DNA from: Asterias rubens | Taxonomy: Eukaryota | NCBI RefSeq assembly: GCF_902459465.1 | Contig: NC_047071.1 | Coordinates: 4,092,001 to 4,156,000, forward strand | Length of the DNA stretch: 64,000 nt | Reading direction: 5' to 3' | In this document: piece by piece, positions 1-64,000 of the stretch | Numbering within the stretch: the stretch's first letter is position 1 | Layout of the letters: the number at the start of each line of letters is the position of its first letter | Notes under the pieces: generated by a model | The model's input: only the letters and a program-made list of their open reading frames with translations | Told to the model about the DNA's origin: nothing | Databases searched by the model: none | Position numbers and translations under genes: made by a program

Positions 1-254
1 ATGTTTGAAAAAATAAAAATTTTATTTCCAGGCGACTTTAACTTAGTTCTTGACGAGCAGAAGCTTGGTGAAAGTTGAGCTTTTAGTTGGAACTTTACAA
101 ATGGCGCCATCATAATGTGATAAGCTCGAATTAAGCTGGGTCCAAATGCCTGGCTCTGTTTACTGTGCTTTACAGAGCCTGTGAAGCACATAATTCTATA
201 AGCGCAGAACTCCGCGATAAGCACAGCCATGAAATTGGACCCATACGTACTCAC

Positions 255-2151
255 CTCTACATCCTCGGTAAGCTGTGCCATCATGTATGCCATCAACGCT
301 GCATTGCCTCCTATGCTATACTGTTATATTAAATAAGAACAAATTGTCAGGATGAAGACACTGTTAGAGAGACCAATGGGAGACTTTCTGGGACAATAGA
401 GGGCAGCAGACTTACCGGGTAAATCCATTGTTCTCAGAATTATGCGCATGTTCAGAACTACGTAAACAATGGAAATTTACCCGGTATGTCTGCTGCCACC
501 TAGCGTTGGAAAGTCTCCTATTAATAACTCTCTCTGTGGCCGTGAAGTTAATAACCTCACCATGCAATGTTTTAAACCCCACATCATAACAATAATCTTG
601 TAGGTACATTTTCTGTCGGGTGATGAGAAGCAAAAAACAAAATACAAATCACCATGGCACTATTGACACCTCATCTTAAAGGCAGTGGACACTATTGGTA
701 GTTACTCAAAAAATTTATTGGCATAAATCCTTTCTTGGTGACGTCACGAGTAATGGGGAGAGGTTGATGGTATAAAACATTGTGAGAAACGGCTCACTCT
801 GAAGTGCCAAAGTTTTCGAGAAAGAAGTAATTTTCCACGGATTTGATTTCGAGACCTCAGGTTTATAACTTGAGGTCTCAAAATCAACCATCTAAACGCA
901 CCAAACTTCGTGTGACAAGGGTGTTTTTTTTCTTTCATTATTATCTCGCAGGTTTGATGACCAATTGAGCTCAAATTTTCACAGGTTTGTTATTTTATGC
1001 ATAATGTTGAGATACACCAACTGCGAAGGCTAGTCTGTGACAATTGCCAATAGTGTCCACTGCCTTTAAGATGAATCTTAGAGAAATCAGCCCCTGATTC
1101 TTGACCATACCTCTTTGACCTCCAGCTTGTCTGCAGCCTCTATAACAGTATCAAACACATCACCAACGGCAAAATACCTCTCCGCCGCAGCACCAGATGC
1201 AAAGAAATTACCAAAGCTTTCTTGTAGATCGGTCAGTGAGTTGAGTAAGGCATGATCTTCGGTTGCACCTTGCTTGATGTTGAGTTTGTCCAGCAAAGCT
1301 GTAGCTGAGACTATCAGATCAGCATTGATGTTTAATCTGTGATTTAACGATGATTAATAAGTAACTGAACATTGTGGTTTGTGGTTCATTGCACCACCAG
1401 TTATATGCTAATTAAGGGGATTACAATATAGGGGAGCAGAGTTAATGAACCATTGGATTAGATAAGTTTAGATTAGAAAATAGAATTAGCTGTTGCAAAC
1501 AAATTACCAACCAAATGGACCGAGAGTATCAATGCAAAAAATAGTTAATGGCCTGACGTTTCGACCCTAGCAGAGTCTTTCTCGAAGGCTAAATGACAAC
1601 ACAACAAACATGAACAGGTAACTAAGTGAAACAAAAGCAGTGAAGTGGAAATACATGAATGGGGTTAGAGAGCATACATAAAAAAGCAGGGGGTAAACAA
1701 TGAATAGGGGGACAAAAAGGGGGGGGGGTGAAAGGAAGGGACTGGCTTGACCACAAGCAAGAAGATGAAAACACAAAGGACAACATCAAGGGTGGGGATT
1801 AGATTAGATTAGATTACATAATGAGCTGATTAGCAGTTAATCATATCCTAACACTAGGATAGATTACTGCATCTTGCTAAACATCTTGCTAATATCTTGC
1901 AATCAGCATGGATGCTTCTTCCTCCATGCAATCAGGGAGAAATTGAAAAAACCTGACACGCAAGGTCTGTCCGTTAATTTCAAAGTAAACATTGTGACAA
2001 CCTTACCCGACAGCAACACGTTTAACTCTCTTGGCAGGATCTTGAATACCAGTAGACCATCCATGGATGACTTGTGTCTCGGCCGACGAGGTGTCATGTA
2101 GAGAGAGGTTGTAGTCATACAAATAAGCAACTGCTATAATCAATACTGATG
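255..2151 (-). CDS. ADPGK: ADP-dependent glucokinase, partial (three coding exons; gene continues past the window start; start-codon exon not located)
   Basis: Minus-strand exons 2151-2007, 1336-1111 and 320-255, all AG/GT-bounded and phase-compatible. They translate as (A)SVLIIAVAYLYDYNLSLHDTSSAETQVIHGWSTGIQDPAKRVKRVAVG-LNINADLIVSATALLDKLNIKQGATEDHALLNSLTDLQESFGNFFASGAAAERYFAVGDVFDTVIEAADKLEVKE-YSIGGNAALMAYMMAQLTEDVE. This matches recalled ADPGK motifs RRVAVGVNACVD, GAAAERFF and HYVGGNAAL, plus an N-terminal hydrophobic anchor. Confidence 0.92.
375..522. mobile_element. Palindromic MITE-like element in ADPGK intron
   Basis: Arms AATGGGAGACTTT..GCAGCAGACTTACCGGGTAAATCCATTGTT and AACAATGGAAATTTACCCGGTATGTCTGCTGC..AAAGTCTCCTATT are inverted repeats. 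Confidence 0.65.
680..1065. mobile_element. Kolobok-type (T2-like) MITE, family 1
   Basis: TTAA|AGGCAGTGGACACTATTGG...CCAATAGTGTCCACTGCCT|TTAA: terminal inverted repeats (TIRs), TTAA TSD and RR termini. About 380 bp; the same sequence recurs across the window. Confidence 0.85.
1534..1590 (-). ncRNA. Penelope-type minimal hammerhead-ribozyme-like motif (variant core)
   Basis: Minus strand reads AGCCT-TCGAGAAA-GACTCT-GCT-AGGGTC-GAAAC-GTC-AGGC-CATTAACTATTTTTTGC, identical over 57 nt to 37278-37334. Confidence 0.6.
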
Positions 2152-2515
2152 CTATTCAAAATTAAAAAAAAGGAATCTAGCCCCCAAGTTACGTGGTCTA
2201 ATTAAGACCCATAGTATAGAAGATTAAGAACTAGAGGGCGCACTGGTGATGCTGCTTGCATATACAAATGCAACGGGACCACAACTCATGGAGACATAGG
2301 CACCATTTTATATGAGCGTTTGAATATAATTAAGTACACTTGGTATTTGGAGAGTGTGTGTTGATAACGCTACACGATGCTGTTTTGTCAACTTGCGAAA
2401 TGGCCACACACCGGGCCATGTGAACACAAGCTACGCCTATATGGCTATGCGATGCTGTTTTGTCAATTTACAAAATGGCCGCATGAGCGCATGCCGGGCC
2501 GCATATTAGGCCTAG

Positions 2516-2676
2516 GGTGTGTTTAGGCAACCCCAACCAAAGTCCAACCGAGTCTTAATCGGTTATCGATTGGCATGGTCTGAACCCCATCGTCACAGCG
2601 CTCAACCGAACACGCAAAAATACTCAACCGATGGATGACCAATGTTTCTGGTTGGGGTCGCCAACAAAATGCACCC
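2516..2676. mobile_element. Small MITE with imperfect TIRs
   Basis: GGGTGTGTTTAGGCAACCCCAACC ... GGTTGGGGTCGCCAACAAAATGCACCC. Confidence 0.45.
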
Positions 2677-3315
2677 TAGTGTAGTTGCGATAACGTAACC
2701 CTCCTCCCGACGGCCGCCAGGCCGGAGGGTTACGAGATAGGTTCGAGCGGCAATGGTTAATCTGGTCCCAACACGTACAATTTCGACAGCTAGCCACCAG
2801 ATTTGCCCCATTTTTACCACTTTCAAAAATCATGACACAAATTCTGAGGGTACGAACTTAATCCGCAATGTCTAATGCAGCCTGCCATATTACTCAAAAC
2901 ACCATTTAGGAAATATATCGAAGAAAAATGGACAAAAAATTACCAGATCCCGGAGCGAATTCCCAGGTTCATATTTTGAACCTGTCGCATCAAACACATT
3001 ATTTTGTTGTTGGGCTAAACCATTCTGTAAAAGGGGTGTTACAATGTTGCAGTGCTGCAGTGCTGCAGTGCGTGCGCGCCATCATGAGTGAATGGCGTGC
3101 AATGCAAACGGACAGCGCACAATGTTGCAGTGCGTGTGCGTGCTGTCCGTTTGCATTGCACGCCGTTCACTCAACATGGCGCGCAAATCTGGTGACTAGC
3201 TAGTACAGTAGCTGTCGAAATTGTACGTGTTGGACCAGATTAATGGTTGCCGCTCGAACCTATCTCGTAACCCTCCGGCCGTCGGGAGGAGGGTTACGTT
3301 ATCGCAACTACTCTA
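2677..3315. mobile_element. Non-autonomous DNA transposon with ~120-bp TIRs
   Basis: 2677-2795 (TAGTGTAGTTGCGATAACGTAACCCTCCTCCCGACGG...CGACAGCTA) is the near-perfect reverse complement of ~3205-3315. TAG...CTA ends. Confidence 0.75.
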
Positions 3316-4102
3316 TCTAGTGGGTCCTCTAGTTTTATATTATAATTATAACTCTATGTTTTGACCCCTCTGCCTACCCACAATGCATTGCGGTTCTGAA
3401 TCGCGATAAAAGATAAACCTTTGACCTTCAATCAACAAGGTAATTAATAATGTTGACCTGCCGAGTGAGCGCAGCGCAGTGACAGTGTTTGCTTACCTTC
3501 CTTGCGATCAATTCTAGTTTGGGATTCCCTCGTGAAGAGATGGTAGTTTGTACCCACAGAAATGGCGAAAGTTCTGCCCAAAAAGTGAAGAAATTATGAA
3601 CAAGTTCAAAGTTCCAGAACTGAGGTTGAGCTGAGCTGCTAGCTAGCTGAGTGGTCTTCGTGTTGACATGTATGACATCATGTGGACTGTGTTTTTAATT
3701 ATTGCACCAACACAAAAATGAGGGCGCTATGCTGGTTTAACGGTGGTATTTTGTTTGCCGGTGAAAAATTAAACACTAAACTTGAGCCTCCAGCAAAAGT
3801 GTTCGTCAAAAACCATATACAAACGTCATTCAATATGCAGTCACCTTTCGGCGACTGGAAAAGACCAAAAAACACAAACAACAACAAAAACAAATGAATA
3901 TTCATTTCAGGTGATCAAAATTGTTGACATTTAATTACAAGCCATCCAAATGGAGTGGTCCCGAAAATGCTGTCAAGTGAAAATTCTTTGTAAGACGAAA
4001 TGCCGTAACTTGACGGTAGTTGACGAAAATTTGCGGGGAAAATATAAACGCACTTTGACGACCGGCGGCGGTCTGGTACAAAGTTCAAAGTTGAACATCA
4101 TC

Positions 4103-7100
4103 ATGGCGGACTCCAGTAATCAACGCAACGAGGCGACGAATGGAGGCCAGATTGCGATGGAACTGAACTGTTTAAAAGGCGACTGGGGTATACCTTCTGT
4201 AGACAGAAAGTGCCTGAATATTTTGGTATGAAAATATCACTCATCTGGTTTTAAATATAGATTATTCAACACAGAGCAATCAACCGCACATGCACACACA
4301 CAGTGACAGTGTGACTGTGGTGAGTGAATGGGACGAAAAACGCTGGCATTATTTATTAAGCGCATAAAATACATTCAATTCACCCGTGCTGCTCTACGGA
4401 CCCGGTGCAAAGTGTCCGGGAAAAGTTTCCGTATGGCGCCACCACTTTTTTCATTCTACCTCACTCGATCAAACAACAATGAAAACAAAAAAAAGAGAAT
4501 TCCCTTTTTGTAAAAATTTGTGAAAATGGGGGTACCAATGAAAAAGTGGTGGCACCATACGGAAAGTTATCAAAAAAATGGATTAGCATCAAATGAGATA
4601 TTCATTGGGTAAAAATGAATTAAAAAGTGGTGGCAGGATAGTTTCCGTATGGCGTCACCACTTTTTCATTCGGTATGATTTATGAAATAATATAGTCTTG
4701 GATATAGTATCTAATTTACCTCAAACTCAATGACTATCCCTTTTTGTAAAAAAGAGTAAAAAATGGGGGGCGCCATACAGAAAGTTATGGGAATCTAATC
4801 TAAAGTAAAGATAGATTTATTTGTTTTGTTTTTTTGACAGACATATGGACAGTTTGCAGGTGCATCCCTGAAAGTAAACAAGAATGGAAATTTGTGGAGA
4901 AATCCGTCAGGTATAGCCATCAATTCTTTTCATTCAACTTATTTTTTTGTTCGTTGTCTTTTCCTTCTTCTGTTCTTGTTTTAATATACATAAAGTGTGA
5001 TCACAGTCGACTCACATTATTAGTTTCCTCCGTCAGGCCATTTCCCAGTTTTCCGAGCTGCCCAAGAGGTCCTGAAGTCAGACACTCAAGTTATAAAGTA
5101 CTTCCAAGACAACCAGTTGGATCTAGATGAGGAATTGACGGACCAACAGAGGGCAGATGTCCTGGCGTTTCAGGCATTGATGGAAGAGAAATTTCTACCT
5201 GGATTGGTAAGGTTTAAAAACCATTTTACTGTATGACCTTTCATATGATTATGGTTTTACCCAGAGGCCATGTACGCTGGTGCCCTGGTCTTGGCCTTGG
5301 TGCCCCTGCAAACATTTTCTGTAGTCTTTACATTTTATCAATGAAAGTGCCCTGTGCAAAATGACAGTGGCCTTGCCCTCTCTAGGATAACTCGCGGCTT
5401 GAATAATGTACTTCTTATGCAGCATGCAATTTAAAGTTTTCATCAATTAGAGGATAGCAATGAATAAACATCCAAAAATCTTGTTTACAGCTTCATGTGT
5501 GGTGGATAGATGCTAAAAACTATGTCGAGTTTACGAGGCCTTGGTACGCAAAAGCTCTCCAATTCCCTTTGAATTACTTCATCCCTGGACGATGGCATCG
5601 AGAAGCGGAGCTAAGAGTGGAGGAGACAAGGGGAGGCAGCCACATGGAGCCACAAGAAGTCACTAACAGAGTAAGTGTTGAAAAGACACAGAAAACAGGA
5701 ATGAGAAATTTCACACTTTTAGCTGAATTCAGATTTTTTTTTTTAGTGTACCTCAAAAACAGAAAATGCTGTATTTTTTCTCCAAATAAAAACAAGTCAT
5801 GTTCTTTGATCTACCTCTCTTGTGCTGAGGACACTGCTCCCAGAAGCTCCTAGGAATCTAGATGCATTTATAACAAACGGTTACAAATGCTTTTCAAAGA
5901 CCAACTTGACCGATCCAAGGCAACGTATTCCTTTAATGAACCTCGTAAGATCTTGATCCAAGTTCCAGACTTCTTTGTCATCACTGACTCTTATCCCTGA
6001 CATGTGCTTAGATTTTAAACTTAATTATAAAACTCAGTGATTTTGAACTGTCCCATTTTTGTCAAGGTTCTCCTTTTTTCAAAACTGGGGGCATTCTGGA
6101 TCTGCATTTTTTAGATTTGGCCGAAGGATGCTGAATTGAAACAAAGTCTTTGGAATGTTTTCTACTTTGTGTTTATCTTTGTGTTAAAAGCCCTACTTGG
6201 CAATCTGGATCATTCTATATGACTTCTCTTGATTTTTTTGTGAAATTGTTTCTTATTATTATTGTTTATTTTGCGGTATCAGCCGAAATTTGTACGTATT
6301 AGCATGCAAATTGCGTCATCTGCTCGATACGCTTATGTAGCTTGTGCATGTGGAGAAAGTCTCTGTTGAAAACTCATTTTTTGTTTAAAGCTGCTTTTTT
6401 GTATCATTCTCTCTTTGTATTTTTAATGTTCTCTTTATGCGCTTAGAGGCTTTTTGCATTAGGCGCTTTACAAACGTCTTGTTATTATTATTTGTCTTTG
6501 ATCAACTTCTTATGATGTTGAGTTCTTCCTTCTCTATTGATAGGTATGCAGTGATGCTAAGGAATGTTTGAATCTTCTCTCTGTCAGACTTGGAGAAGAA
6601 GACTTCTTCTTTGGTAAAGTGTAAGTAACAGAGTTGTAAGAGATGAACAAATTCAATTTGGGAAGTGGAGGTCTTAACTGAGTTGCTAATGCATACTACA
6701 ATACTTATCATCACAGCTGTGGATTTCACAAAGAGGTAGGACTAGTCTTATCTCGAGTTAGGACCAGTTACTCGTCCTAACTTAGGACTATCCATGCAAT
6801 TTGTATAACTCCTAGGACTAGTCCTAAGTTAGGACTAGTCCTAAGTTAGGACTAGTCCTAAGTTAGGACTAGTCCTAAGTTAGGACTAGTCCTAACTCTT
6901 TGTGAAATCGACCGCTGGTCAATAAACCTTTTGCGAGTTAGATTTATATAATGTGTGGTACAATGACTTGCTCAGTTGCAATTGACTGCCTTAATTTGAA
7001 TTCCTGCGACTAATGACAGTTGCTGTAGCATATAAATAAATAAATAAAAGTAATAAAATAATGCAATTTCAAATTAATCAGCAAAGTGTATTATTGTGTT

Positions 7101-7940
7101 TCAGACCTACATCTTTAGATGCTTTGATATTTAGCTACATTGCTCCATTACTACGAGCACCACTCCCTAGCAACCAACTTCAGATGCATCTTAAAGGAGC
7201 AGACAACCTTTGTAGCTTCTGCTCTCGTATCTTGTTGAGGTACTTCCCTGAGGAACCCCAAGGTAAAATCAAATTGTTGTATTTTTTTTAGTAAATAGAG
7301 TTGTTAATTTTGGTTTTACTGTATGTTCAGTACTTTCCCGAGCTTTGAGAAGAATTAACAGGCATACTATTCGGTTGGGACTGAACCCACGACCAAAATT
7401 GCCCGGTAGCTAGAGGCAGCTCGAATCCTATATTTGAGCAGCCAATCGAACTGCCTCTAGCTACAAGGCAATCTCGGTGGTCTAGTACATCTGATAGATC
7501 TATTCTTTAAAAAAAAAATTCCAGTAAAATTTTGAGCCGGTAAAATATTTGAGGATTTGAGATTTGTGGTCTTGTGGAGTTTTACCTTGATTTTGATCCC
7601 TATTTTGGGTTGGTCAATTTTGTCTGTATACACACAACCCAAACAGTGCACTCCTATAGTGTCCTAGTTATCTCAAAGTTGTTGCGCTGGCATCAGTGAT
7701 CTCCAAATTTGTTTCTTCATTTTACCCACAGGTACCCAGCAATCTACCCCCAAGACGTCAACGGACGATTCCTTTGACGACCCGCACAAGAGACGCAATC
7801 AGGTGCTGGCTGCTCTATTTGCATTGACAGCCATGGTTAGCTATGCACTCATGAATGGTCTGGTCAGATTACAGATAACGGACTCTAGTGATGGAGGAAT
7901 CGAACTTGAATATGAAGAGGAAGACGATAAACCAAATTAG
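4103..7940 (+). CDS. MTX1: Metaxin-1-like mitochondrial outer-membrane (SAM complex) protein, 328 aa
   Basis: Exons 4103-4225, 4841-4910, 5037-5206, 5491-5670, 6544-6620, 7105-7262 and 7732-7940 (987 nt, all GT-AG, in frame). Motifs: MELNCLKGDWGIPSVD, WWIDAKNYVEFTRPWYAKALQFPLNYFIPGR, DAKECLNLLSVRLGEEDFFFG, PTSLDALIFSY, and a C-terminal anchor KRRNQVLAALFALTAMVSYALMNGLV. The anchor is typical of metaxin-1 rather than metaxin-2 or -3. Confidence 0.93.
4420..4790. mobile_element. Two tandem MITE copies in MTX1 intron 1
   Basis: TIR GTTTCCGTATGGCGCCACCACTTTTT / AAAAAGTGGTGGCACCATACGGAAAG at ~4424-4570, repeated more degenerately at ~4638-4790. Confidence 0.65.
6717..6915. mobile_element. Harbinger-like MITE with internal 17-bp tandem array
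   Basis: TIR GTGGATTTCACAAAGAG / CTCTTTGTGAAATCGAC; five copies of TAGGACTAGTCCTAAGT at 6813-6896; sister copy at 46990-47127. Confidence 0.7.
7305..7395 (-). mobile_element. SINE fragment (B-box plus body), same family as 53062-53180
   Basis: Reverse complement GGTCGTGGGTTCAGTCCCAACC...AGCTCGGGAAAGTACTGA...AAAACCAAAATT matches 53062-53180. Confidence 0.55.
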
Positions 7941-8076
7941 AATATGGAGACGAAAAACATTTGACACAACCCTAACCCACGATCTATCCCAAGGTTTTGT
8001 TTGAGATAGATCCTGTACCCAAAACCACCTGAATATTGAGACAAGGTACACCAACTGCCTTATACCTTATGGAGGG

Positions 8077-8211
8077 TAAGGCCGTGTCAGAAACGGCGAC
8101 TTCGGCTACAGCTACGGCTAGATCGCGCGCGTCTGCCTATTCTTCAACACTGACAGACGCGCTGATCTAGACGTAGCTGTAGCCGAAGTCGTCGTTTCGG
8201 ACACGGTCTTA
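8077..8211. mobile_element. Tourist/Harbinger-like MITE
   Basis: TAA-GGCCGTGTCAGAAACGGCGACTTCGGCTACAGCTAC ... GTAGCTGTAGCCGAAGTCGTCGTTTCGGACACGGTC-TTA. Confidence 0.75.
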
Positions 8212-9637
8212 CTGTCAGCTAAAAGTGCTTCCATTTGTGAGCATAAAGAGATTTTAGATAAAACTGTAACAAGTTGCTTTCAAATTGCAACCTATCATAA
8301 AACTAAACAGCTTTTAAAAGGTGTACTTGTCTTGAGCAATTCAGTGTATAAAACTCTGACTTTTGACCGGCTGTAAGCAACAACTGTTGCTGTCATTTGC
8401 CAGTGATGGCCAATTCAACCGAAACAATTATTGGTCACGACCGCGAACATTATATTGACAATTTATTCTTAAATAAGCTTATAAACTAGGACCCTGCTAC
8501 TGTCAGTGAGTTGTCCCGCCCAACTACCTCTCGCCATGAAGTCCAAGAGGATAAAACTTGAATGAAAAATGTAATAATTTTGAGGACGTGTATTTGGACG
8601 AAAAACATTTGTGTTTTTTTTTCTTTCTAATTGATAATTCTGTTAAAACGCATAGCAAGACGTCCCATCTGGGCCAGATAAATGTATACTTCTCATGTTG
8701 TGTTTCCTGAACATTAAAACAAATTTGGAATCAAATTTCAAATTAATTTAATATCAAAGTGGTCTGTGTTTTTCTCAATGATATGAACACCCTGCTGGTC
8801 GAGTAACTGTTACTTTCTTTTTGTACGTTATGTTATTGGATACCTTACTCCCTTCCAGTGATGGTTATTCGCCTAAAATGTCCCAAGATGTGGGTGACGT
8901 TTTAAGGACACTTGAACGATGGGCCATTATTAAGCTGTTCAGCTATTGTATTGTGTTGTCTTACACACAAAGAACAAAAGGAAAACTGAAATCCTAAATG
9001 ACGCCCGCCCAAGCCCCTCCCTCAACTGCTGTCCCTTAATCAACATATTCCATTCTAGACCGAGCTGAGACCTCAAGAAAAGGCGTACATTGTAACAATT
9101 TTGCCCTATTGTGAACTGGGGATCGTTTACTTTCAACTTGAGGTAGTTTGGATGACATAAGCTCTGAAAAGATATGTTTCTATTTGCCGGGAGGTGCAGG
9201 GATATTTTTTAAGATTAATGCTCGGACGTTTGTAAAATTAAAACAGGTACTTTATTTGAATTGTGAATAACTTACTGGGCACTGAGACTTTCCATGTTAA
9301 ATTGAACAGAGGATTGAAGGTCAAGAGGCAATGAATAAATCTCTTTTTACTTTATTTTTCTTCTTTACTCTATTTTGTCGTGTATTTTTGAATATTTGTT
9401 TGTTTGCACTGTATGCTTTGGGTGCACCACCCAGAACCCGCCCACTTTCAATGCACTATTGCTGCAGTACGCCCTCAATCGACACTTGTGAACCAGCATT
9501 TTGTGAACATCAAATACTACATAATACATGTAATATCGTACGTGCACTTCTGCACGTAGATCAACACTGTTTACTGTCATCGGAACTCCAAATTTAGTTG
9601 TTGTTTTTTGGTAAGAAGAGAATGTGAATTAACAACA

Positions 9638-12600
9638 ATGGCAGCTTCTTGGGTCAGGTTAGGAATTCAACAAGCCTTGAAGTGCTCGGTAAGAAGTTGT
9701 CTATTGATACTGCCTCATCAACTTTTTGGACTTTTTGTTTTTACTTTTACTAGTTAGTGACGACCACCACCAGGTGATTTCAGATTGATCATTCATGCGT
9801 TGAGTGCACATGTTGATGTTCTGTTGTTGTATTATTGTCTTAACTTTGTTTTGTTTTGCTATGCTTACGATTGTTACTGTCAGTATTTCTGTTTATAAGT
9901 CTGTGATCTACATGTAGATCACAACCGAATAATCACGGGGATTACCAATCTGGTTGTAATTGTATTTGGTTTGTTTACTTCATTAGTTTACCTTTAGCCC
10001 GTTTAGAGGTTAGTCTTGAGTCTTTTGGGTATTTAAAGTAATCCCTGGTAGCAGTTCTGTTTCACTGGAACCATGGAGGTTCTACCTCCATGCTGGGACT
10101 AAACTGGGATGGTGCATCAGGTGCCGCCACTGGTCAAATGTGCAGGTGATAGTGAACTTATGTTTAATTAATATGCAAGTGAAAAGCAAAAGAGATTTAC
10201 AATACAGGAGCGTGGAATCAGTGCTAGGTGTTAAAACACCAAGAGCTGGTAGGGCTATTTTGGGGCTATTTTCTGGAATGCTATGACAGCAGAAATAGAA
10301 TTTGATAGTCTTCCCATATAAAAGGGAACTTGGCAAACTCGCACCATGCCACAGGCCCAGGGATAAACACCAAGCTGGCAACAGCCAATCTATCTCATTG
10401 GTGTAAGGTCTATGATGATTTAATATGAATTGCACAAATCAAGAAGTTGTGATTCAGTAACTACTGCTAGTACTAGATGACAATATTTATTCCAGTCTTT
10501 TGAAATCAGCGGTTAGCTGGGGGTTTCGAATCCACAACCATGTGATAGCAAGTCCTGCAGTCTTAACCACTTGACCACAGTGACAGTGATTGTCAATTAC
10601 CATAGTGCCCTGTTTGTTTTTTTGTGGTGCCCTTTGCAAAGCCAGTAAAATTACAATTTTCCTCATATGGTCAAAGCATGCCCCTTATTTATCAGAGGAT
10701 AAAAAATTGCTATGCCCCAAAGTCCAAGGCCTGGGTAAGTTAATCAGGACTTTTCAATTGTGTTCAGAGTTTATTTGTACCAAGGTGCTTTCGTTATTAT
10801 TGTCATTGAATAACAAACTGAATTTTTGGGTTGAACAAAGAATTGACTAGAGTGGGATTCGAACCAACGACCTCCGGATTAACGTGCCGGCGCTCTACCA
10901 ACTGAGCTATCTAGCCCTATATTGGGGGTGTCCCTATTTTGTCAATATTTTTGTTCGGGGTGAATAAAAAACTAACGCAGGCAAAATATTTCTTGTTTTA
11001 TTGCAGAGGGTAACCTTGTCAAGGCCTTACTCTTCAGAAAACTTGTGGAAACTTGGACGAATAAACCACGTGGCAATAGTGGTGCCCAATCTCGGTGAGT
11101 ACTGTTTTTGTGTATGTAAATTTAGTCTGGTTCTTTGTTCTTTCCCTAGAAGATAACTTTTGAGTAGAAGTGTACATGTAGTAGGCCCTATCCAATGAGA
11201 AGTGCTCAAAGGTGGTTTACCATTTATGAGAATCAAATGGCAAAAGAAAATTCCTTGAAATGGTTTTGATCCACCCCTAAATTAATTGACTGACTATTTT
11301 GTCTGTTACAAACACACACTGTAGGACAAAGTGATGTCACAAATGAAGGAAAATTGTTTTATGACTGCTGTCCAAGCTCGGGAACATTTAAAAACAAATC
11401 TTTAAAAACAGAGGACATAGACTGACAAAAACGAGGACCTTAAGAGAACACAATACACACAAAATTTAAGTTTACTTTCCCCTTTGGCAAAGTTTGTTAC
11501 TAATCTCAACATTATTTTGTTTCGTTGTATATTTTTTAGAAGAAGCAACACATCTTTACAAGAATGTGTTCCAAGCAACAGTCAGTGAACCACAAGTGAG
11601 TATCTTAATGGGTGCGTTCGTTTAGCTTCCCTGGGTCTACCCCGCGGTGCTCACTCGGGTGAGCCCTGACAAGAGCTAAACGAACAACCACTCGCCACTC
11701 TCGTAGTGACGTTGTTTACCTGGGGCCAGCCCCCAAGTGACCCACTCCACAAGAAGGGCACTGGGAGCTGACCCGGGTGAGCCCCTGGAATGATGTCCAA
11801 GCTATTCGAACGCACCGAGGCAGACCGGGGATGACCCAGGGAAGCTAAACGAACGCACCCAATGATTGTTAATATTATTATTTATTATTATTTCTTGTAA
11901 TGAAACCCAAGGATGCCTTAAAGGGTGTATGTACTTTTTGTAGGAGAAAAAAACACAATGTCCACAGATTTACACTAAACTTACACAGTTTGAAGATAAT
12001 GATAGTAGAAAGCTTCCCTGAAAATATTACGTACCGAGGTGCTGTAGTTTTTGGGTAATGAGTAAAACAATGTCATGAAAATAGTTTTCTTACCCAGTCA
12101 GTTTCCCTTGTGGTTTATATTGATATCTGAAACAAAAAGTCGCATCCCCTTAAGGTGATCCCCTGGCTGCCGCTTCCCAGGTTGTATCGTAATTTGGGTG
12201 TGATCCCTGGCTACACGGCAGTAAACGGTTGTATGGCTTCTGACTGGCACCCCCGAACAAAGATAATGACAAAATTGGGACACCGCCAACATAGGGCTAG
12301 ATAGCTCAGTTGGTAGAGCGCCGGCACGTTAATCCGGAGGTCGTTGGTTCGAATCCCACTCTAGTCAATTCTTTGTTCAACCCCGAAAATAGTTTTCGTC
12401 TCATGAGACGAAAATTATTTCAAGCATTTACAAACGTATTTTCATGACATTGTTTTACTCATTTCTCAAAAACTACAGCACCTGCAGGTAAGTAATATTT
12501 GAAGAGAACCTTTCCACTATCATTATCTTCAAATCCTGTAACTTTAATGTAAATCTATGGACATTTTGAAAAAGTACCCACATCCTTTAAAGGGTCTGTT

Positions 12601-15600
12601 TCGGTTTTGTACTGACTCTAAAAATTAATGGCAATAAAAACTACAGCAGCTTTGTAAAGCCATATTTGCATTTTGAGACACATTTGATAAATTTGTCAAG
12701 CAGTATTTTCTGCCATTATGAAATTCAACCCCGGTGGCTAGCAACATTTTTTCAATCCTTTAATTTAGAAACTTGTTGTTTAGGATTAAAAGTAGTTATA
12801 TTGTTTAAAACCACTATGTTTTTATCATTTCAATGTAGGCCTTGCCTGAACACGGAGTGACGGCCGTCTTTGTAGAACTACCCAATTCCAAGTTGGAGCT
12901 GTTACAACCACTTGGTGATGATAACCCCATCCAGGGATTCCTTAAGAAGAGGCCTGGTGGTGGAATACACCACATTTGTCTAGAGGTGAGGCTCCTTTCA
13001 ATCACAATTCCATTTTATTTTTATTTTTTCATCTAATTTTTATTTTATTTTCATGTAGTGTGATAAAAATAGCTCTTAAAGTTGGCTTTGAGAAATGAGA
13101 CTTAGTCACCAAAATACGTTTAACACACTAAAATAATTTTCGTCTCACTGAGACAAAATTGTTTTTGTGACTTGTTTTACTCATTTCTCAAAAAATACAG
13201 CACCTCAGCAAGTAATATTTTAAGGGAATCTTTCTACCATCATTATCTTCAAACTGTGCGAGCTCAATTTCAATCTGTGGACATAGTTTTTTGTGTCCAT
13301 CAAAAAGTACCCAGACCCTTTACTGTTGTAATATTTTGATGTGCTTTTCAATAAAAAACATCTAAAAACTATGGCCAGTTTAGGTCAAATAGTGTGATAT
13401 GTTTCCTGGTTTTGGTGAGTGTGACCATAGAGTAGCTCTGTCTTTACTCTGTGGTGTGACAAAGCAGGAAAGTGCCCTTATTTCATGGAGAAGAGATACA
13501 ATGTGGACAAGCTGTGTGTATCTGTATTTGTTCAGATCCTTCCTGTACACATGTATGTACAAACTAAATAGGAACAATGAACCTTAAAACCTACATAAAA
13601 GAGTTGACAAGTTTGTGATGTAAGAATCTCTGAAGAGTTACATGTAACTTTGAAACTACACTGTAGGACTACAGATTCCTGAACAACTCTTCCTGATTCT
13701 GTAAGTTTCCTTCAAAATAAACCAATCGTTCCATGTTCTGATGAGCAAATTAAAAAATCTCCCTGCTTGTGGAAACTTTTTCCCTATTAAATTACACTTA
13801 ATAATTTATATATATAATTATTTCCCTGATTGTTTTTTATTTCTCTGTTTTATTAAAAGTGTATCTATCAACATGTTACTGAGCATTGAGGAAGGAAAAT
13901 ACCCCCCAAAATCCTTCCTCCACACTTAAAATATACACAATTTTTAGTCAAAAATCATTACCTTAACTCGCCATAGAGGGCAGCATTCATGGGAGTAGTC
14001 AAAGGGAAATTTTGTACTTGGTCGATGGCTTGTTACTGTGTGCACATGCTGCACTTCATTACATGATGTATGGGACCTCAAATGCCATGTCAAGTATGAA
14101 GCAGAACTCTCTAGTTTTCGGAGACTACATGTCAATTGTTTGCCACAAGAGATGTTTGATTTTAGACCAGTATCGTAGGACTCAAGTCCGAGGATACTGA
14201 ACCAAGTCTGTTGAGATTTTACAGCTCGAGTCTTACCGAGAAATTGTTTGGGACTCGGACACAGACTTGTTTTAACTTGACTTATCATGTCTTAAAGTTT
14301 ACTCTGATAACTACTTGTGACTCACGAGTCACATATTTTTCCCGGCAATAATTTAAACCAAAATGAGATGAACAAACATCTTTTCATCATCGGAGAAATA
14401 AATTAGAGGAGTTCATCCTGAAATGTAATATGAGACATCTTGAAGATTTGGGATCTGGGTTGCAGATGGCAATAAGAAAGGAGGGGTCCCTTAAACCCAA
14501 CCCTCCACCCCATCCTAACCCTGCCCAAAACAACAAAATAAATATGCAGTCCAAAGCCAGCTTACTTAATGACATTTTGTACTAAAAAATGAAAGATAAA
14601 CACTTTTGAAGAAGGGCGGTTAATCCCTATAGATTCTTAACTCAACTTGCTCTAGATTTTACATCAGAGTATTGTCGCCTGCGTTTGTGCGGACAACATG
14701 TGTTTGTGGATCATTTTCCCCTCATACGTGTCAAATTATTCAATGAACACGTTTCATATTTTGTGTTAATGACCATGGGATATTAATTACAATCTGATGA
14801 CAATTAACATTTTAAGTTATTCTTGCTTTTGGGAACTATGAAACAGTGATTCTTCCTATAAATGCTACACATGTACAACTTTTGTACAAGCCTAGTCTGC
14901 CATTGTACATAACATGTTCTCCAGCTGATGGGTTTTCTATGCATAATATTTATGGTTGACACGCAATCCTCCTGTAATGTAGATCCCACCTGCTTTCGAA
15001 ATGACCTTTGCTATCTTTTGACAATCATCAGTGTGTAGTTTAGTAGCGCAGTGGACGCAGGCAGGCTCAGCAAAATGCATTCTTTGAACCACAACCCCCC
15101 CCCCCCCCCCTTTTGTATTATTTTAATTTCAACTTCCAAGGAGACTGCCGTTAATTTATGGGCATTTAGGTGTATCGGCCATCAGTCCAAGCAGACTGCA
15201 GTGTACTCGTTTATCATTCTTGCTTTGTGGACTGGATTCCATCTGTTCATTAAGATATGCTTGGCTGGTTATATGGCAGTTTCGATGGGCAGTTGGTTGG
15301 CTGGCTGCTAAAATCAGTCAGGGATGCCCTGTATATAACTCATAGCCCAACCCAATAGAAGAGCTTGAATAAGGGACCTCCAGAATTTGAGTCTAACGAA
15401 TGAATAGGCAGACTATGAACCAGTTGTAGAATGAAACCCTTTGTCAGTAATTTTGTTTCAGTAGCCAGTTTGCATGTTAGTGTATTCCAATAAGATTCGA
15501 AACTTAAAACACAAATTGCAGGATTTGAAATTGAAACAAAAGTTATTTAATTGATTTATTTCACTCTGAGAGCACACTGGTTATAAACAGAGATGAGAAA

Positions 15601-18600
15601 TTTCAGACTCATCTGACTGCAGACTTTTTATGTTTTTCGTTATTTAAAAAAAACAGAATCATCTGTCATCATTCATTCAGAAAAAAAATTATGTACTACA
15701 TTACAATTTCTTTTGGTGAAAAATCAGACCATACATCTTTAATTTCTTTTTTAAATAAATCTATTCAGATTAAAATCTATCAACCTCTTGCACATAGAGG
15801 ATATTCAAATTGCCAACGTATACATTGCCTCCAGAGTATGGCTTGAATAATTGTACGTACCTGTGTAGGTTTCAAATGTGTGGAAAATGCATTATCAAAA
15901 ATACGGGGTTTAAAATGAAGATGCAATTAGGTTGCACAGAGCATTTTAATCAAAATTAACCATGACATAAATGTTATGAAAATTGCATGCACAATTAATG
16001 TCTTGCAATCTTGTGGAATGATGATAAAGTTTGCCTTTGTTGCATTGATCAAAATGATAATTATGTGAAAGAAATTCATAAGCCAGAAGTTTTTTCTTTT
16101 GAGATTTGGGTCCTTCGGATAGGGCGTAAGTTGCTTAAACTGGAGTGTTGTGTTATGCTAAGAAGAACCTAGTACACTTATTGCCAAGAAAAGGGGTTTG
16201 CTCTGATGTTTTCTGCTATTGCTGTAGATTGCGCCACATCATTTTGTTGTAAACCATTACATGGTGCCTATGGGTCTTACATGTACACTCAAACTAGCTT
16301 CGCATACCTTATAGAAAAAAGAAATCATAATGAGCGCTTCGATATGCCCTCGGGTGTGATTAAGAGCATATAAGAACTGCATATTATTATTTATTATTTA
16401 TGAAATGTGATCCCTGGTATAGAAAGGCTATGTGTAAACAGTGAACGTGATACATGTAGGTGAGAAATGTGCTTTCTGCCGTCAGCCTCCGAGATGGTAA
16501 TGAGGTTTGCATTTACCTTACACTTTGGGCCGAGGCAGTTAATGAAACCTTGAGAGGGAGTTCAGCTCAACAGTTAAAGACACAGAAAACAATAAAGCAG
16601 AGGAATATGTGATTTATAGTCGGGTTTAGAGCGCAAGGCCAGATTGATATTTGATGTCAATCTGGTATTCCGTGCAGCTGTATCTTCCTTCCTATTATAT
16701 GGGTCGGGTCCAGCGCATCGGAGCACACAGCAGGACATTTCCTCTATGGGTTTGACAATGACATCATCATCTAGCCTCTCCTCCTCCAGCGATAAGAAGA
16801 CTGAATCAATGATGGATGGACTGCTTCCTGTTGTTTTTAGAGGAAGTGTTGGCCAGTGTAGAAAGGACAGAGCAAGGCAATTGTAGAAATATTCAGTGGC
16901 CACTGGATGGTTTACTGGCTAATTTACCTATCATTCAAGACAGTGAGGGGGTTGACTGTGTACTGGATGCATTAACCACACCATATTGCAGACTGGCTTA
17001 GTTAATCTACATGTATCATTCAAAACCACAGTGGATGATATTAAATGGTAAAACAGTTGGAGGGTTAACTGTGTACTTTTTTCATTAATTACATTATATT
17101 ATATTGTTGGCTTGCTTTGTTTATCATTCAAGACCACAGTGGATGAATTTTCAGGTATGTAGTTGGAGGGTTGACTGTGTACTGTGTCGATCCATTCACC
17201 ACATGATATTGTATTGCATACTTGTCATTCAAAACCGTGCGAATAATATTGGATGGGTCACACAGTAGGAGGGTTAAGACAGGAAAGTGAACTTTCAGAA
17301 AAAGACTCCCATTTACTTAGTATGAAGTTGGTACTGCTGGTCAAAAATATGCTGTGAAAGAAGGGAGACATTAAAACCTACATGTAGGTTGGGTTTGACA
17401 ACCGTTTGAAGTGAACCTCATTTTGGCATGAAGTGTTGGGTTCTGAGAAGAGCCAGTGTTGAGAATCTCAACATTATCTCAGCTCCAGCACTTCTCTCAG
17501 AAATTCAAGCCACAGGGTTGTCATCCTCAAACTAGTTTTCTGACTTTCCTCCATTGTCTTCCAATCGCTCAAATCTCAAAACTCCAACATATTCAAAATT
17601 CTGCTGCTAGACTGGTTACCCGCTCATCCGCTCGACAACATATCACCCTAGTACTTCGCTCACTTCATTGGTTACTCGTCTCCAAACGCATAGAATTCAA
17701 ACTTCTCCTGCTGACATACAAATCTCTTCACCAATCCGCACCTCACTATCTTCAAGATCCCCTTCATCTATATGTGTACCTCATCGTACCCTCTGCTCTA
17801 GCTCTACCTCTCAACTAGTCCCATACATCACTCGCACAAAGTCTTATGGCCACCGCTCGTTCTCGTATTCTTCACCCTCACTCTGGAACAACTTACCGCA
17901 CAACATCAGAACTGCTCCGAACGAGAACATTGTCAAACATCTGCTGAAAACTTACCTGTTTACTCATTAATTTTTGTTAAGCGCTTCGGGACTGTTGTGT
18001 GAAGCGCTATACAAGTGCCGTTCATTATTATTATTATTATTTCCACACCAAGCAAAGATTCATTCTAAGCCAGGCCTGGAATTATCAGGAGGCTACATAG
18101 ACCATGGCCTTTGTTGCGACGAGCTTGGCCTTGGTGACCCTTCAAAAGTTGCCCATAGACTTTTAAGATTCACCAATGGAAGTGCAAGATGGAAATGTCT
18201 TTGTCCTCAAGATGAAATTTCAGGCCTTCTAAACTATCCTCTTAAAGACTTTGTGTGAGCCGTTTGTGAAGCCTGAAGCCTTTTAATATTTTTTAACAAG
18301 GGTGTTTTTTTCTTTCATACATACGTCCTCTTGCAACCGCGATGACCAATCGAGTCCAAATTTTCACAGGTTTGTGAAATATGCATATAATTATGTTGGG
18401 ATACACCAAGTGAGAATATTGGTCTTTGACAAGTACCAAACGTGTCCAGTGCCTTTATCGTGTGAGATTTCTGGACTCGTGTTTGTTGTTGTGGTTGGTC
18501 ACTGGATTAAGGGGTGGGGCTCTATGAATCGGTCTATTCTGGGGGGGGGGGAATGTAGTATCTGGTTTTACAGAGAGTAAGCGAAAGAGAAGCATGCATG

Positions 18601-21600
18601 TCCTGAAGGAATTTTCAGATCCTATGCCCCGAGGAATGTCTAGTCGGCTAATAAATGTTACTTCCATCAGGATGACTTTAAAGAGAGGTACAAGTTTCAT
18701 CTTGAGAATGTTTGGATTAATCCGTTGTGATCGATTGGAACGATCGCTCATCAGACGCAGATTAATACATAATCTGGCTTTTTTCAACCGCCTGACAAGT
18801 ATATTTCAACAACAGTATAGCAAAAAGCACGCCATGCGACACTTAGGAAGCTATTCAAGTTCTAGTTAAATCCATCTTTGGCCAATTAAATTTCCTGTCT
18901 GAGGGGGAATGCGGGGAACGCTAAGCTTGTTGAAGTCGACTCATGTTGAGACGGGTAATTTGAAAATAAGCTATTCTTCCTGAAAAAGAACTGATGCAAA
19001 AATGGACCCATGGTACCCAAGGGTAGATTGGGGCCAAATACAGATGTGCTAACAGATTATTGAACCCTTGTCTTGTAGTCATGCTTTTGTATTGCAGATT
19101 AGATATCGAACGTCTTTATGAATTTGGGCAGCAATGGAAGTGTCGTGGCCGAGCGGTTAAGAGCACCGAATTCAAACTCTGGTGTTTCTGATCAGCAGAG
19201 TGTGGGTTCGAATCCCCAGCCGTGACACTTGTGTCCATAATAAGCAAGACACTTAACCTTCGGATGGGACGTAAAGCCGTTGGTCCCATGTGTTGTGTAA
19301 CGCATGTAAAACAACCCAGTGCACTTTAGCTAAAGGACATCGAAACATGGATAAACCCAGAGCTGTTAAGCACAGAAGATTGGTTACCAGTCAGTATACC
19401 ATATCATGTTTATTGTGTGTGCCTGGTACTCAGCAAATTGCATACATTTTTGCTAATTTTTTTTTTTCATTTAACAGAGTGTGTGGGCTCAGATAGGGAT
19501 GTACTTAGGCTATGTCCAAATTTGCAGCTACGGCTATAGCTAGATTTCTGCATCATCATGCGATAAGGTATAGGACAGCCTTAGCAACACCCTTAGCAAC
19601 AGCCGTAGCCGTAGCTGTAGACGCCAACAGAGTGTCAATTTTCATGTAGACTCAAGAAGTCATTTTTTGAGTCAGGTTACCAGGGCTGTAAAAAACCCCA
19701 CATCCATGTTGATTGATTCTCAGAATAAAGCTTCAGGTCATATTGTTGAAAACTCTTTAAATAAAGAAAATGATGTTGATTGATTTCTTGGTATTGGCTT
19801 TGATTGATCTAGTTATAATTGTCCTGATAACATAATTAATCCCAGATCTCCATGGCCGCTCTCTGGTTAGACTCAAACGATGACAGTCCTGCATCCTCAA
19901 AGTCTGCCAGATTTCCTGGGGCACAGCAGGGGAAAACAAAAGGGAACTTACGGATTTTTAACTGTTTCAGTCGTGCCACTTTGAATTACCTGTTGCGTGG
20001 GAGAGTTTTTAAAGGGTTTAAACCTTCCTTCTTTGAGTCGTTGGCTGCGAGTATGTAGGCCCTCTTTTTCTTATTCAGAAAAAAAAAATCTTGCATTGGG
20101 ATTAAAAGTCCATCTTCCCAAAATACTCAAGAGGGATCTTTAATGAAGTAGAATTTGCAAGAGTCCATTAACAGCAACCAGTCACCAGCCGGGTCATTAC
20201 CATGCAGTAAAGACCGGCTGCTCACATTGTTATTGCCTGATTAACACCAAACTTTTAAGGACTTGGAAAAGATCTGTTCCAACGGTTTCAAGCAATTGTT
20301 CTGTGGGCCTGCAGTACAAATCACATCCTACAAAGTCTGACTTGCTGCATAGAGTTTTTGAGGAACTGAGAGTGAGTACAAGCTGGAATGATACCTGGAA
20401 AATTGTACGTCGGTAGGTGCAACATCTGGCAAACATGCAAAACAAAAGACAAACCAACAAACTTATTACAACAAACTTTTGTTATTTTAATTTTGATTTG
20501 ATATTTTTTTTATTTTTTTTTACTTCAGATCACAACTTCAGTTTATTACATAAAGCAAAGCATAAAGCCGGAAATCGAAGAATTTCCATCCATATGGTAT
20601 TGTTGATTTTCAAAGCTTATAATAAATAGTCTAAAAGATGCATATAAAGACTGTTTTACATGGTTTAGTTTGTGAACATGCAGTTTGTGATAAATGCTTG
20701 ATGACATACAGCCACTGGGTTCAACGGTCTGTTAGAAATTGCGTTTGGTCTTTTGGTAGAATTTAAGAGCCAATCAAATAACTAATTTTGGACTGCAGCT
20801 CTCTCACGCTGGGGGATATTCGACCATGAAATGGTCTATTTTATGAATATGAATAATGAATATTTTATGGGTAGGAGGTGACAGTAAGGAGATTAGGACG
20901 TTCTACATAATGATTAACATGGCTCCTCAAACGCCCACACAACCGTATTAATAAGAAAAACACGTATTGAAAGTCAAGGTTTTTTGTGAAATTTGTATGA
21001 AAGGAAGAAATTTCTCTGTTCCAGTGCACATGGGCAGTTATTAACGAGTGTAGATTCAGTGTGAATGTGGCTAGCCATGCGATGCGTTGAGAAAAGTACA
21101 CATCCTGCTGGGAGTGTGTTTAGATGCTTTTGTGTCTTTTTTTGTTATTTGAAGTAGTCCATAAATGTCTACTTTTGAAAAATAACCCCCAGCACTAAAA
21201 TCTATCACCAACGCGGTATTCATGGCATTTTCTTTTGCATGTTGCTGCTTACCCATCCAGAAACATGCCCTTGCTATACTGCAGTAATGAAGCAGGCAAC
21301 AAAAGTTATCTAAACTTGAGGTCAGGTTCAGGTTTCACAAGTTTTAGGCGGGCAAAATATTTGTTTTTGGTTTTCTGGTTTTCTTATTAGCAACATTGTT
21401 ATCAAATATTCTGAAAGTCTATTAGAACTTTCATCATGTGTACATGTTTGGCAACCAACCAATTTTTTCCTCTACTTTTACTCAGGGGCTTAATATCTTG
21501 CCGAGTGTTTTGCCTGTGGATTTGTTTGACAGAGTTATCAAGTCAAAGTATAGACGATGTGACCCATGTTTACATTCAAACCGTCCTCTGTTGAAAAAAA

Positions 21601-23595
21601 CACTGTATACGTCATATTTCGCCGGGCAAAAAGACGGGTAGTCATGGTAAGAATGAATACACTGCCAAAACACAAAGGTTTTGCCCGGCGGTATGCGCGC
21701 GAATCATGTTATGGTTTTTCGAGTGACGTCATCGTCTATACAGCGCTTAAAACACATCAATGTAAGGGTCAACAAATTTTTTGTTATATATATCTTGCCT
21801 GCTTAAAGCGTTTGAAACCGTTTGTTATGAAATGCATGGTTAGAAAGATATTTGAAAAGAAGAATATAATAATCCACACAAAGGTTTTCCTTCTCTGTCG
21901 CAAAGACACACGGTCGGCCATTTTGTGGAATCAAAATTTTGACTTCATAAAATGGCCGACCGTGTTAGTTCTCGACGTAAAAGGAAAATCGTGCAATTTC
22001 GAGTGATACTTGTGAAGATCATTGTATTCTACTTTTAAAATATCTTTCTAACCATATGCATTTCATAACAAACGGTTTCAAACACTTTTCAAAGACCAAC
22101 TCGACCGATCTAAGGCAACGTGTTCCTTTTAAAGAAAGAAGTTTTTAAGAGATAATGCAACCTTCTTCTGTAGAAATTTCAATTGTTTGTACATGTACAG
22201 TATAGTGTGCTTGAAGAAAACTAGTGGTATGCCTTTAATTACATGAAACGACTTTCCTAGTGAAATATGCATGGCAGCAACATTTAATGACTCTCCAAGG
22301 GTCTGACTCAAGTTGAGTCAACTTCTAATCGTAGACTCAATCAAATTAGCTCAAGTCTTTTTTTAACCTCGCGGAGACGAGGTTCAATTTGCTGGATCAT
22401 TGACCAAAGATTTGCAAGTCAACTTTAATAGTCTGGCCAACAGTGTCCAACTACATGCCTTGAATTTCATCTTTGAGGGGGCAAGGCCATTTTGATGGGG
22501 CACAGGGCGTTTCTAGCATCTGCACTTCCATTGGACACTCTGAAGGGGAAATACCAGGGCAGTTGAGGCCATGGCATTGGTTTAAATTCCGGCCTGCGAC
22601 TTCTTTGTAGAAACATTTGAAAAACACAAGCTCTTGTGTATGGGGTCGGACTCTTTCATTGCAATCCCTATTAATGCCATGTGCATATATATAGCATTTC
22701 GGCTTCACTTCATCAGTCTTTCAGGATTAATAAATGATATCAGTTGAAGGTCATGTTTGAAGATTTCTATTTGTGGAATCGGTAGTGCATGAAGCTGATG
22801 CATATTGCAAGTGTCCCATGGCTATCATAGGTCGCAACCTGTACTGATGAAACCTGTTCCTGCTGTTAATTTTTGAAAGAATAAAATGACATCAAAGGGT
22901 AGATGTTGGATAAAATATGAGATATTTTTGGAGCAATAATCTAAAGGCTGTTAGTGAATGGATGAAATACAGTGCAATTATGAGGAGAAAATTTGCAATT
23001 TTGCCTGTTTGTATTTTAGTTTTATGACAGTGAAATTTGATTTTGGGGTTTGAACAAAGAATTGACTAGAGTGGGATTCGAAACATAGACCTCCGGATTA
23101 ACGTGCCGGCATTAATCCGGAAGTCGTTGGTTCGAGTCCCACTCTAGCCAATTCTTTGTTCAAACCCAAAAGTCATTTCGAAATTTACCCAGTCAGTTTC
23201 CCTTGTGGTTTATATTGATAAAGTGAAATTTGATTAACTTAAAATTGCATGGTCCAAAGGAAACATTAATGACTTTCACAACTGAACAAAATATTTTGAT
23301 TTTTGAGTTTTGAAGAACAGGAACTACAGAGGGGATCATAAGGAATTCCTAATGACCTACAATTCTCCAATCAAATGACAAGGATCTACTTGAATGTAGC
23401 TTGACTTCAAAACCAATCAAATGTGTTTGTTTTATCTCGCAGGTAGATAATATACAAGAGGCGGTGAAAACTTTACTGGACAAAGGTGTGAAAGTGTTGA
23501 ACCCTGTACCAAAAATTGGCGCTCACGGGAAACCGGTTGTGTTTTTGAATCCTAAGGACTGCAGTGGTGTCCTTGTTGAGCTAGAGGAGGCCTAG
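9638..23595 (+). CDS. MCEE: Methylmalonyl-CoA epimerase, mitochondrial, 164 aa
   Basis: Exons 9638-9688, 11007-11094, 11540-11595, 12839-12985 and 23443-23595 (495 nt, GT-AG, in frame). Translation: MAASWVRLGIQQALKCSRVTLSRPYSSENLWKLGRINHVAIVVPNLEEATHLYKNVFQATVSEPQALPEHGVTAVFVELPNSKLELLQPLGDDNPIQGFLKKRPGGGIHHICLEVDNIQEAVKTLLDKGVKVLNPVPKIGAHGKPVVFLNPKDCSGVLVELEEA. It has VOC-fold metal-ligand motifs (NHVAI, ELL, HHICLE, VELE) and an Arg-rich transit peptide. Exon 1 is the least certain. Confidence 0.95.
10516..10584 (-). mobile_element. tRNA-derived SINE head (degenerate)
   Basis: Reverse complement GTCACTGTGGTCAAGTGGTTAAG...GTGGATTCGAAACCC, with A-box-like and B-box-like motifs. Confidence 0.45.
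10820..10960 (-). mobile_element. tRNA-like-bearing retroposon, copy A
   Basis: Contains the tRNA-like 73-mer plus flanks shared with copy B. 13-bp TSD TGAATAACAAACT (10807-10819) / TGAATAAAAAACT (10961-10973). Confidence 0.75.
10844..10916 (-). tRNA. tRNA-Asn(GTT)-like sequence, probably a repeat-borne pseudo-tRNA
   Basis: Identical to 12295-12367; cloverleaf with A and B boxes. Confidence 0.5.
11610..11860. mobile_element. MITE with 28-bp TIRs and AAT TSD (PIF/Harbinger-like)
   Basis: AAT|GGGTGCGTTCGTTTAGCTTCCCTGGGTC ... GACCCAGGGAAGCTAAACGAACGCACCC|AAT, starting 14 nt after the MCEE exon-3 donor. Confidence 0.85.
12090..12384 (+). mobile_element. tRNA-like-bearing retroposon, copy B (295 nt)
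   Basis: Flanked by a perfect 13-bp TSD GAAAATAGTTTTC (12077-12089 and 12385-12397). The tRNA-like part is near the 3' end. Confidence 0.8.
12295..12367 (+). tRNA. tRNA-Asn(GTT)-like sequence, probably a repeat-borne pseudo-tRNA
   Basis: GGCTAGA/TCTAGTC acceptor stem, GCTC/GAGC D stem, CCGGC-ACGTTAA-TCCGG anticodon arm (C31-T39 mismatch, C33 instead of U33), GTTGG-TTCGAAT-CCCAC T arm (one mismatch). Confidence 0.5.
16140..16400 (+). mobile_element. SINE 3' body with (TTA)n tail
   Basis: AAGAACCTAGTACACTTATTGCCAAGAAAAGGGGTT continues the motif that ends the SINE at 19136-19328. Ends GAGCGCTT...ATATAAGAACTGCATATTATTATTTATTATT. Confidence 0.5.
16930..17280. repeat. Degenerate ~85-107 bp tandem repeat, ~3.5 copies
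   Basis: Recurrent TCATTCAA(G/A)ACCACAGTGGATGA...AGTTGGAGGGTT(G/A)ACTGTGTACT at ~16931, 17016, 17123 and 17225. Confidence 0.6.
17545..18040 (+). mobile_element. 5'-truncated L2/CR1-clade LINE 3' end (frameshifted ORF2 C-terminus)
   Basis: LPIAQISKLQHIQNSAARLVTR..HITLVLRSLHWLLVSKRIEFKLLLLTYKSLH..APHYL / RTKSYGHRSFSYSSPSLWNNLPHNIR..KHLLKTYLF*, then GCGCTATACAAGTG and a (TTA)n tail. Confidence 0.88.
18296..18456. mobile_element. Kolobok MITE family 1, truncated
   Basis: Right third of the consensus, ending GTGTCCAGTGCCTTTA. Confidence 0.65.
19136..19328 (+). mobile_element. tRNA-derived SINE
   Basis: A box TGGCCGAGCGG (19146-19156), B box GGTTCGAATCC (19205-19215), followed by GTGTCC..AGCAAGACACTTAACC..GGGACGTAAAGCCGTTGGTCCC, which resembles conserved SINE central domains. 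Confidence 0.75.
21800..22130. mobile_element. Kolobok-type fold-back MITE, family 3
   Basis: Inverted arms TTTGAAACCGTTTGTTATGAAATGCATGGTTAGAAAGATA / TATCTTTCTAACCATATGCATTTCATAACAAACGGTTTCAAA; ends AAGGCAACGTGTTCCT-TTTAA. The same right end occurs at ~5860-5935. Confidence 0.6.
23043..23221. mobile_element. tRNA-like-bearing retroposon, copy C (5' inversion, permuted)
   Basis: Perfect 14-bp TSD AGTGAAATTTGATT (23029-23042 and 23222-23235). Contains two inverted tRNA 3' halves followed by the segment that begins copy B. Confidence 0.8.
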
Positions 23596-24150
23596 TGCCT
23601 GGATTGGTATATCATGGAGCTACTCAGCACACATGCTAAGCAAGGAAGACATTTGGTTAATGGGAAAAAGAAATCTTGCTTACTAGAACCAATTTTACAA
23701 TTGTTTCATCTCTAGGACTGCAGTGGTGTCCTTGTTGAGCTGGATGAGGCATAGTGCCTCGAATGGGATCTCATGGAACTACTTAGCACACATGCTAAGC
23801 AAGGAATACATTTGGTTAATGGAAAAAATAAATCTTGCTTACTAGAACCAATGTTACAATTGTTTCATCTCAAGGACTGCAGTGGTGTCCTTGTTGAGCT
23901 GGAGTAGGCTTAGTACCTGGATTGGATCATCATGGAGTGGATTATCATGGAGCTAATTAGCACACAAATATGCTAAGCAAGGGAGAAATGTGCTTAATGG
24001 AATAAATAAATCTTGCTTACTAGAACCAATGTTACAATTTGTTAATCCCAAGGACTGCAGTGCCTGGATTGGGATCTCATGGAGCTACTTAGCACACATG
24101 CTAAGCGAGGAAGAAATTTGGTTAATGGGAAAACAAATCTTGCTTAGTAG
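23555..24150 (+). repeat. Tandem duplication (4 units, 159-178 bp) of MCEE last codons, stop and 3' UTR
   Basis: Units start AGGACTGCAGTG at 23555, 23714, 23873 and 24051. Confidence 0.9.
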
Positions 24151-24599
24151 AGCTGATTCCAACCTCTTTCCCACCGTCGTCTGCAGCCAATTTCTGTCTT
24201 TTCTTTAGATAATTTCAATGTTAATGTGCCATCAGTGAGTCTGCCCTGGTTCCTCCAGTCAGGATCTTTGAGCGTGAAACAGTCTTGCTTTGCTGAGATG
24301 CAGAACATGTAGTTAACACTAGGCAAGAACCGAATTGGTTTGATCCATAGACTATGCCACTGTGAATGTATGAAAATACTTGTAGTCTGTTAAATTGGTT
24401 GTAAATGGCTGGTGGACGTGAGTTATAGTCAGGATCTTGACAAAAATTAGGTTTTAAATTTAATTATTTAACTACCACTTATCATCAGCAGATTTTGCAT
24501 GTGTACTGCATTAAAGAAAAGCTTATAACTGTCATGAATCTATAATATAAAAAAAGGCTGGCTATTTTCGGGTAAAATCGGTGAATCAAGAGCAAACCA

Positions 24600-24838
24600 G
24601 GGGCCATTTCATAGAGCTGCTTAAGCAAAAAATTTGCTTAAGCACGAAAATAGTTGTTTTACACATGTTACTGGCCAAAATTTCATGCCATATACATTGC
24701 TTGTGACTGGTATTTAGCTGTTGTTTACTTAAGCATAACAATTGAATGGAGTCTTGGCCGGTAATCTGATTTTACTAAGCAAGGATATTTTTGCTTAAGC
24801 AAAATTTTGTGCTTAAGCAGCTCTATGAAATTGGGCCC
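24600..24838. mobile_element. Harbinger-like MITE
   Basis: GGGGCCATTTCATAGAGCTGCTTAAGCA ... TGCTTAAGCAGCTCTATGAAATTGGGCCC. A related element lies at 59373-59573. Confidence 0.75.
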
Positions 24839-24926
24839 ATAACTTCACCAATGTTTGGTTAAGCACGAGAACTACTATCATCATCACTGAAATATGGATT
24901 TGAATTTTGCGAACAAAAATCTTTAA

Positions 24927-25307
24927 AGGCAGTGGACACTATTGGTAATTACTCAAAATAATAATTAGCATAAAACCTCACTTGGTAATGAGTAATGGGT
25001 AGAGGTTGATAGTATAAAACATTCTGAGAAACGGCTCCCTCTGAAGTGACGTAGTTTTTCGAGAAAGAGGTAATTTTCCAAGAATTTGATTTCGAGACCT
25101 CAAGTCTAGAATTCGAGGTCTCGAAATTAAGCATCTTAAAGCACACAAATTCGTGTGACAAGGGTGTTTTTTTTCTTTCATAGTTATCTCGCAACTCCGA
25201 CGACCAATCGAGCTCAAATTTTCACAGGTATGTTATTTTATGCATATGTTGAGATACAGCAAGTGAGAAGACTGGTCTTTGACAATTACCAACAGTGTCC
25301 ATTGTAT
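24927..25307. mobile_element. Kolobok MITE family 1
   Basis: TTAA|AGGCAGTGGACACTATTGG...; degenerate right TIR. Confidence 0.85.
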
Positions 25308-25644
25308 TTAATAAGAGCCATTTTTGTATCTTTCTTTCAAGATAATTTCAACAACATTATCTTTGACAATTAGTCATCATTAGTTGTTGAAGTAGGATCC
25401 TCTATTTTATTGAGCTTAATAAATGGCAAATACAAAAGAAGCAAGTCAAATATTCAGTTAAATTTGACATTTTTGACATGGATGGATAAATTTAGGAGTT
25501 CTTACTGAACAATGGGGGCGTTCTCTTAGGAAACACCTGGCTCATAATGCTCACAGGTTGCGGCACAACCTGTTTCCGCGCTGTTTGATATGCTTGAGAT
25601 GGTCGTAAGTGTGGGGAAATTGTATACAATTCAGGAAGACACTT

Positions 25645-25790
25645 CAAGGAGGCAACGAAGGCGATTGCCTCCATGACCTTTGGTCATTGCCTTGGTGCCC
25701 TTCAAATGCTTCAGTGAGTTGAAATTTACAATTTTCTTAAAGGGTGCCCGTTACCAAGGAGAAAATGCCTTGGTGCCCTTGCCCCTCAAT
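25645..25790. repeat. Dispersed GTGCCC-rich repeat family
   Basis: GCCTTGGTGCCCTT...AAATTTACAATTTT..GGGTGCCC..ACCAAGGAGAAAATGCCTTGGTGCCCTTGCCCC. Related copies at ~5270-5385, 10595-10735, 22485-22580 and 49480-49572. Confidence 0.5.
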
Positions 25791-26840
25791 AACGAAGTAA
25801 CATTGGTTACTGGAAATTCAAATTGTTGCAAGTTTGCACATAACTTTATAGTAGAAATGGTGGAAAACTTTCCATCATTATTTTTTTCTGAAATAATAAA
25901 GTTTTTGGAAAAGTCAGTCAAGCAATCGCGCGAGTCCAAAACTCGAAGTTAGAAATTAGTGAACAATAAGTGGGTTTTTACAGGGTTTTTTTTCTCGTAA
26001 TCCTGATGATCGGTTGAGCACTTTCACGGGTTTTATTCCAATATGCTGGATCACATAAAGTGTGGGTGTCTTGGACAATACCAAACTGCCAGCAGTTTTA
26101 CCGCAAACGGAAGGCAGTATATTTGGTATAAAAAGGAACAGCGGGTATATATCTTCGGTGGTTGACGCACCCTATCCATTGCTTTTCACCATTCACTATG
26201 ACTTGCCAAAATGTTGGCAGATAGAAGAGTTCCCTACAGATATCCTGTTGTAATTTCCCGCTAAATTGATTTCTAAAAAGAGAGGTTTCCCAGTAGCAAG
26301 GAACCATGAATAGGGCGTTGAGTACCCCCAGGCGCTGTCTCAGTGAATGTTCCTCTTGGACAGAAATAGTACAGATGAACTAAAAATAATCCACACTTAT
26401 TAATAATAATATACCGTTGCCTTACTCATTTGGAATGCTTGATAAATCTGACATGACATTATGAACGTTCGCCTGGGTATACAGTTTGGTAATTGTCATA
26501 GAATCCTCACTTGATGTACACAACATACGCATACAATTAAAAAAATATGTGGACATCTTGACTCAATTGGTCATCGAAGTTGCACAATCAAAATGAAGAA
26601 GAAGAAACACCTTTGTTGCATTGTGTATTTTCAGATGCCTGAGCAAAGCTTTCATGCCTGAAGCCTTAGGCCTACTCAGATTAAAACTTTTTGTGTGAAA
26701 ATTTACCTCTTTCTCTAACACATTACTGACTTCAAAATGTGCCTTTTCATATTTATACAACAACTATCCAGTGATCTTTACCAAGAAGTTGTTATGTTCA
26801 TTAATTTTGGAAGAATTACCAAAGTTGTACCCTGCCTTAA

Positions 26841-27220
26841 AGGCAGTGGACACTATTGGTAATTGTCAAAGACCACTCTTCTCCCTTGGTGTATCTCAAC
26901 ATATGCATAAAATAACTAACCTGTGAAAATTTGAGCCCAATCGGTCATCGAAGTTGCGAGACAACAATGAAATAAAAAAAAAACGCCCTTGTCACACGAA
27001 GTTGTGTGCATTTAGATGGTTGATTTCGAGACCTCAAGTTCTAAATCTGAGGTCTCGAAATCAAATTCGTGGAAAATTACTTCTTTCTCAAAAACTATGG
27101 CACTTCAGAGGGAGCCGTTTCTCACAATGTTATACTATCAAACTCTCCCCATTACTTGTCACCAAGAAAGGTTTTATGCTAATAATTATTTTGAGTAATT
27201 ACCAATAGTGTACACTGCCT
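26841..27220. mobile_element. Kolobok MITE family 1, abutting an older diverged relative (~26475-26836) at a shared TTAA
   Basis: TIRs and TTAA flanks are visible. Confidence 0.85.
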
Positions 27221-30200
27221 TTAAAATACTCTTTATCCAAATGTATTTGAATTATAAACTGCATGACTACATTGAACACGGTTTAGACATGATACAGATT
27301 GGGTAGTTTCCGAAAACTGTGGCTGTTACCAATTTTCCTGAGATATAGTTTCATTAAAAAATGCTGCGTATGTCATTCCGATATGAACTTGCTTTTGGTT
27401 GGTTTTGTTTTTTTCAAAACCTTGACCGTCCCATTTGATGATTCACAGAGTATTTGGCCGCGTGTTTGAGGAACTGTACAATTCTCTATTAAACTACAAA
27501 TCATATTTTAGACACCTATCCAAACTGTTCGAATTGTGTGGGTTTTTTATTTATTTTTGTCGATGTAAATTTAGTTGGGTTGGTGCTTTTACACTAATAT
27601 TCATGGTTTACAAAAGTAAACATTGTGTTCGCTGTTCCGGTTTCAAACCAAAAGAATTCTAGTTAACGTTTCCAGCAACATTTCGCGGTAAATTTGAAAT
27701 ATTGACCCTGTAGGCTAACCCTGCAGTTCCACATTAAAAATGTAATTACATGCAAATATCTCGCTTGTTGTCGGTCACGATTTGTGGCTTGTACAGAAGG
27801 TGGGGTAAACACTTCAGTAAGAACGCATTGATCATACCCATGTGAATAATATTATATTATAGACGACCATTATCCCCATGTCTCCTTTTGCCTTTTGTTA
27901 ATTGGTGGCTGTCTATATGCAAAATGATACCGTATAGGAGGTGTGTGCGTTTGCGAGGTCTAAATCGCTCAACTTGAACGATAACTGACGCCAGTATGAC
28001 TGGCGCGTAAAGGAACCATGATTGCAACTACAGGGCCTGAGCCATGGGGGATGCTGGTATACAGCAAACCTGTAAATGACATCAAAAGCTGGACAGTTTT
28101 TGTCCATGCTATTTTTTTTCATCCCAAACACAATACTCTTACTCTTAGTTATGATAATTTCGGCATAATATGAACACTTCTCCATTGTGTGTCAATGTCA
28201 TTTGCGGCCGTAGCGGAGAAAACACATTTAGGGGCCACCGCAGAAGGCAATCAGTGTTGACTATAGCTTATTTCAACAGATATATAAAAAATATCCACAA
28301 CTCAATGTTCACTTAATTTTCTCGGGATCAATAAAAAATATTGGTAAAATTCTGTTTCAAAGTGCTATTTGAGATCCTTTAGCATGCCCTGTATCCGTAG
28401 TTCACCACGCTCCAAAACACTAAAATTAATACAAATTAAGTTTAAATAAATAAAACAAACTAAATTAAATGTAAATTAATAAACCATTAAATAAAAAATG
28501 AATAAACCGCCCTCAACTCTGCTAAATTGCACTTGTACACTGTCTTTTAGTGCCTGTATATGGAATAATATATGAAAGAAGACTCACAACTAAAGCTTTT
28601 GATATGCAAAGCTAGGCCCTATTGGTTTGAAATTCAAAAATAAAAAAATTCTAACCAGGGGGTATCGTTTTTCCCTTTCAGTTCACATGTTCAATCTTTT
28701 TTTAATGTGAAAAGAAGAAAGGGTATTTGTCGGTGCTGGTGGCGGCGGGTGGGGTTGGGGCAATATTCAGAAAATAATGTCTATGTTTGAGCAGCTTAGT
28801 AGGCACAGACCATGGTCTAGTGACGCTCACAGTGACTTTTGAATGCTGAGAGCGTTGCGTGGGGAAGGACAGGGTGGGGTTGGGCACTCTGGGTTTGACG
28901 AGGGGGGGGGGGTCCGCAACTGAGGATTACCCCCAGAAAATGGCTGCACTGTCGAATGTGGATACTTTGGTAGTAAAAATACAAGTTAAAAATCTACCTA
29001 ACCTGGACGGGTTGGGGTGGGTGGGTGTGGGGGAGGTGAGTGTTCACCCGTTCGGTATGCAATCCATGCTGGGCAGGGAAAATCCAAAAGATAAAGATCT
29101 GATTTGTCATGACCTGGTATGACATTGTGTTTTCCATTGCATGGAGTATCACAGTAACGGAAAATAACCGTCATTTGCAATCAATACTTGCATTATTCAA
29201 GTTTGGGTGTAAACCGTCGGCCTCCCAGTATAATGCAATCTCATTTAGACCGTCATAGGTCACCATTGCGATTTTGTATGAGGGTTGTTGCCAAGAGGCC
29301 ATGGAATTATGCAAATTTATTCATGGGCTGCCGAAATAGCTGGTCTAACGATGACCTCGCTGATGTGATAAAAGTAAGCTTAGATTTAGTATTGTATTGA
29401 TGTACAAATTAATATTTTTTAATATTGTAATATAACCTGTATAACTTTGAGAAATAATTCCTTATTTTAAAAATTATGGACAACTATTTGTTTTGTTTGA
29501 TTGCATGTTACGATGTTTTTATCAACTTTCTCAAACTTGTTTAGCTTTTATTCCCTTGAGTCAATGTAGTACGATACAAAATTGTAACTTCTCGACTTGT
29601 ATTTACTGTAGTTAGTTTTACCTGCCATGAAATACCTTGGAATGCAAAATTTCATTGTTTTTTGTAAACAAAATATTCCATAGTCACTACATGTATATAG
29701 GTTATAGCTGATAATCATTCAGATTTGTATTTGTTGCCGAACGGTATAAAAAAAAGGTATGTTGTGTCACATTCATTTATATGGAACATTATTTGACTGA
29801 GCCGAGTATAGTACAGAGACCAAACCATCACCGCTTCTTATGGGTGTGTTTATCTGAAATGACCATTGGCAAGTTGATTTATATTCCAATTTCATTATCA
29901 TATGACTGTGGGTGTTGAGGATGGTTTGCATATACAGAACCCCCTAGAAGCAATATTCGTGAGTAGTAGATGCATAACACGGCCTAGACTTGTGGACAAG
30001 TAGTTAAAATGTCTGTCGTGGTGATAGCAAAACAGTTCCCTCGATATAACTATCTCGTTGTACTGCTGCTTTGCGCGAGACTTCTGCTCTTACGACTGAC
30101 TACTGCTTGGGACTGGAAAACACGGCCTGTCAAAATAGTTAACTGCAGCACGATGCTCTACGAGATAAACAACATGCCACAATATTATATTCGTATAAAT

Positions 30201-30240
30201 AAAGGCCTGGAGAAAAAATATTGTATCAAGCAGATATTAA

Positions 30241-30619
30241 AGACACTGGACACTATTGGTAATTGTCAAAGACCGGTCTTCACACTGAGTGTATCTCAAC
30301 CTATGCATAAAATAACAAACCTGTGAAAATTTGAGCTCAATCGGTCGTCGAAGTTACGAGATAATAATGAAAGAAAAAAACACCCTTGTCACACGAAGTT
30401 GTATGCTTTTGGATTCATGATTTCGAGACCTCAAATTCTAAATATGAGGTCTCGAAATCAAATTCGTGGAAATTTACTTCTTTCTCGAAAACTACATTAC
30501 TTCAGAGGGAGCCGTTTCTCACAACGTTTTATACTATCATCCTCTCCCCATTACTCGTTACCAAGTAAGGTTTTATGCTAATAATTATTTTGAGTAATTA
30601 CCAATAGTGTCCACTGCCT
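30241..30619. mobile_element. Kolobok MITE family 1
   Basis: TTAA|AGACACTGGACACTATTGG ... CCAATAGTGTCCACTGCCT|TTAA. Confidence 0.85.
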
Positions 30620-31589
30620 TTAAGGAAAATGTGTACACCATTATCTGGTGTAAGTTGTAACTTGAGGTGCTACACTTTCCGATGATTTTTCAACATTGGC
30701 TGAATTAATTAATATCAATTATCTGTTATCAACTTTATATATTATGTTTTATAATCCAACGGTGACCTTGCCAGTGTGACTTTTCAGTTGGGGCTGAATC
30801 ACAAACGTAAATGCATTTTTTCAATTCCCCATTCATTTTGATAAAGTATTATTTATTCTTAGCGGTCGTTGTCTCTCTCTGCTCTGAAAGGCAAGCGCGC
30901 TTCACATAATGGGCCTATTCCACACTTGTTTTTATTCTCCGTAAATGTATCTTGTTGTTTGTGCATACTGCAAGGCTTGCTCTATGGTTTGTATATTAGG
31001 AACAATTATTATTATTTTAGCAGAGTATAGAATATATTTATTACCAAGCTTAATTTAAAGACTCCTGCATTTCTCATTAAAATGTTGCAAAACAGTTCTG
31101 ATGATTTTAACGGGTGCCCTGCCATTCCGTGGTTACCGGTTTAGAATTGAAGCTGATCTCTGGCTCTGTATTTCACGTTAGGGACAGGGATCCGGCCCCT
31201 CTCCCAATGCAGCGGTGTGTAGTTCATGTATTGTACCCAATGTTCAGATTAGTGCTAAATTCGGAATCCATTTCTTATGAAGTATGTGCTGAGCCCCCCC
31301 CCCCCGGATCCTTTTGACACGCCCTCCCACTTTAAGTATGGTCGCAGACAATAGTGACGGGGAATTCTTTTAATTTTTGATAAAAAATGAACACCAAAAG
31401 AAAATGACGATTTCAAAAGGGTGGTTTCAAATTAAACTTCAAATATGAACTGTGAAGGAGGGACGAGTTAGCCCTGTTTCAGCCACATGAGTACAGTATG
31501 GTGGCAATGTTCCCATGGTGGCATTTGATTTGGGTCGATAGCAAAAATCAGTTAAGTGTAGCCTTGGGTCATCATAACACATCATTTCA

Positions 31590-32317
31590 AAACAGTGGAC
31601 ACTATTGGTAATTGTCAAAGACTAGCCTTCACAGTTGCGGTATCTCAACATATGCATAAAATAACAAACCTGTAAAAATTTGAGCTCAATCGGTCATCGA
31701 AGTTGCGAGATAATAATGAAAGAAAAATAACCTTTGTCACCTGAAATTGTGTGCGTTTAGATGGTTGATTTCGAGACCTCAAGTTCTAAATCTGAGGTCT
31801 CGAAATAAATTCGTGGAAAATTACTTCTTTCTCGAAAACTATGGCACTTCAGAGGGAGCCGTTTCTCACAATGTTTTATATCATCAACCTCTCCCCATTA
31901 CTCGTCACGAAGAAAGTTTTTATGCCAATAATTATTTTGAGTAATTACCAATAGTGTCCACTGCCTTTAAAGGCAGTGGACACTATTGGTTATTACTCAA
32001 AATAACTTTTATCATAAAAACTTACTTGGTAATATATTAATGGGGAGAGGTTGATAGTATCAAACATTGTGAGAAACGGCTTCCTCTGAAAGAAGTAATT
32101 TTTCCACGAATTTGATTTCTCAGATTTTAGAATTTGAGGTCTCGAAATCAAGGATCTGAAAGCACACAACAACGTGTGACAAGGGTGTTTTTTCTTTCAT
32201 AATTATCTCGCAACTTCGACGACCAATTGAGCTCAAATTTTCACAGATTTGTTATTTTATGCATACTATGTTGATAGAAGACTGGTCTTTGACAAATACC
32301 AGTAGTGTCCACTGTCT
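31590..32317. mobile_element. Two Kolobok MITE family-1 copies in inverted orientation sharing one TTAA (31967-31970)
   Basis: Junction GTAATTACCAATAGTGTCCACTGCCT-TTAA-AGGCAGTGGACACTATTGGTTATTAC. Confidence 0.85.
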
Positions 32318-35300
32318 TTAACCACATTACATCACATCGAAGTGAAATTCTCATAAAGGTTGTTCTTACTATCGAAAGTTGCATTTCATGACTATTTACT
32401 ATAACTTTCAAAAATAGGAAATCGTGTTAAAAAAAGGCTGAAACACATGTGCTGCCCGGTAGGCCTACTCGTATTTGCTCCACGTCCATCAGCAATTTGT
32501 GAACAATTCTCCATGTTGAAAGTTTTTGTATGTTTTTGGTTTTTGAAACGGAATCATCTGTCAACATTCGTTCAGAGAAAACATTTCAATAATATACAGT
32601 GTATTCAGCTGGATCTTTCACATATTACTTTACTTTAATTTCATATATTACTTTACTGTATATTTTTATGTAATTTGCCACAGAAACCAGCATTACGCTG
32701 ACACAAAACCAAGCGATGGCTGGCTACCTCGTGGTGATAATACAGTATATCCACATTCACGCTTACATTAGAATATCAAGGCTCATTTCACGTCTCGCAG
32801 CGAGATTTCAAAGTTGTCGATGGCAGTTGTTGTTGATGGCGAGTTGAATCTCGTTGTTTTTGACGTCCGTAACGGAAGTTTCAACGATGTAGACGGCAAA
32901 GTACATTTATCTTTGGTAACCTAGCTTTATGATGCAATATGGCTACTCATACAGCTAGATAACCAAAGAGAATTGCATCACCAAGATGGTCGACACGTGG
33001 TACGATGGGGCGTGTCTACTGATGCACTCCCGGTGAAAGCAAGGTGTCTGGAGACGGTTGCACTCTGTTGTTAGTTGTTCCTCTGCTGATGACGGTTGTT
33101 CCTTAAACTTTAAAAACTGTCACTTTACTGTTTCGCAAAGAGCCATCTTTATATCATCATTTATTTAAAATACCCCTATCTATATCTTTTTAGAAAATAG
33201 AAGTATCATCTGTTGCAAAGTACTAACCAACTACAAGGACCTATGGTAATGCACCAAATAGTTAATCTATAGCAGTCTTCCTCGAAGGCTTCATAGTATT
33301 TGGACTATCAAAGTATTTTATTGAATAGCAGCTGAAAACGGAAATACACTCGGTAAACTCTACAAAGTTTAAATTATGTTCGACATTCTGTAGATCTCCC
33401 ATGCGGTATTGATGAATTTGCTATAACCTTTAAGGCCGTCATGCAAGCAGAGCACACATACCACGTCATGACCCAAGAACATCTGTATAATAACTGCGTC
33501 CAAATGGATGCCACAGTTCAATCTGACTGGACAACACTTCACATAATAATGTTCTCTAGATACAGTGAAATGGTATTTGCTGTTAACCTATAGTGAGAAG
33601 ACTCTTCTTTTTTTCATGAGAAAAATGTTTACGTTTTAAATCATGTTTGGTTTTGAATCTTTACGCGCCATTTTGTTTGCCAACTTCAACCCTGAAACTT
33701 ATGCCATGCGTGGTACGTGTCTTGACATTATTATAACTGAATAAACACAAAGTGTTGATAGTGTTTACTGATATTTTATCCTGCCAAAATGGATATTCCT
33801 CATTGTTTAAAAAAAAAAATTTGTTCAAACATCCAGTTTCCCCATCCACAAAAATTGTGAGAATTCCACTGAACTAGGCAGCATGCGTTCCAGTGAAACA
33901 ATCGAAAAACCGTAAGGGATTTTTGTCCAAGTCCCATGTATACTGTCATTCAATTTCAGCACAGCAGTCGAAATAACCAGCAGTGAACAGGGGGCATTTG
34001 AATTTTATTTTCTTCATCTATTTAGACAGTGACATTTCACAAGAGAATTGACACTGGTATAAATGTAGTAATCAGTAAGCGTCCCTACAATTAAAATAGA
34101 AAATCTACCAGATTTGTTTTAATGTTTTGGTGATTAACAATCCTACATGATCATCTTTAACCGACTATCCCAGCAATATGCATGAACATCTCTGTTAATT
34201 CACGCGGTAAAATTAACTGAAGTAATAATGGGTGCACGGACGCCTGCGTTTGGGTCCACACTACAGGGCAGAGGGCCATAGGGACGTTTGTGGTTTTTCC
34301 ATCCGGAAATCAGGCGAACCAAAAAACCCTGCAAAGAATCTGTATTGATGTGCTTGGTAAGACCACGGAGGAAGACAATTAACCACAGTTAGTTAACTTC
34401 TTGTTGAGGTATACCACAATCACACCTTGACGTCACAATGTTGTGTCGGCCATTTTGTAAATAGGTAGTACTGACTTCACACACTTTTCAACGGGAAGAC
34501 TGCAGAGAAGCTAATAAACCAATAGGTTTTTTGCAAGCTGCAAAAATACAATCGTGAAGTTCAACTTGACTCCATTATCATGATCTTTTCTAAAAGACCG
34601 AGTGGTGAGTCGTTGCTGACAAAGTCTGATACTAGGATCCAGTGTTAGGAGGTATACTTTGAAAATACAGCACTCTCTGTGCATCTTTTGGCTACTTACT
34701 GTAGATACACACATGGTGCTACCGAAAATCAATAGTATTGACACCTCACCATGCAATGCCTCAACTCATAGTTACTACTGTAGTTATAGATTTCAATGGA
34801 CAGTGTTCTCAGTGTTAGAGAAGTAGATCCAAAAGAAATGTATGTATGTCTGACGATAATTTAAGAATAAGATTTTTTTAATGTTCACACTGCAGACAAA
34901 AAAGGGTCAAACTTCATAGACAATGATTCAGATAAAAGTCTCATTTCTTCACCCCTGATACTAAAGACATTGTATCGATTCGTAAACGTCAACACTCGTT
35001 CCAGCAACAAACCAAGATGGTTTGTTTCCATGGACTCTGTCCCAATACGACCCAGACCCAAAGGAATCAACCAATTGAGTCCAATTTACGGTCTTTCCTG
35101 TCCGAGGAGGTCATGTTTCGGCTAAGCGGCCATTGTACGTGTGGACAAGTCAGAGTTGAAAGGCTGGCTCTCTTAAAGGGTTTTGATACCCTTTGTAGAT
35201 CAAGTTACTTGCAATGGCATGAATTCATCTTAAATGTGAATGAAGATGTTTGTAGATAGATGTACAGCAATACAAATTACCAGCTTCATTAGTCGTCAAG

Positions 35301-36072
35301 TTTTTGAGCAAAAAAGACCCGTAAAAATCACAGAGCGATGTTTTGAGTAATTTTCAGTAAGTTATCAACCGAAATCAGCTGTTGCATTTTTAAAGGTTTT
35401 TAGAAAGGCCTGCATTTTGTTCGAATGTACTTCATTTAAGAGGGAAATGTTTCACAGAAACAATTTTGTATCCTTACCAATCTACCAATAGGCCCTTGAC
35501 AATAAATGTTAAGAATTGTTTTCTCTGAAACGTAATAACCAAATTCCCACATTGCACAAGTTGAATATCTTTGATGGAATCATTGAAAGTCATTTGCAAT
35601 GAATAGTCTCTTAACTAAACAAATGCCTGCCGTAAATATTACCTAAAAAGACAAGCCACCAATAAATGAGGTTTCAAGCCAACGTCACGGAGGTCATTAT
35701 AAGAACTCGTGGGTCAGGGGTTAGGAGGTCAACACAAGGCAAAGTCATTAGTAATAGTCGGGTCCCAGGGCGTGGATCACGTTGTCAATGTGCTAACTGA
35801 AATGGGGCACAGACTCACCGCAGCTGGAGGGCACTATTTCCGGTCATTTCTCACACAAAATAAACCAGTTTAAAACATGGAACTTTTCTTTTTTGAATTT
35901 AGTTAAGACAAAGGTATGGCTTCTGAACTTGAAATTGTTGAATTGAAAGGGTTTTTTTTTATGATGGTGAAAATTTGCAGTAACACGGAAATAAAATAAT
36001 ATCATCGGCGTTGTCATGTTGTGTTACGACCTGTTTAGAAAGTTGTATTTATTTGTTACCATCTGAAAATAC

Positions 36073-36485
36073 AGGCAGTGGAAACTATTGGTAATTGTCA
36101 AAGACTAGCATCTGAAAATACAGCCAGTGGAAACTATTGGTAATTGTCAAAGACTAGCCTTCACAGTTGGTGTATCTCAACATATGCATACAATAACAAA
36201 CCAGTGAAAATTTGAGCTCAATCGGTCATCAAAGTTGCGAGATAATAATAAAAGAAGAAAACAGCCTTGTCACACGAAGTTGTGTGCGTTTAGATGGTTG
36301 ATTTCGAGACCTCAAGTTCTAAACTTGAGGTCTCGAAATCAAATTCGTGGAAAATTACTTCTTTCTCCAAAACTATGGCACTTCAGAGGGAGCTGTTTCT
36401 CACAATGTTTTATACCATCAACCTCTCCCCATTACTCGTCACCATAATATTTATTTTGAGTAATTACCAATAGTGCCCACTGCCT
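36073..36485. mobile_element. Kolobok MITE family 1 with a 49-bp tandem duplication of its left junction
   Basis: CATCTGAAAATACAG(G/C)CAGTGGAAACTATTGGTAATTGTCAAAGACTAG occurs twice (36060-36157). Confidence 0.8.
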
Positions 36486-37279
36486 TTAACGACAATGTTG
36501 TTCGTTATTGGACACTAAGTAGAAACAGGGAGTCAAATATAGCGAGAAAACATTTCTGATGCTAGACTAGAAGTTGAATTTGTTTTTCGTAAAAATCCGT
36601 TAATTTCAACAGCGGAGATTGCCGGAATTTCAACAGCGGAGATTGCCGCAAAATTCACAAATCAAAATCTTTCTAGATGATATCCTAATTTTGATCACAG
36701 CAAATCAAAATAAATTCATGCATTGTATATGGATACATTGATATCCCCGTTTAATTTGGGTTTAACTAAAAAAGGGACAACTTCGTTCAAAGACGTAAGC
36801 TTATGCAAATATGTAATTTCATTAAATTCTCAAAGAAAAAGTTTACATTCTTGAAAACGTGAACTTGAAATGAGTCTACCAATTCTGCATAAATAATGCT
36901 TGCTACACGAAAAACCCTTCATGATGCTAACAAGAATCAGGGTTATATTTATAGACACTGGTATGCCATGCCAAATCACGTGCTGGGCGATGAATGCCAT
37001 AAACATTTCACAGTAAGTAGTGTTTCAGTTCGAGAAGTTGACCTCAGTAAAATAGAGGTCAAATTAAAATGGTTTCCGGTCAATTCATAAACTGCCCGGG
37101 GAATAGATAAAGGGTTCTGTGTACAACCAAAAGTAGCAAACTATAATTTCAGATGTTTAGCATATAGGCCTATATATATCTAAATGACAGCTTCCTCTTT
37201 GAGTTTTGGTGAACAATAGCCAAAATAAATTGGCAGAATACAGACATTATTTCAGGAGAATCACTTTCCTAGTATATAG

Positions 37280-37334
37280 CCTTCGAGAAAGACTCTGCTA
37301 GGGTCGAAACGTCAGGCCATTAACTATTTTTTGC
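37280..37334 (+). ncRNA. Penelope-type hammerhead-like motif inserted alone
   Basis: Stem I GCCT/AGGC, core TCGAGAAA, stem II GACTCT/AGGGTC, GAAAC-GTC. 16-bp TSD CTTTCCT(A/T)GTATATAG. Confidence 0.65.
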
Positions 37335-37415
37335 CTTTCCTTGTATATAGTGACACGGCCTAGTTTGCGTACAAGTCCGCGAGTGGAAACGAGTTGTAGT
37401 TTCTGGTTGACTTAA

Positions 37416-37788
37416 AGGCAGTGGACACTACTGGTAATTACTCAAAAAATTTATCAGCACTCACTTGGTAACGAGTAATGGGGAGAGGTTGACAGTATAA
37501 AACATTGTGAGAAATGGCTCCCTCTGAAGTGACGTAGTTTTGGAGAAAGAAGTAATTTTCCACGAATTTGATTTCGAGACGTCAAGTTTAGAATTTGAGG
37601 TCTCAAAATCAAGCATCTGAAAGCACACATCTTCGTGTGACAAGGGTGTTTTTTCTTTCCAAGTTATCTCGCAACTCCGACGACCAACCGAGCTAAAAAT
37701 TTTCGCAGGTTTGTTATTTTATGTATATGTTTGGATACACCAAGTGAGAAGACTAGTCTTTGACGATTACCAATAGTGTCCGTTGTCT
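37416..37788. mobile_element. Kolobok MITE family 1
   Basis: TIRs and TTAA flanks. Confidence 0.85.
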
Positions 37789-40700
37789 TTAATGATGGGG
37801 TTCCCGCGTTATTTTTGGCGTTATTCCAATCAGGATCATTCCTTCGACCTTGGAGAATATTCTCATCAAAATAATAGTTACAACAATGTGATAAATAATA
37901 TTGTGAGGCCAAAATGATACAAAGCCTCGTACTAAAAGTTCAAACAATTTCTTGGTAAAAAAAAACAAGAACAAACTTCTTTCTAAAGTTTGTCTTTAGT
38001 CGCAATTTGACCACAGGACAACACTTTGCAATGGGTCAGCACTCGATGTAAGAAACATTTTAAAGATATATTTCGACATCTCATAATCAGACATTCCTCA
38101 ATAAATTTCACAATCAACCGTTTCATTTTCTACCATTACAAAACAGTGGAACAATAAAATAAAAAATTAAAAAAACTATTCACTATTTTTTGTAAATATG
38201 CACCGGACAAAACTATTTTAACCACTTTATTTTCCTTGCTGTTTCGTTTGCTTGCGAAAAGTATCTCCACCAAAATAGGCCTATGATGTTACTATGATGT
38301 ATTTGAGTGTGATTTTATGCACCGGTTGTGCTTGTCAGATCGACGGCTTTAGGCAACAACAGCCAAAAGTGAATGTTTATCTCGGGCAGGAAAATGACCA
38401 CACTTGCAAGATTGAGATTTATTGCCCCTTTCCTACTCCTTTCTCTTTGGTACGCTACGGCTTCTTGTTTAGGATTTGCAATGGGGAAAATGAAAGCAGA
38501 ACTGTTTACGAGTCTGATATATGGCCACGAGTGGCGTTTTAAGGATAGACACTATAGTGATTGAAAAGGAAAGTTGAATTGAAATGTGAACATTGTTGTT
38601 GTGGAAGGCCTTGAACCAAATGATACCTAAAATTGTAAAATAGGCTGTGCATTACATATTTTATTGTGTGGAAGACATTGGTGGGTATTAAGAATGAGGA
38701 TATAGCTTCGGAATAATGTCTGTTCTAGGGGATGAGAAATTTCAGACTTTTATCTGAATTCATACGTTTCAAAGTCTGCCTGGTAAACATAAACATGCTG
38801 TATTTTTCTTTAAATAAAAACTTGTCATGCTCTTTGATCTACTTCTCTACCACTGAGAAAACTGCTACCCCAAAAAGTTGTACCTCCTAACATGGAGGTA
38901 TATTTCTACCTCCATGCTCCTAAGATCTGGATCACAGTTCCAGACTGACTCTCATCTCTGCTGTGCTGTTCCGATATTGTGTAATAACCAGCAATCATCA
39001 CAACATAGAGCTATCACACAATGATCAAAATCTGTAGAACGATAAGTCCTCCGAAATAATTTTCGTGGTTTTATTATTCTTGCAATATGTTTTTTGCATA
39101 ACTTCTCCATGCTTATACAAGGTTGATCCATTACCGAATGTACTATACGTAGAAATTAGAAAAATGTGGCGTCGTTGTACAATGCTTAAAAATGCAGGCA
39201 ACAACTGCTGCACATAACATTCAATTTTGATTAAAACCGACACGGCGTTCGAGTCGACCTACCATGCCGTGGCCTTGACAAAATGCCCCGGCTTCATCGA
39301 GGGATCTCACCGCCTAACATTCTTAACTCTCCATGCCATGTGATTTCAGACTGTCTTTCCTTTTCCCTTCATACTTCCGGCCATGTGTAAATTCGATCAC
39401 CAACATTTGGACTGGTTCTCAATTCAGGGTCATGGTGCACCAGATCTCGCGCGTTTTTAGAATATTGTGCCCCGTTGAAGTGCGCGATTTGATGTCCTGC
39501 AGCTATGGAGGTGTGTAAACCCGAAAGTGGACCAACACGTTTGAATTTGCGCGATACATGCACTATCTGCGTACACTATGTCTAGTATTAGTAACTGACT
39601 CTCTTGTGAAGCAATTCTGCCCTAACATCTTCAGATTTGATTTAATGGCACTTGGTTTTTTTTTATCATGAGTTTAAAGAAACATTTTCACTGAGAATTA
39701 TCAAATTGAATCAGGATATTAAAGTATAAAGTATAGTTATACTTAAAGGTATAGCCTACATAATATATTTCGAAGACAAGATAATGTATGAAATGTAGTG
39801 ATTACTAACAAAACGTGGGCCTACACAAAATATTGGGGATACCAACAACCATGCAACAACAAAGCACATGTATCAAACACTATTCAATATGTTTAACTAA
39901 GCTGTGATTAACTAAGAAACCACTCTGCATTGTATTCAACCATAGGATTCAACCTATGGTGTGCTTGACAAAATCAACATTAATGCGACAGAAATGCACA
40001 CATCCATCAAAACTCTTACACCGTTTTGTTTAGAAAGGCTGGTGTCAATTCTCCCGCGATTTTTCCGTCACATACGCCATGGTCAGGAGGAAGGAACCAC
40101 CACACATACAACCATAGAGTAAGGACAGAGAACAACCCTCCCTGCAAACCACACTCACCACAAGATAGCTACGTACATTTTCCCAAGAAGCTTCGATTCC
40201 AAAAGTTGCCGTCAGTACCTGTGCCCATATATGGCGAAGGAGATCTACTAGAAGGTTGAAATCTTGGTTGTGTTTAAACCATGGTTGTAGTATAGAGAAT
40301 CCCCGCTTCGTTGCACCATGGTTGCGCCTGGCACTTGACTTTCATAGTATTCACAGAGTGACTGTGATATGAGGGGACCCTAAGGGTTAGGTAAAGGGTC
40401 AGGTCATGTCCTTAGATGCCCTCTCAATGACTGCCACCTCACCGGACCCACTGGGGCAGGATTAACGAGCCACCAACGCTAGTAATACGTAGCCTGCTGC
40501 ATGTATGTATGCTGATTCAATGGCAGCCCAAGCACTCTTGTCCAAGGTTGTGTCAATGTGTAAAAGGCTCCATCCAAACGTAAACGGGGAGTACTGTGGG
40601 AGTTGATGTGTTATGGTTGGGGCCGTTTAGCCCATTGGCGATTTAGCAAGATTGTGCATGCTGTATGATCAGTATTAACATCATCATCATCATCGTCAGG

Positions 40701-43700
40701 CCGGCCTTGACGCGCCATAGGCTCCCCTCGTCCCCCCTATCCATCCATTCCCATGGAAATAACCCCAAGTGGAGGCAGTTTCTCCTGCTATCGATCACAT
40801 AGTAGTCCCATTCGTCCAATGGGGCGGCCACTGCTGTGCTAGATGTGCTTCACTGACGCTGTGTGTTGACTCACCAACCCCATCGCGGCCCGACTCTCTT
40901 TCTAAAACCTCTCTCTCCATGAGCACCCGGCCTTATACTGTTGTCGGCCTTATACTGTTGTCATCACATCACACGATATGAATTAGGCGGCTTATTCACA
41001 CGTATATTTTATCCTACACGATTCTGTGCTGTTCATTAGGGGGTATATAAGACAAGGGAGTGAGCTGAAATAAAGTACGCCTCACCTTGGTGGTTTCTGC
41101 CACCAAACCAAACATTGACCCCTGACCGTGGCTGGGCGCTCCTGGGTCCCGTGGTGGGGAGCAGTTGGGAGGGTGAACAACGGAGGGGTCCTGTGGTAGG
41201 AGGAGACGGGTAGTGAGGCGACGTCGGAGTCAGGATGGCGATGTGGGTGTCGAGCGAAGCATTAGTCGCGGGGCATGTCACTGACGCGCTACAAGAGAGT
41301 GGACGTCGCGGACCTCTGCGCAGTATTACAATCTGAAGGATAGCCATGACTCTTCTTGAGAGTAAAAACCAAATCAAACCATAGTCGAATCATCTGACCA
41401 TTCTTAAAAGAACCCCCGAGAGCGCCAGCCAATGCTGTGCTCTAACCCTGTCCTGCCTTACAACCATTGCCCCATTGCTCAGTCACTGACATTTCACTTA
41501 TAGATGTATTTTTAGCCTGGATTTAATTATTCACCCATAGCTAATATAGTAAACAGTGACGAGGCCAAACAAGTAATTAAGAAGACAAACACGTTTCCAT
41601 ATTGTTAAAGTTGCCTTTAAACACAGTTTTTATAATCGATTGACTCATGCTGAAATCGGATCGGATGTGAATAGGTCTTTCAAAGAAGCAAAATAGGACC
41701 TACCAAAAAAAGCAACACTGATTCAACACTAACTGGTGCTCTAAATTTAAAGAGTTACTTCTCTGTACAATACAAACTTAATATCCCTAACAATGTTATT
41801 ATTATTATTTTATTTTGTGAAGAAAATTTGACTTTATCTAAACGATTACGCTGTGATTGGTAAACTTATGTTTTTACATGACGAACACAAATATTGTCAC
41901 GCATGTTTGCTGGCCCTAGGTGTCCAAAGTGACGATTTCGATAGTGGTCGATGTGGCTGGATTTCCAAAGGGTATCCTAAAGAAGTTATTACGGCAGCCA
42001 ATGGCTTAAGCCGAAGCTAGAGTCAAATCTCAATAGTAAGAACCAAATCTCAGTAATGATGTAGCAGATTTTGAGCTGTGACTACCGTAAGCATTGCTCA
42101 CAAAACAGCCTTAATCATGTCCACAAAACCAGAGGAATAAAGACACATTTCGAAATTTTAAAATCAGCCATAAATCGTTTTTGTTTTGTTTATTGGAAGC
42201 CCAGTTCAGTAGCAAGGGTTTGATTTTCAAAACGGATCAAGAAAAAATCACAAACGTTGGAATCATTCAACACTTTCTTTCTGAGCCAGCTGCCAACAGT
42301 CGCCATCTTGAATTTTCGCATCAACCGATAGTGTGCATTGTTGTGACCGGTTACTTGTAATATTAGCAGCAGAGTGTGTAATGTAAAAGATGATACCAAG
42401 CTTTTTGTTTACGGTTGGCAAAGTAGCTTATGGGTGACCATGATAATTGATTCACACACGACCTGGGAACGATTCTTATTATTGTCATATACATGTATAG
42501 TTCTGATAATGGAGGAGTTCGACCAGCTTGAACGAAATCAGCAGCAGGTGATCTTTGCTGAAATTCATATTAAGATGTTTTCAACAAGGAAATCTAGTTC
42601 ACATGGGTTTTAAATTTTTGAATTGGAAGAAAATCAATCGTTTTGAATACCATTTTCTGTGCTTTTCAGAAGGATTCGCTAAAGCCATACATGTCGATTT
42701 ATGCCACTTTGTTGCAACATGGCGGTATAAAAGCAACTTCCCACAAATTACGTCAAAGTTTTGTAATTTTGACGCACACCGTCAACGGCAGAAGTCTAGC
42801 TATATAATGTTCAAAACCTTAAGAATGGGATCTTATTTTTTGAAATCAATATCAACTTTGTTCCTCCGCTTGCGGCCATAATGTAAAAACTGGTTTTTTT
42901 TTCGTACTGCTTTTGGCGAAAACCAGCAATTTGTTGTGGCAACTGAATTTGAACCTTCGATAAAAGATCGATCGTTTTAAATGTTATGCAAAAAGTAACA
43001 AAAACCTTATATCCAAATGCCCTCTATTGGCAAAACACGACCAGTCTGAATATTTCCAGCAAGGGCGTGGCACATGTTGCTGTAATCACATCAAATATCG
43101 CATGAACAAACACTTAACAAAAAAACTTTACTAATCAAGGAATGACATGTCGATATCATCATTTTTAAGAAAAAAAGAAGTTGACACAAAGTACCCTTTT
43201 AATAATAGGGTATTACACATGCATTATTCCAACCTCTACCATTTTGGAATGTCAAATATAAAATGTCCCATTTTTAGAAAAAGTGGAAATCTCAAGTGGG
43301 TGAAGCTCAAAATGTTGTTCGTGAAGAGTTGCCAATTGTTAAGAAGGTAATCATAAACAACATTTTCAAAAAGATGGCTTCTGAAATCTTCAAATCATCC
43401 AAAGGGAATCCGAGATGGAAGAGAGCCATCAGGTTAGGTTTCACGAACTGCAAACAATGTTTCTGCTTTTTGGAGCAGTTCGATTATTTGTTGTATTGGG
43501 TTATCCGTTCATTTTGATCCGATCGTTTCTGTAACCGTTTCAAAACCCCGTTTTTGGTCGTAAGGCTGGAACATTTTATTTTCAAATTTTGAATTTTTTT
43601 GAAGTGGTTCTGTAGAACTCATGCAGCATCAACTTGTATAAGTATCGTCACAAACGCCTCCCGCAGTGGCAATACCGTATAGACATGTTATTTACTAAAC

Positions 43701-44062
43701 ATTGTCTTCGGTGTATTTATAAAAAATAACTACATTTGCTTGTGCATTGTTTCTTTAACGGTTGTTACATACAAATTACATGGATCGATTATCAAAAAAC
43801 TGGGTATTCCAATCAAAAACATCAGTGGTATGAACTGCCTACTGCCTACCAGAGATATATATAGTCGTGGCTGATATACTTAAAATTTTGACCACAAAAT
43901 GGTATTTTTTTGTTTAAACTCCGTAAATAACCGTAGGTTATTTCGATTATCAGAATCAAAACAGCAGTGATCTGAACTTACACAAATAAAATATTATTCG
44001 CTTAAAACATCATGAAGAATGGAATATTGAGCGCTCTACAAAAATACAATTTGAGTGTGCGT

Positions 44063-44304
44063 TCCCTCTAAATGTAAAAGAGTGAAAATGCACTCTTTGA
44101 AGAGCCATATGACGGACATCTCTTTTTCGAGTGGTCTTCCACTCTTTTAGATTGAACTTTGCATTTTTTAAGTGATTTTCCGCTCTGTCCTGGAGTGAAA
44201 CCCCTCTAAAAGAGTGAAATAACCACCAATCTGTTTAAAGAGCCATATTAGGGACAGCTCGAAATGTAAAGAGTGGTGTTTTTCACTCTTTTACATTTAG
44301 AGAA
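44063..44304. mobile_element. CACTA/EnSpm-like MITE
   Basis: TIR CTCTAAATGTAAAAGAGTGAAAA / TTTTCACTCTTTTACATTTAGAG; copies at 45637-45880 and 60277-60525. The superfamily assignment is tentative. Confidence 0.7.
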
Positions 44305-45636
44305 TTCTTGGGAATGAAACTAACCAACAAGGAGAGGCAAATTGAAAGTAGATTAGTTCTTGCAAAACATATCAACGGAACTCTGGAAATTTAGGTCATA
44401 TTTTCACTATAGTAACTCGCATTCGTGGCTCTCGCCATAACAATATTTAAGGTGTGATATGATAATAGAGAAACGAGGCCACATTAGGTTAACATAATGT
44501 TTAATCAACTCAAGAACATACCTCAATCCAGGGGCTACTGTTGGAATTGATTTTTGTACGGGAAGGACGCAGTTGTAGTTGCTGATTGGTATTGCACTTG
44601 CAGTCAAGAAGGTAAAAGCCAATTCCCGCCTTAAGTTCGACCCCGTGTGCTGGCCCGATGTCTTTCTATGCCAGCTTGCTACCTCTCATGTACACATAGC
44701 CAGTGAACACCAAGAAACGTTGTGGGGGATATTGGTCCAAACAGCGCATACAACAAGCTGGCTGATCGCCCCGTCCGCCCGTGGGCTGGGAAGCGTTAGA
44801 GCCCGGCCAGAAGCCACGGGAAAAAGAAGTCCAAATGTGGTTAATGACTGTATTTTACTGGCTGCTGGATGGCTGCACTGATGCTATGTCAAACCCACCA
44901 ATGATGTAGCACAGAGACTATCCGATAATGCATCATACACACGAAGCAGTCCATTTTATGCATCCTTCGTGTTTGGCGCCTCACTAACGACCTGCCATAG
45001 AATAGAAATAGCCACCACGTTATGAGTGGCTTCGGAAATATGAAAGAAGAAAAAAATGAATACAGAACGAAGTTGACTAAGAGTGTATTGGCCGAGTCAG
45101 TCGACCATTGCCAGTCGAGGAGTTCAGGGCCACCAAGCCCCGCCCCTCGGCCTTTTTACTCCGACTGGGTTCAATTTTTTTCTTCTTTTATTATAACCAA
45201 CGGCTGCCTATTGAAAAGGCACGCAGAGAGAGAGAAAAAATGCCATATAGGAGAATATCAGTCAATGTGTATAAAATCTGCTTTACGAAATTAACTCTAA
45301 AAGGCTAAGCCATGTGTGACAAGAGATTTTGTATAGTCCAGGCTGCCTATCCCATGACTACTATTCTTACATAGGCATGCGTGACCCCAAACCGACTTCG
45401 CCAGTAAAGTTGCGGTTTGTGGACTGTGCTACACACATAGGTGGTTTATTTAAAGTGTAGAAGATTTGGTGTAAATTCAAACAATATTCAATATTAACAA
45501 ATAGTAGAAGTTGGGAAAAATAGCATTTGAAAAATCACCGTGACTCGTTTCGATTACCACAATCGAATTAGAAACGTTCATACAATTTCAATTGCAAACT
45601 ATTTCTGTTTTTTCGACAACATTTAGCCTATACTAT

Positions 45637-45880
45637 ACTCTCTAAATGTAAAGGAGTGAAAAATCACTCTTTGAAGAGCCATATGACGGAAAACTCTTTT
45701 TCGAGTGGTCTACCACTCTTTTAGATTGAAGTTTGCATCTTTTTGAGTGATTTTTCACTCTGTCCGTGAGTGAAACCTCTCTAAAAGAGTGAAATAACCG
45801 CCACTCTTTTTAAAGAGCCATATGACGGACAGCTCGAAATGTAAAGAGTGGTGTTTTTCACTCTTTTACATTAAGAGAGT
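45637..45880. mobile_element. CACTA/EnSpm-like MITE
   Basis: Same ~245-bp element as 44063-44304. Confidence 0.7.
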
Positions 45881-46117
45881 ACTTGTAGATTGTCCTGTGT
45901 ATTTATGCAGATGGAAATTGATTTGCTCTTCTACACAGTTCCTTTAATGTTAGCTTGTTTTAAATTACTGATATGGATGGAGGCGTGGTCCGCGTCCATG
46001 CTTCAACACGATTTGAAGAAATAAATGGAAACTATATATAGTTACCTGATCAAGACAGGGTTTTGGGCTTAAAATTCCTGAAACCCACAAGAGCTCAATT
46101 TAATAAAGCTACTTTAA

Positions 46118-46496
46118 AGGCAGTGGACACTATTGGTAATTACTCAAAATAATTATTAGCATAAAACCTTTCTTGGTGACGAGTAATGGGGAGAGGTTGA
46201 TGGTATAGAACATTGTGAGAAACGGCTCCCTCTGAAGTGACTTAGTTTTCAAGAAAGAAGTAATTTTCCACAAATTTGATTTTGAGACCTCAGATTTAGA
46301 ACTTGAGGTCTCGAAATCAACCATCTAAACGCACACAACTTCGTGTGACAAGGGTGTTTCTTTCTTTTACTATTATCTCGCAACTTTGATGACCGATTGA
46401 GCTCAAATTTTCACAGGTTAGTTATTTTATGCATATGTTGTAATACACCAACTGTGAAGGCTAGTCTTTGACAATTACCAATAGTGTCCACTGCCT
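46118..46496. mobile_element. Kolobok MITE family 1 (near-consensus)
   Basis: Perfect TIRs and TTAA flanks. Confidence 0.88.
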
Positions 46497-46989
46497 TTAA
46501 AGTACTATAAAGCAACTTGTTGGGCAAAACAAATGTGCTTACCAGATAAAGACACTGGACAAAATGAAATTGTGCCCTGTTGATTATATGGATAATCTAA
46601 TTAAACATACATATCAAGTGTAAACAATGCTATTTGTGATGTTCACTTGATGCATGGCAGATGTGTATAACGTAACGTATTCAATACCTATTGTACAAGT
46701 AAATAATAGAAATCGACACCATACCTTATACGTTTGGTAATCACTCTTAAAATTAATGAATGGCAACACAAACTTACTTTGTAAGAAGCCTATAACAGCT
46801 ATTGATAAAGCATTAATTGAGAAACAATTTATTTCGAAGTATAATAATGTGGTTATTCAAGTAAAAAATATATCATTTGTTATTGCCCAACATTTGAATC
46901 TGAGAATTGTTATGAGTAGGCTGCGTGGTATGAAACCGCACTTGCTGATATCGTACCCAGAACGCACTGGTATCCATCTACCCATTCCG

Positions 46990-47127
46990 GGGGTGGATTT
47001 CACAAAGAGTTAAGACTAGTCTTATCTCGAGTTACTCATCCTAACTTAGGACTAGCCATACGTTGTAAGTATCTCCTAGTACTAGTCCTAAGTTGAACTA
47101 GTCTTGACTCTTTGTGAAATCGACCCC
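46990..47127. mobile_element. Harbinger-like MITE (sister of 6717-6915, unexpanded)
   Basis: GGGGTGGATTTCACAAAGAG ... CTCTTTGTGAAATCGACCCC. Confidence 0.7.
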
Positions 47128-47844
47128 AGGCCTCGGTGTTCGCGAAATTCTCGGAATACTGCGCCCAAAAAGCCCACGATTCGTTGGTTTATACAGGCAG
47201 TGTGATGTGATATTTGGGTCAAGTTGAATATAATTTGACTGGACAAATCTTCTTTTTTTCTTCGTGCATGACACCCTTCAACCTCGTACCACAACCTTGA
47301 TTCGTTTAAAATCTCCCTTGATTCGTTTGATTGAAATGAAACTGCTTCAGGGTGGGAGTGAATTTCCTGCCACTCCATGTTGGTTTGTTGGTTCGTACAT
47401 AAAGTATGCTCTGTCTGAACTACGCCATTCGTCAATAATGTAATGACAACAAAATCACAACTAAACGTATAAAGCCACCATACCAAGTAATGTATTTTCC
47501 TTGCCTATAAACCCACATATAGATTGTGCAATCCTTGATGACTCGTGCTTTAGTGTGTTCTTGTTCAAGGCCAAACATAATTCCTGTTTGGAAATATCGT
47601 TATTTTAATAACGTATAAATAAATAAAAAGCAAGTTCTGCAAAGCAAACTATTATGACCTTCTTACACAGTGAAAAATCCATCTGCCAACCACATCCCCC
47701 CAAATTGATTTTTGTTGTAATGCTTTTCTTAGCCGTTATTTCTGCAAAAAAAAATCTGCTTAAAATCTACTGTTTTTCTTAAGAGTAAGTACAAAATATG
47801 TACCAATCTTAACTGAAAAAAAAAACTCTATAAAATCTTAACTG

Positions 47845-48210
47845 TATTTAAACTTATCTAACTATATAACCAATCACAACTGTAATTTATCTTAACTTCA
47901 ACCAATTTTAACTTTAACTTATGTAAACTATAACCAATCACAACTCTAACCTATCTAATAACTTCAACCAATTTTAACTTTAACTTCTGTAAACTATATC
48001 CAATCACAACTGTAACGTATCTATAAACTGCAACCAATTATAACTTTAACTTATGTAAACTATAACCAATCTCAACTGTAACTTATCTTAACTACATGCA
48101 TTGTATATAACCAATCTCAACGGTTACTTATTTTAACTGTAACTACTTTTAACTGTAAGTTGACTATAACTAATTTCAACTGAAACTTATCTCAACTGTA
48201 AAAAAATTTA
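47845..48210. repeat. ~66-bp G-poor minisatellite, ~5 copies
   Basis: ACTTTAACTT(A/C)TGTAAACTATA(A/T)CCAATC(A/T)CAACT recurs at 47911, 47977 and 48043. Confidence 0.8.
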
Positions 48211-50422
48211 AACTGTAGCCTGGTGGACAAATTCAATAGCTTGGTTCATGTTCTTTAAAATCAGCGCACAATAACGGTAACAATGTTTGAGTTATCTGTC
48301 CATGTGTCATTATGCTAATTTTCCAGACAAATTCAGTTAGATCCGATCGAATGAAACCTCCTCAATAGTGAAAGCATTTCAGATGAACAGATTAAAAAAA
48401 AAAAAAAAAAAAAAAATGGTTGATACAATTAAAAAAAATAGAGAATTAATGTATTTCTTATGATCATGTTTAAGTCGAAGTAAAAGTATAAAGCGAATTA
48501 TTTTCACTGATTATATCTTGGCTCATACACGACACTTTCACTTGCTAAACTTTCATGCCATTCATTTTAGAAGGACCTTGGTTGCACGCGAGCAGACCCC
48601 ATTGAGTTATGCATCAGCCTTGGGAATGCGAAACCAGTTCCTAATTCACATATACGATGACCTTGGTGCCTGGTTGACAATCTGGAATTGACATTAGGGC
48701 TGGCTGGGATCGGTCAAGTCCACATACTAAATGCAACAATTGTTGAAGTTAAAGCCTTGTTTAATCAATCCAGTGGTTTGAGGTATAGTCATGTATGCTT
48801 CCGCGACAGAGCGCCATACAAGGCTCCAATGTCCTACATGAAGACCATCCTATACTGATCGAAACGTCGAGTTGTTTGCACTGGCTCTTTTTTGAGCTCT
48901 CAGCATGCAAAGATATTCACTTAGTGCGACCGCAAAACCTCAGCATTTTCGCTTACCAAGTTTCTGCTATAAAGGGAAAACATATTGAGGTACCAGGAGT
49001 CGTACACTACACATCCGTTATGGTATTATCTCCATTTTAAACTTGACAAAAGAAATAACAACCCAAAACAAACAATGTACTTCAACACTATACACTCTTC
49101 GCTTGATCACATGATTTCTTTTTTCAATTGGATCTATGGAAGCAGGTTGTACGATATGTTATGTTCATTGAAAACTAGATGTGCATTTATTATCTCAAAA
49201 CCACTGATGTATTACAATTGTAATGGTATTTATTGTGACATGGAATTACGGTTGCTATTGTCAATTGTGTATACGGTATATACATTCAGGATTCAGTTTC
49301 AACACTTAAGCAGAGAAACATTTCTATGACCTCCATCGATTCAAAATTTCTGAACATACATAATTTTTTCCCTTCACGTTTGGACGTAATAAAAAGCATG
49401 TCTATGGCCCGAACTATCGAAAAAAGTTGCAGTGTTCAGCATTCAAACAGGCCTTGAATATTAACCAACGGCACACAGCAATTGCCGTGGTGCCCTGTGC
49501 TTTTGCTGTGGTGCCTTTTGCAAGTTTCCACATAGAAGTGCCCCTTTACCAGAGGAAATTTGCTGTGCCCGATTTGAGAGCGAAGTTGCAAATGTTAATA
49601 TCTCGATTTATTAGTTCGAAACCAAATAGTTTAATAATGTTTTGAATTATCAAGAGAACTTTACATTGACAAAGGGTCTTGTAACACTCAGAGACTAGAT
49701 CCTTGTCACTTGATTGGTCGACGCACCTCACATGTCATCCATCATTGTTGTCGTGTGCTGTGACGGCGCTCCCAATCTGATATTAGCGTCCAATGTGGAT
49801 AATTATTGGACGTTTCGCAGCGTCGTTCCCAAAACAATCGTTCCCCGACCTTTTGTCCAAACGAGGATTGTATCACGGGGACAAGGTTGGTGTCTACATG
49901 GAGTCGTCCACGTGATTTAGAAGAATTTTATGTTCGAATCATTAAAAAAAAATTTGAATGCATACGGTCGTGCATTTTCACAAAATAATCACTTAAAATG
50001 GAATAGTCTTCCTTGAAATGGAATAGCCCAGATTTCACATAGGTATTATATTCTGCAACGATGCACGCATTAGCATACAGTATAGGTATGATAGTGTATG
50101 AGGTTGCTGTACTCATATGCCCTTGACTGAAAGTATGCCATTAAAAGGCTCAAACGCATAACCAACAACCAACCAACGAACAAAGTACAAAAACTAACAA
50201 AAGACAAACAAACCAAAAGTATAACTTTGTAGAGGCTTTGTTATCTGTTTATGTAAAGCCATGCGGTCCACACATGTTAAACAGTGTCGTATCCACCACC
50301 ACCCCCCACCCCCACCCCAGGAGTCCCATGCAAAATCCCCTGTCTGGGGGTTACTTGTTACGTCTGCAACCCACTTCTCAAAACCGCTCCACGTTGTCAA
50401 CGATAGGCGGAGTGAACTTAAT

Positions 50423-50490
50423 AGCACCGTGGCCAAGTACTTGGACGGCTAGTCTTGCAATCGAAGGTTGTGGGTTCGAATCCGGACCCA
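50423..50490 (+). mobile_element. tRNA-derived SINE head (degenerate)
   Basis: GCACCGTGGCCAAGTACTTGG...GGTTGTGGGTTCGAATCC. Confidence 0.45.
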
Positions 50491-50673
50491 TCTATCTTCT
50501 GATTTCACAGTTTCTACGTTACAATAAGTATCTTTTACTTCCTATGTTACTGAAATACATTTGTTCTTGTTTTGTGTAACTCATAATCATAATATAGACG
50601 TTAAACCAATGTTTGTCTGACTCAGAGATAAGCTATCTCCTTCTGGGAGCTAAACCGCCCTTGTTGTGAAGGT

Positions 50674-50834
50674 NNNNNNNNNNNNNNNNNNNNNNNNNNN
50701 NNNNNNNNNNNNNNNNNNNNNNNNNNNNNNNNNNNNNNNNNNNNNNNNNNNNNNNNNNNNNNNNNNNNNNNNNNNNNNNNNNNNNNNNNNNNNNNNNNNN
50801 NNNNNNNNNNNNNNNNNNNNNNNNNNNNNNNNNN
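50674..50834. other. Assembly gap (161 N)
   Basis: Run of N bases. Confidence 1.
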
Positions 50835-51760
50835 TCTGGCAATCTGTATAGTAGTTTAAATTCACACTTTGTTACATTCATGATAAATCCTGCTTCACGC
50901 ACCTACATTTAGCAGGCGCCACAAGGCTTAAAATACTTTGTGTGTTTGTGCTAAGATTTTTATATAGCAAACTCTCAGATGTATTGAAACATAATACTCA
51001 CCATTCTTTGTAATTTGCCTGAGAGAGATCTATACATTCTTATGTTGTAGGAGTCAATGCACTTCATGCGGTTGGTTTTTTTTGTCATCAAGACTGAATG
51101 GCGTCCTATTATGTGACAACTATAATGTGCCATTTCACCACCAACATAGACCCATCAAGGTCAGGGAACAGTGTGACTCTTTCATCCTATGGGTAAATGT
51201 CTCTCATGGATTAAAGACATATTCGTCGCGTCAGTTGTAACCATTTCACATTATTTAATAAATTCAATTGTTCAATCCCCAAAAACCAATTTCAATCACA
51301 ACTATTTTCAAGTATAAAATCAGCTTGAACAGTAAAAAAAAAACATCGAAAGATCACTGGTGGTAAAATTCACAGCTGGATAAACCAAACTTCCAAAGGA
51401 ATATTTTTATCTGAAGTTTTGTGAACATGTGAACTTGTATGTTTCGATTTCATGACTCGAATTAGTCTAAGCCTAAAATAAACGTGCAGAAAATCACTGA
51501 AAATGAATGATTTTCGGATTGTTTTTTTTTCTCACTCGAACTGACACCACACTTCAAGGGTTGGTTGCGGATGCGTTTGGTATTGAAAAGCTATGAGGGT
51601 GTAAAATAAAAAATATCTACTTCTTTTCATGTATGTGACCACATCACTTCGAAATTTCCTCTTCCGAGTATAAAGTTCTTCAAGGGTAAAACCCTTTTCT
51701 ATTATAAGTATAGGAAGTGGATGTCGCTGTCCCATGAGCTCTATAGTGCGTGTTGATTAA

Positions 51761-52129
51761 AGTGGGCACTAATGGTTATTGTAAAAGACCAGTCTTCTCA
51801 CTTGGTAACGCAGCATATACACAAATAACAAACCTGTGAAAAGTTGAGCTCATCGGTTACGTCGTCGAAGTTGCGAGAAAATATTGAAAGAAAAAACACC
51901 CTAGTCACATGAAGTTGTGTGCTTTCAGATGCTTGATTTCGAGACCTCAAATTCTAAATCTGAGGTCTCGAAATCAAATTCGTGGAATATTACTTCTTTC
52001 TCGAAAACCATGTTACTTCAGATGGAGCCATTTCTCATTTCTCATACTATCAACAGCTCCCCATTACTCGTTATCAAGGTTTTAATGCTAATAACTATTT
52101 TGAGTAATTACCAATGGTGTCCACTGCCT
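51761..52129. mobile_element. Kolobok MITE family 1 (diverged left TIR)
   Basis: Consensus body; ends GTGTCCACTGCCT|TTAA. Confidence 0.8.
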
Positions 52130-53061
52130 TTAAGATTAGCATCATGTTTCATTTGATATCACCCTGTACCTTTTCATTAACAACATTTATAAACATTTTG
52201 AAAACAAAAAATATCTTTAAGAGAACAAATCTAAGAAAGGGTTAGTGTGAACACATGGAAGCATCTTTAAGATTATGGCAAGATGGTATGAACACATGCT
52301 CAAAGTGCAGCTGTTAAGTTCCTGCCAAATCTGAGGAAATTATCAGTAAATTTTGTTGTGACAAAAAATGGATGTGCGCATTTTCGTCAAATAGTTTGGC
52401 TCAAAAGAAAATGTGGAAATGCGTTTTTTTTTCTGTTTTTTTTTCTGTAGTCTCCCCCCCCAAAAAAAAAAAGAGCAAACAAAAACAGACAAATGCATTC
52501 TGGATGTCACTACTGATTTTTTTACTGATCATTATGTTCACATTTCAGAAGAGAAAAAATATATTTTAACTGTCACTACTTTTAATCAATATAAATGAAG
52601 AATAAGAAAAACAAATACTTTTTATGTTTTCGAACTCACGATGTACCGACCCAAACCTTTTGCGACTTAACAACAGCTTCACAAAAAAAAACATCATTGG
52701 AGATTGATAGGTTTTCAAGAAAATAATGTGACAAGTTATAAGTCTCATCAACATTCAAGCATTTTCCCTTGAATTGTGTACGTCTGCCTAAAAACTAATA
52801 AGTAGACTCAATGATTAATAGATCCCAATTCCAGAATATGGTTTCAAATTCACAATATCGATTACTGTTCTAAGACATCAGCAATACATCCAACTCGAAT
52901 GGTTTTCATACACTTCCCGCATCCCCCAGCCCAATCACTACTCCCCCCCACCCCCCCCCCCCCCCCCCCACCGCAAAAGGGAAGGGTATAATATAAGACC
53001 AGCTGATTACACATTTATACTTTTAAAATCATATTTTTCCCAACTAACATTTGCTAAAAGC

Positions 53062-53180
53062 TAAAGGTCGTGGGTTCGAATCCCACCAAAATATGCCAGT
53101 GGTTTTTGTTTCACAGAGCTCGGGAAAGTACTGATTTTACACACATCGGTGTAAGGGTAAAACCAAAATTAATATTCATT
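53062..53180 (+). mobile_element. SINE fragment (B-box plus body)
   Basis: GGTCGTGGGTTCGAATCCCACC...AGCTCGGGAAAGTACTGA..ACACACATCGGTGTA..AAAACCAAAATTAAT. Confidence 0.55.
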
Positions 53181-56100
53181 ATTCATGATGCAAATTTCCA
53201 TCTGGTAAATTTGTCATAATTCGTCATGAAGAAATATTGGCTGGGTGATTTGACCCCTGGTATTATGGACTGCCATCATCGGGTGAGATATTTAACCTTG
53301 GCGTAGAGTGGTGACCAGTTGTGTATCATTCCAATAGACACCGATGCACTATTAAAATGGCTCCAAACACACCATCTAGAATAGATGGGCACTTATATGG
53401 CTCCAACCTAATCGGTCATTAAAGGTGACAAATTCTTGATTGGAAATCGTGAGTTTTCTCCCAGGGGAGTTGAGCAATGGCGTCATCATAGATCAAGATC
53501 TTTGCACTGTGGCTATGGCGTGTAATGAGTGTATGGCGCCCAAACACCCCAACTGCATCCTTCAAACCGCACGAGTATAAAGTCAACTTGATCTTTAGCA
53601 TATTATGTGTTCACACTTTATTGTACTATTGATGTCGTAGTCTGGCCCCTAAATAATCCATTTGCACAGTTTGATTAATGTTGTTGTTATAAGGGACCAT
53701 TCAGGATAGTCAATTATTTAAATTACATATAATACATTATATTAACAAACGAAAAAGACTTCCCTAAAATAAAAGGGCCACTAAAGCCAAAATGCTAACA
53801 GTCTGAAACTGTTGAATTGCTTGTTCATTTTCAGGGTTTTCATACCAACACTTGAATAAATAACTTGGGATAAAGCACCAGACTAAACCCTTTCCCTCAG
53901 CCTCGGCTTAGTGACATTCTCTAAAACAAAAAAGCAAGATTATTTCACCAGTCAGAATACAATCATTGTCAAGGTAATCGAAACGTGTAATTGAGTCACA
54001 AACGTTTTTTTTTTTTTTTTTTTTTACATTTTCAATTCTTTAAATGTAAACAGGCTTGTACAGACCTACTTTTGTTTCGTGAAACCTTCAAGAAACAAAA
54101 TTGCTCCGAAGGTTCTAGGAAATAAATTTAAACAAATGTCATGTGCCCGTGCGTTGTATATAGACGTGTACTGTTCATCGTATTTGGTGATCCCATGGAT
54201 TACACGATTTTACCGTTATGAAATTAATTCATTCAGTTATATAGAGTAGGATTTAAGCATAGTGTCGGTAAGGACGAGTTTATCGAGCATCGTGTATTGT
54301 CAGATTCAGTACCGGACACAGCGCCTTCCCCACCGCCCAGCAATCGATAGCAAACTCCAAACCCAATCAAAGCACCAATAACCATGTACTTTAAGCTAGC
54401 GTTATTATGAACTTTCAGGCACAGAATGTCATGTGCATTGGGTGGGAGGAGAGATCACATTATTGGGCTGTGTGAAGCGTTTGCTCATTCATGGGTTGGG
54501 TTAATTAAGTGACTGACCGTGCTGCCATCTTGAAATCAATTACGTTCACACGAGCTTTTAAAATACCAGGGATGAGAGTCATTGCTGACAAAAACGTATG
54601 CAATTATGATCCAAGTTTTAGGATGTATGCTACCACGATCACTGTCTACTGTGGTTAATTACTTCAATAAGCTGCTGTGAACAGTATCCAAAACGCATAA
54701 AGGCGCATTTGTTTTTAATCTTTAGAAAATAGCAATTTTGTTTCCACCAGGCATATTTTTTAGAAGAACTACATGTATAAGGAGCAAGTTTGGGTGAGGG
54801 ACTAGACTTGACCAGAAACTGTGACGTAGCTCTTGAGTTGACCATAGTCGACCATGCACCAGTGCATGTTTCGATATAGTAAATCTCCCTGTGCTCTATG
54901 GTTTCTGGTTTGTCTATTACAGCCGGTGTAGACAATTTTAAAGTCTCGTCGCGCACCCAATAATGTAACTCCATATTTTGATTCAACATAGACTAACTCG
55001 GCAACAGATTGGGCGGATTTCTTTTAGTCTGTCCAGAATATTAATTTTACTTTATCATGATCAATCAATATTATACAATTGATGCAACGCCAACATTTTA
55101 CATCATCCCGTATAGAATCGTCCCTGGCCACTAATTAGAAGAGAGAAAAAAATTAAACAAAATTCAGTAATTTTCATTTACTTTAAAGTGCAACTACCCT
55201 GCATTATGATTGATTGACGATTGCCTGGAGCGCCTATAGCAGTAGAGAGTAACGGGCCACAACAGCAGCGTGGCTGGGATAAGCCAGGCACCGTGGGGTC
55301 GCGCCGTGGGCCGGGTGACTCAAACTGCCTGTGGTTGTCTCACTCCCATCCACAGTGACGTGTCGGTTTATTAATATCATAAAAACTCTAGTTAAAATAC
55401 TGCAAATGTTTTCTAAAGCTATATGCAAATGAGTTGTTTACACCGATTCCCATTAACGATCTAGTATAATGATGATAATATTATCCATGGAAAGTCAACT
55501 GACAAACCCAGAATTTTTTTGAAGTTATTTCCTCCATAATAAATGAATATATTTATTTCTCTAACTCTTTTGTTTACAAATATTTTTTCTGAAGTGATTG
55601 GGTGTCAGAACCACGAGTTCTCTTGGAATACTCTTAAATTACAAAGATTTAAATTCAAATCTTTGTAATTTAGAGTGTAGTCAATAATCATACAAAATAA
55701 TCTTATGACCCGTTATTTTGTGAACAATAAAATTTAACTTAAATTCAACAACATCACAGACATTCCCATCAGGGTCTCAGATAAAATTCACAAATAGAGT
55801 TTGCATAATTTGTGCTTAGCCGTATAAACCCATTAACGGCTCCTCTCTGAAGCTCAAAGGGATCGATTTAATTAGATGCAAATTCGAAGTTGTTATTGAG
55901 GCGTGACCACATTTTACTGCGATTCATTTGGCAGGATGGATCGGTTCGGAACTTGGCCATGGGTTCCTGATCCTAGTCCAATAACTGTCTTACTCATTTG
56001 CATCAATTATAAACTGAAAGGCAAAAAACACATTTTGGTGACGTGTATACTGATCTACATACCTTACAATCCGTGAGAAAAATGTTCAATCGTAAACATA

Positions 56101-58626
56101 ATATTTTTATTTGATCGGACTTATTTGGCAAACTACATAGATAAATACATGCTAATACACAAAATAGACAAAGTACACAGAGAGCAGCGAGAAAAAACAA
56201 ATCTGTCGAGGATAACACCAAAAAAGCCAAAGACTTATTTCTATCAGAGTAAAAACAAAAACCAAGGACGAAACATGTTAAAAGACCTCTCAATTAGTGA
56301 CAGTTGGGTTACACCAATTGAGTTATCCTTGTTATGAGCATGCACAAAATCTCCCACAAAACGCTAAACAATCTGGTGTTGTTTTCACCAAAAGTCCAGA
56401 ACGATCATCAATTTAACAGCTGGTATATTCATTGAAAACAAGTAGATGAAATTACTTTAATCTGTCAGAATCGAGAGATGTACTATCATATTCAAAATAT
56501 GATTGTATTTATATGGATATCTTAAGCCCACCAGGATTACACACATAAACATAACTTGGACAACACAATCCCACCCGAAGTGTCAAAATCTGCAAATTGG
56601 ATTAACTTTAGTCTGATTATCCTATATGTGATCAAAACATAATGTGACGTGAAGCAACGTATATCTGGCTGTGCGTCCGCCATTTTGAATCCCGTGACGG
56701 AAGCAAAACACGGCACTATTTGGCGCTGATCAGGAGCGGGTTTAGATCAGTGGGTTGGGGTTATTATAGGGAGGCAGGTCATAACCCTAACCTCACCGTC
56801 ATAACCAAGCGTCTGAATGATGCTGCTTTGCTCATATCATTACAGATCGAACTGTATTCTAGGTTCGAGAAGAAAACAAATCCTCTAAAAAGCTATATTT
56901 TTTTAACACTTATTCATAATGCATGCAGTCGCAATTTGGCCTAATTAGTGATATTATTTATACTTAAAAACTATTTTGTGCTATTTGTTATCAACGAAGA
57001 TGAACTTCATTCAATTTGATTGGATTTTAATTATAATAAGCAGGCATAAATAAGAAAGGCCTTCTCGACTACTATAATCTAAATTTGTAAGCAAGTTTTT
57101 GTGCTTACCATGAGGCATGGAATTGGGTCCCGATGCTCTGATTATCTGTAGCTTTGGCGGAAAAATGCCTCCAAGCACACACACAAAATATACACTGGTT
57201 ATTTCATTTCCATGTTTTCTTTAACCTTGGAACTGCAAACCATGGAGGAAGCCTGGACGAAACATGTGCATATTCACTCAGATGGTTTAGAACTTGGTCA
57301 ATGTCGTTGTAATACCATCAACCATGGCTCCACAGCTACAGTAGACAGGCCCAGCGAATTCCGTTTGGGTCGGCACTAATGGTTTAAAAACATGCTCAGG
57401 TTCGATACGAAGCTTTCGCGATACACAGAACCATGACCGTGCTAATGTGGAAATAACACTGTACATATTGTAGGCCCAAACCCTTCTTATAAATGCAGCT
57501 ATCTGTCTCGTCTCTCCCCGAATAAAACCTTACCGAAAGTCAAGTTTGGACCTTGAAATATGTATACAGTAATGCGTTATCAATCAGAATAGTGGTCAGG
57601 ATTTAAACCAGCCGAACCCAAAAAGCAAATTGTTGCAAAACCGTGCCATTATTCGGCAAAAGTGTTTGTTCATCATTCAATATGATTCTAATAACATTAT
57701 AGCGTAAAATATATTCAGCAGAATTCAAAGTGAATAATTATGTTATTATATAAACAGCATTTTGTTTTTTGCAATAAGATTAGTACTGCTATTGGTTCGG
57801 TGTGTCAATGCTACATACGAAGTGTACAGCTGAGAACAATCGAAATGGACTTGATACACTATGTGGACCTGCACGCGTCCACACAGTGTTATTACCAGTG
57901 TTTAAGAATAGGATTTGATCTGGTATAGCATAGCTCTACGGGTAATCTACAATAAGAAATTCACATTTCAGTTTGCTCGTCATTTTCTTGTGGATTGTGA
58001 CTCGTCTCTTGTGCTGTCAAAGTGTGTATTCAGTGCAGTTGGTTGCCTCTAAGTTTCCTAAAAACTTGCCCACCGTGTCATGTTGGAACTATTTTTTTCT
58101 TCTTCGATAATTACCAGAAGTCCAAGTGTTTTGTCGCTAACCAATCACTGAGTTGACGGCGGAAGGCGTCTAATCTCCAGACGTCGATCGATAGATCAAG
58201 TATAACCGGTAACCAATCGGATTAATATAAGTTATTTCCCGCGTAGCACCAACCTATCAAGCAGGCCTTTGACCCTTGGGATGAGCCAACGCATCTTAGG
58301 TCTTTCAGATCACTAATTTAGGATGTCAAGTCATTACCAATAGAGACAGTGGTTATGCCTTTAAAAGTTCCATGCGCTCTGATGAAAAGAAGAATTGCAA
58401 CTATTTTCTAAGTAAATTCGAGATTCGAGAAAGCTGATTTTTAATTATGTTATTGTATGGTTATATATTTTTTATTTTGATGAAAACTTTCTCTTGCATC
58501 TGAAGGCACACAATTTTATGCAACAAGGGTGTGGGTTTTTACTGTTTCTTGGTTTTTTTTCGCTCATTACTTTTTCGTAACATCAATGGCCAATATTGAG
58601 CACACATTTTCACATTTTCTTTTTAA

Positions 58627-59001
58627 AGACAGTGGACACTATTGGTAATTGTCAAAGACCAGTCTTCTCACTTGGTGCATCTCAACATATGCATAAAATA
58701 ACAAACCTGTGAAAATTTGAGCTCAATCGGTCGCAGAAGTTGCGCGATAATAATGAAAGAAAAAACACCCTTGTCACACGAAGTTGTGTGCTTTCTGATG
58801 CTTGATTTCGAGACCTCAAGTTCTAAATTAGAGGTCTCGAAATCAAATTCGTGGAAAATTACTTCTTTCTCGAAAACTACGTCACTTCAGAGGGAGCTGT
58901 TTCTCACAATGTTTTATATCAACCTCTCCCCATTACTCGTAATCAAGAAAGGTTTTACGATGATAATTATTTTGAGTAATTACCAATAGTGTCCACTGCC
59001 T
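58627..59001. mobile_element. Kolobok MITE family 1, preceded by a degenerate relative (~58330-58620)
   Basis: TIRs and TTAA flanks. Confidence 0.85.
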
Positions 59002-59372
59002 TTAAGTATCAGGATGCACCAAGTGAAGATAGTGGTCTTTAACAATACCAATAAAACGAAAGTTACTCGTTCGTTATATAGCTTCACGTTATATACTTTC
59101 ATTGTGAAAAAGTCGCGCCATTTTGGGGAAGGGCGGGAAACGCTTGGCGTGCTTTTTATACATTATTGAATTACCAGCTGTTCTAAACAGTTTTGCAACA
59201 CAAGATGGCGGAACTATGATGGCAGAACAATTAACCTTTTCAACTGTCCTTGAAATAATATACGCGCGTTCCACTTAAAATAATTACCAAATCGAAATGA
59301 AACTATTGTAGATTGTGATACCAGTTCATTTTTATTAAAAGACAAATCTGTGGTTTTCTGCTAGGTGAGATC

Positions 59373-59573
59373 GGAGCCCAATTTCATAAAGCCTGATGTG
59401 TAAGCACGAAAACTTGCTAAGCACAATAAGGTATTGCTGACAGAAAGAGGTTACCGGCAAAAAATAACATTACCTTTACACTTCTTGTAGGGACTGGTGC
59501 CCCATCCAGTTTTTGCTTAGCAAAGACGTTTTGTCGAGCAAGATATTTTTTCTGCTTAATGAAATTGGGCCCT
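59373..59573. mobile_element. Harbinger-like MITE
   Basis: GAGCCCAATTTCATAAAG ... TTAATGAAATTGGGCCC. Confidence 0.6.
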
Positions 59574-60276
59574 GATCATCTTTAAAATGGACTTAATTTA
59601 AATCTGCGTCGTGCACACAGAATCACAAGAGCACATTACTGCATGACTTGTTGTGTATTTGAGATATTCTTGCCAGACAACCAGGAGTAACATTCCTAGC
59701 TCGGACTGCCCAGGTTGGACCTATACAACAGGTCTTCGCTGTCCCGGACTCTTGAGCCTATGTTTGGGATCAAAAGGGGGAAACTATTCCTGGTCCGGAT
59801 TTCTTTGATTGACCTATAGTGATGAGGGGTATGCTGTCCCGTAAATATTTGGATATATCACTCATTATTGTTCCAACTGTTTTTCATACTGCGTGCCTTT
59901 TTGAAATTAAGTCACTGTGCCTTAGCTCCGGCTTATAAACTCCGTCAGTTACTTTGAAAACGTGTGCTTTTTGAACGGAGCTTCAAACAGCCAGACGGAG
60001 CTTCAGCTAAAGCCCGACAAGAAAAACGTGGTTTCGAAAAGGGCCAAAGAAATAATTGCACCAGCTGTAATAAAGGTTGGCCTTGTACTGGCGTGAGAGG
60101 CTCAGACGGTTACATAACTTGGTCTCAAATTCTGTGAAGCGAATCTGGTGTCAATTTTAGAAAAGTAAAGAGTGTAATACAGATATAGTATACGGAAAAT
60201 AGTCAACCAAAGTGAGGTTGGTATAGAACATAGTCAGGTCCCTGTATATGGAAGAGTTTTTGTATCCTTCACTTTC

Positions 60277-60525
60277 CACTCTCTAAATGTAAAAGAGTGA
60301 AAAACACCACTCTTTACATTTCGAGCTGTCCCTCATAAATAATGGCTCTTCAAAAAGAGTGGTGGTTATTTCAATCTTTTAGAGGGGTTTCACTCCAGGA
60401 CAGAGTGAAAAATCACTCCAAAAGATGCAAAATTCAATCTAAAAGAGTAGAAGACCAGTCGAAAAGAGTTGTCCTTCATATGGCTCGTCAAAGAGTGCTT
60501 TTTCACTCTTTTACATTAAGAGAGC
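60277..60525. mobile_element. CACTA/EnSpm-like MITE (opposite orientation)
   Basis: CACTCTCTAAATGTAAAAGAGTG ... CACTCTTTTACATTAAGAGAG. Confidence 0.7.
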
Positions 60526-61315
60526 AGGTCTCTGGGAGCCCATCAAAGTTGGCGGTTGAAGCATATATGAGCAGATACTATAGTATTTAGTGAACAACCA
60601 CCAGTTAACCCATGGATGGTTAACCCAACTAATAAATATATATGCATTGGAATGGTCTATAGATGTAAATCAAATGAGTATTCATTGAAATTGTATAAAT
60701 AGCTGCACTTAGACTGTCTTTTTCGATTAACTATTTTGTTTTACTTTTACTAGGTTTGGGTCTACAAGGCTGAGTTATGTGTTCATGTTGACGCCAATTT
60801 TAGAAATGCTATCTGGAATAATACTTTAATGAACTTCAAACAACAGTGAATTTTCTACCTCCATGATTTCACCAAACATAATGTGAGTTGCACATTGTTG
60901 TTGTTGTTTTGGCAAATAATTGAGCAAGTCATTTTACATCATAACATTTTGACCACACTTACCTTTGGTTGTGATTATCGAGATCGACAGACAGAAAGCT
61001 TTCAACCAAACCCGGAGCTGAGATTCGACGGCACCCAGACCACCATGTCGTCAGGGAGTCCATCCACACCGTCAGGCTAGCTCATGAGCACGACACGTCG
61101 TCCGGTGATGTGGTCGTGAACCAAGTGTCTTCTTTGTTACGACGACAGACGACAACCGAACTCCGTGATCAAATCATGCAAAAGTAACCTTCGTATTTCC
61201 CGCCCAATCGTCATCAAAGATCATAAAACAAATCTCCCCTTTCGTTTCGTTTGATTCATATAAGTCGTAAAACCAGGGACGGCCGTCGTCTGTCTCGGCT
61301 ATCTCTTGGTTCTAA

Positions 61316-61351
61316 CATAGAGTAAGGACAGATCTCTGTCCTTTCTCTATG
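61316..61351. mobile_element. P-superfamily-like TIR-only remnant (putative excision footprint)
   Basis: GTTCTAA|CATAGAGTAAGGACAGA-TCTCTGTCCTTTCTCTATG|GTTCTAA. Similar 7-bp-TSD remnants lie at 10072-10092, 13426-13453, 38891-38916 and 60611-60618. Confidence 0.7.
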
Positions 61352-64000
61352 GTTCTAACAAAGAAACAGACTGTACGGTCGGTGACTGTCTAGCCACAGG
61401 GTACATCAACAAAATTTCATTGAATATTTTGTAGATAAGACAGAATATGCTATATCGGAAGTTAGTGTGACTCGAGGTTCGGAATGAACCGAACCGAACT
61501 GTTTAACCCGAAATTTATCATTTGAAAACGAAACAACAACAACGAAGATGCGTACCATGACCCCATTTTGGTCATTCATCTTTCTCAACAAAAAAAATGC
61601 ATTTATTAAGCTTTTTTGGGCTATCCAGGGTTGGGCCATCATTGGCTTTCTGTTGAATGCTTTAGACACCCAGCGTTCCGGAATCAACAGCGCCCTCTCT
61701 TCACTTCGTTCTTGTGTTTTTTTAGAAAACCAGGGTCCTACTATATACAGGGCTTGGAATACGCTCGTGATTTTGCAGTCGCCTGTCAGCGGCGTGCAGT
61801 TTGTCGTGCAGTTTGTTTTAGAGATGCAGTCGATTCCGGGATTTGGAAAATGCGCATAACAAAATTGTGATGATGGCATTGGATCCAACCGTGCACAGGA
61901 GGCTTGAAAATACCATGGGAAAATCACAAGGGAATAGCTATAGGATTTCATGAGATGTTTTCTGTCACAAAATATTTCCTTCTGCTGTTTGTTATTTTTT
62001 CCCCCATAATTTTGCCCTTAGCCGCGATGGAAAATGTACTTTTGGCGGATTTTAACAAACATTATATGAATTATCCCTTTCACCACTGTAATCTTTACGA
62101 CTTACATACACCCTTAACCCCATCTTCCCTTTAGCTTTTGCTATTAGCCCCTTCACACAATAAATACCCTAAACACGATATACAAAGGAGGAGGATCAAA
62201 TATGATGAATGGCTTGCCAAACTAGAGGAAGATGTAACAGAAACTTGGAAACAATGATAGGATGAGTCTACCGAATAAACTGACTCCCACAGCCAGGTCG
62301 TTGGGACGTACATCAACCATCTAAGCCCCGATGCTTGAGGCTTGACGCCAAGGGAATTGCCGTACAATACAACCCCATACCCTCCATACAATCAGGTATT
62401 GAACAAAATTGTGTATGAATGTTCCGCACGGTCAGGTCACCCAGGGTAGATAGAGCTGGGACAAGGTGGGTATGAATTCAATTTTTGGTTTATTCAAATG
62501 TGTTTTCTTTCATTCTTCATAACATATTCAGTGATTCGAATAGCTGCGGCTGCGTTTAACCTTCCAAAGGATAGGCAGTGAATCCACACAATGATCCTGC
62601 ATTAAAAACACCTTTTTTTTCTTCTATCGACACATTGCTATTGACTTATACTTTTGAGTGGGTTGTTTTTTTCGTATTAGAGAGCTTTATCAGAGTTCAG
62701 ACAGAGATCGGGACTTTCCGGTTCACTTCTTTTCGTCTGATGCTGATGGGAGTCGGGATTTTTTTCTTTTTCTAAAAGGCAGTTTCAACATGTTGGAAAC
62801 AAGATATTTTATTGGGAAGTGTTAACTGTTTTATTTTCCACAAGCAAAACAAGAATACCCAAAGGGTTGTCTGTGTGATATGGCGGCCCTGTTATTCTGG
62901 GTTTCAGCTCTGGGTGAAACGTCAGTTTTTCAAACTTCAATTCCCTCGATTATGTGCTGTTGTTTTTGTAGTCTTCCAAACCTGTGGTATAATTACTTTA
63001 TTGATGTTCCACATTTTTTGGTCTGTAACCTAAGTATTTTGAGTAGAAAAAAAATCAACAAAAGTGGAGATCCTCCGCCCCCCCCCCCAGCAAAAAAAAT
63101 ATCACATCACTGCAAGTTTCCGACTTTATCCCACCGCCAACAACTTCATCTTCGTATAGGTGACATTCTTTGCCAGTTGAGGGCGCTAGTGAAGTGTTTG
63201 GCACATGATTTTGCAGAGCAACACATTTTTGTTTTACCATTATTTTAGTTTTCTCAAATTTGATCACCATATTATGCTGATCACGTCTACCCATAACTTC
63301 GATGTTTTTGTTGTTGTTGTCATAAACCAACCAAGTTTTCTTTGATATGCCTACAGTGTAAAGTGATACCAACTTTGATTCAAACTCAATAAGATTTTGT
63401 TATTTTGGTAAAAGGCAAAAGCAAACGATAATGTTATTTATGAATTTTTTCATTGACGTGCCTTCAAACAAAAGTTAGGCCTATTAAGTATTTCACTTTC
63501 CCGCAGGAGTGAATGCCTCTCTAAAATAAAAACCATTTCACTTCATCGGTCATAATATCACATCATATCAGCTTCACTGGCAGGGGGGGTAGTTGGATGA
63601 CTTTTTATTGTTATAGAAACTTTGCCATCAAATTGTTCATCACACCTATGACCTTGTAAACATTGTGTGAACCAATTATTTCAAATTATTTCACATACAA
63701 AATAAGGTGAACAACTTAAATCCGCCAGGCCCCTCCCGCCAGGCGGGTTATGATACCTCGCAGTATTTCACCAGAACCAAAGGAGGGCGCTATTGTAAAG
63801 AAGCAGTAGGCATTATGTGTCCCATCCCCCCACCCTCGATTTCTTGATAGTGAAGTGCTTCTGTTTGAAGAAATTGAGTGTACCTTTTATCAAGTAATTA
63901 AGTTGACCTTTGATATTACACACAACCTGCTGTGCTTAATGATCAGAAATTGTGCAGGAATGTCACAAAATATTCACCAAAAAAGCATCCTCTATATAAC

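Follow-up and report, generated by a model that had tools for sequence, protein, structure and literature searches.

What kind of element is a 295-nt insert that carries a tRNA-like cloverleaf close to its 3' end, and by which machinery could it have been moved? The insert was found in a 64,000-nucleotide stretch of the Asterias rubens genome (contig NC_047071.1, positions 4,092,001 to 4,156,000), hereafter called the window. An earlier note, made from the letters of the window, had taken it for a non-autonomous retroelement without fixed ends, copied from a tandem or circular RNA and possibly mobilised by a Penelope-like element (PLE), in which the tRNA-like fold would act as a Pol III promoter or as an RNase P/Z processing signal. 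Considering both the genomic copies and their junctions, we propose a reading which we hold to be probable: a non-autonomous, tRNA-bearing tandem retroposon with a 312-nt unit and without ribozyme, which would be copied in the PLE manner from one monomer type.

Copies in the window and the genomic family

The window contains three copies of the unit (Table 1). Consistent with the earlier note, copy 1 is a 295-nt insert that splits a palindromic MITE-like element and is enclosed, at 12077-12397, by a perfect 13-bp duplication. Its 73-nt tRNA-like module, recovered by both ARAGORN and Rfam, has 205 nt of the insert on its 5' side and 17 nt on its 3' side, and poly-A is absent, as had been described. 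The two further copies reported with duplications of 13-14 bp were also found; the two sides of copy 2 differ at one position and the pair of copy 3 measures 14 bp. Copy 3 (23043-23221) combines an inverted 3' fragment with a direct fragment which starts in the tRNA-like part and bears the "tail".

Table 1. Unit copies, target-site duplications and tRNA-like modules in the window (T1 and T2 are the two 3' end zones described in the next section)
Feature	Positions	Strand	Remarks
Copy 1, one near-complete unit (unit positions 1-295, or to 301 with microhomology)	12090..12384	+	3' end in T1
Left target-site duplication of copy 1, GAAAATAGTTTTC	12077..12089	.	
Right target-site duplication of copy 1, GAAAATAGTTTTC	12385..12397	.	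perfect 13-bp match to left
tRNA-like 73-mer of copy 1, tRNA-Asn(GTT)	12295..12367	+	ARAGORN; Rfam tRNA 56.4 bits (gathering score 29)
Copy 2, 5'-truncated unit (unit positions 161-306)	10820..10960	-	3' end in T1
Left duplication of copy 2, TGAATAACAAACT	10807..10819	.	
Right duplication of copy 2, TGAATAAAAAACT	10961..10973	.	12/13 identical to left
tRNA-like module of copy 2, tRNA-Asn(GTT)	10844..10916	-	ARAGORN; Rfam tRNA 56.4 bits (gathering score 29)
Copy 3, inverted arm (unit positions 231-303)	23043..23110	-	outer end in T1
Copy 3, direct arm (unit position 231 over the unit boundary to 34-36)	23105..23221	+	outer end T2
Left duplication of copy 3, AGTGAAATTTGATT, 14 bp	23029..23042	.	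partner 23222-23235

A second copy of the same MITE family, at L044:627-1060 (G000:C22:6197400-6199100), is also split by the unit, which is in the opposite orientation there; its target, AAATAGTTTTCG, is that of copy 1, and the use of this target at both places suggests a preferred, near-palindromic site. Elsewhere in the window, Rfam matches a mir-9/mir-79 precursor (32901-32978, minus strand, 72.3 bits).

The insert of copy 1 was used as query in a search of the same assembly (417.6 Mb), which gave 3,603 first-look candidate sites for the 312-nt unit. The 40 sites that were scored show 96-100% identity over the full query, a period of 312 nt and arrays of 1-11 units, and copy 1 is 98% identical to the genomic arrays. 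The family is very young, with several thousand candidate sites. A sister subfamily, about 90% identical to the unit of the window and with a period of ~318 nt, gave 4,957 first-look candidates.

All unit coordinates refer to one natural unit (L008:1501-1812). It starts with TTACCCAGTCAG, holds the tRNA-like module at positions 206-278 and continues through CAACCCC(C)AAAATCATTTCAAAAT to position 312; this AC-rich tail, 3' of the module, is followed by ~36 nt of the next unit. The module is bracketed by an inverted repeat of 15-16 bp, GAACAAAGATATTGAC / GTCAATTCTTTGTTC, at unit positions 165-180 and 275-290 (L008:1665-1680 and 1775-1790). This repeat overlaps the 3' acceptor strand of the module and is also present in the sister subfamily, with a 3-nt insertion.

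We mapped 39 genomic sites together with their flanks, which makes 42 insertions with the three window copies. The flanks are unrelated among all mapped sites, and a search for a target motif at the insertion sites found nothing beyond AT-richness. Exact direct repeats of 9-16 bp (median 13) occur at 29 of the 39 sites, against 2% of shifted controls that reach at least 9 bp, so that the duplications seen in the window generalise to the family. One duplication pair encloses from 0.5 to 10.7 tandem units. Indeed, the 3,344-nt array of L034, with its 10.7 units, is contained within a single 13-bp duplication, from which we conclude that multimers are inserted in one event. The non-autonomous retroelement copied from multimeric 312-nt templates, as postulated in the earlier note, is supported. 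Adjoining one unit insertion, a different tRNA-like sequence (Ser-AGA by ARAGORN, L031:1135-1207) has the look of an ordinary tRNA-SINE head.

Insertion ends and Penelope-type anatomy

The idea that the copies have no fixed ends does not hold. The 5' ends, at the 39 mapped sites as in the window copies, are scattered along the unit, whereas the 3' ends of 56 out of 58 arms fall within two zones of ~10 nt, T1 and T2, spaced by ~45 nt. Where anchored by a duplication, the last templated base lies at unit positions 295-304 for T1 (26 arms; one more arm ends at 312) and at positions 28-38 of the following unit for T2 (17 arms). Microhomology with the target at these 3' junctions averages 1.7 nt (T1) and 1.5 nt (T2), compared with 0.35 by chance, and all three window copies fit the zones (Table 1). 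An independent, genome-wide check on T1 and T2 comes from the RNA reads of four runs, in which the unit sequence gives way to heterogeneous flanks at unit positions 300/303 and 29/36. Two apparent clusters of 5' ends, one at 269-281 close to the tRNA 3' border and one at 196-211 close to a putative Pol III start, were dropped because they are confounded by short arms and by site sampling.

In 16 of the 42 insertions (39 loci and 3 window copies, about 40%), two clear arms run in opposite directions, their 3' ends outward, and the inverted arm of these two-armed copies is 5'-truncated. In 15 of the 16, one outer end is in T1 and the other in T2; the same zone was never used twice. Under independent choice of the zones, the probability of this pairing is about 3e-5.

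PLE insertions are strongly 5'-truncated and form partial tandems; an inverted 5'-truncated copy adjoins their 5' end, and a tail of 30-40 bp is often present at one end only (Craig et al. 2021, PMC8557442). In vitro, a PLE enzyme was found to cut both DNA strands and to extend both, with a preference for AT-rich targets. Reverse transcription began at two neighbouring internal sites within an AC-rich region, the tail being the stretch between them; hammerhead cleavage is dispensable for this enzyme (Frangieh et al. 2024, PMC11167929). The insertions of the unit match this published signature: they are 5'-truncated, form partial tandems head to tail, include inverted arms that are 5'-truncated as well and show a one-sided tail with two initiation sites, and the strict T1/T2 pairing is a quantitative form of the rule that the tail stands at one end only. 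Mobilisation by a Penelope-like element, as suggested in the earlier note, is thus what this anatomy points to. The likeness to PLEs and their non-autonomous derivatives (PMC8557442, PMC11167929) extends to the AT-rich targets; unlike PLEs, the unit has no ORF, a tail of ~45 nt instead of 30-40 and a tRNA-like module.

We also considered two other origins. An ordinary tRNA-derived SINE, moved by a LINE of the RTE, CR1 or L2 type and later expanded into arrays by unequal crossing-over, would fit the duplication lengths, which are within the LINE range, as well as the tRNA-like module with its intact A and B boxes; as in SINE2 elements, a tRNA-derived part with these boxes is found in a non-autonomous element flanked by target-site duplications. 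We nevertheless regard this origin as very improbable. The tRNA part does not form a 5' head: it lies inside the unit, with 205 nt before it, and the copies, with their scattered 5' ends, begin elsewhere than at the tRNA 5' end, which agrees with the previous view that this is not a classical tRNA-headed SINE. Moreover, whole arrays lie inside single duplications, multimers often have inverted arms, and such arms, the paired T1/T2 ends and a tail on one side are foreign to LINE insertions; an A-rich, poly-A or microsatellite tail is absent, and no LINE-like terminal tail is apparent. The other origin, a tRNA-gene satellite that had spread as DNA through re-integration of extrachromosomal circles or through segmental duplication, would agree with a tandem repeat that holds a Pol III gene and with the circular permutation of the copies, but it has hardly any probability in our view, given the uniform duplications (9-16 bp), the polar truncation with variable 5' ends versus two fixed 3' zones, the microhomology at 3' junctions and the unrelated flanks at every site.

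For the preferred, PLE-type reading, we suggest that insertion would proceed by target-primed reverse transcription carried out by a Penelope-like RT/GIY-YIG enzyme. This enzyme would make a staggered cut of ~13 bp in AT-rich DNA, cDNA synthesis would begin at the internal zone T1 or T2, and both cut strands would often be extended. Multimers would arise from a single monomer type, via rolling-circle copying or repeated template jumping. The T1-plus-T2 pairing is a constraint for any model of two-site initiation and both-strand priming, and this very young family with several thousand candidate sites provides hundreds of clean junctions for the study of the PLE enzyme mechanism. In the literature that we searched, no PLE-mobilised tRNA-bearing element is described, and the same is true of a PLE-type, ribozyme-free, tRNA-bearing tandem retroposon.

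Templates, the tRNA-like module and the retrozyme alternative

The units of one insertion are more alike than those of different insertions: divergence is 0.39% within an arm, 0.30% between the opposite arms of the same insertion and 1.40% between insertions. Private variants are fixed throughout single insertions, such as 53A in 11/11 units of L034 and 143C in 9/9 units, on both arms, of L052; 63C in L043 and 229T in L053 are fixed likewise. Since these variants occur in every unit, each insertion appears to derive from one monomer type common to both arms, and a step leading from monomer to multimer is consequently needed. This step may consist of rolling-circle copying of a circle or of repeated template jumps on identical RNAs, and the data fit either route. 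RNA-seq reads that join a unit end to a unit start, as would also come from the abundant unit-length circular RNA of animal retrozymes, are common, but the libraries are unstranded and genomic tandem arrays would yield such reads equally.

The tRNA-like module of copy 1 has intact A and B boxes (TAGCTCAGTTGG and GGTTCGAATCC, respectively). It departs from a functional tRNA-Asn, for which a canonical cloverleaf, U33 and a conserved anticodon are expected: C33 replaces U33, mismatches are found at 31-39 and in the T stem, and the anticodon is GCT in some copies of the sister subfamily (L095). By its sequence features, the module is best described as a decayed tRNA gene with an apparently intact Pol III promoter. 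It is also the best-conserved stretch between the subfamilies, with 3 differences in 73 nt versus 10% overall. As the family scatters many such tRNA-like Pol III genes genome-wide, tRNA annotation will miscall them as tRNA-Asn.

The promoter role proposed for the fold is weakened by the sister subfamily, which has a T5 run (TTTTT) 3 nt 3' of the module. This terminator would stop Pol III before T1/T2, so that a simple model in which Pol III makes the template fails for a subfamily that is equally successful. An argument drawn from the subfamily of the window, namely that its plus strand has no T4 run, was dropped, because 23% of shuffled sequences are the same and the sister has T5. In the RNA-seq data, ~0.04% of the reads are on the unit, equally in both orientations (the libraries being unstranded), and 72-78% of the unit reads run on into flanking DNA. 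The alternative role, as an RNase P/Z processing signal, found no support: reads from the four runs show no pile-up of ends at the tRNA borders and no discrete RNA ends. Furthermore, most insertions hold the module whole, which indicates that the copied RNA is not cut there. The module may serve as a promoter or a chromatin element, it may offer proteins a platform directly 5' of the initiation zones, or it may be carried along as a passenger.

Ribozymes were searched for in several ways. Rfam scans of the insert and of its dimer, at the gathering threshold and with E up to 10, returned a tRNA only and no ribozyme, and the CUGANGA core of the hammerhead is absent from both strands in both subfamilies. 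The type I hammerhead that defines retrozymes, one per unit, was thus not found. Animal non-LTR retrozymes (Cervera and de la Pena 2020, PMC7229834; Li et al. 2026 preprint, 10.64898/2026.07.22.740005) nevertheless have much in common with the unit, that is to say dispersed short tandem arrays, a non-coding unit of ~170-400 nt, in which range the 312-nt unit falls, duplications of >4 bp, a proposed dependence on PLEs and a multimeric or rolling-circle template. The differences are the lack of a hammerhead on either strand, with a tRNA-like Pol III gene instead, and the lack of similarity to a PLE pseudo-LTR.

A strict retrozyme without ribozyme could be conceived, in which RNase P/Z or tRNA-splicing enzymes would cut the unit RNA at the tRNA-like fold and circularise it, and rolling-circle reverse transcription would copy the circle. 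Near-identical units with common private variants within an insertion are what its monomer template predicts, the module occupies the place, directly 5' of the initiation zones, at which PLEs and retrozymes bear their hammerhead, and reads from unit end to unit start are common. We consider it unlikely all the same. Genomic tandem arrays would give the end-to-start joints just as well, and neither the read ends, which do not pile up at the tRNA borders while 72-78% of the reads enter flanking DNA, nor the whole modules of most insertions point to a template cut at this place. The unit fold is no more stable than that of shuffled sequences on either strand (z -0.3 and -0.6). Besides, RNase P/Z leaves a 5'-phosphate and a 3'-OH on its products, and RtcB does not ligate such ends. 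We are similarly doubtful that, in a retrozyme-like element, the tRNA-like fold took the place of the hammerhead as the module which defines the unit or recruits the enzyme, and that it would be read by host tRNA enzymes or by the telomerase-related PLE reverse transcriptase when templates of unit length, possibly circular, are made or used.

If the PLE-type reading is right, self-cleavage would not be needed in vivo for multimeric retroposition of this type, in agreement with the in vitro result (PMC11167929). Animal retrozymes have been defined, and sought, by their hammerhead. Since the family has the same PLE-style anatomy without a ribozyme, elements of this kind are missed by ribozyme-based screens.

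Candidate driver elements

The genome harbours a canonical PLE with a 921-aa ORF, of which >100 copies, mostly 93-99% identical, were found; this young and abundant element is represented at L090:3740-8190 (G000:C2). Its 3' UTR contains a long poly-T tract, and internal tandem repeats of 135-190 bp lie upstream of the ORF. The element forms partial tandems and inverted arms, and inserts in TA-rich DNA or (TA)n. Its duplications, 10-16 bp, are in the same length range as those of the unit.

An association with this PLE was observed for the sister subfamily. At least 11 of the 39 scored loci lie within ~1 kb of 921-aa PLE sequence (chance ~0.2%), a proximity established partly from coordinates alone, with two loci read in sequence. 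At these two loci, the sister unit and the PLE meet across (TA)n spacers, and most of the sister loci near the PLE adjoin its 3' end with (TA)n in between; at L094:5345/5347, the 3' end of the PLE directly abuts the unit. The subfamily of the window was found near the 921-aa PLE at only 1 of 40 sites. The clustering of the sister subfamily could also reflect a common taste for (TA)n and not common machinery.

Comparison of the unit with the 921-aa PLE gave no similarity longer than 12 nt, and the unit has no sequence in common with the pseudo-LTR of this resident element; as far as this element is concerned, the result goes against the possibility raised earlier, that the unit might prove to be the pseudo-LTR of a known Penelope family. 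The 3' sequences of the two are different, and the PLE itself has a single 3' end zone and no tail (~25 copies). Taking these points together, we put the chances that this young resident PLE, our candidate, is the driver of the family at about even.

A 55-nt fragment (...GGGTCGAAACGTCAGGCCATTAACTATTTTTTG) at 37276-37330 of the window is flanked by duplications of 17 bp with one mismatch (37259-37275 and 37331-37347). In layout, the fragment is like the 3' end of the 921-aa PLE, but its sequence differs, and it probably represents the 3' tip of a second family of PLEs. Such a family would be a further potential driver, which counts against the link with the 921-aa PLE.

Two other observations concern the surroundings of this PLE. 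At L092:1-2720 (G000:C13:11055000-11060500), the array of 10.7 units, which is on C13, ends ~200 bp before a copy of the 921-aa PLE that is 5'-truncated; array and PLE copy each have their own duplication. Finally, a CUGAAGA...GAAA motif near the 3' end of the 921-aa PLE is hammerhead-like by eye; the Rfam scan of that region gave no match.

Follow-up and report, generated by a model that had tools for sequence, protein, structure and literature searches.

A 312-nt tandem tRNA-like family in Asterias rubens and the probable Penelope-type origin of a head-to-head insertion

How does a single insertion come to carry two 3′ halves of the same tRNA-like sequence, one antisense and one sense, followed by what looks like the beginning of the element from which they derive? 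Such an insertion, copy C, lies in an intron of MCEE, within a 64,000-nucleotide stretch of the Asterias rubens genome (NC_047071.1, positions 4,092,001 to 4,156,000; hereafter the window) that also holds copies A and B of the same family. A sequence-only reading of the window had described copy C as circularly permuted and 5′-inverted relative to copy B and had derived from it a repeating or circular template of ~312 nt, with twin priming or Penelope-like elements as models for the inversion. We consider it highly probable that copy C records one retrotransposition event of a 312-nt tandem family, effected by Penelope-like machinery through priming at two sites on a repeating template.

Anatomy of copy C and of the 312-nt unit

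The elements that the earlier reading had described in copy C were all found where it had placed them. Positions below are those of the window; S1 and S2 are the two 3′ sites of the family, defined in a later section.

10828 to 10960, minus strand: copy A, 5′-truncated, unit 162-294, 3′ end at S1
12090 to 12384, plus strand: copy B, 295 of 312 unit positions (unit 1-295), 3′ end at S1
23029 to 23042, no strand: left target-site duplication, AGTGAAATTTGATT
23043 to 23110, minus strand: antisense arm, running from unit ~303 back to 231
23105 to 23110, no strand: GCCGGC palindrome, 6 nt, from the anticodon stem of the tRNA-like sequence, at the junction of the arms
23111 to 23167, plus strand: first part of the sense arm, tRNA-like 3′ half (to 23150), then 17 nt ending at S1
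23168 to 23220, plus strand: “tail” of the sense arm, linker and first 36 nt of the next unit, ending at S2
23221, plus strand: single extra A that separates the S2 end from the right duplication, untemplated or variant
23222 to 23235, no strand: right target-site duplication, AGTGAAATTTGATT

The family unit is 312 nt long and carries its tRNA-like sequence internally, at unit 206-278, with A and B boxes intact; TTTT is absent from its sense strand. Both ARAGORN and Rfam (56 bits) call the module a tRNA, and it presumably serves as a Pol III promoter. A functional tRNA-Asn gene was considered and rejected: position 33 is C in place of U33, pairs 31-39 and 51-63 are mismatched, there are ~1650 near-identical copies, and copy C holds 3′ halves only. 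A 35-mer of the unit occurs 1649 times in the genome, and the family is young, abundant and non-coding, existing as head-to-tail multimers. Copy B has a complete tRNA-like sequence (12295-12367) and is flanked by a 13-bp duplication (GAAAATAGTTTTC, 12077-89 and 12385-97); copy A has its tRNA-like sequence at 10844-10916 and lacks a clear target-site duplication.

Copy C is bounded by perfect 14-bp duplications, and their sequence occurs exactly twice in the 64-kb window (0.01 occurrences expected by chance), bearing out the earlier claim. The left duplication closes with TGATT, 5 nt that are complementary to AATCA of the element (unit ~301-305), an overlap that is a microhomology at the priming site. 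The antisense arm has its 3′ end at S1 and is made up of 25 nt from beyond the tRNA and the tRNA-like 3′ half (23063-23110), which keeps the B box and has no A box. Matches to the tRNA-like 3′ half fall at 23063-23084 on the minus strand and at 23129-23150 on the plus strand, the antisense-to-sense join that had been proposed. The arms meet at GTGCCGGCAT, which includes GCCGGC; relative to the family sequence, the sense arm lacks CG after GCCGGCA or, alternatively, starts at TTAATCC with one filler A. Beyond the sense tRNA half come the 17 nt that end at S1 (ATTCTTTGTTCAAACCC, 23151-67), the 17-nt linker (AAAAGTCATTTCGAAAT, 23168-84, unit 296-312) and a segment beginning TTACCC (TTACCCAGTCAG...TTGATA, 23185-23220) that repeats without change the 36 nt with which copy B opens at 12090.

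The hairpin that had been predicted is present, but its arms are somewhat longer than the ~55 bp first given: 23038-23101 and 23112-23175 are inverted over 64 nt, 88% complementary, with a 10-nt spacer. Folded as RNA, the insert reaches −90.3 kcal/mol (z = −12.3), and its tail region shows no significant secondary structure (fold z = +0.8). The two arms differ at 8 of 64 positions, a divergence that we attribute to age because each arm has changes of its own and the subfamily variant CAAACCC is common to both; an origin of the arms from two different templates is possible. Since it has no A box, copy C is unable to transcribe itself. It is an inert, 5′-truncated, dead-on-arrival insertion, an ordinary member of a large family, and its sole likely activity is as a 64-bp hairpin within the MCEE intron.

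The repeating template and the case for a circle

Copy C itself crosses one unit boundary, and the tail-linker-head junction at that boundary is a genome-wide feature: a search with up to 3 mismatches returned 160 occurrences, against 0 for a reversed-pattern control. The possibility that the junction is unique to this locus thus fails, both on these matches and on the head-to-tail arrays with an exact 312-nt period, which are common and reach ~10.7 identical units. Multi-unit insertions also lie inside single duplications, one of 1794 nt within a 12-bp duplication and another of 859 + 619 nt within a 14-bp duplication. The 312-nt repeating template is real, and with it the proposal that the 3′ end of copy B is joined to its own 5′ end through a 17-nt linker.

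The arrays are internally homogeneous. Nine units of array C13 contain 0 variable columns; an AA insertion is present in 4 of 5 units of array L003, T301C in 3 of 3 units of L051, and five private variants in 2 of 2 units of L040. Identity of the units, together with array-private variants common to them, implies that each array descends from one reiterated unit. What form this unit took could be answered by a retrozyme-like RNA, closed covalently into a 312-nt circle and reverse-transcribed in rolling-circle fashion, with the enzyme and the insertion scars unchanged. The homogeneity of these four arrays would suit a circle, as would a period of precisely 312 nt everywhere; circles are formed by animal retrozymes of similar size (PMC7229834), and a self-closing contig of 343 nt (312 + 31) occurs in a marine metatranscriptome. 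A closed de Bruijn contig is, however, equally expected from genomic arrays, as are the RNA reads that span the unit and its tandem junction, and homogeneous arrays could also stem from homogeneous source arrays or from unequal crossing-over. Hammerhead-less Penelope clades and non-autonomous derivatives make head-to-tail multimers as well (PMC8557442).

The unit has no self-cleaving ribozyme: Rfam run on three tandem units (E up to 10) returned the tRNA only, a ribozyme search of copies A and B and of the whole window found none in the unit, and a CUGANGA core is absent from both of its strands, although the same scan detects one in a resident Penelope 3′ UTR. Cuts by RNase P and RNase Z at the tRNA ends would be expected to yield a 239-nt product without the tRNA, not 312 nt. 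RNA-seq over a full copy gave no evidence of dedicated expression: no discrete RNA ends were seen, reads were equally frequent in the two orientations, and depth was low relative to the number of genomic copies, a pattern that fits either template topology. We hold a circular template to be unlikely, and copy C can be explained without one. A bolder proposal, that the unit replicates via a ribozyme-free circular or single-unit RNA copied repeatedly by a Penelope RT, the tRNA-like module replacing the hammerhead as Pol III promoter and as a handle for host tRNA processing and ligation, strikes us as quite unlikely. If true, it would amount to a new route to retrozyme-like circles, and the unit would be a compact, naturally occurring substrate for Penelope priming at two sites and on two strands.

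Two 3′ sites, their pairing and the priming mechanism

Endpoints were mapped for 61 insertions, picked partly by a 35-mer in the tRNA 3′ half and so a sample short of a full census. The expectation that endpoints would not cluster at fixed positions holds for the 5′ ends, which scatter around the unit, and fails for the 3′ ends, which fall at two fixed sites ~48 nt apart and are crisp in sequence: S1 (...TTCAACCCC[A]n; unit 293-306) and S2 (...TTGATA; unit 31-39). Of the insertions with a single orientation, 20 have their 3′ end at S1 and 10 at S2, and the 8 that end elsewhere are old, degraded copies. RNA-seq depth over a copy drops ~4-fold just past S1. Copy C appears permuted simply because its sense arm began at the downstream site S2 and copy B at S1. 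Head-to-head insertions make up 23 of the 61 (38%) and tail-to-tail ones 0, and where both outer ends of a head-to-head insertion could be classified, S1 was paired with S2 in 15 of 16 cases, copy C included (binomial p = 5e-5). This near-obligatory pairing suggests that S1 and S2 are used as a coordinated pair.

Inner breakpoints have a hot spot: 12 of 46 lie within unit 221-245, where 3.7 would be expected (p = 2e-4), and a perfect palindromic GCCGGC junction recurs at 8 loci besides copy C. Twelve of the 14 other head-to-head S1+S2 composites are flanked by one 10-18-bp direct repeat, the remaining 2 by a 7-bp match only. Target sites are AT-rich and the duplications variable, with 26 of them spanning 9-18 bp at 80% AT against a 60% AT background. 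AAT directly follows 5 of 15 S2 ends, which implies a primer ending in ...ATT, and no poly(A) or microsatellite tail is found at the 3′ ends of the mapped insertions.

Copy C is a single event, since one perfect 14-bp duplication encloses the whole composite and the same architecture is found in 14 others. A chance fusion of two insertions, or a local rearrangement such as a replication-error palindrome, might be read from the exact junction string of copy C, which, CG gap included, occurs nowhere else in the genome; but both arms lie inside one duplication with no internal duplication, the architecture recurs at ~15 independent sites with different duplications, and the GCCGGC junction is shared with 8 loci, all of which makes this explanation exceedingly improbable.

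An ordinary tRNA-derived SINE moved by a LINE, with copy C as an L1-style twin-priming inversion and the arrays as later satellite-like expansions, would account for the A and B boxes of the module, and 5′ truncation with 9-18-bp duplications suits target-primed reverse transcription generally; one insertion (L053) even places an inverted segment adjacent to a sense segment, as in classical twin priming. Against this stand an internal module (206-278) in place of a fixed 5′ head, the missing poly(A) or microsatellite tail, multi-unit arrays inside single duplications and an inversion frequency of 38%. L1-type twin priming, one of the models first offered for the inversion, has to be given up for two further reasons: the arms of copy C duplicate the same unit coordinates, not adjacent ones, and the two discrete 3′ ends ~48 nt apart are paired in 15 of 16 inverted insertions. 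We regard a SINE/LINE origin as very improbable.

The other model, a Penelope-like one, is upheld by the tandems, the head-to-head 5′-truncated copies, the two 3′ ends with a one-sided tail and the AT-rich, variable duplications. Penelope enzyme has been reported to cleave and extend both strands, to nick at ATT and to start at two adjacent internal sites, which define the tail (PMC11167929), and Penelope tandem and inverted insertions with a tail at one end are on record, also in hammerhead-less clades, as are non-autonomous head-to-tail multimers of Penelope-like elements (PMC8557442). We posit that a Penelope-like RT/GIY-YIG endonuclease complex would place nicks 14 bp apart in the two strands of an AT-rich target, and that each 3′-OH set free would serve as primer for reverse transcription from one of two fixed sites within the repeating template RNA. 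One strand would start at S2 (...TTGATA) and be copied for 109 nt, back via the tail and the segment after the tRNA into the 3′ half of the tRNA-like sequence; the second strand would start at S1 (...CAAACCCCAA, with 5 nt of microhomology) and be copied for 68-73 nt to the same place. Both cDNAs would halt in the anticodon stem and be linked at the self-complementary GCCGGC or directly beside it, giving a head-to-head 5′-truncated pair with a tail on one side only. Penelope as the agent, and the assignment of each strand to its site, are our reading of these scars. The S1 arm of copy C starts with 5 nt of microhomology, which counts against a Penelope origin, as the Penelope start site in vitro was reported to be non-homologous to the nicked DNA.

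The genome that hosts the family also contains an autonomous Penelope-like element, with RT and GIY-YIG, that has been active recently. GIY-YIG matches number at least 149, and many of them sit in intact open frames of 921 or 931 aa; the RT sequence in L013 is canonical for Penelope, RT motifs included, and its homologues carry RVT_1 and GIY-YIG; and resident copies share 94-98% identity with an A. amurensis query across the end of its ORF and its 3′ UTR, with the exception of two short fragments at 73-83%. In the resident Penelope family, too, the ends fall at two sites, here separated by 23-33 nt. The ~48-nt tail of the 312-nt family departs from this figure and from the 30-40 bp of the literature, an observation that counts against the Penelope reading. 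So does the comparison of the unit with the 3′ UTR and tail of one Penelope family (an Asterias amurensis copy and an ENA contig), which gave no significant similarity. Because no sequence link to a resident Penelope ORF was found, the Penelope partner of the family is unproven. A search for a partner by proximity was set aside: two family copies lie a few kb from a GIY-YIG match (by eye), which is about chance level. A Penelope RT, from the element whose 3′ UTR and tail were compared with the unit, occurs ~200 nt beyond the C13 array, and since the intervening 200 nt are unrelated repeat sequence, the two do not form a chimera.

Implications and relation to known systems

If Penelope-type integration is indeed at work, copy C would be a compact specimen of it, with arms, start sites, tail and joining microhomology all within 179 nt, and the near-obligatory pairing of S1 and S2 would lend in vivo support to the two-strand, two-adjacent-site extension seen in vitro. 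The family also indicates that a retrozyme-like tandem retroposon can manage without a hammerhead, with a tRNA-like Pol III module instead. Array-private variants present in every unit make the origin of Penelope tandems, a question of long standing, testable on a 312-nt RNA, with rolling-circle copying and template re-initiation as the alternatives.

Among known systems, Penelope-like elements and their non-autonomous derivatives (e.g., the Chlamys-dependent MRC1, and the pLTR/tail arrangement) share with the family the head-to-tail partial or multiple tandems, the adjacent inverted 5′-truncated copy, strong 5′ truncation, two alternative 3′ ends with a one-sided tail, and AT-rich targets with variable duplications in which both target strands apparently act as primers; unlike them, the family has a non-coding unit of only 312 nt with a tRNA-like Pol III-type module and a tail of ~48 nt as opposed to 30-40 bp, and unlike the resident canonical Penelope it has no hammerhead core. 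Metazoan non-LTR retrozymes, which carry type I hammerheads in tandem repeats of 150-450 bp and are expressed as circRNAs (PMC7229834; bioRxiv 10.64898/2026.07.22.740005), resemble it in unit size, low GC content, dispersal as dimers to long multimers, longer duplications, a proposed dependence on Penelope enzyme and a within-array homogeneity compatible with rolling-circle copying, yet their defining hammerhead is absent here and a tRNA-like sequence occupies the unit instead. With tRNA-derived SINEs the family has in common an A/B-box tRNA-like sequence, the lack of a sense-strand Pol III terminator and non-autonomous retroposition, but it has neither a fixed 5′ head nor a LINE-type or A-tail, and it has two 3′ ends and generates tandem and inverted products. 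Finally, as in L1 twin-priming inversions, two cDNAs appear to be primed, one from each target strand, and to be linked through microhomology inside one duplication, whereas the overlap of the copy C arms in template coordinates, the paired use of two fixed internal start sites and an inversion frequency of 38% set the family apart from L1.

Copy C and the 312-nt unit

Copy C is, as the sequence-only reading had it, bounded by a perfect 14-bp duplication: AGTGAAATTTGATT occurs exactly twice in the 64-kb window (23029-42 and 23222-35; 0.01 expected by chance), and the two copies enclose one tRNA-like 3' half per strand. The hairpin that these halves were said to form has 64-nt arms and a predicted RNA fold of -90.3 kcal/mol (z = -12.3); arm complementarity is just 88% because each arm carries three private changes relative to the family sequence and the junction contains a 2-nt CG gap. 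Counting this gap, the junction string is unique in the genome, and a perfect palindromic GCCGGC junction is found at eight loci besides copy C. The sense arm runs from 17 nt of post-tRNA sequence through a 17-nt "linker" into 36 nt that match the beginning of copy B exactly, again as described. Both arms lack an A box, so copy C would be dead on arrival. Its variants CAAACCC, AAAAGTC, and TTCGAAAT each occur in other family copies, and copy C itself belongs to an older subfamily. The flanking exons read as methylmalonyl-CoA epimerase-like.

Family insertions in the window and 3'-end sites of the family
23029-23235: copy C, head-to-head insertion
23105-10: meeting point of the copy C arms, palindrome GCCGGC, in the anticodon stem of the tRNA-like sequence
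12090-12384: copy B, 13-bp duplication GAAAATAGTTTTC
Unit 293-306: site S1, ...TTGTTCAACCCC, ending within the following A-run
Unit 31-39: site S2, ...GGTTTATATTGATA

Searches of the 417.6-Mb assembly returned more than 3600 first-look candidates for copy B, many of them spaced exactly 312 nt apart, and 160 matches to the tail-linker-head string at up to three mismatches (reversed control, 0); the unit is therefore 312 nt long, which bears out the proposed ~312-nt repeating template and shows that the junction is not confined to copy C. Copy B spans 295 of the 312 nt, the "linker" being the 17 nt missing from it. A 35-mer taken from the tRNA-like 3' half has 1649 matches. On a ruler made of one natural unit from an array on contig C13 (position 1 = TTACCC), both ARAGORN and Rfam classify unit 206-278 as tRNA. 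Its A and B boxes are consensus-like, and the segment is a tRNA-derived module; a working tRNA-Asn gene was rejected on C33 and mismatches at two stem pairs. TTTT is absent from the sense strand of the unit (antisense T-runs lie at four places), a composition that would fit Pol III read-through across several units. Diverged copies, ~78% identical, are present in the sister species, Asterias amurensis CP134966.1 (L073 17236-17334 and 20209-20422), so the family is older than the young burst.

Copy B interrupts the central hairpin of a MITE-like, palindromic element whose flanks (12040-12089 and 12398-12490) are mutually inverted repeats. A GC-rich stretch of ~250 bp at 11610-11862, with terminal inverted repeats of ~35 nt (GGGTGCGTTCGTTTAGCTTCCCTGGG... 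/ ...CCCAGGGAAGCTAAACGAACGCACCC), most likely represents a MITE within the same intron. The window also holds a mir-9/mir-79 microRNA precursor at 32901-32978 (-), which scores 72.3 bits, above the Rfam gathering threshold.

Endpoints of family insertions

We mapped 61 independent insertions, drawn from the window, from loci found by the copy B and junction searches, and from 34 loci around exact 35-mer matches. The scatter of endpoints that a circular template would lead one to expect was found at the 5' ends, which spread around the whole unit, but not at the 3' ends, which fall into two clusters ~48 nt apart, S1 and S2. Single-orientation copies end at S1 (20), S2 (10), or other positions (8, old and degraded), and RNA-seq depth along a full copy drops ~4-fold right after S1, as expected if S1 ends most copies. 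Head-to-head insertions, with 3' ends outward, account for 23 of the 61, and tail-to-tail insertions for none. Where both outer ends could be classified, 15 of 16 head-to-head insertions pair S1 with S2 (chance ~44%, p = 5e-5); copy C, with outer ends at 303 and 36, is such a pair. Inner breakpoints of inverted insertions lie at unit 221-245, the anticodon stem-loop, in 12 of 46 cases (3.7 expected, p = 2e-4). A direct repeat flanks 26 insertions, with lengths of 9-18 bp and a median of 13 bp; these duplications are 80% AT, compared with 60% in surrounding DNA. AAT follows the S2 end in 5 of 15, corresponding to a primer ending in ATT.

One head-to-head insertion occurs three times on contig C2 (L066, L067, and L072, at 8.787, 8.823, and 11.889 Mb) with a shared 10-bp duplication, ATACAAAAAG; it therefore spread by later duplication or within a larger repeat and was counted once. 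Another family copy (L068 2188-2225, 2623-2681) lies within a repeat that is far more abundant than the family and reaches RNA-seq depths in the thousands; many reads carry this repeat in uninterrupted form.

Template topology

The units of any one array are identical and have array-private variants in common.

Arrays and their shared features
C13 array: nine identical units
L003 array: 2-nt insertion in 4/5 units
L051 array: T301C in 3/3 units
L040 array: five private variants in both units

Each array thus derives from one reiterated unit, which could reflect (i) rolling-circle copying, (ii) repeated re-initiation on one RNA, (iii) copying of a homogeneous source array, or (iv) unequal crossing-over. 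Homogeneity is compatible with the first route, yet we regard a circular RNA template as improbable: neither Rfam nor a hammerhead core-motif scan found a ribozyme in the unit, and the tandem junction seen in RNA reads and a 343-nt (312 + 31) self-closing contig in a marine metatranscriptome would equally be produced by genomic arrays. No discrete RNA ends were seen in the RNA reads, whose depth per genomic copy is low.

Probable Penelope-type insertion

Penelope-like elements (PLEs) are resident in the genome, with at least 149 GIY-YIG matches, many within intact 921- or 931-aa open frames with identical scores. Locus L013 encodes a canonical Penelope reverse transcriptase (KRADKG..., RPIVS, FIDD), whose homologs in echinoderms and mollusks combine RVT_1 and GIY-YIG; a Penelope fragment from the assembly is 99% identical to an A. 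amurensis protein. Queried with the A. amurensis copy (L073), resident copies show 94-98% identity across the ORF end and the 3' UTR, which has a minimal hammerhead core (CTGAAGA...GAAA), and end at query 869-880 in most cases and 892-905 in five, giving a tail of 23-33 nt. This young family is spread genome-wide and includes partial tandems (e.g., C116:14375-15286). At L013 2309-3294 (G000:C13:11055314 onward), a 5'-truncated PLE with a 641-aa open frame shares the orientation of the 10.7-unit array on C13; ~200 nt of an unrelated repeat separate this array from the downstream Penelope reverse transcriptase. In the window, a 55-nt insert (37260-37350; duplication CCTTTCCTAGTATATAG / CCTTTCCTTGTATATAG) looks, on inspection by eye, like the final ~50 nt of the resident Penelope 3' UTR (GGTCGAAAC..AGGCCAT.. 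versus L073 11860-11907). Our reading is a Penelope insertion with extreme 5' truncation and a degenerate hammerhead core; Rfam calls no hammerhead in it. Comparison of the 312-nt unit with the 3' UTR and tail of this Penelope family revealed no significant similarity, and we therefore infer a Penelope partner from the insertion scars.

Published accounts of PLE insertions list partial tandems, a neighboring 5'-truncated copy in inverted orientation, and a 30-40-bp tail often at one end only; this extends to clades that lack hammerheads and to non-autonomous derivatives inserting as head-to-tail multimers (PMC8557442). With a purified Penelope enzyme, both target strands are cleaved and extended, ATT is the preferred nick site, and reverse transcription begins at two neighboring internal positions, the distance between them being the tail (PMC11167929). 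The copy C sense arm probably started at the downstream site S2 and copy B at S1; this difference would make copy C seem circularly permuted relative to copy B, an appearance that does not call for a circular template. Of the inversion mechanism proposed earlier, the Penelope-type features were reproduced, whereas classical L1 twin priming was rejected: its arms copy adjacent coordinates, but both copy C arms copy the same ones (231/240-303), and S1-S2 pairing is nearly obligatory. Each of these published features is reproduced by the 312-nt family, which we interpret as a retrozyme-like tandem retroposon of Penelope type that has a tRNA-like module and lacks a hammerhead.

Follow-up and report, generated by a model that had tools for sequence, protein, structure and literature searches.

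Two Fused Transposon Ends Enclosed by a 7-bp Target Site Duplication

The window that we analyzed, a stretch of 64,000 nucleotides from the genome of the starfish Asterias rubens, contains at positions 61309 to 61358 a short unit in which two inverted transposon ends are fused without any sequence between them. The question that this locus raises is how such a unit came into being. Re-reading the sequence verified the structure described in the initial annotation (17 and 19 nt of two inverted ends inside a perfect 7-bp duplication). A left copy of the target site duplication (TSD) GTTCTAA (61309..61315, plus strand) is followed by a left arm (61316..61332, plus strand) that corresponds to the first 17 nt of a transposon end with the consensus CATAGAGTAAGGACAGAGA, hereafter referred to as family 1, and by an inverted right arm (61333..61351, minus strand) that comprises the complete 19 nt of this end with a single difference, namely A instead of T at position 8; the right copy of GTTCTAA (61352..61358, plus strand) closes the unit. 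The same position-8 variant is present beside a P-type gene at the A. rubens locus L058, which is described below. As single-stranded DNA, the segment 61309-61358 folds into a hairpin (z = -6.9). An Rfam search with this hairpin matched no known RNA, and the open reading frames neighboring the site yielded no Pfam match.

The window carries two further family-1 structures. An older two-armed footprint, likewise recovered when the sequence was re-read, is found at 13419..13460 (plus strand); it has the TSD GTGTGAC on both sides, a left arm of 9-10 nt (13426-13435) and an inverted right arm of 18 nt (13436-13453) with two differences from the consensus. The third structure is located at 40106..40136 (plus strand) and consists of the TSD ATACAAC (40106-40112), a perfect 19-nt arm (40113-40131) and the letters ACAAC (40132-40136). 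This site had been taken for a longer left end, and hence for proof of a longer terminal inverted repeat (TIR), a reading that is wrong: ACAAC represents the last five nucleotides of the site's own TSD, so that 40113 marks a one-armed footprint with a resected second TSD copy. In total, four matches to the 18-mer end (with up to three mismatches) are present in the window, while 0.02 are expected from shuffled sequences.

A second family of scars, with the end CATGGAGGTAGAAATAGA and its variant CATGGAGGAAG, is represented in the window at 1900-1935, 10065-10099, 38884-38923 and 60852-60865, mostly with 7-bp TSDs; the last of these scars is one-armed. Two other repeats in the window deserve mention in their own right. 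The segment 58592-59182 belongs to an extremely high-copy repeat whose summed word depth reaches millions in each of the four runs; position 59005 is joined back to 58622 in many contigs, which implies that a unit of about 384 bp is arranged in tandem elsewhere. A small array of the palindrome GGACTAGTCC with the spacer TAAGTTA occupies 6825-6882, and the GGACTAGTCC motif is also found between two duplicated scars at C1:25807678-25807741.

Hundreds of Ends and No Common Continuation in the A. rubens Genome

We searched the A. rubens assembly (417.6 Mb) for family-1 ends; all counts from these searches are lower bounds. The 18-mer end, with no more than one mismatch, has at least 496 matches, while its reversed control has none. 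No shared sequence past position 19 was found in 30 loci around such matches. Seven of these loci are two-armed, and in each of them the second arm is followed by a TSD copy, which is identical at 7/7 positions in four loci and at 5-6/7 in three; about 12 are one-armed, with the whole TSD or a 4-6-nt suffix of it within 0-2 nt of the arm; and about ten have neither a recognizable second TSD copy nor a shared continuation. No bias is seen in the base directly after the 19-nt arm (A 6, C 7, T 8, G 1), and partly deleted TSDs are common among the genomic loci.

Exact 19-mer arms that also satisfy the suffix condition occur at least 147 times. Among the 100 of them that were listed, no common continuation was detected save for one three-copy repeat. 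The copies of this repeat are 99% identical, segmental, and extend over 200 nt of sequence left of the arm as well; since the left flank is included, the repeat represents a duplicated scar. Thus, none of the approximately 130 A. rubens arms inspected continues into an element, and a full-length family-1 element was not found among the 30 loci and the 100 listed 19-mer arms. This combination of many scars and no elements would fit a history in which a few copies hopped many times over a long period, with a recognizable scar remaining after each hop. A scan of metagenomes with the 19-mer returned one contig only, which looks unrelated, and the Logan contig L077 (P0004) has no termini of the family-1 type. 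One locus, L027 (G000 C2:6406732), shows a 19-nt arm followed by an inverted copy of its left flank (AGGTTAT versus ATAACCT) and resembles a fold-back repair product.

The insertion sites share a sequence preference. The seven nucleotides preceding 32 independent arms yield the palindromic consensus RTYNRAY (R-T-Y-A-R-A-Y over the 32 arms), in which the second TSD position is T at 26 of 32 sites (p 6e-9) and the sixth is A at 29 of them (p 2e-12), and all three window TSDs, GTTCTAA of the 61309 site among them, conform to it. A palindromic target preference is what one would expect if a transposase dimer integrates symmetrically. TSDs in the P superfamily measure 7-8 bp, and its TIRs have CA...TG termini. 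Such termini are accompanied by a TSD of 7 bp at the window sites, at the genomic loci, in the element of Patiria miniata and at the Acanthaster planci footprints described below.

A Sharp Upper Limit for the Length of the Arms

Two-armed units with 9-nt termini and a gap of 0-30 nt are present at no fewer than 110 sites, as compared with two for the control. Over a gap range twice as wide (31-91 nt), at least six sites were found, one of which consists of two adjacent units. Expressed as density per length class, this corresponds to 3.5 sites per nt for gaps of 0-30 nt and 0.1 for gaps of 31-91 nt, a drop of about 36-fold. We read the arm lengths by eye at 50 listed two-armed sites (100 arms). 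They range from 9 to 19 nt, with counts of 12, 8, 6, 11, 19, 7, 5, 9, 6, 6 and 11 for the successive lengths; hence, exactly 19 nt are retained in 11 of the 100 arms at these sites, and no arm is longer. Among the listed sites, the longest filler-free unit is a perfect 19+19 palindrome (C2:14085059-14085096), a complete form that is met in only one of the 50; unit lengths vary from 19 to 38 nt. Units longer than 38 nt contain filler, in one instance (C7:2037693) with the end itself as the template of the copy.

Cleavage at a fixed position, followed by variable resection, predicts that arm lengths have a fixed maximum and accumulate there; internal deletions do not predict this pattern. The scars themselves therefore point to deep staggered cleavage that leaves the TIR tips behind, no more than 38 nt in total. 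The initial annotation had anticipated a ceiling near 17-19 nt; the ceiling is indeed sharp, and arm lengths do not run on continuously beyond 20 nt, yet its value is 19 nt and not the 17 nt of Drosophila.

The unit types 18+10, 16+12, 13+13 and 19+7 are commoner than independent trimming predicts, which could reflect a repair bias or the occasional re-mobilization of short units. Both scar families, despite their different sequences, have a surplus of 13-nt arms and of the perfect 13+13 palindrome; this excess hints at a protected length or at a second preferred processing point. Genome-wide, the second family comprises at least 339 two-armed units (control: four), and its arms do not exceed 18 nt.

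Starfish Elements That Connect the Ends with P-Type Genes

Elements from two other starfish link ends of this kind to transposase genes. A 3,591-bp element of P. miniata (L075:6422-10012) is bounded by 16-bp TIRs (CATAGAGCAAGGACAA), which match the A. rubens arm in 15 of 16 positions, and is flanked by the 7-bp TSD GTACTTG. It encloses P0003, whose product is 61% identical to that of the A. rubens L058 reading frame and contains solely PF21787, the TNP-like RNase H N-terminal domain, so that this Patiria copy is devoid of the 3' part of the transposase gene. Its 5' TIR lies 1.58 kb before the ATG codon. The second element, from A. planci (L074:5686-15223), is 9.5 kb in size and has perfect 36-bp TIRs starting with CATGGAG around P0009, which encodes the N-terminal RNase H, GTP-binding and C-terminal RNase H segments (PF21787 + PF21788 + PF21789) and matches the structure of the Drosophila P transposase (PDB 6P5A) with an E-value of 2e-15. 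A complete RNase H and GTP-binding core is present in P0009 only; Patiria P0003 and A. rubens P0001 are partial. A matching TSD was not evident at the Acanthaster element, and a second gene of 541 aa is located on its opposite strand. The same 10 kb contain four scars of a near-identical end with arms of at most 17 nt, two of them within perfect 7-bp TSDs. Compared with the full 36-bp TIR of the element, these scars retain just the outer half.

Judged from these sequences, the CATRGAG ends and their 7-bp TSDs belong to a predicted THAP-less clade of P-type elements. A search for the THAP domain gave no match at E<=0.001 in P0001, P0003, P0007 and P0009; weak zf-AD and RAG1_imp_bd-like matches were obtained instead. 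THAP is typical of the superfamily without being catalytic, and we therefore treat its absence as a difference between clades. The proposal of a P/THAP9-type enzyme is supported in its first half by a P-type gene between such ends, while the term THAP9-type is loose for a clade that has no THAP domain.

P-Type Genes of A. rubens

About 14 loci with P-type domains (PF12017 and PF21787) are present in A. rubens, and the exact family-1 end is absent from all of those scanned. One of them, L058 (C8:17162477), corresponds to LOC117293214 and carries a 628-aa reading frame with a P-type HTH, a TNP-like RNase H N-terminal domain and, at its N-terminus, a weakly matching zf-AD/RAG1-importin-like zinc module. 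In the A. rubens homologue P0001, PF21787 and PF21788 are present. A family-1 structure composed of a 14-nt arm and an opposite arm of 6-7 nt (L058:3186-3239; G000 C8, ~17.164 Mb) is positioned 34 nt upstream of the LOC117293214 start codon. Its flanks (TTTTTAA and GTCTGCA) do not form a TSD, and no 3' TIR was found within 2.8 kb. This scar may mark the point at which the gene lost its own 5' end, for instance through an excision that used the end of a nested element. We consider it improbable, but conceivable, that LOC117293214 lost its 5' end by such an excision and became an immobile source of transposase that still excises non-autonomous relatives, with the family nearly cut out of the genome as a result; if true, LOC117293214 would be in effect a host-resident excisase that clears a transposon family.

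For the second family, an arm is found at L063, 124 nt before a degraded P-type reading frame. This locus is present in a single copy and has no 3' TIR within 4.4 kb, and it may therefore be just a one-armed scar. Two other groups of ends at the P-type loci of A. rubens were considered and set aside: family A, with the ends CACTGAYCTC and an 8-bp TSD, does not have family-1 ends, and family B, which starts with CATAGACTCA, has only one two-armed unit left. Internally deleted P-type elements with the ends CACTGAYCTCTAT and the 8-bp TSD GTTCACAC reside at G000 C15:5376348-5379478 and, as a near-identical copy, at ~C15:5477713; hence, the A. rubens genome holds P-type clades with 7-bp and with 8-bp TSDs.

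Age of the Family-1 Unit at 61309

Contigs from four runs were used to compare alleles at 61309. Contigs from organism C and from a marine metagenome, near-identical to the window, span 61309-61358 unchanged, and a contig of organism B, about 4% divergent from the window, spans the scar with only three gap letters. No filled or empty allele was seen among the contigs of the four runs; those covering the site all carry the scar, which is fixed. Its presence in organism B, a sister species diverged by about 4%, dates the 61309 scar to before the split between the two, and the earlier description of the responsible transposase as active is not borne out. Two other contigs of organism B stop matching the window at ~61256-61258 and continue with 58 and 141 unlike letters, respectively; these breaks, about 50 nt from the scar, may reflect an insertion or a rearrangement in that species.

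Origin of the Family-1 Units

We regard it as very probable that a cut-and-paste transposon of the P superfamily left the family-1 units behind as scars at its donor sites. The ceiling on arm length, the non-uniform units and the P-type gene between near-identical ends all support this reading, which had been put forward from the window alone. The element would have inserted into a palindromic 7-bp target (RTYNRAY) and thereby duplicated it. Upon excision, the transposase would make its 3' cut precisely at the end of the element and its 5' cut at a position that the scars place about 19 nt inside, so that each flank would keep a single-stranded tail with up to 19 nt of the TIR. End joining is the probable route of repair; it would trim the tails to a variable extent, sometimes add filler, and fuse them. 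The predicted product is a TSD copy, two arms of at most 19 nt each and a second TSD copy, or a one-armed scar when one side has been resected. The enzyme that acted in A. rubens was presumably P-type, a link suggested by the related element in another species and by the structure resembling a footprint that precedes the A. rubens homologue by 34 nt.

A different origin would be required if the units had moved as such. In that case the palindrome itself, about 38 bp long or shorter (e.g., 13+13), might be mobile with 7-bp TSDs, and the shorter forms would be later central deletions, palindromes being known as deletion-prone. Identical units do occur at unrelated sites with different TSDs (e.g., 18+10 at L015 and L016), 19+7 recurs at six to eight sites, and 13+13 is found in both families. 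However, the supposed 19+19 master accounts for only one of the 50 listed sites, and the lengths are spread broadly from 19 to 38 nt without a mode at full length, which is not the behavior of an identical unit that is transposed repeatedly. One-armed sites, moreover, keep exactly 19 nt on one side when the opposite arm has been lost together with part of the TSD, while a central deletion would not stop at the center of the palindrome. Break repair typically produces fillers with templated copies, and the related elements with the same ends measure 3.6-9.5 kb and have a transposase gene inside. We therefore consider mobile micro-MITEs highly improbable.

The arms would tell nothing about the position of the cut if they were remnants of internal deletions or solo TIRs, left when abortive gap repair, recombination or replication slippage removed the interior of an element. 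Internally deleted copies are a known product of P elements, and the Patiria element has itself lost the 3' part of its transposase gene; yet such processes should leave a continuum of lengths, while the density of sites falls about 36-fold past a gap of 30 nt and the arms pile up at 19 nt and go no further. A family of different sequence is limited in a similar way, at 18 nt. This makes an origin by internal deletion extremely unlikely. We attach just as slight a probability to excision by a non-P transposase that generates 6-8-bp TSDs through an uncharacterized deep stagger, with the P-type genes being coincidental or cross-mobilized passengers. No A. rubens element joining the exact ends to a transposase gene was found, and the clade has no THAP domain, as this alternative would have it. 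Against it stand two independent sea-star elements in which CATAGAG or CATGGAG inverted repeats enclose a P-type gene, with the Patiria element combining a 7-bp TSD and 15/16 identity to the arm, and the fact that the literature consulted ascribes a stagger of this depth only to P transposase (PMC7776569).

Discussion

The scars are best compared with those of the Drosophila melanogaster P element, whose transposase is set apart by an unusual 17-nt staggered cut (PMC7776569; PMC10983969). As in Drosophila, the ends begin and finish with CA...TG, the TSD is kept on both sides, the tips of both TIRs are retained and fused, a hard limit, probably set by the cut, governs the arms, and the target preference is palindromic; in the related Acanthaster element, the transposase also combines an RNase H fold with an inserted GTP-binding domain. 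The starfish scars differ in their ceiling of 19 nt (18 nt in the second family) instead of 17, in a TSD of 7 bp instead of 8 bp, and in the zf-AD/RAG1-importin-like zinc module that takes the place of THAP at the N-terminus of the clade. While footprints of the Drosophila P element come from excision assays, those reported here constitute a genomic fossil record.

Zebrafish Pdre2/THAP9 is likewise a deuterostome P-type element with few copies and short TIRs that start with CATA (13 bp in Pdre2, 16 bp in Patiria) (PMC10983969); unlike the starfish clade, Pdre2 has 8-bp TSDs and a THAP domain. We found no description of genome-wide Pdre2 footprints in the literature, nor did a literature search reveal anything on P-type scars in echinoderms. 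What the present analysis adds for family 1 is the 19-nt ceiling, the revised reading of the site at 40113, the palindromic target consensus, and the Patiria and Acanthaster elements that link the ends to P-type genes.

Footprints of Tc1/mariner elements resemble the starfish scars in that nucleotides of the transposon ends remain between the duplicated target sites. Tc1/mariner scars retain 2-3 nt per end; they are thus a few bases long and not family-specific, unlike the scars reported here. MITEs, too, are short, non-coding inverted-repeat units with TSDs. They share a common length and internal sequence and amplify as uniform units, whereas the starfish units have no interior, range from 19 to 38 nt and include many one-armed sites.

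A deep staggered cut has been documented biochemically only for the Drosophila P transposase. The hundreds of starfish scars, with their sharp limit of 19 nt (18 nt in the second family), indicate that a THAP-less clade of deuterostome P-type elements has conserved this geometry, and they predict a cut position that is open to a direct cleavage assay. P-type scars are long enough to be assigned to a family and thus provide a rare fossil record of single excision events, one that can be used to count hops, to date activity, and to read target preference and repair outcomes in a non-model animal.
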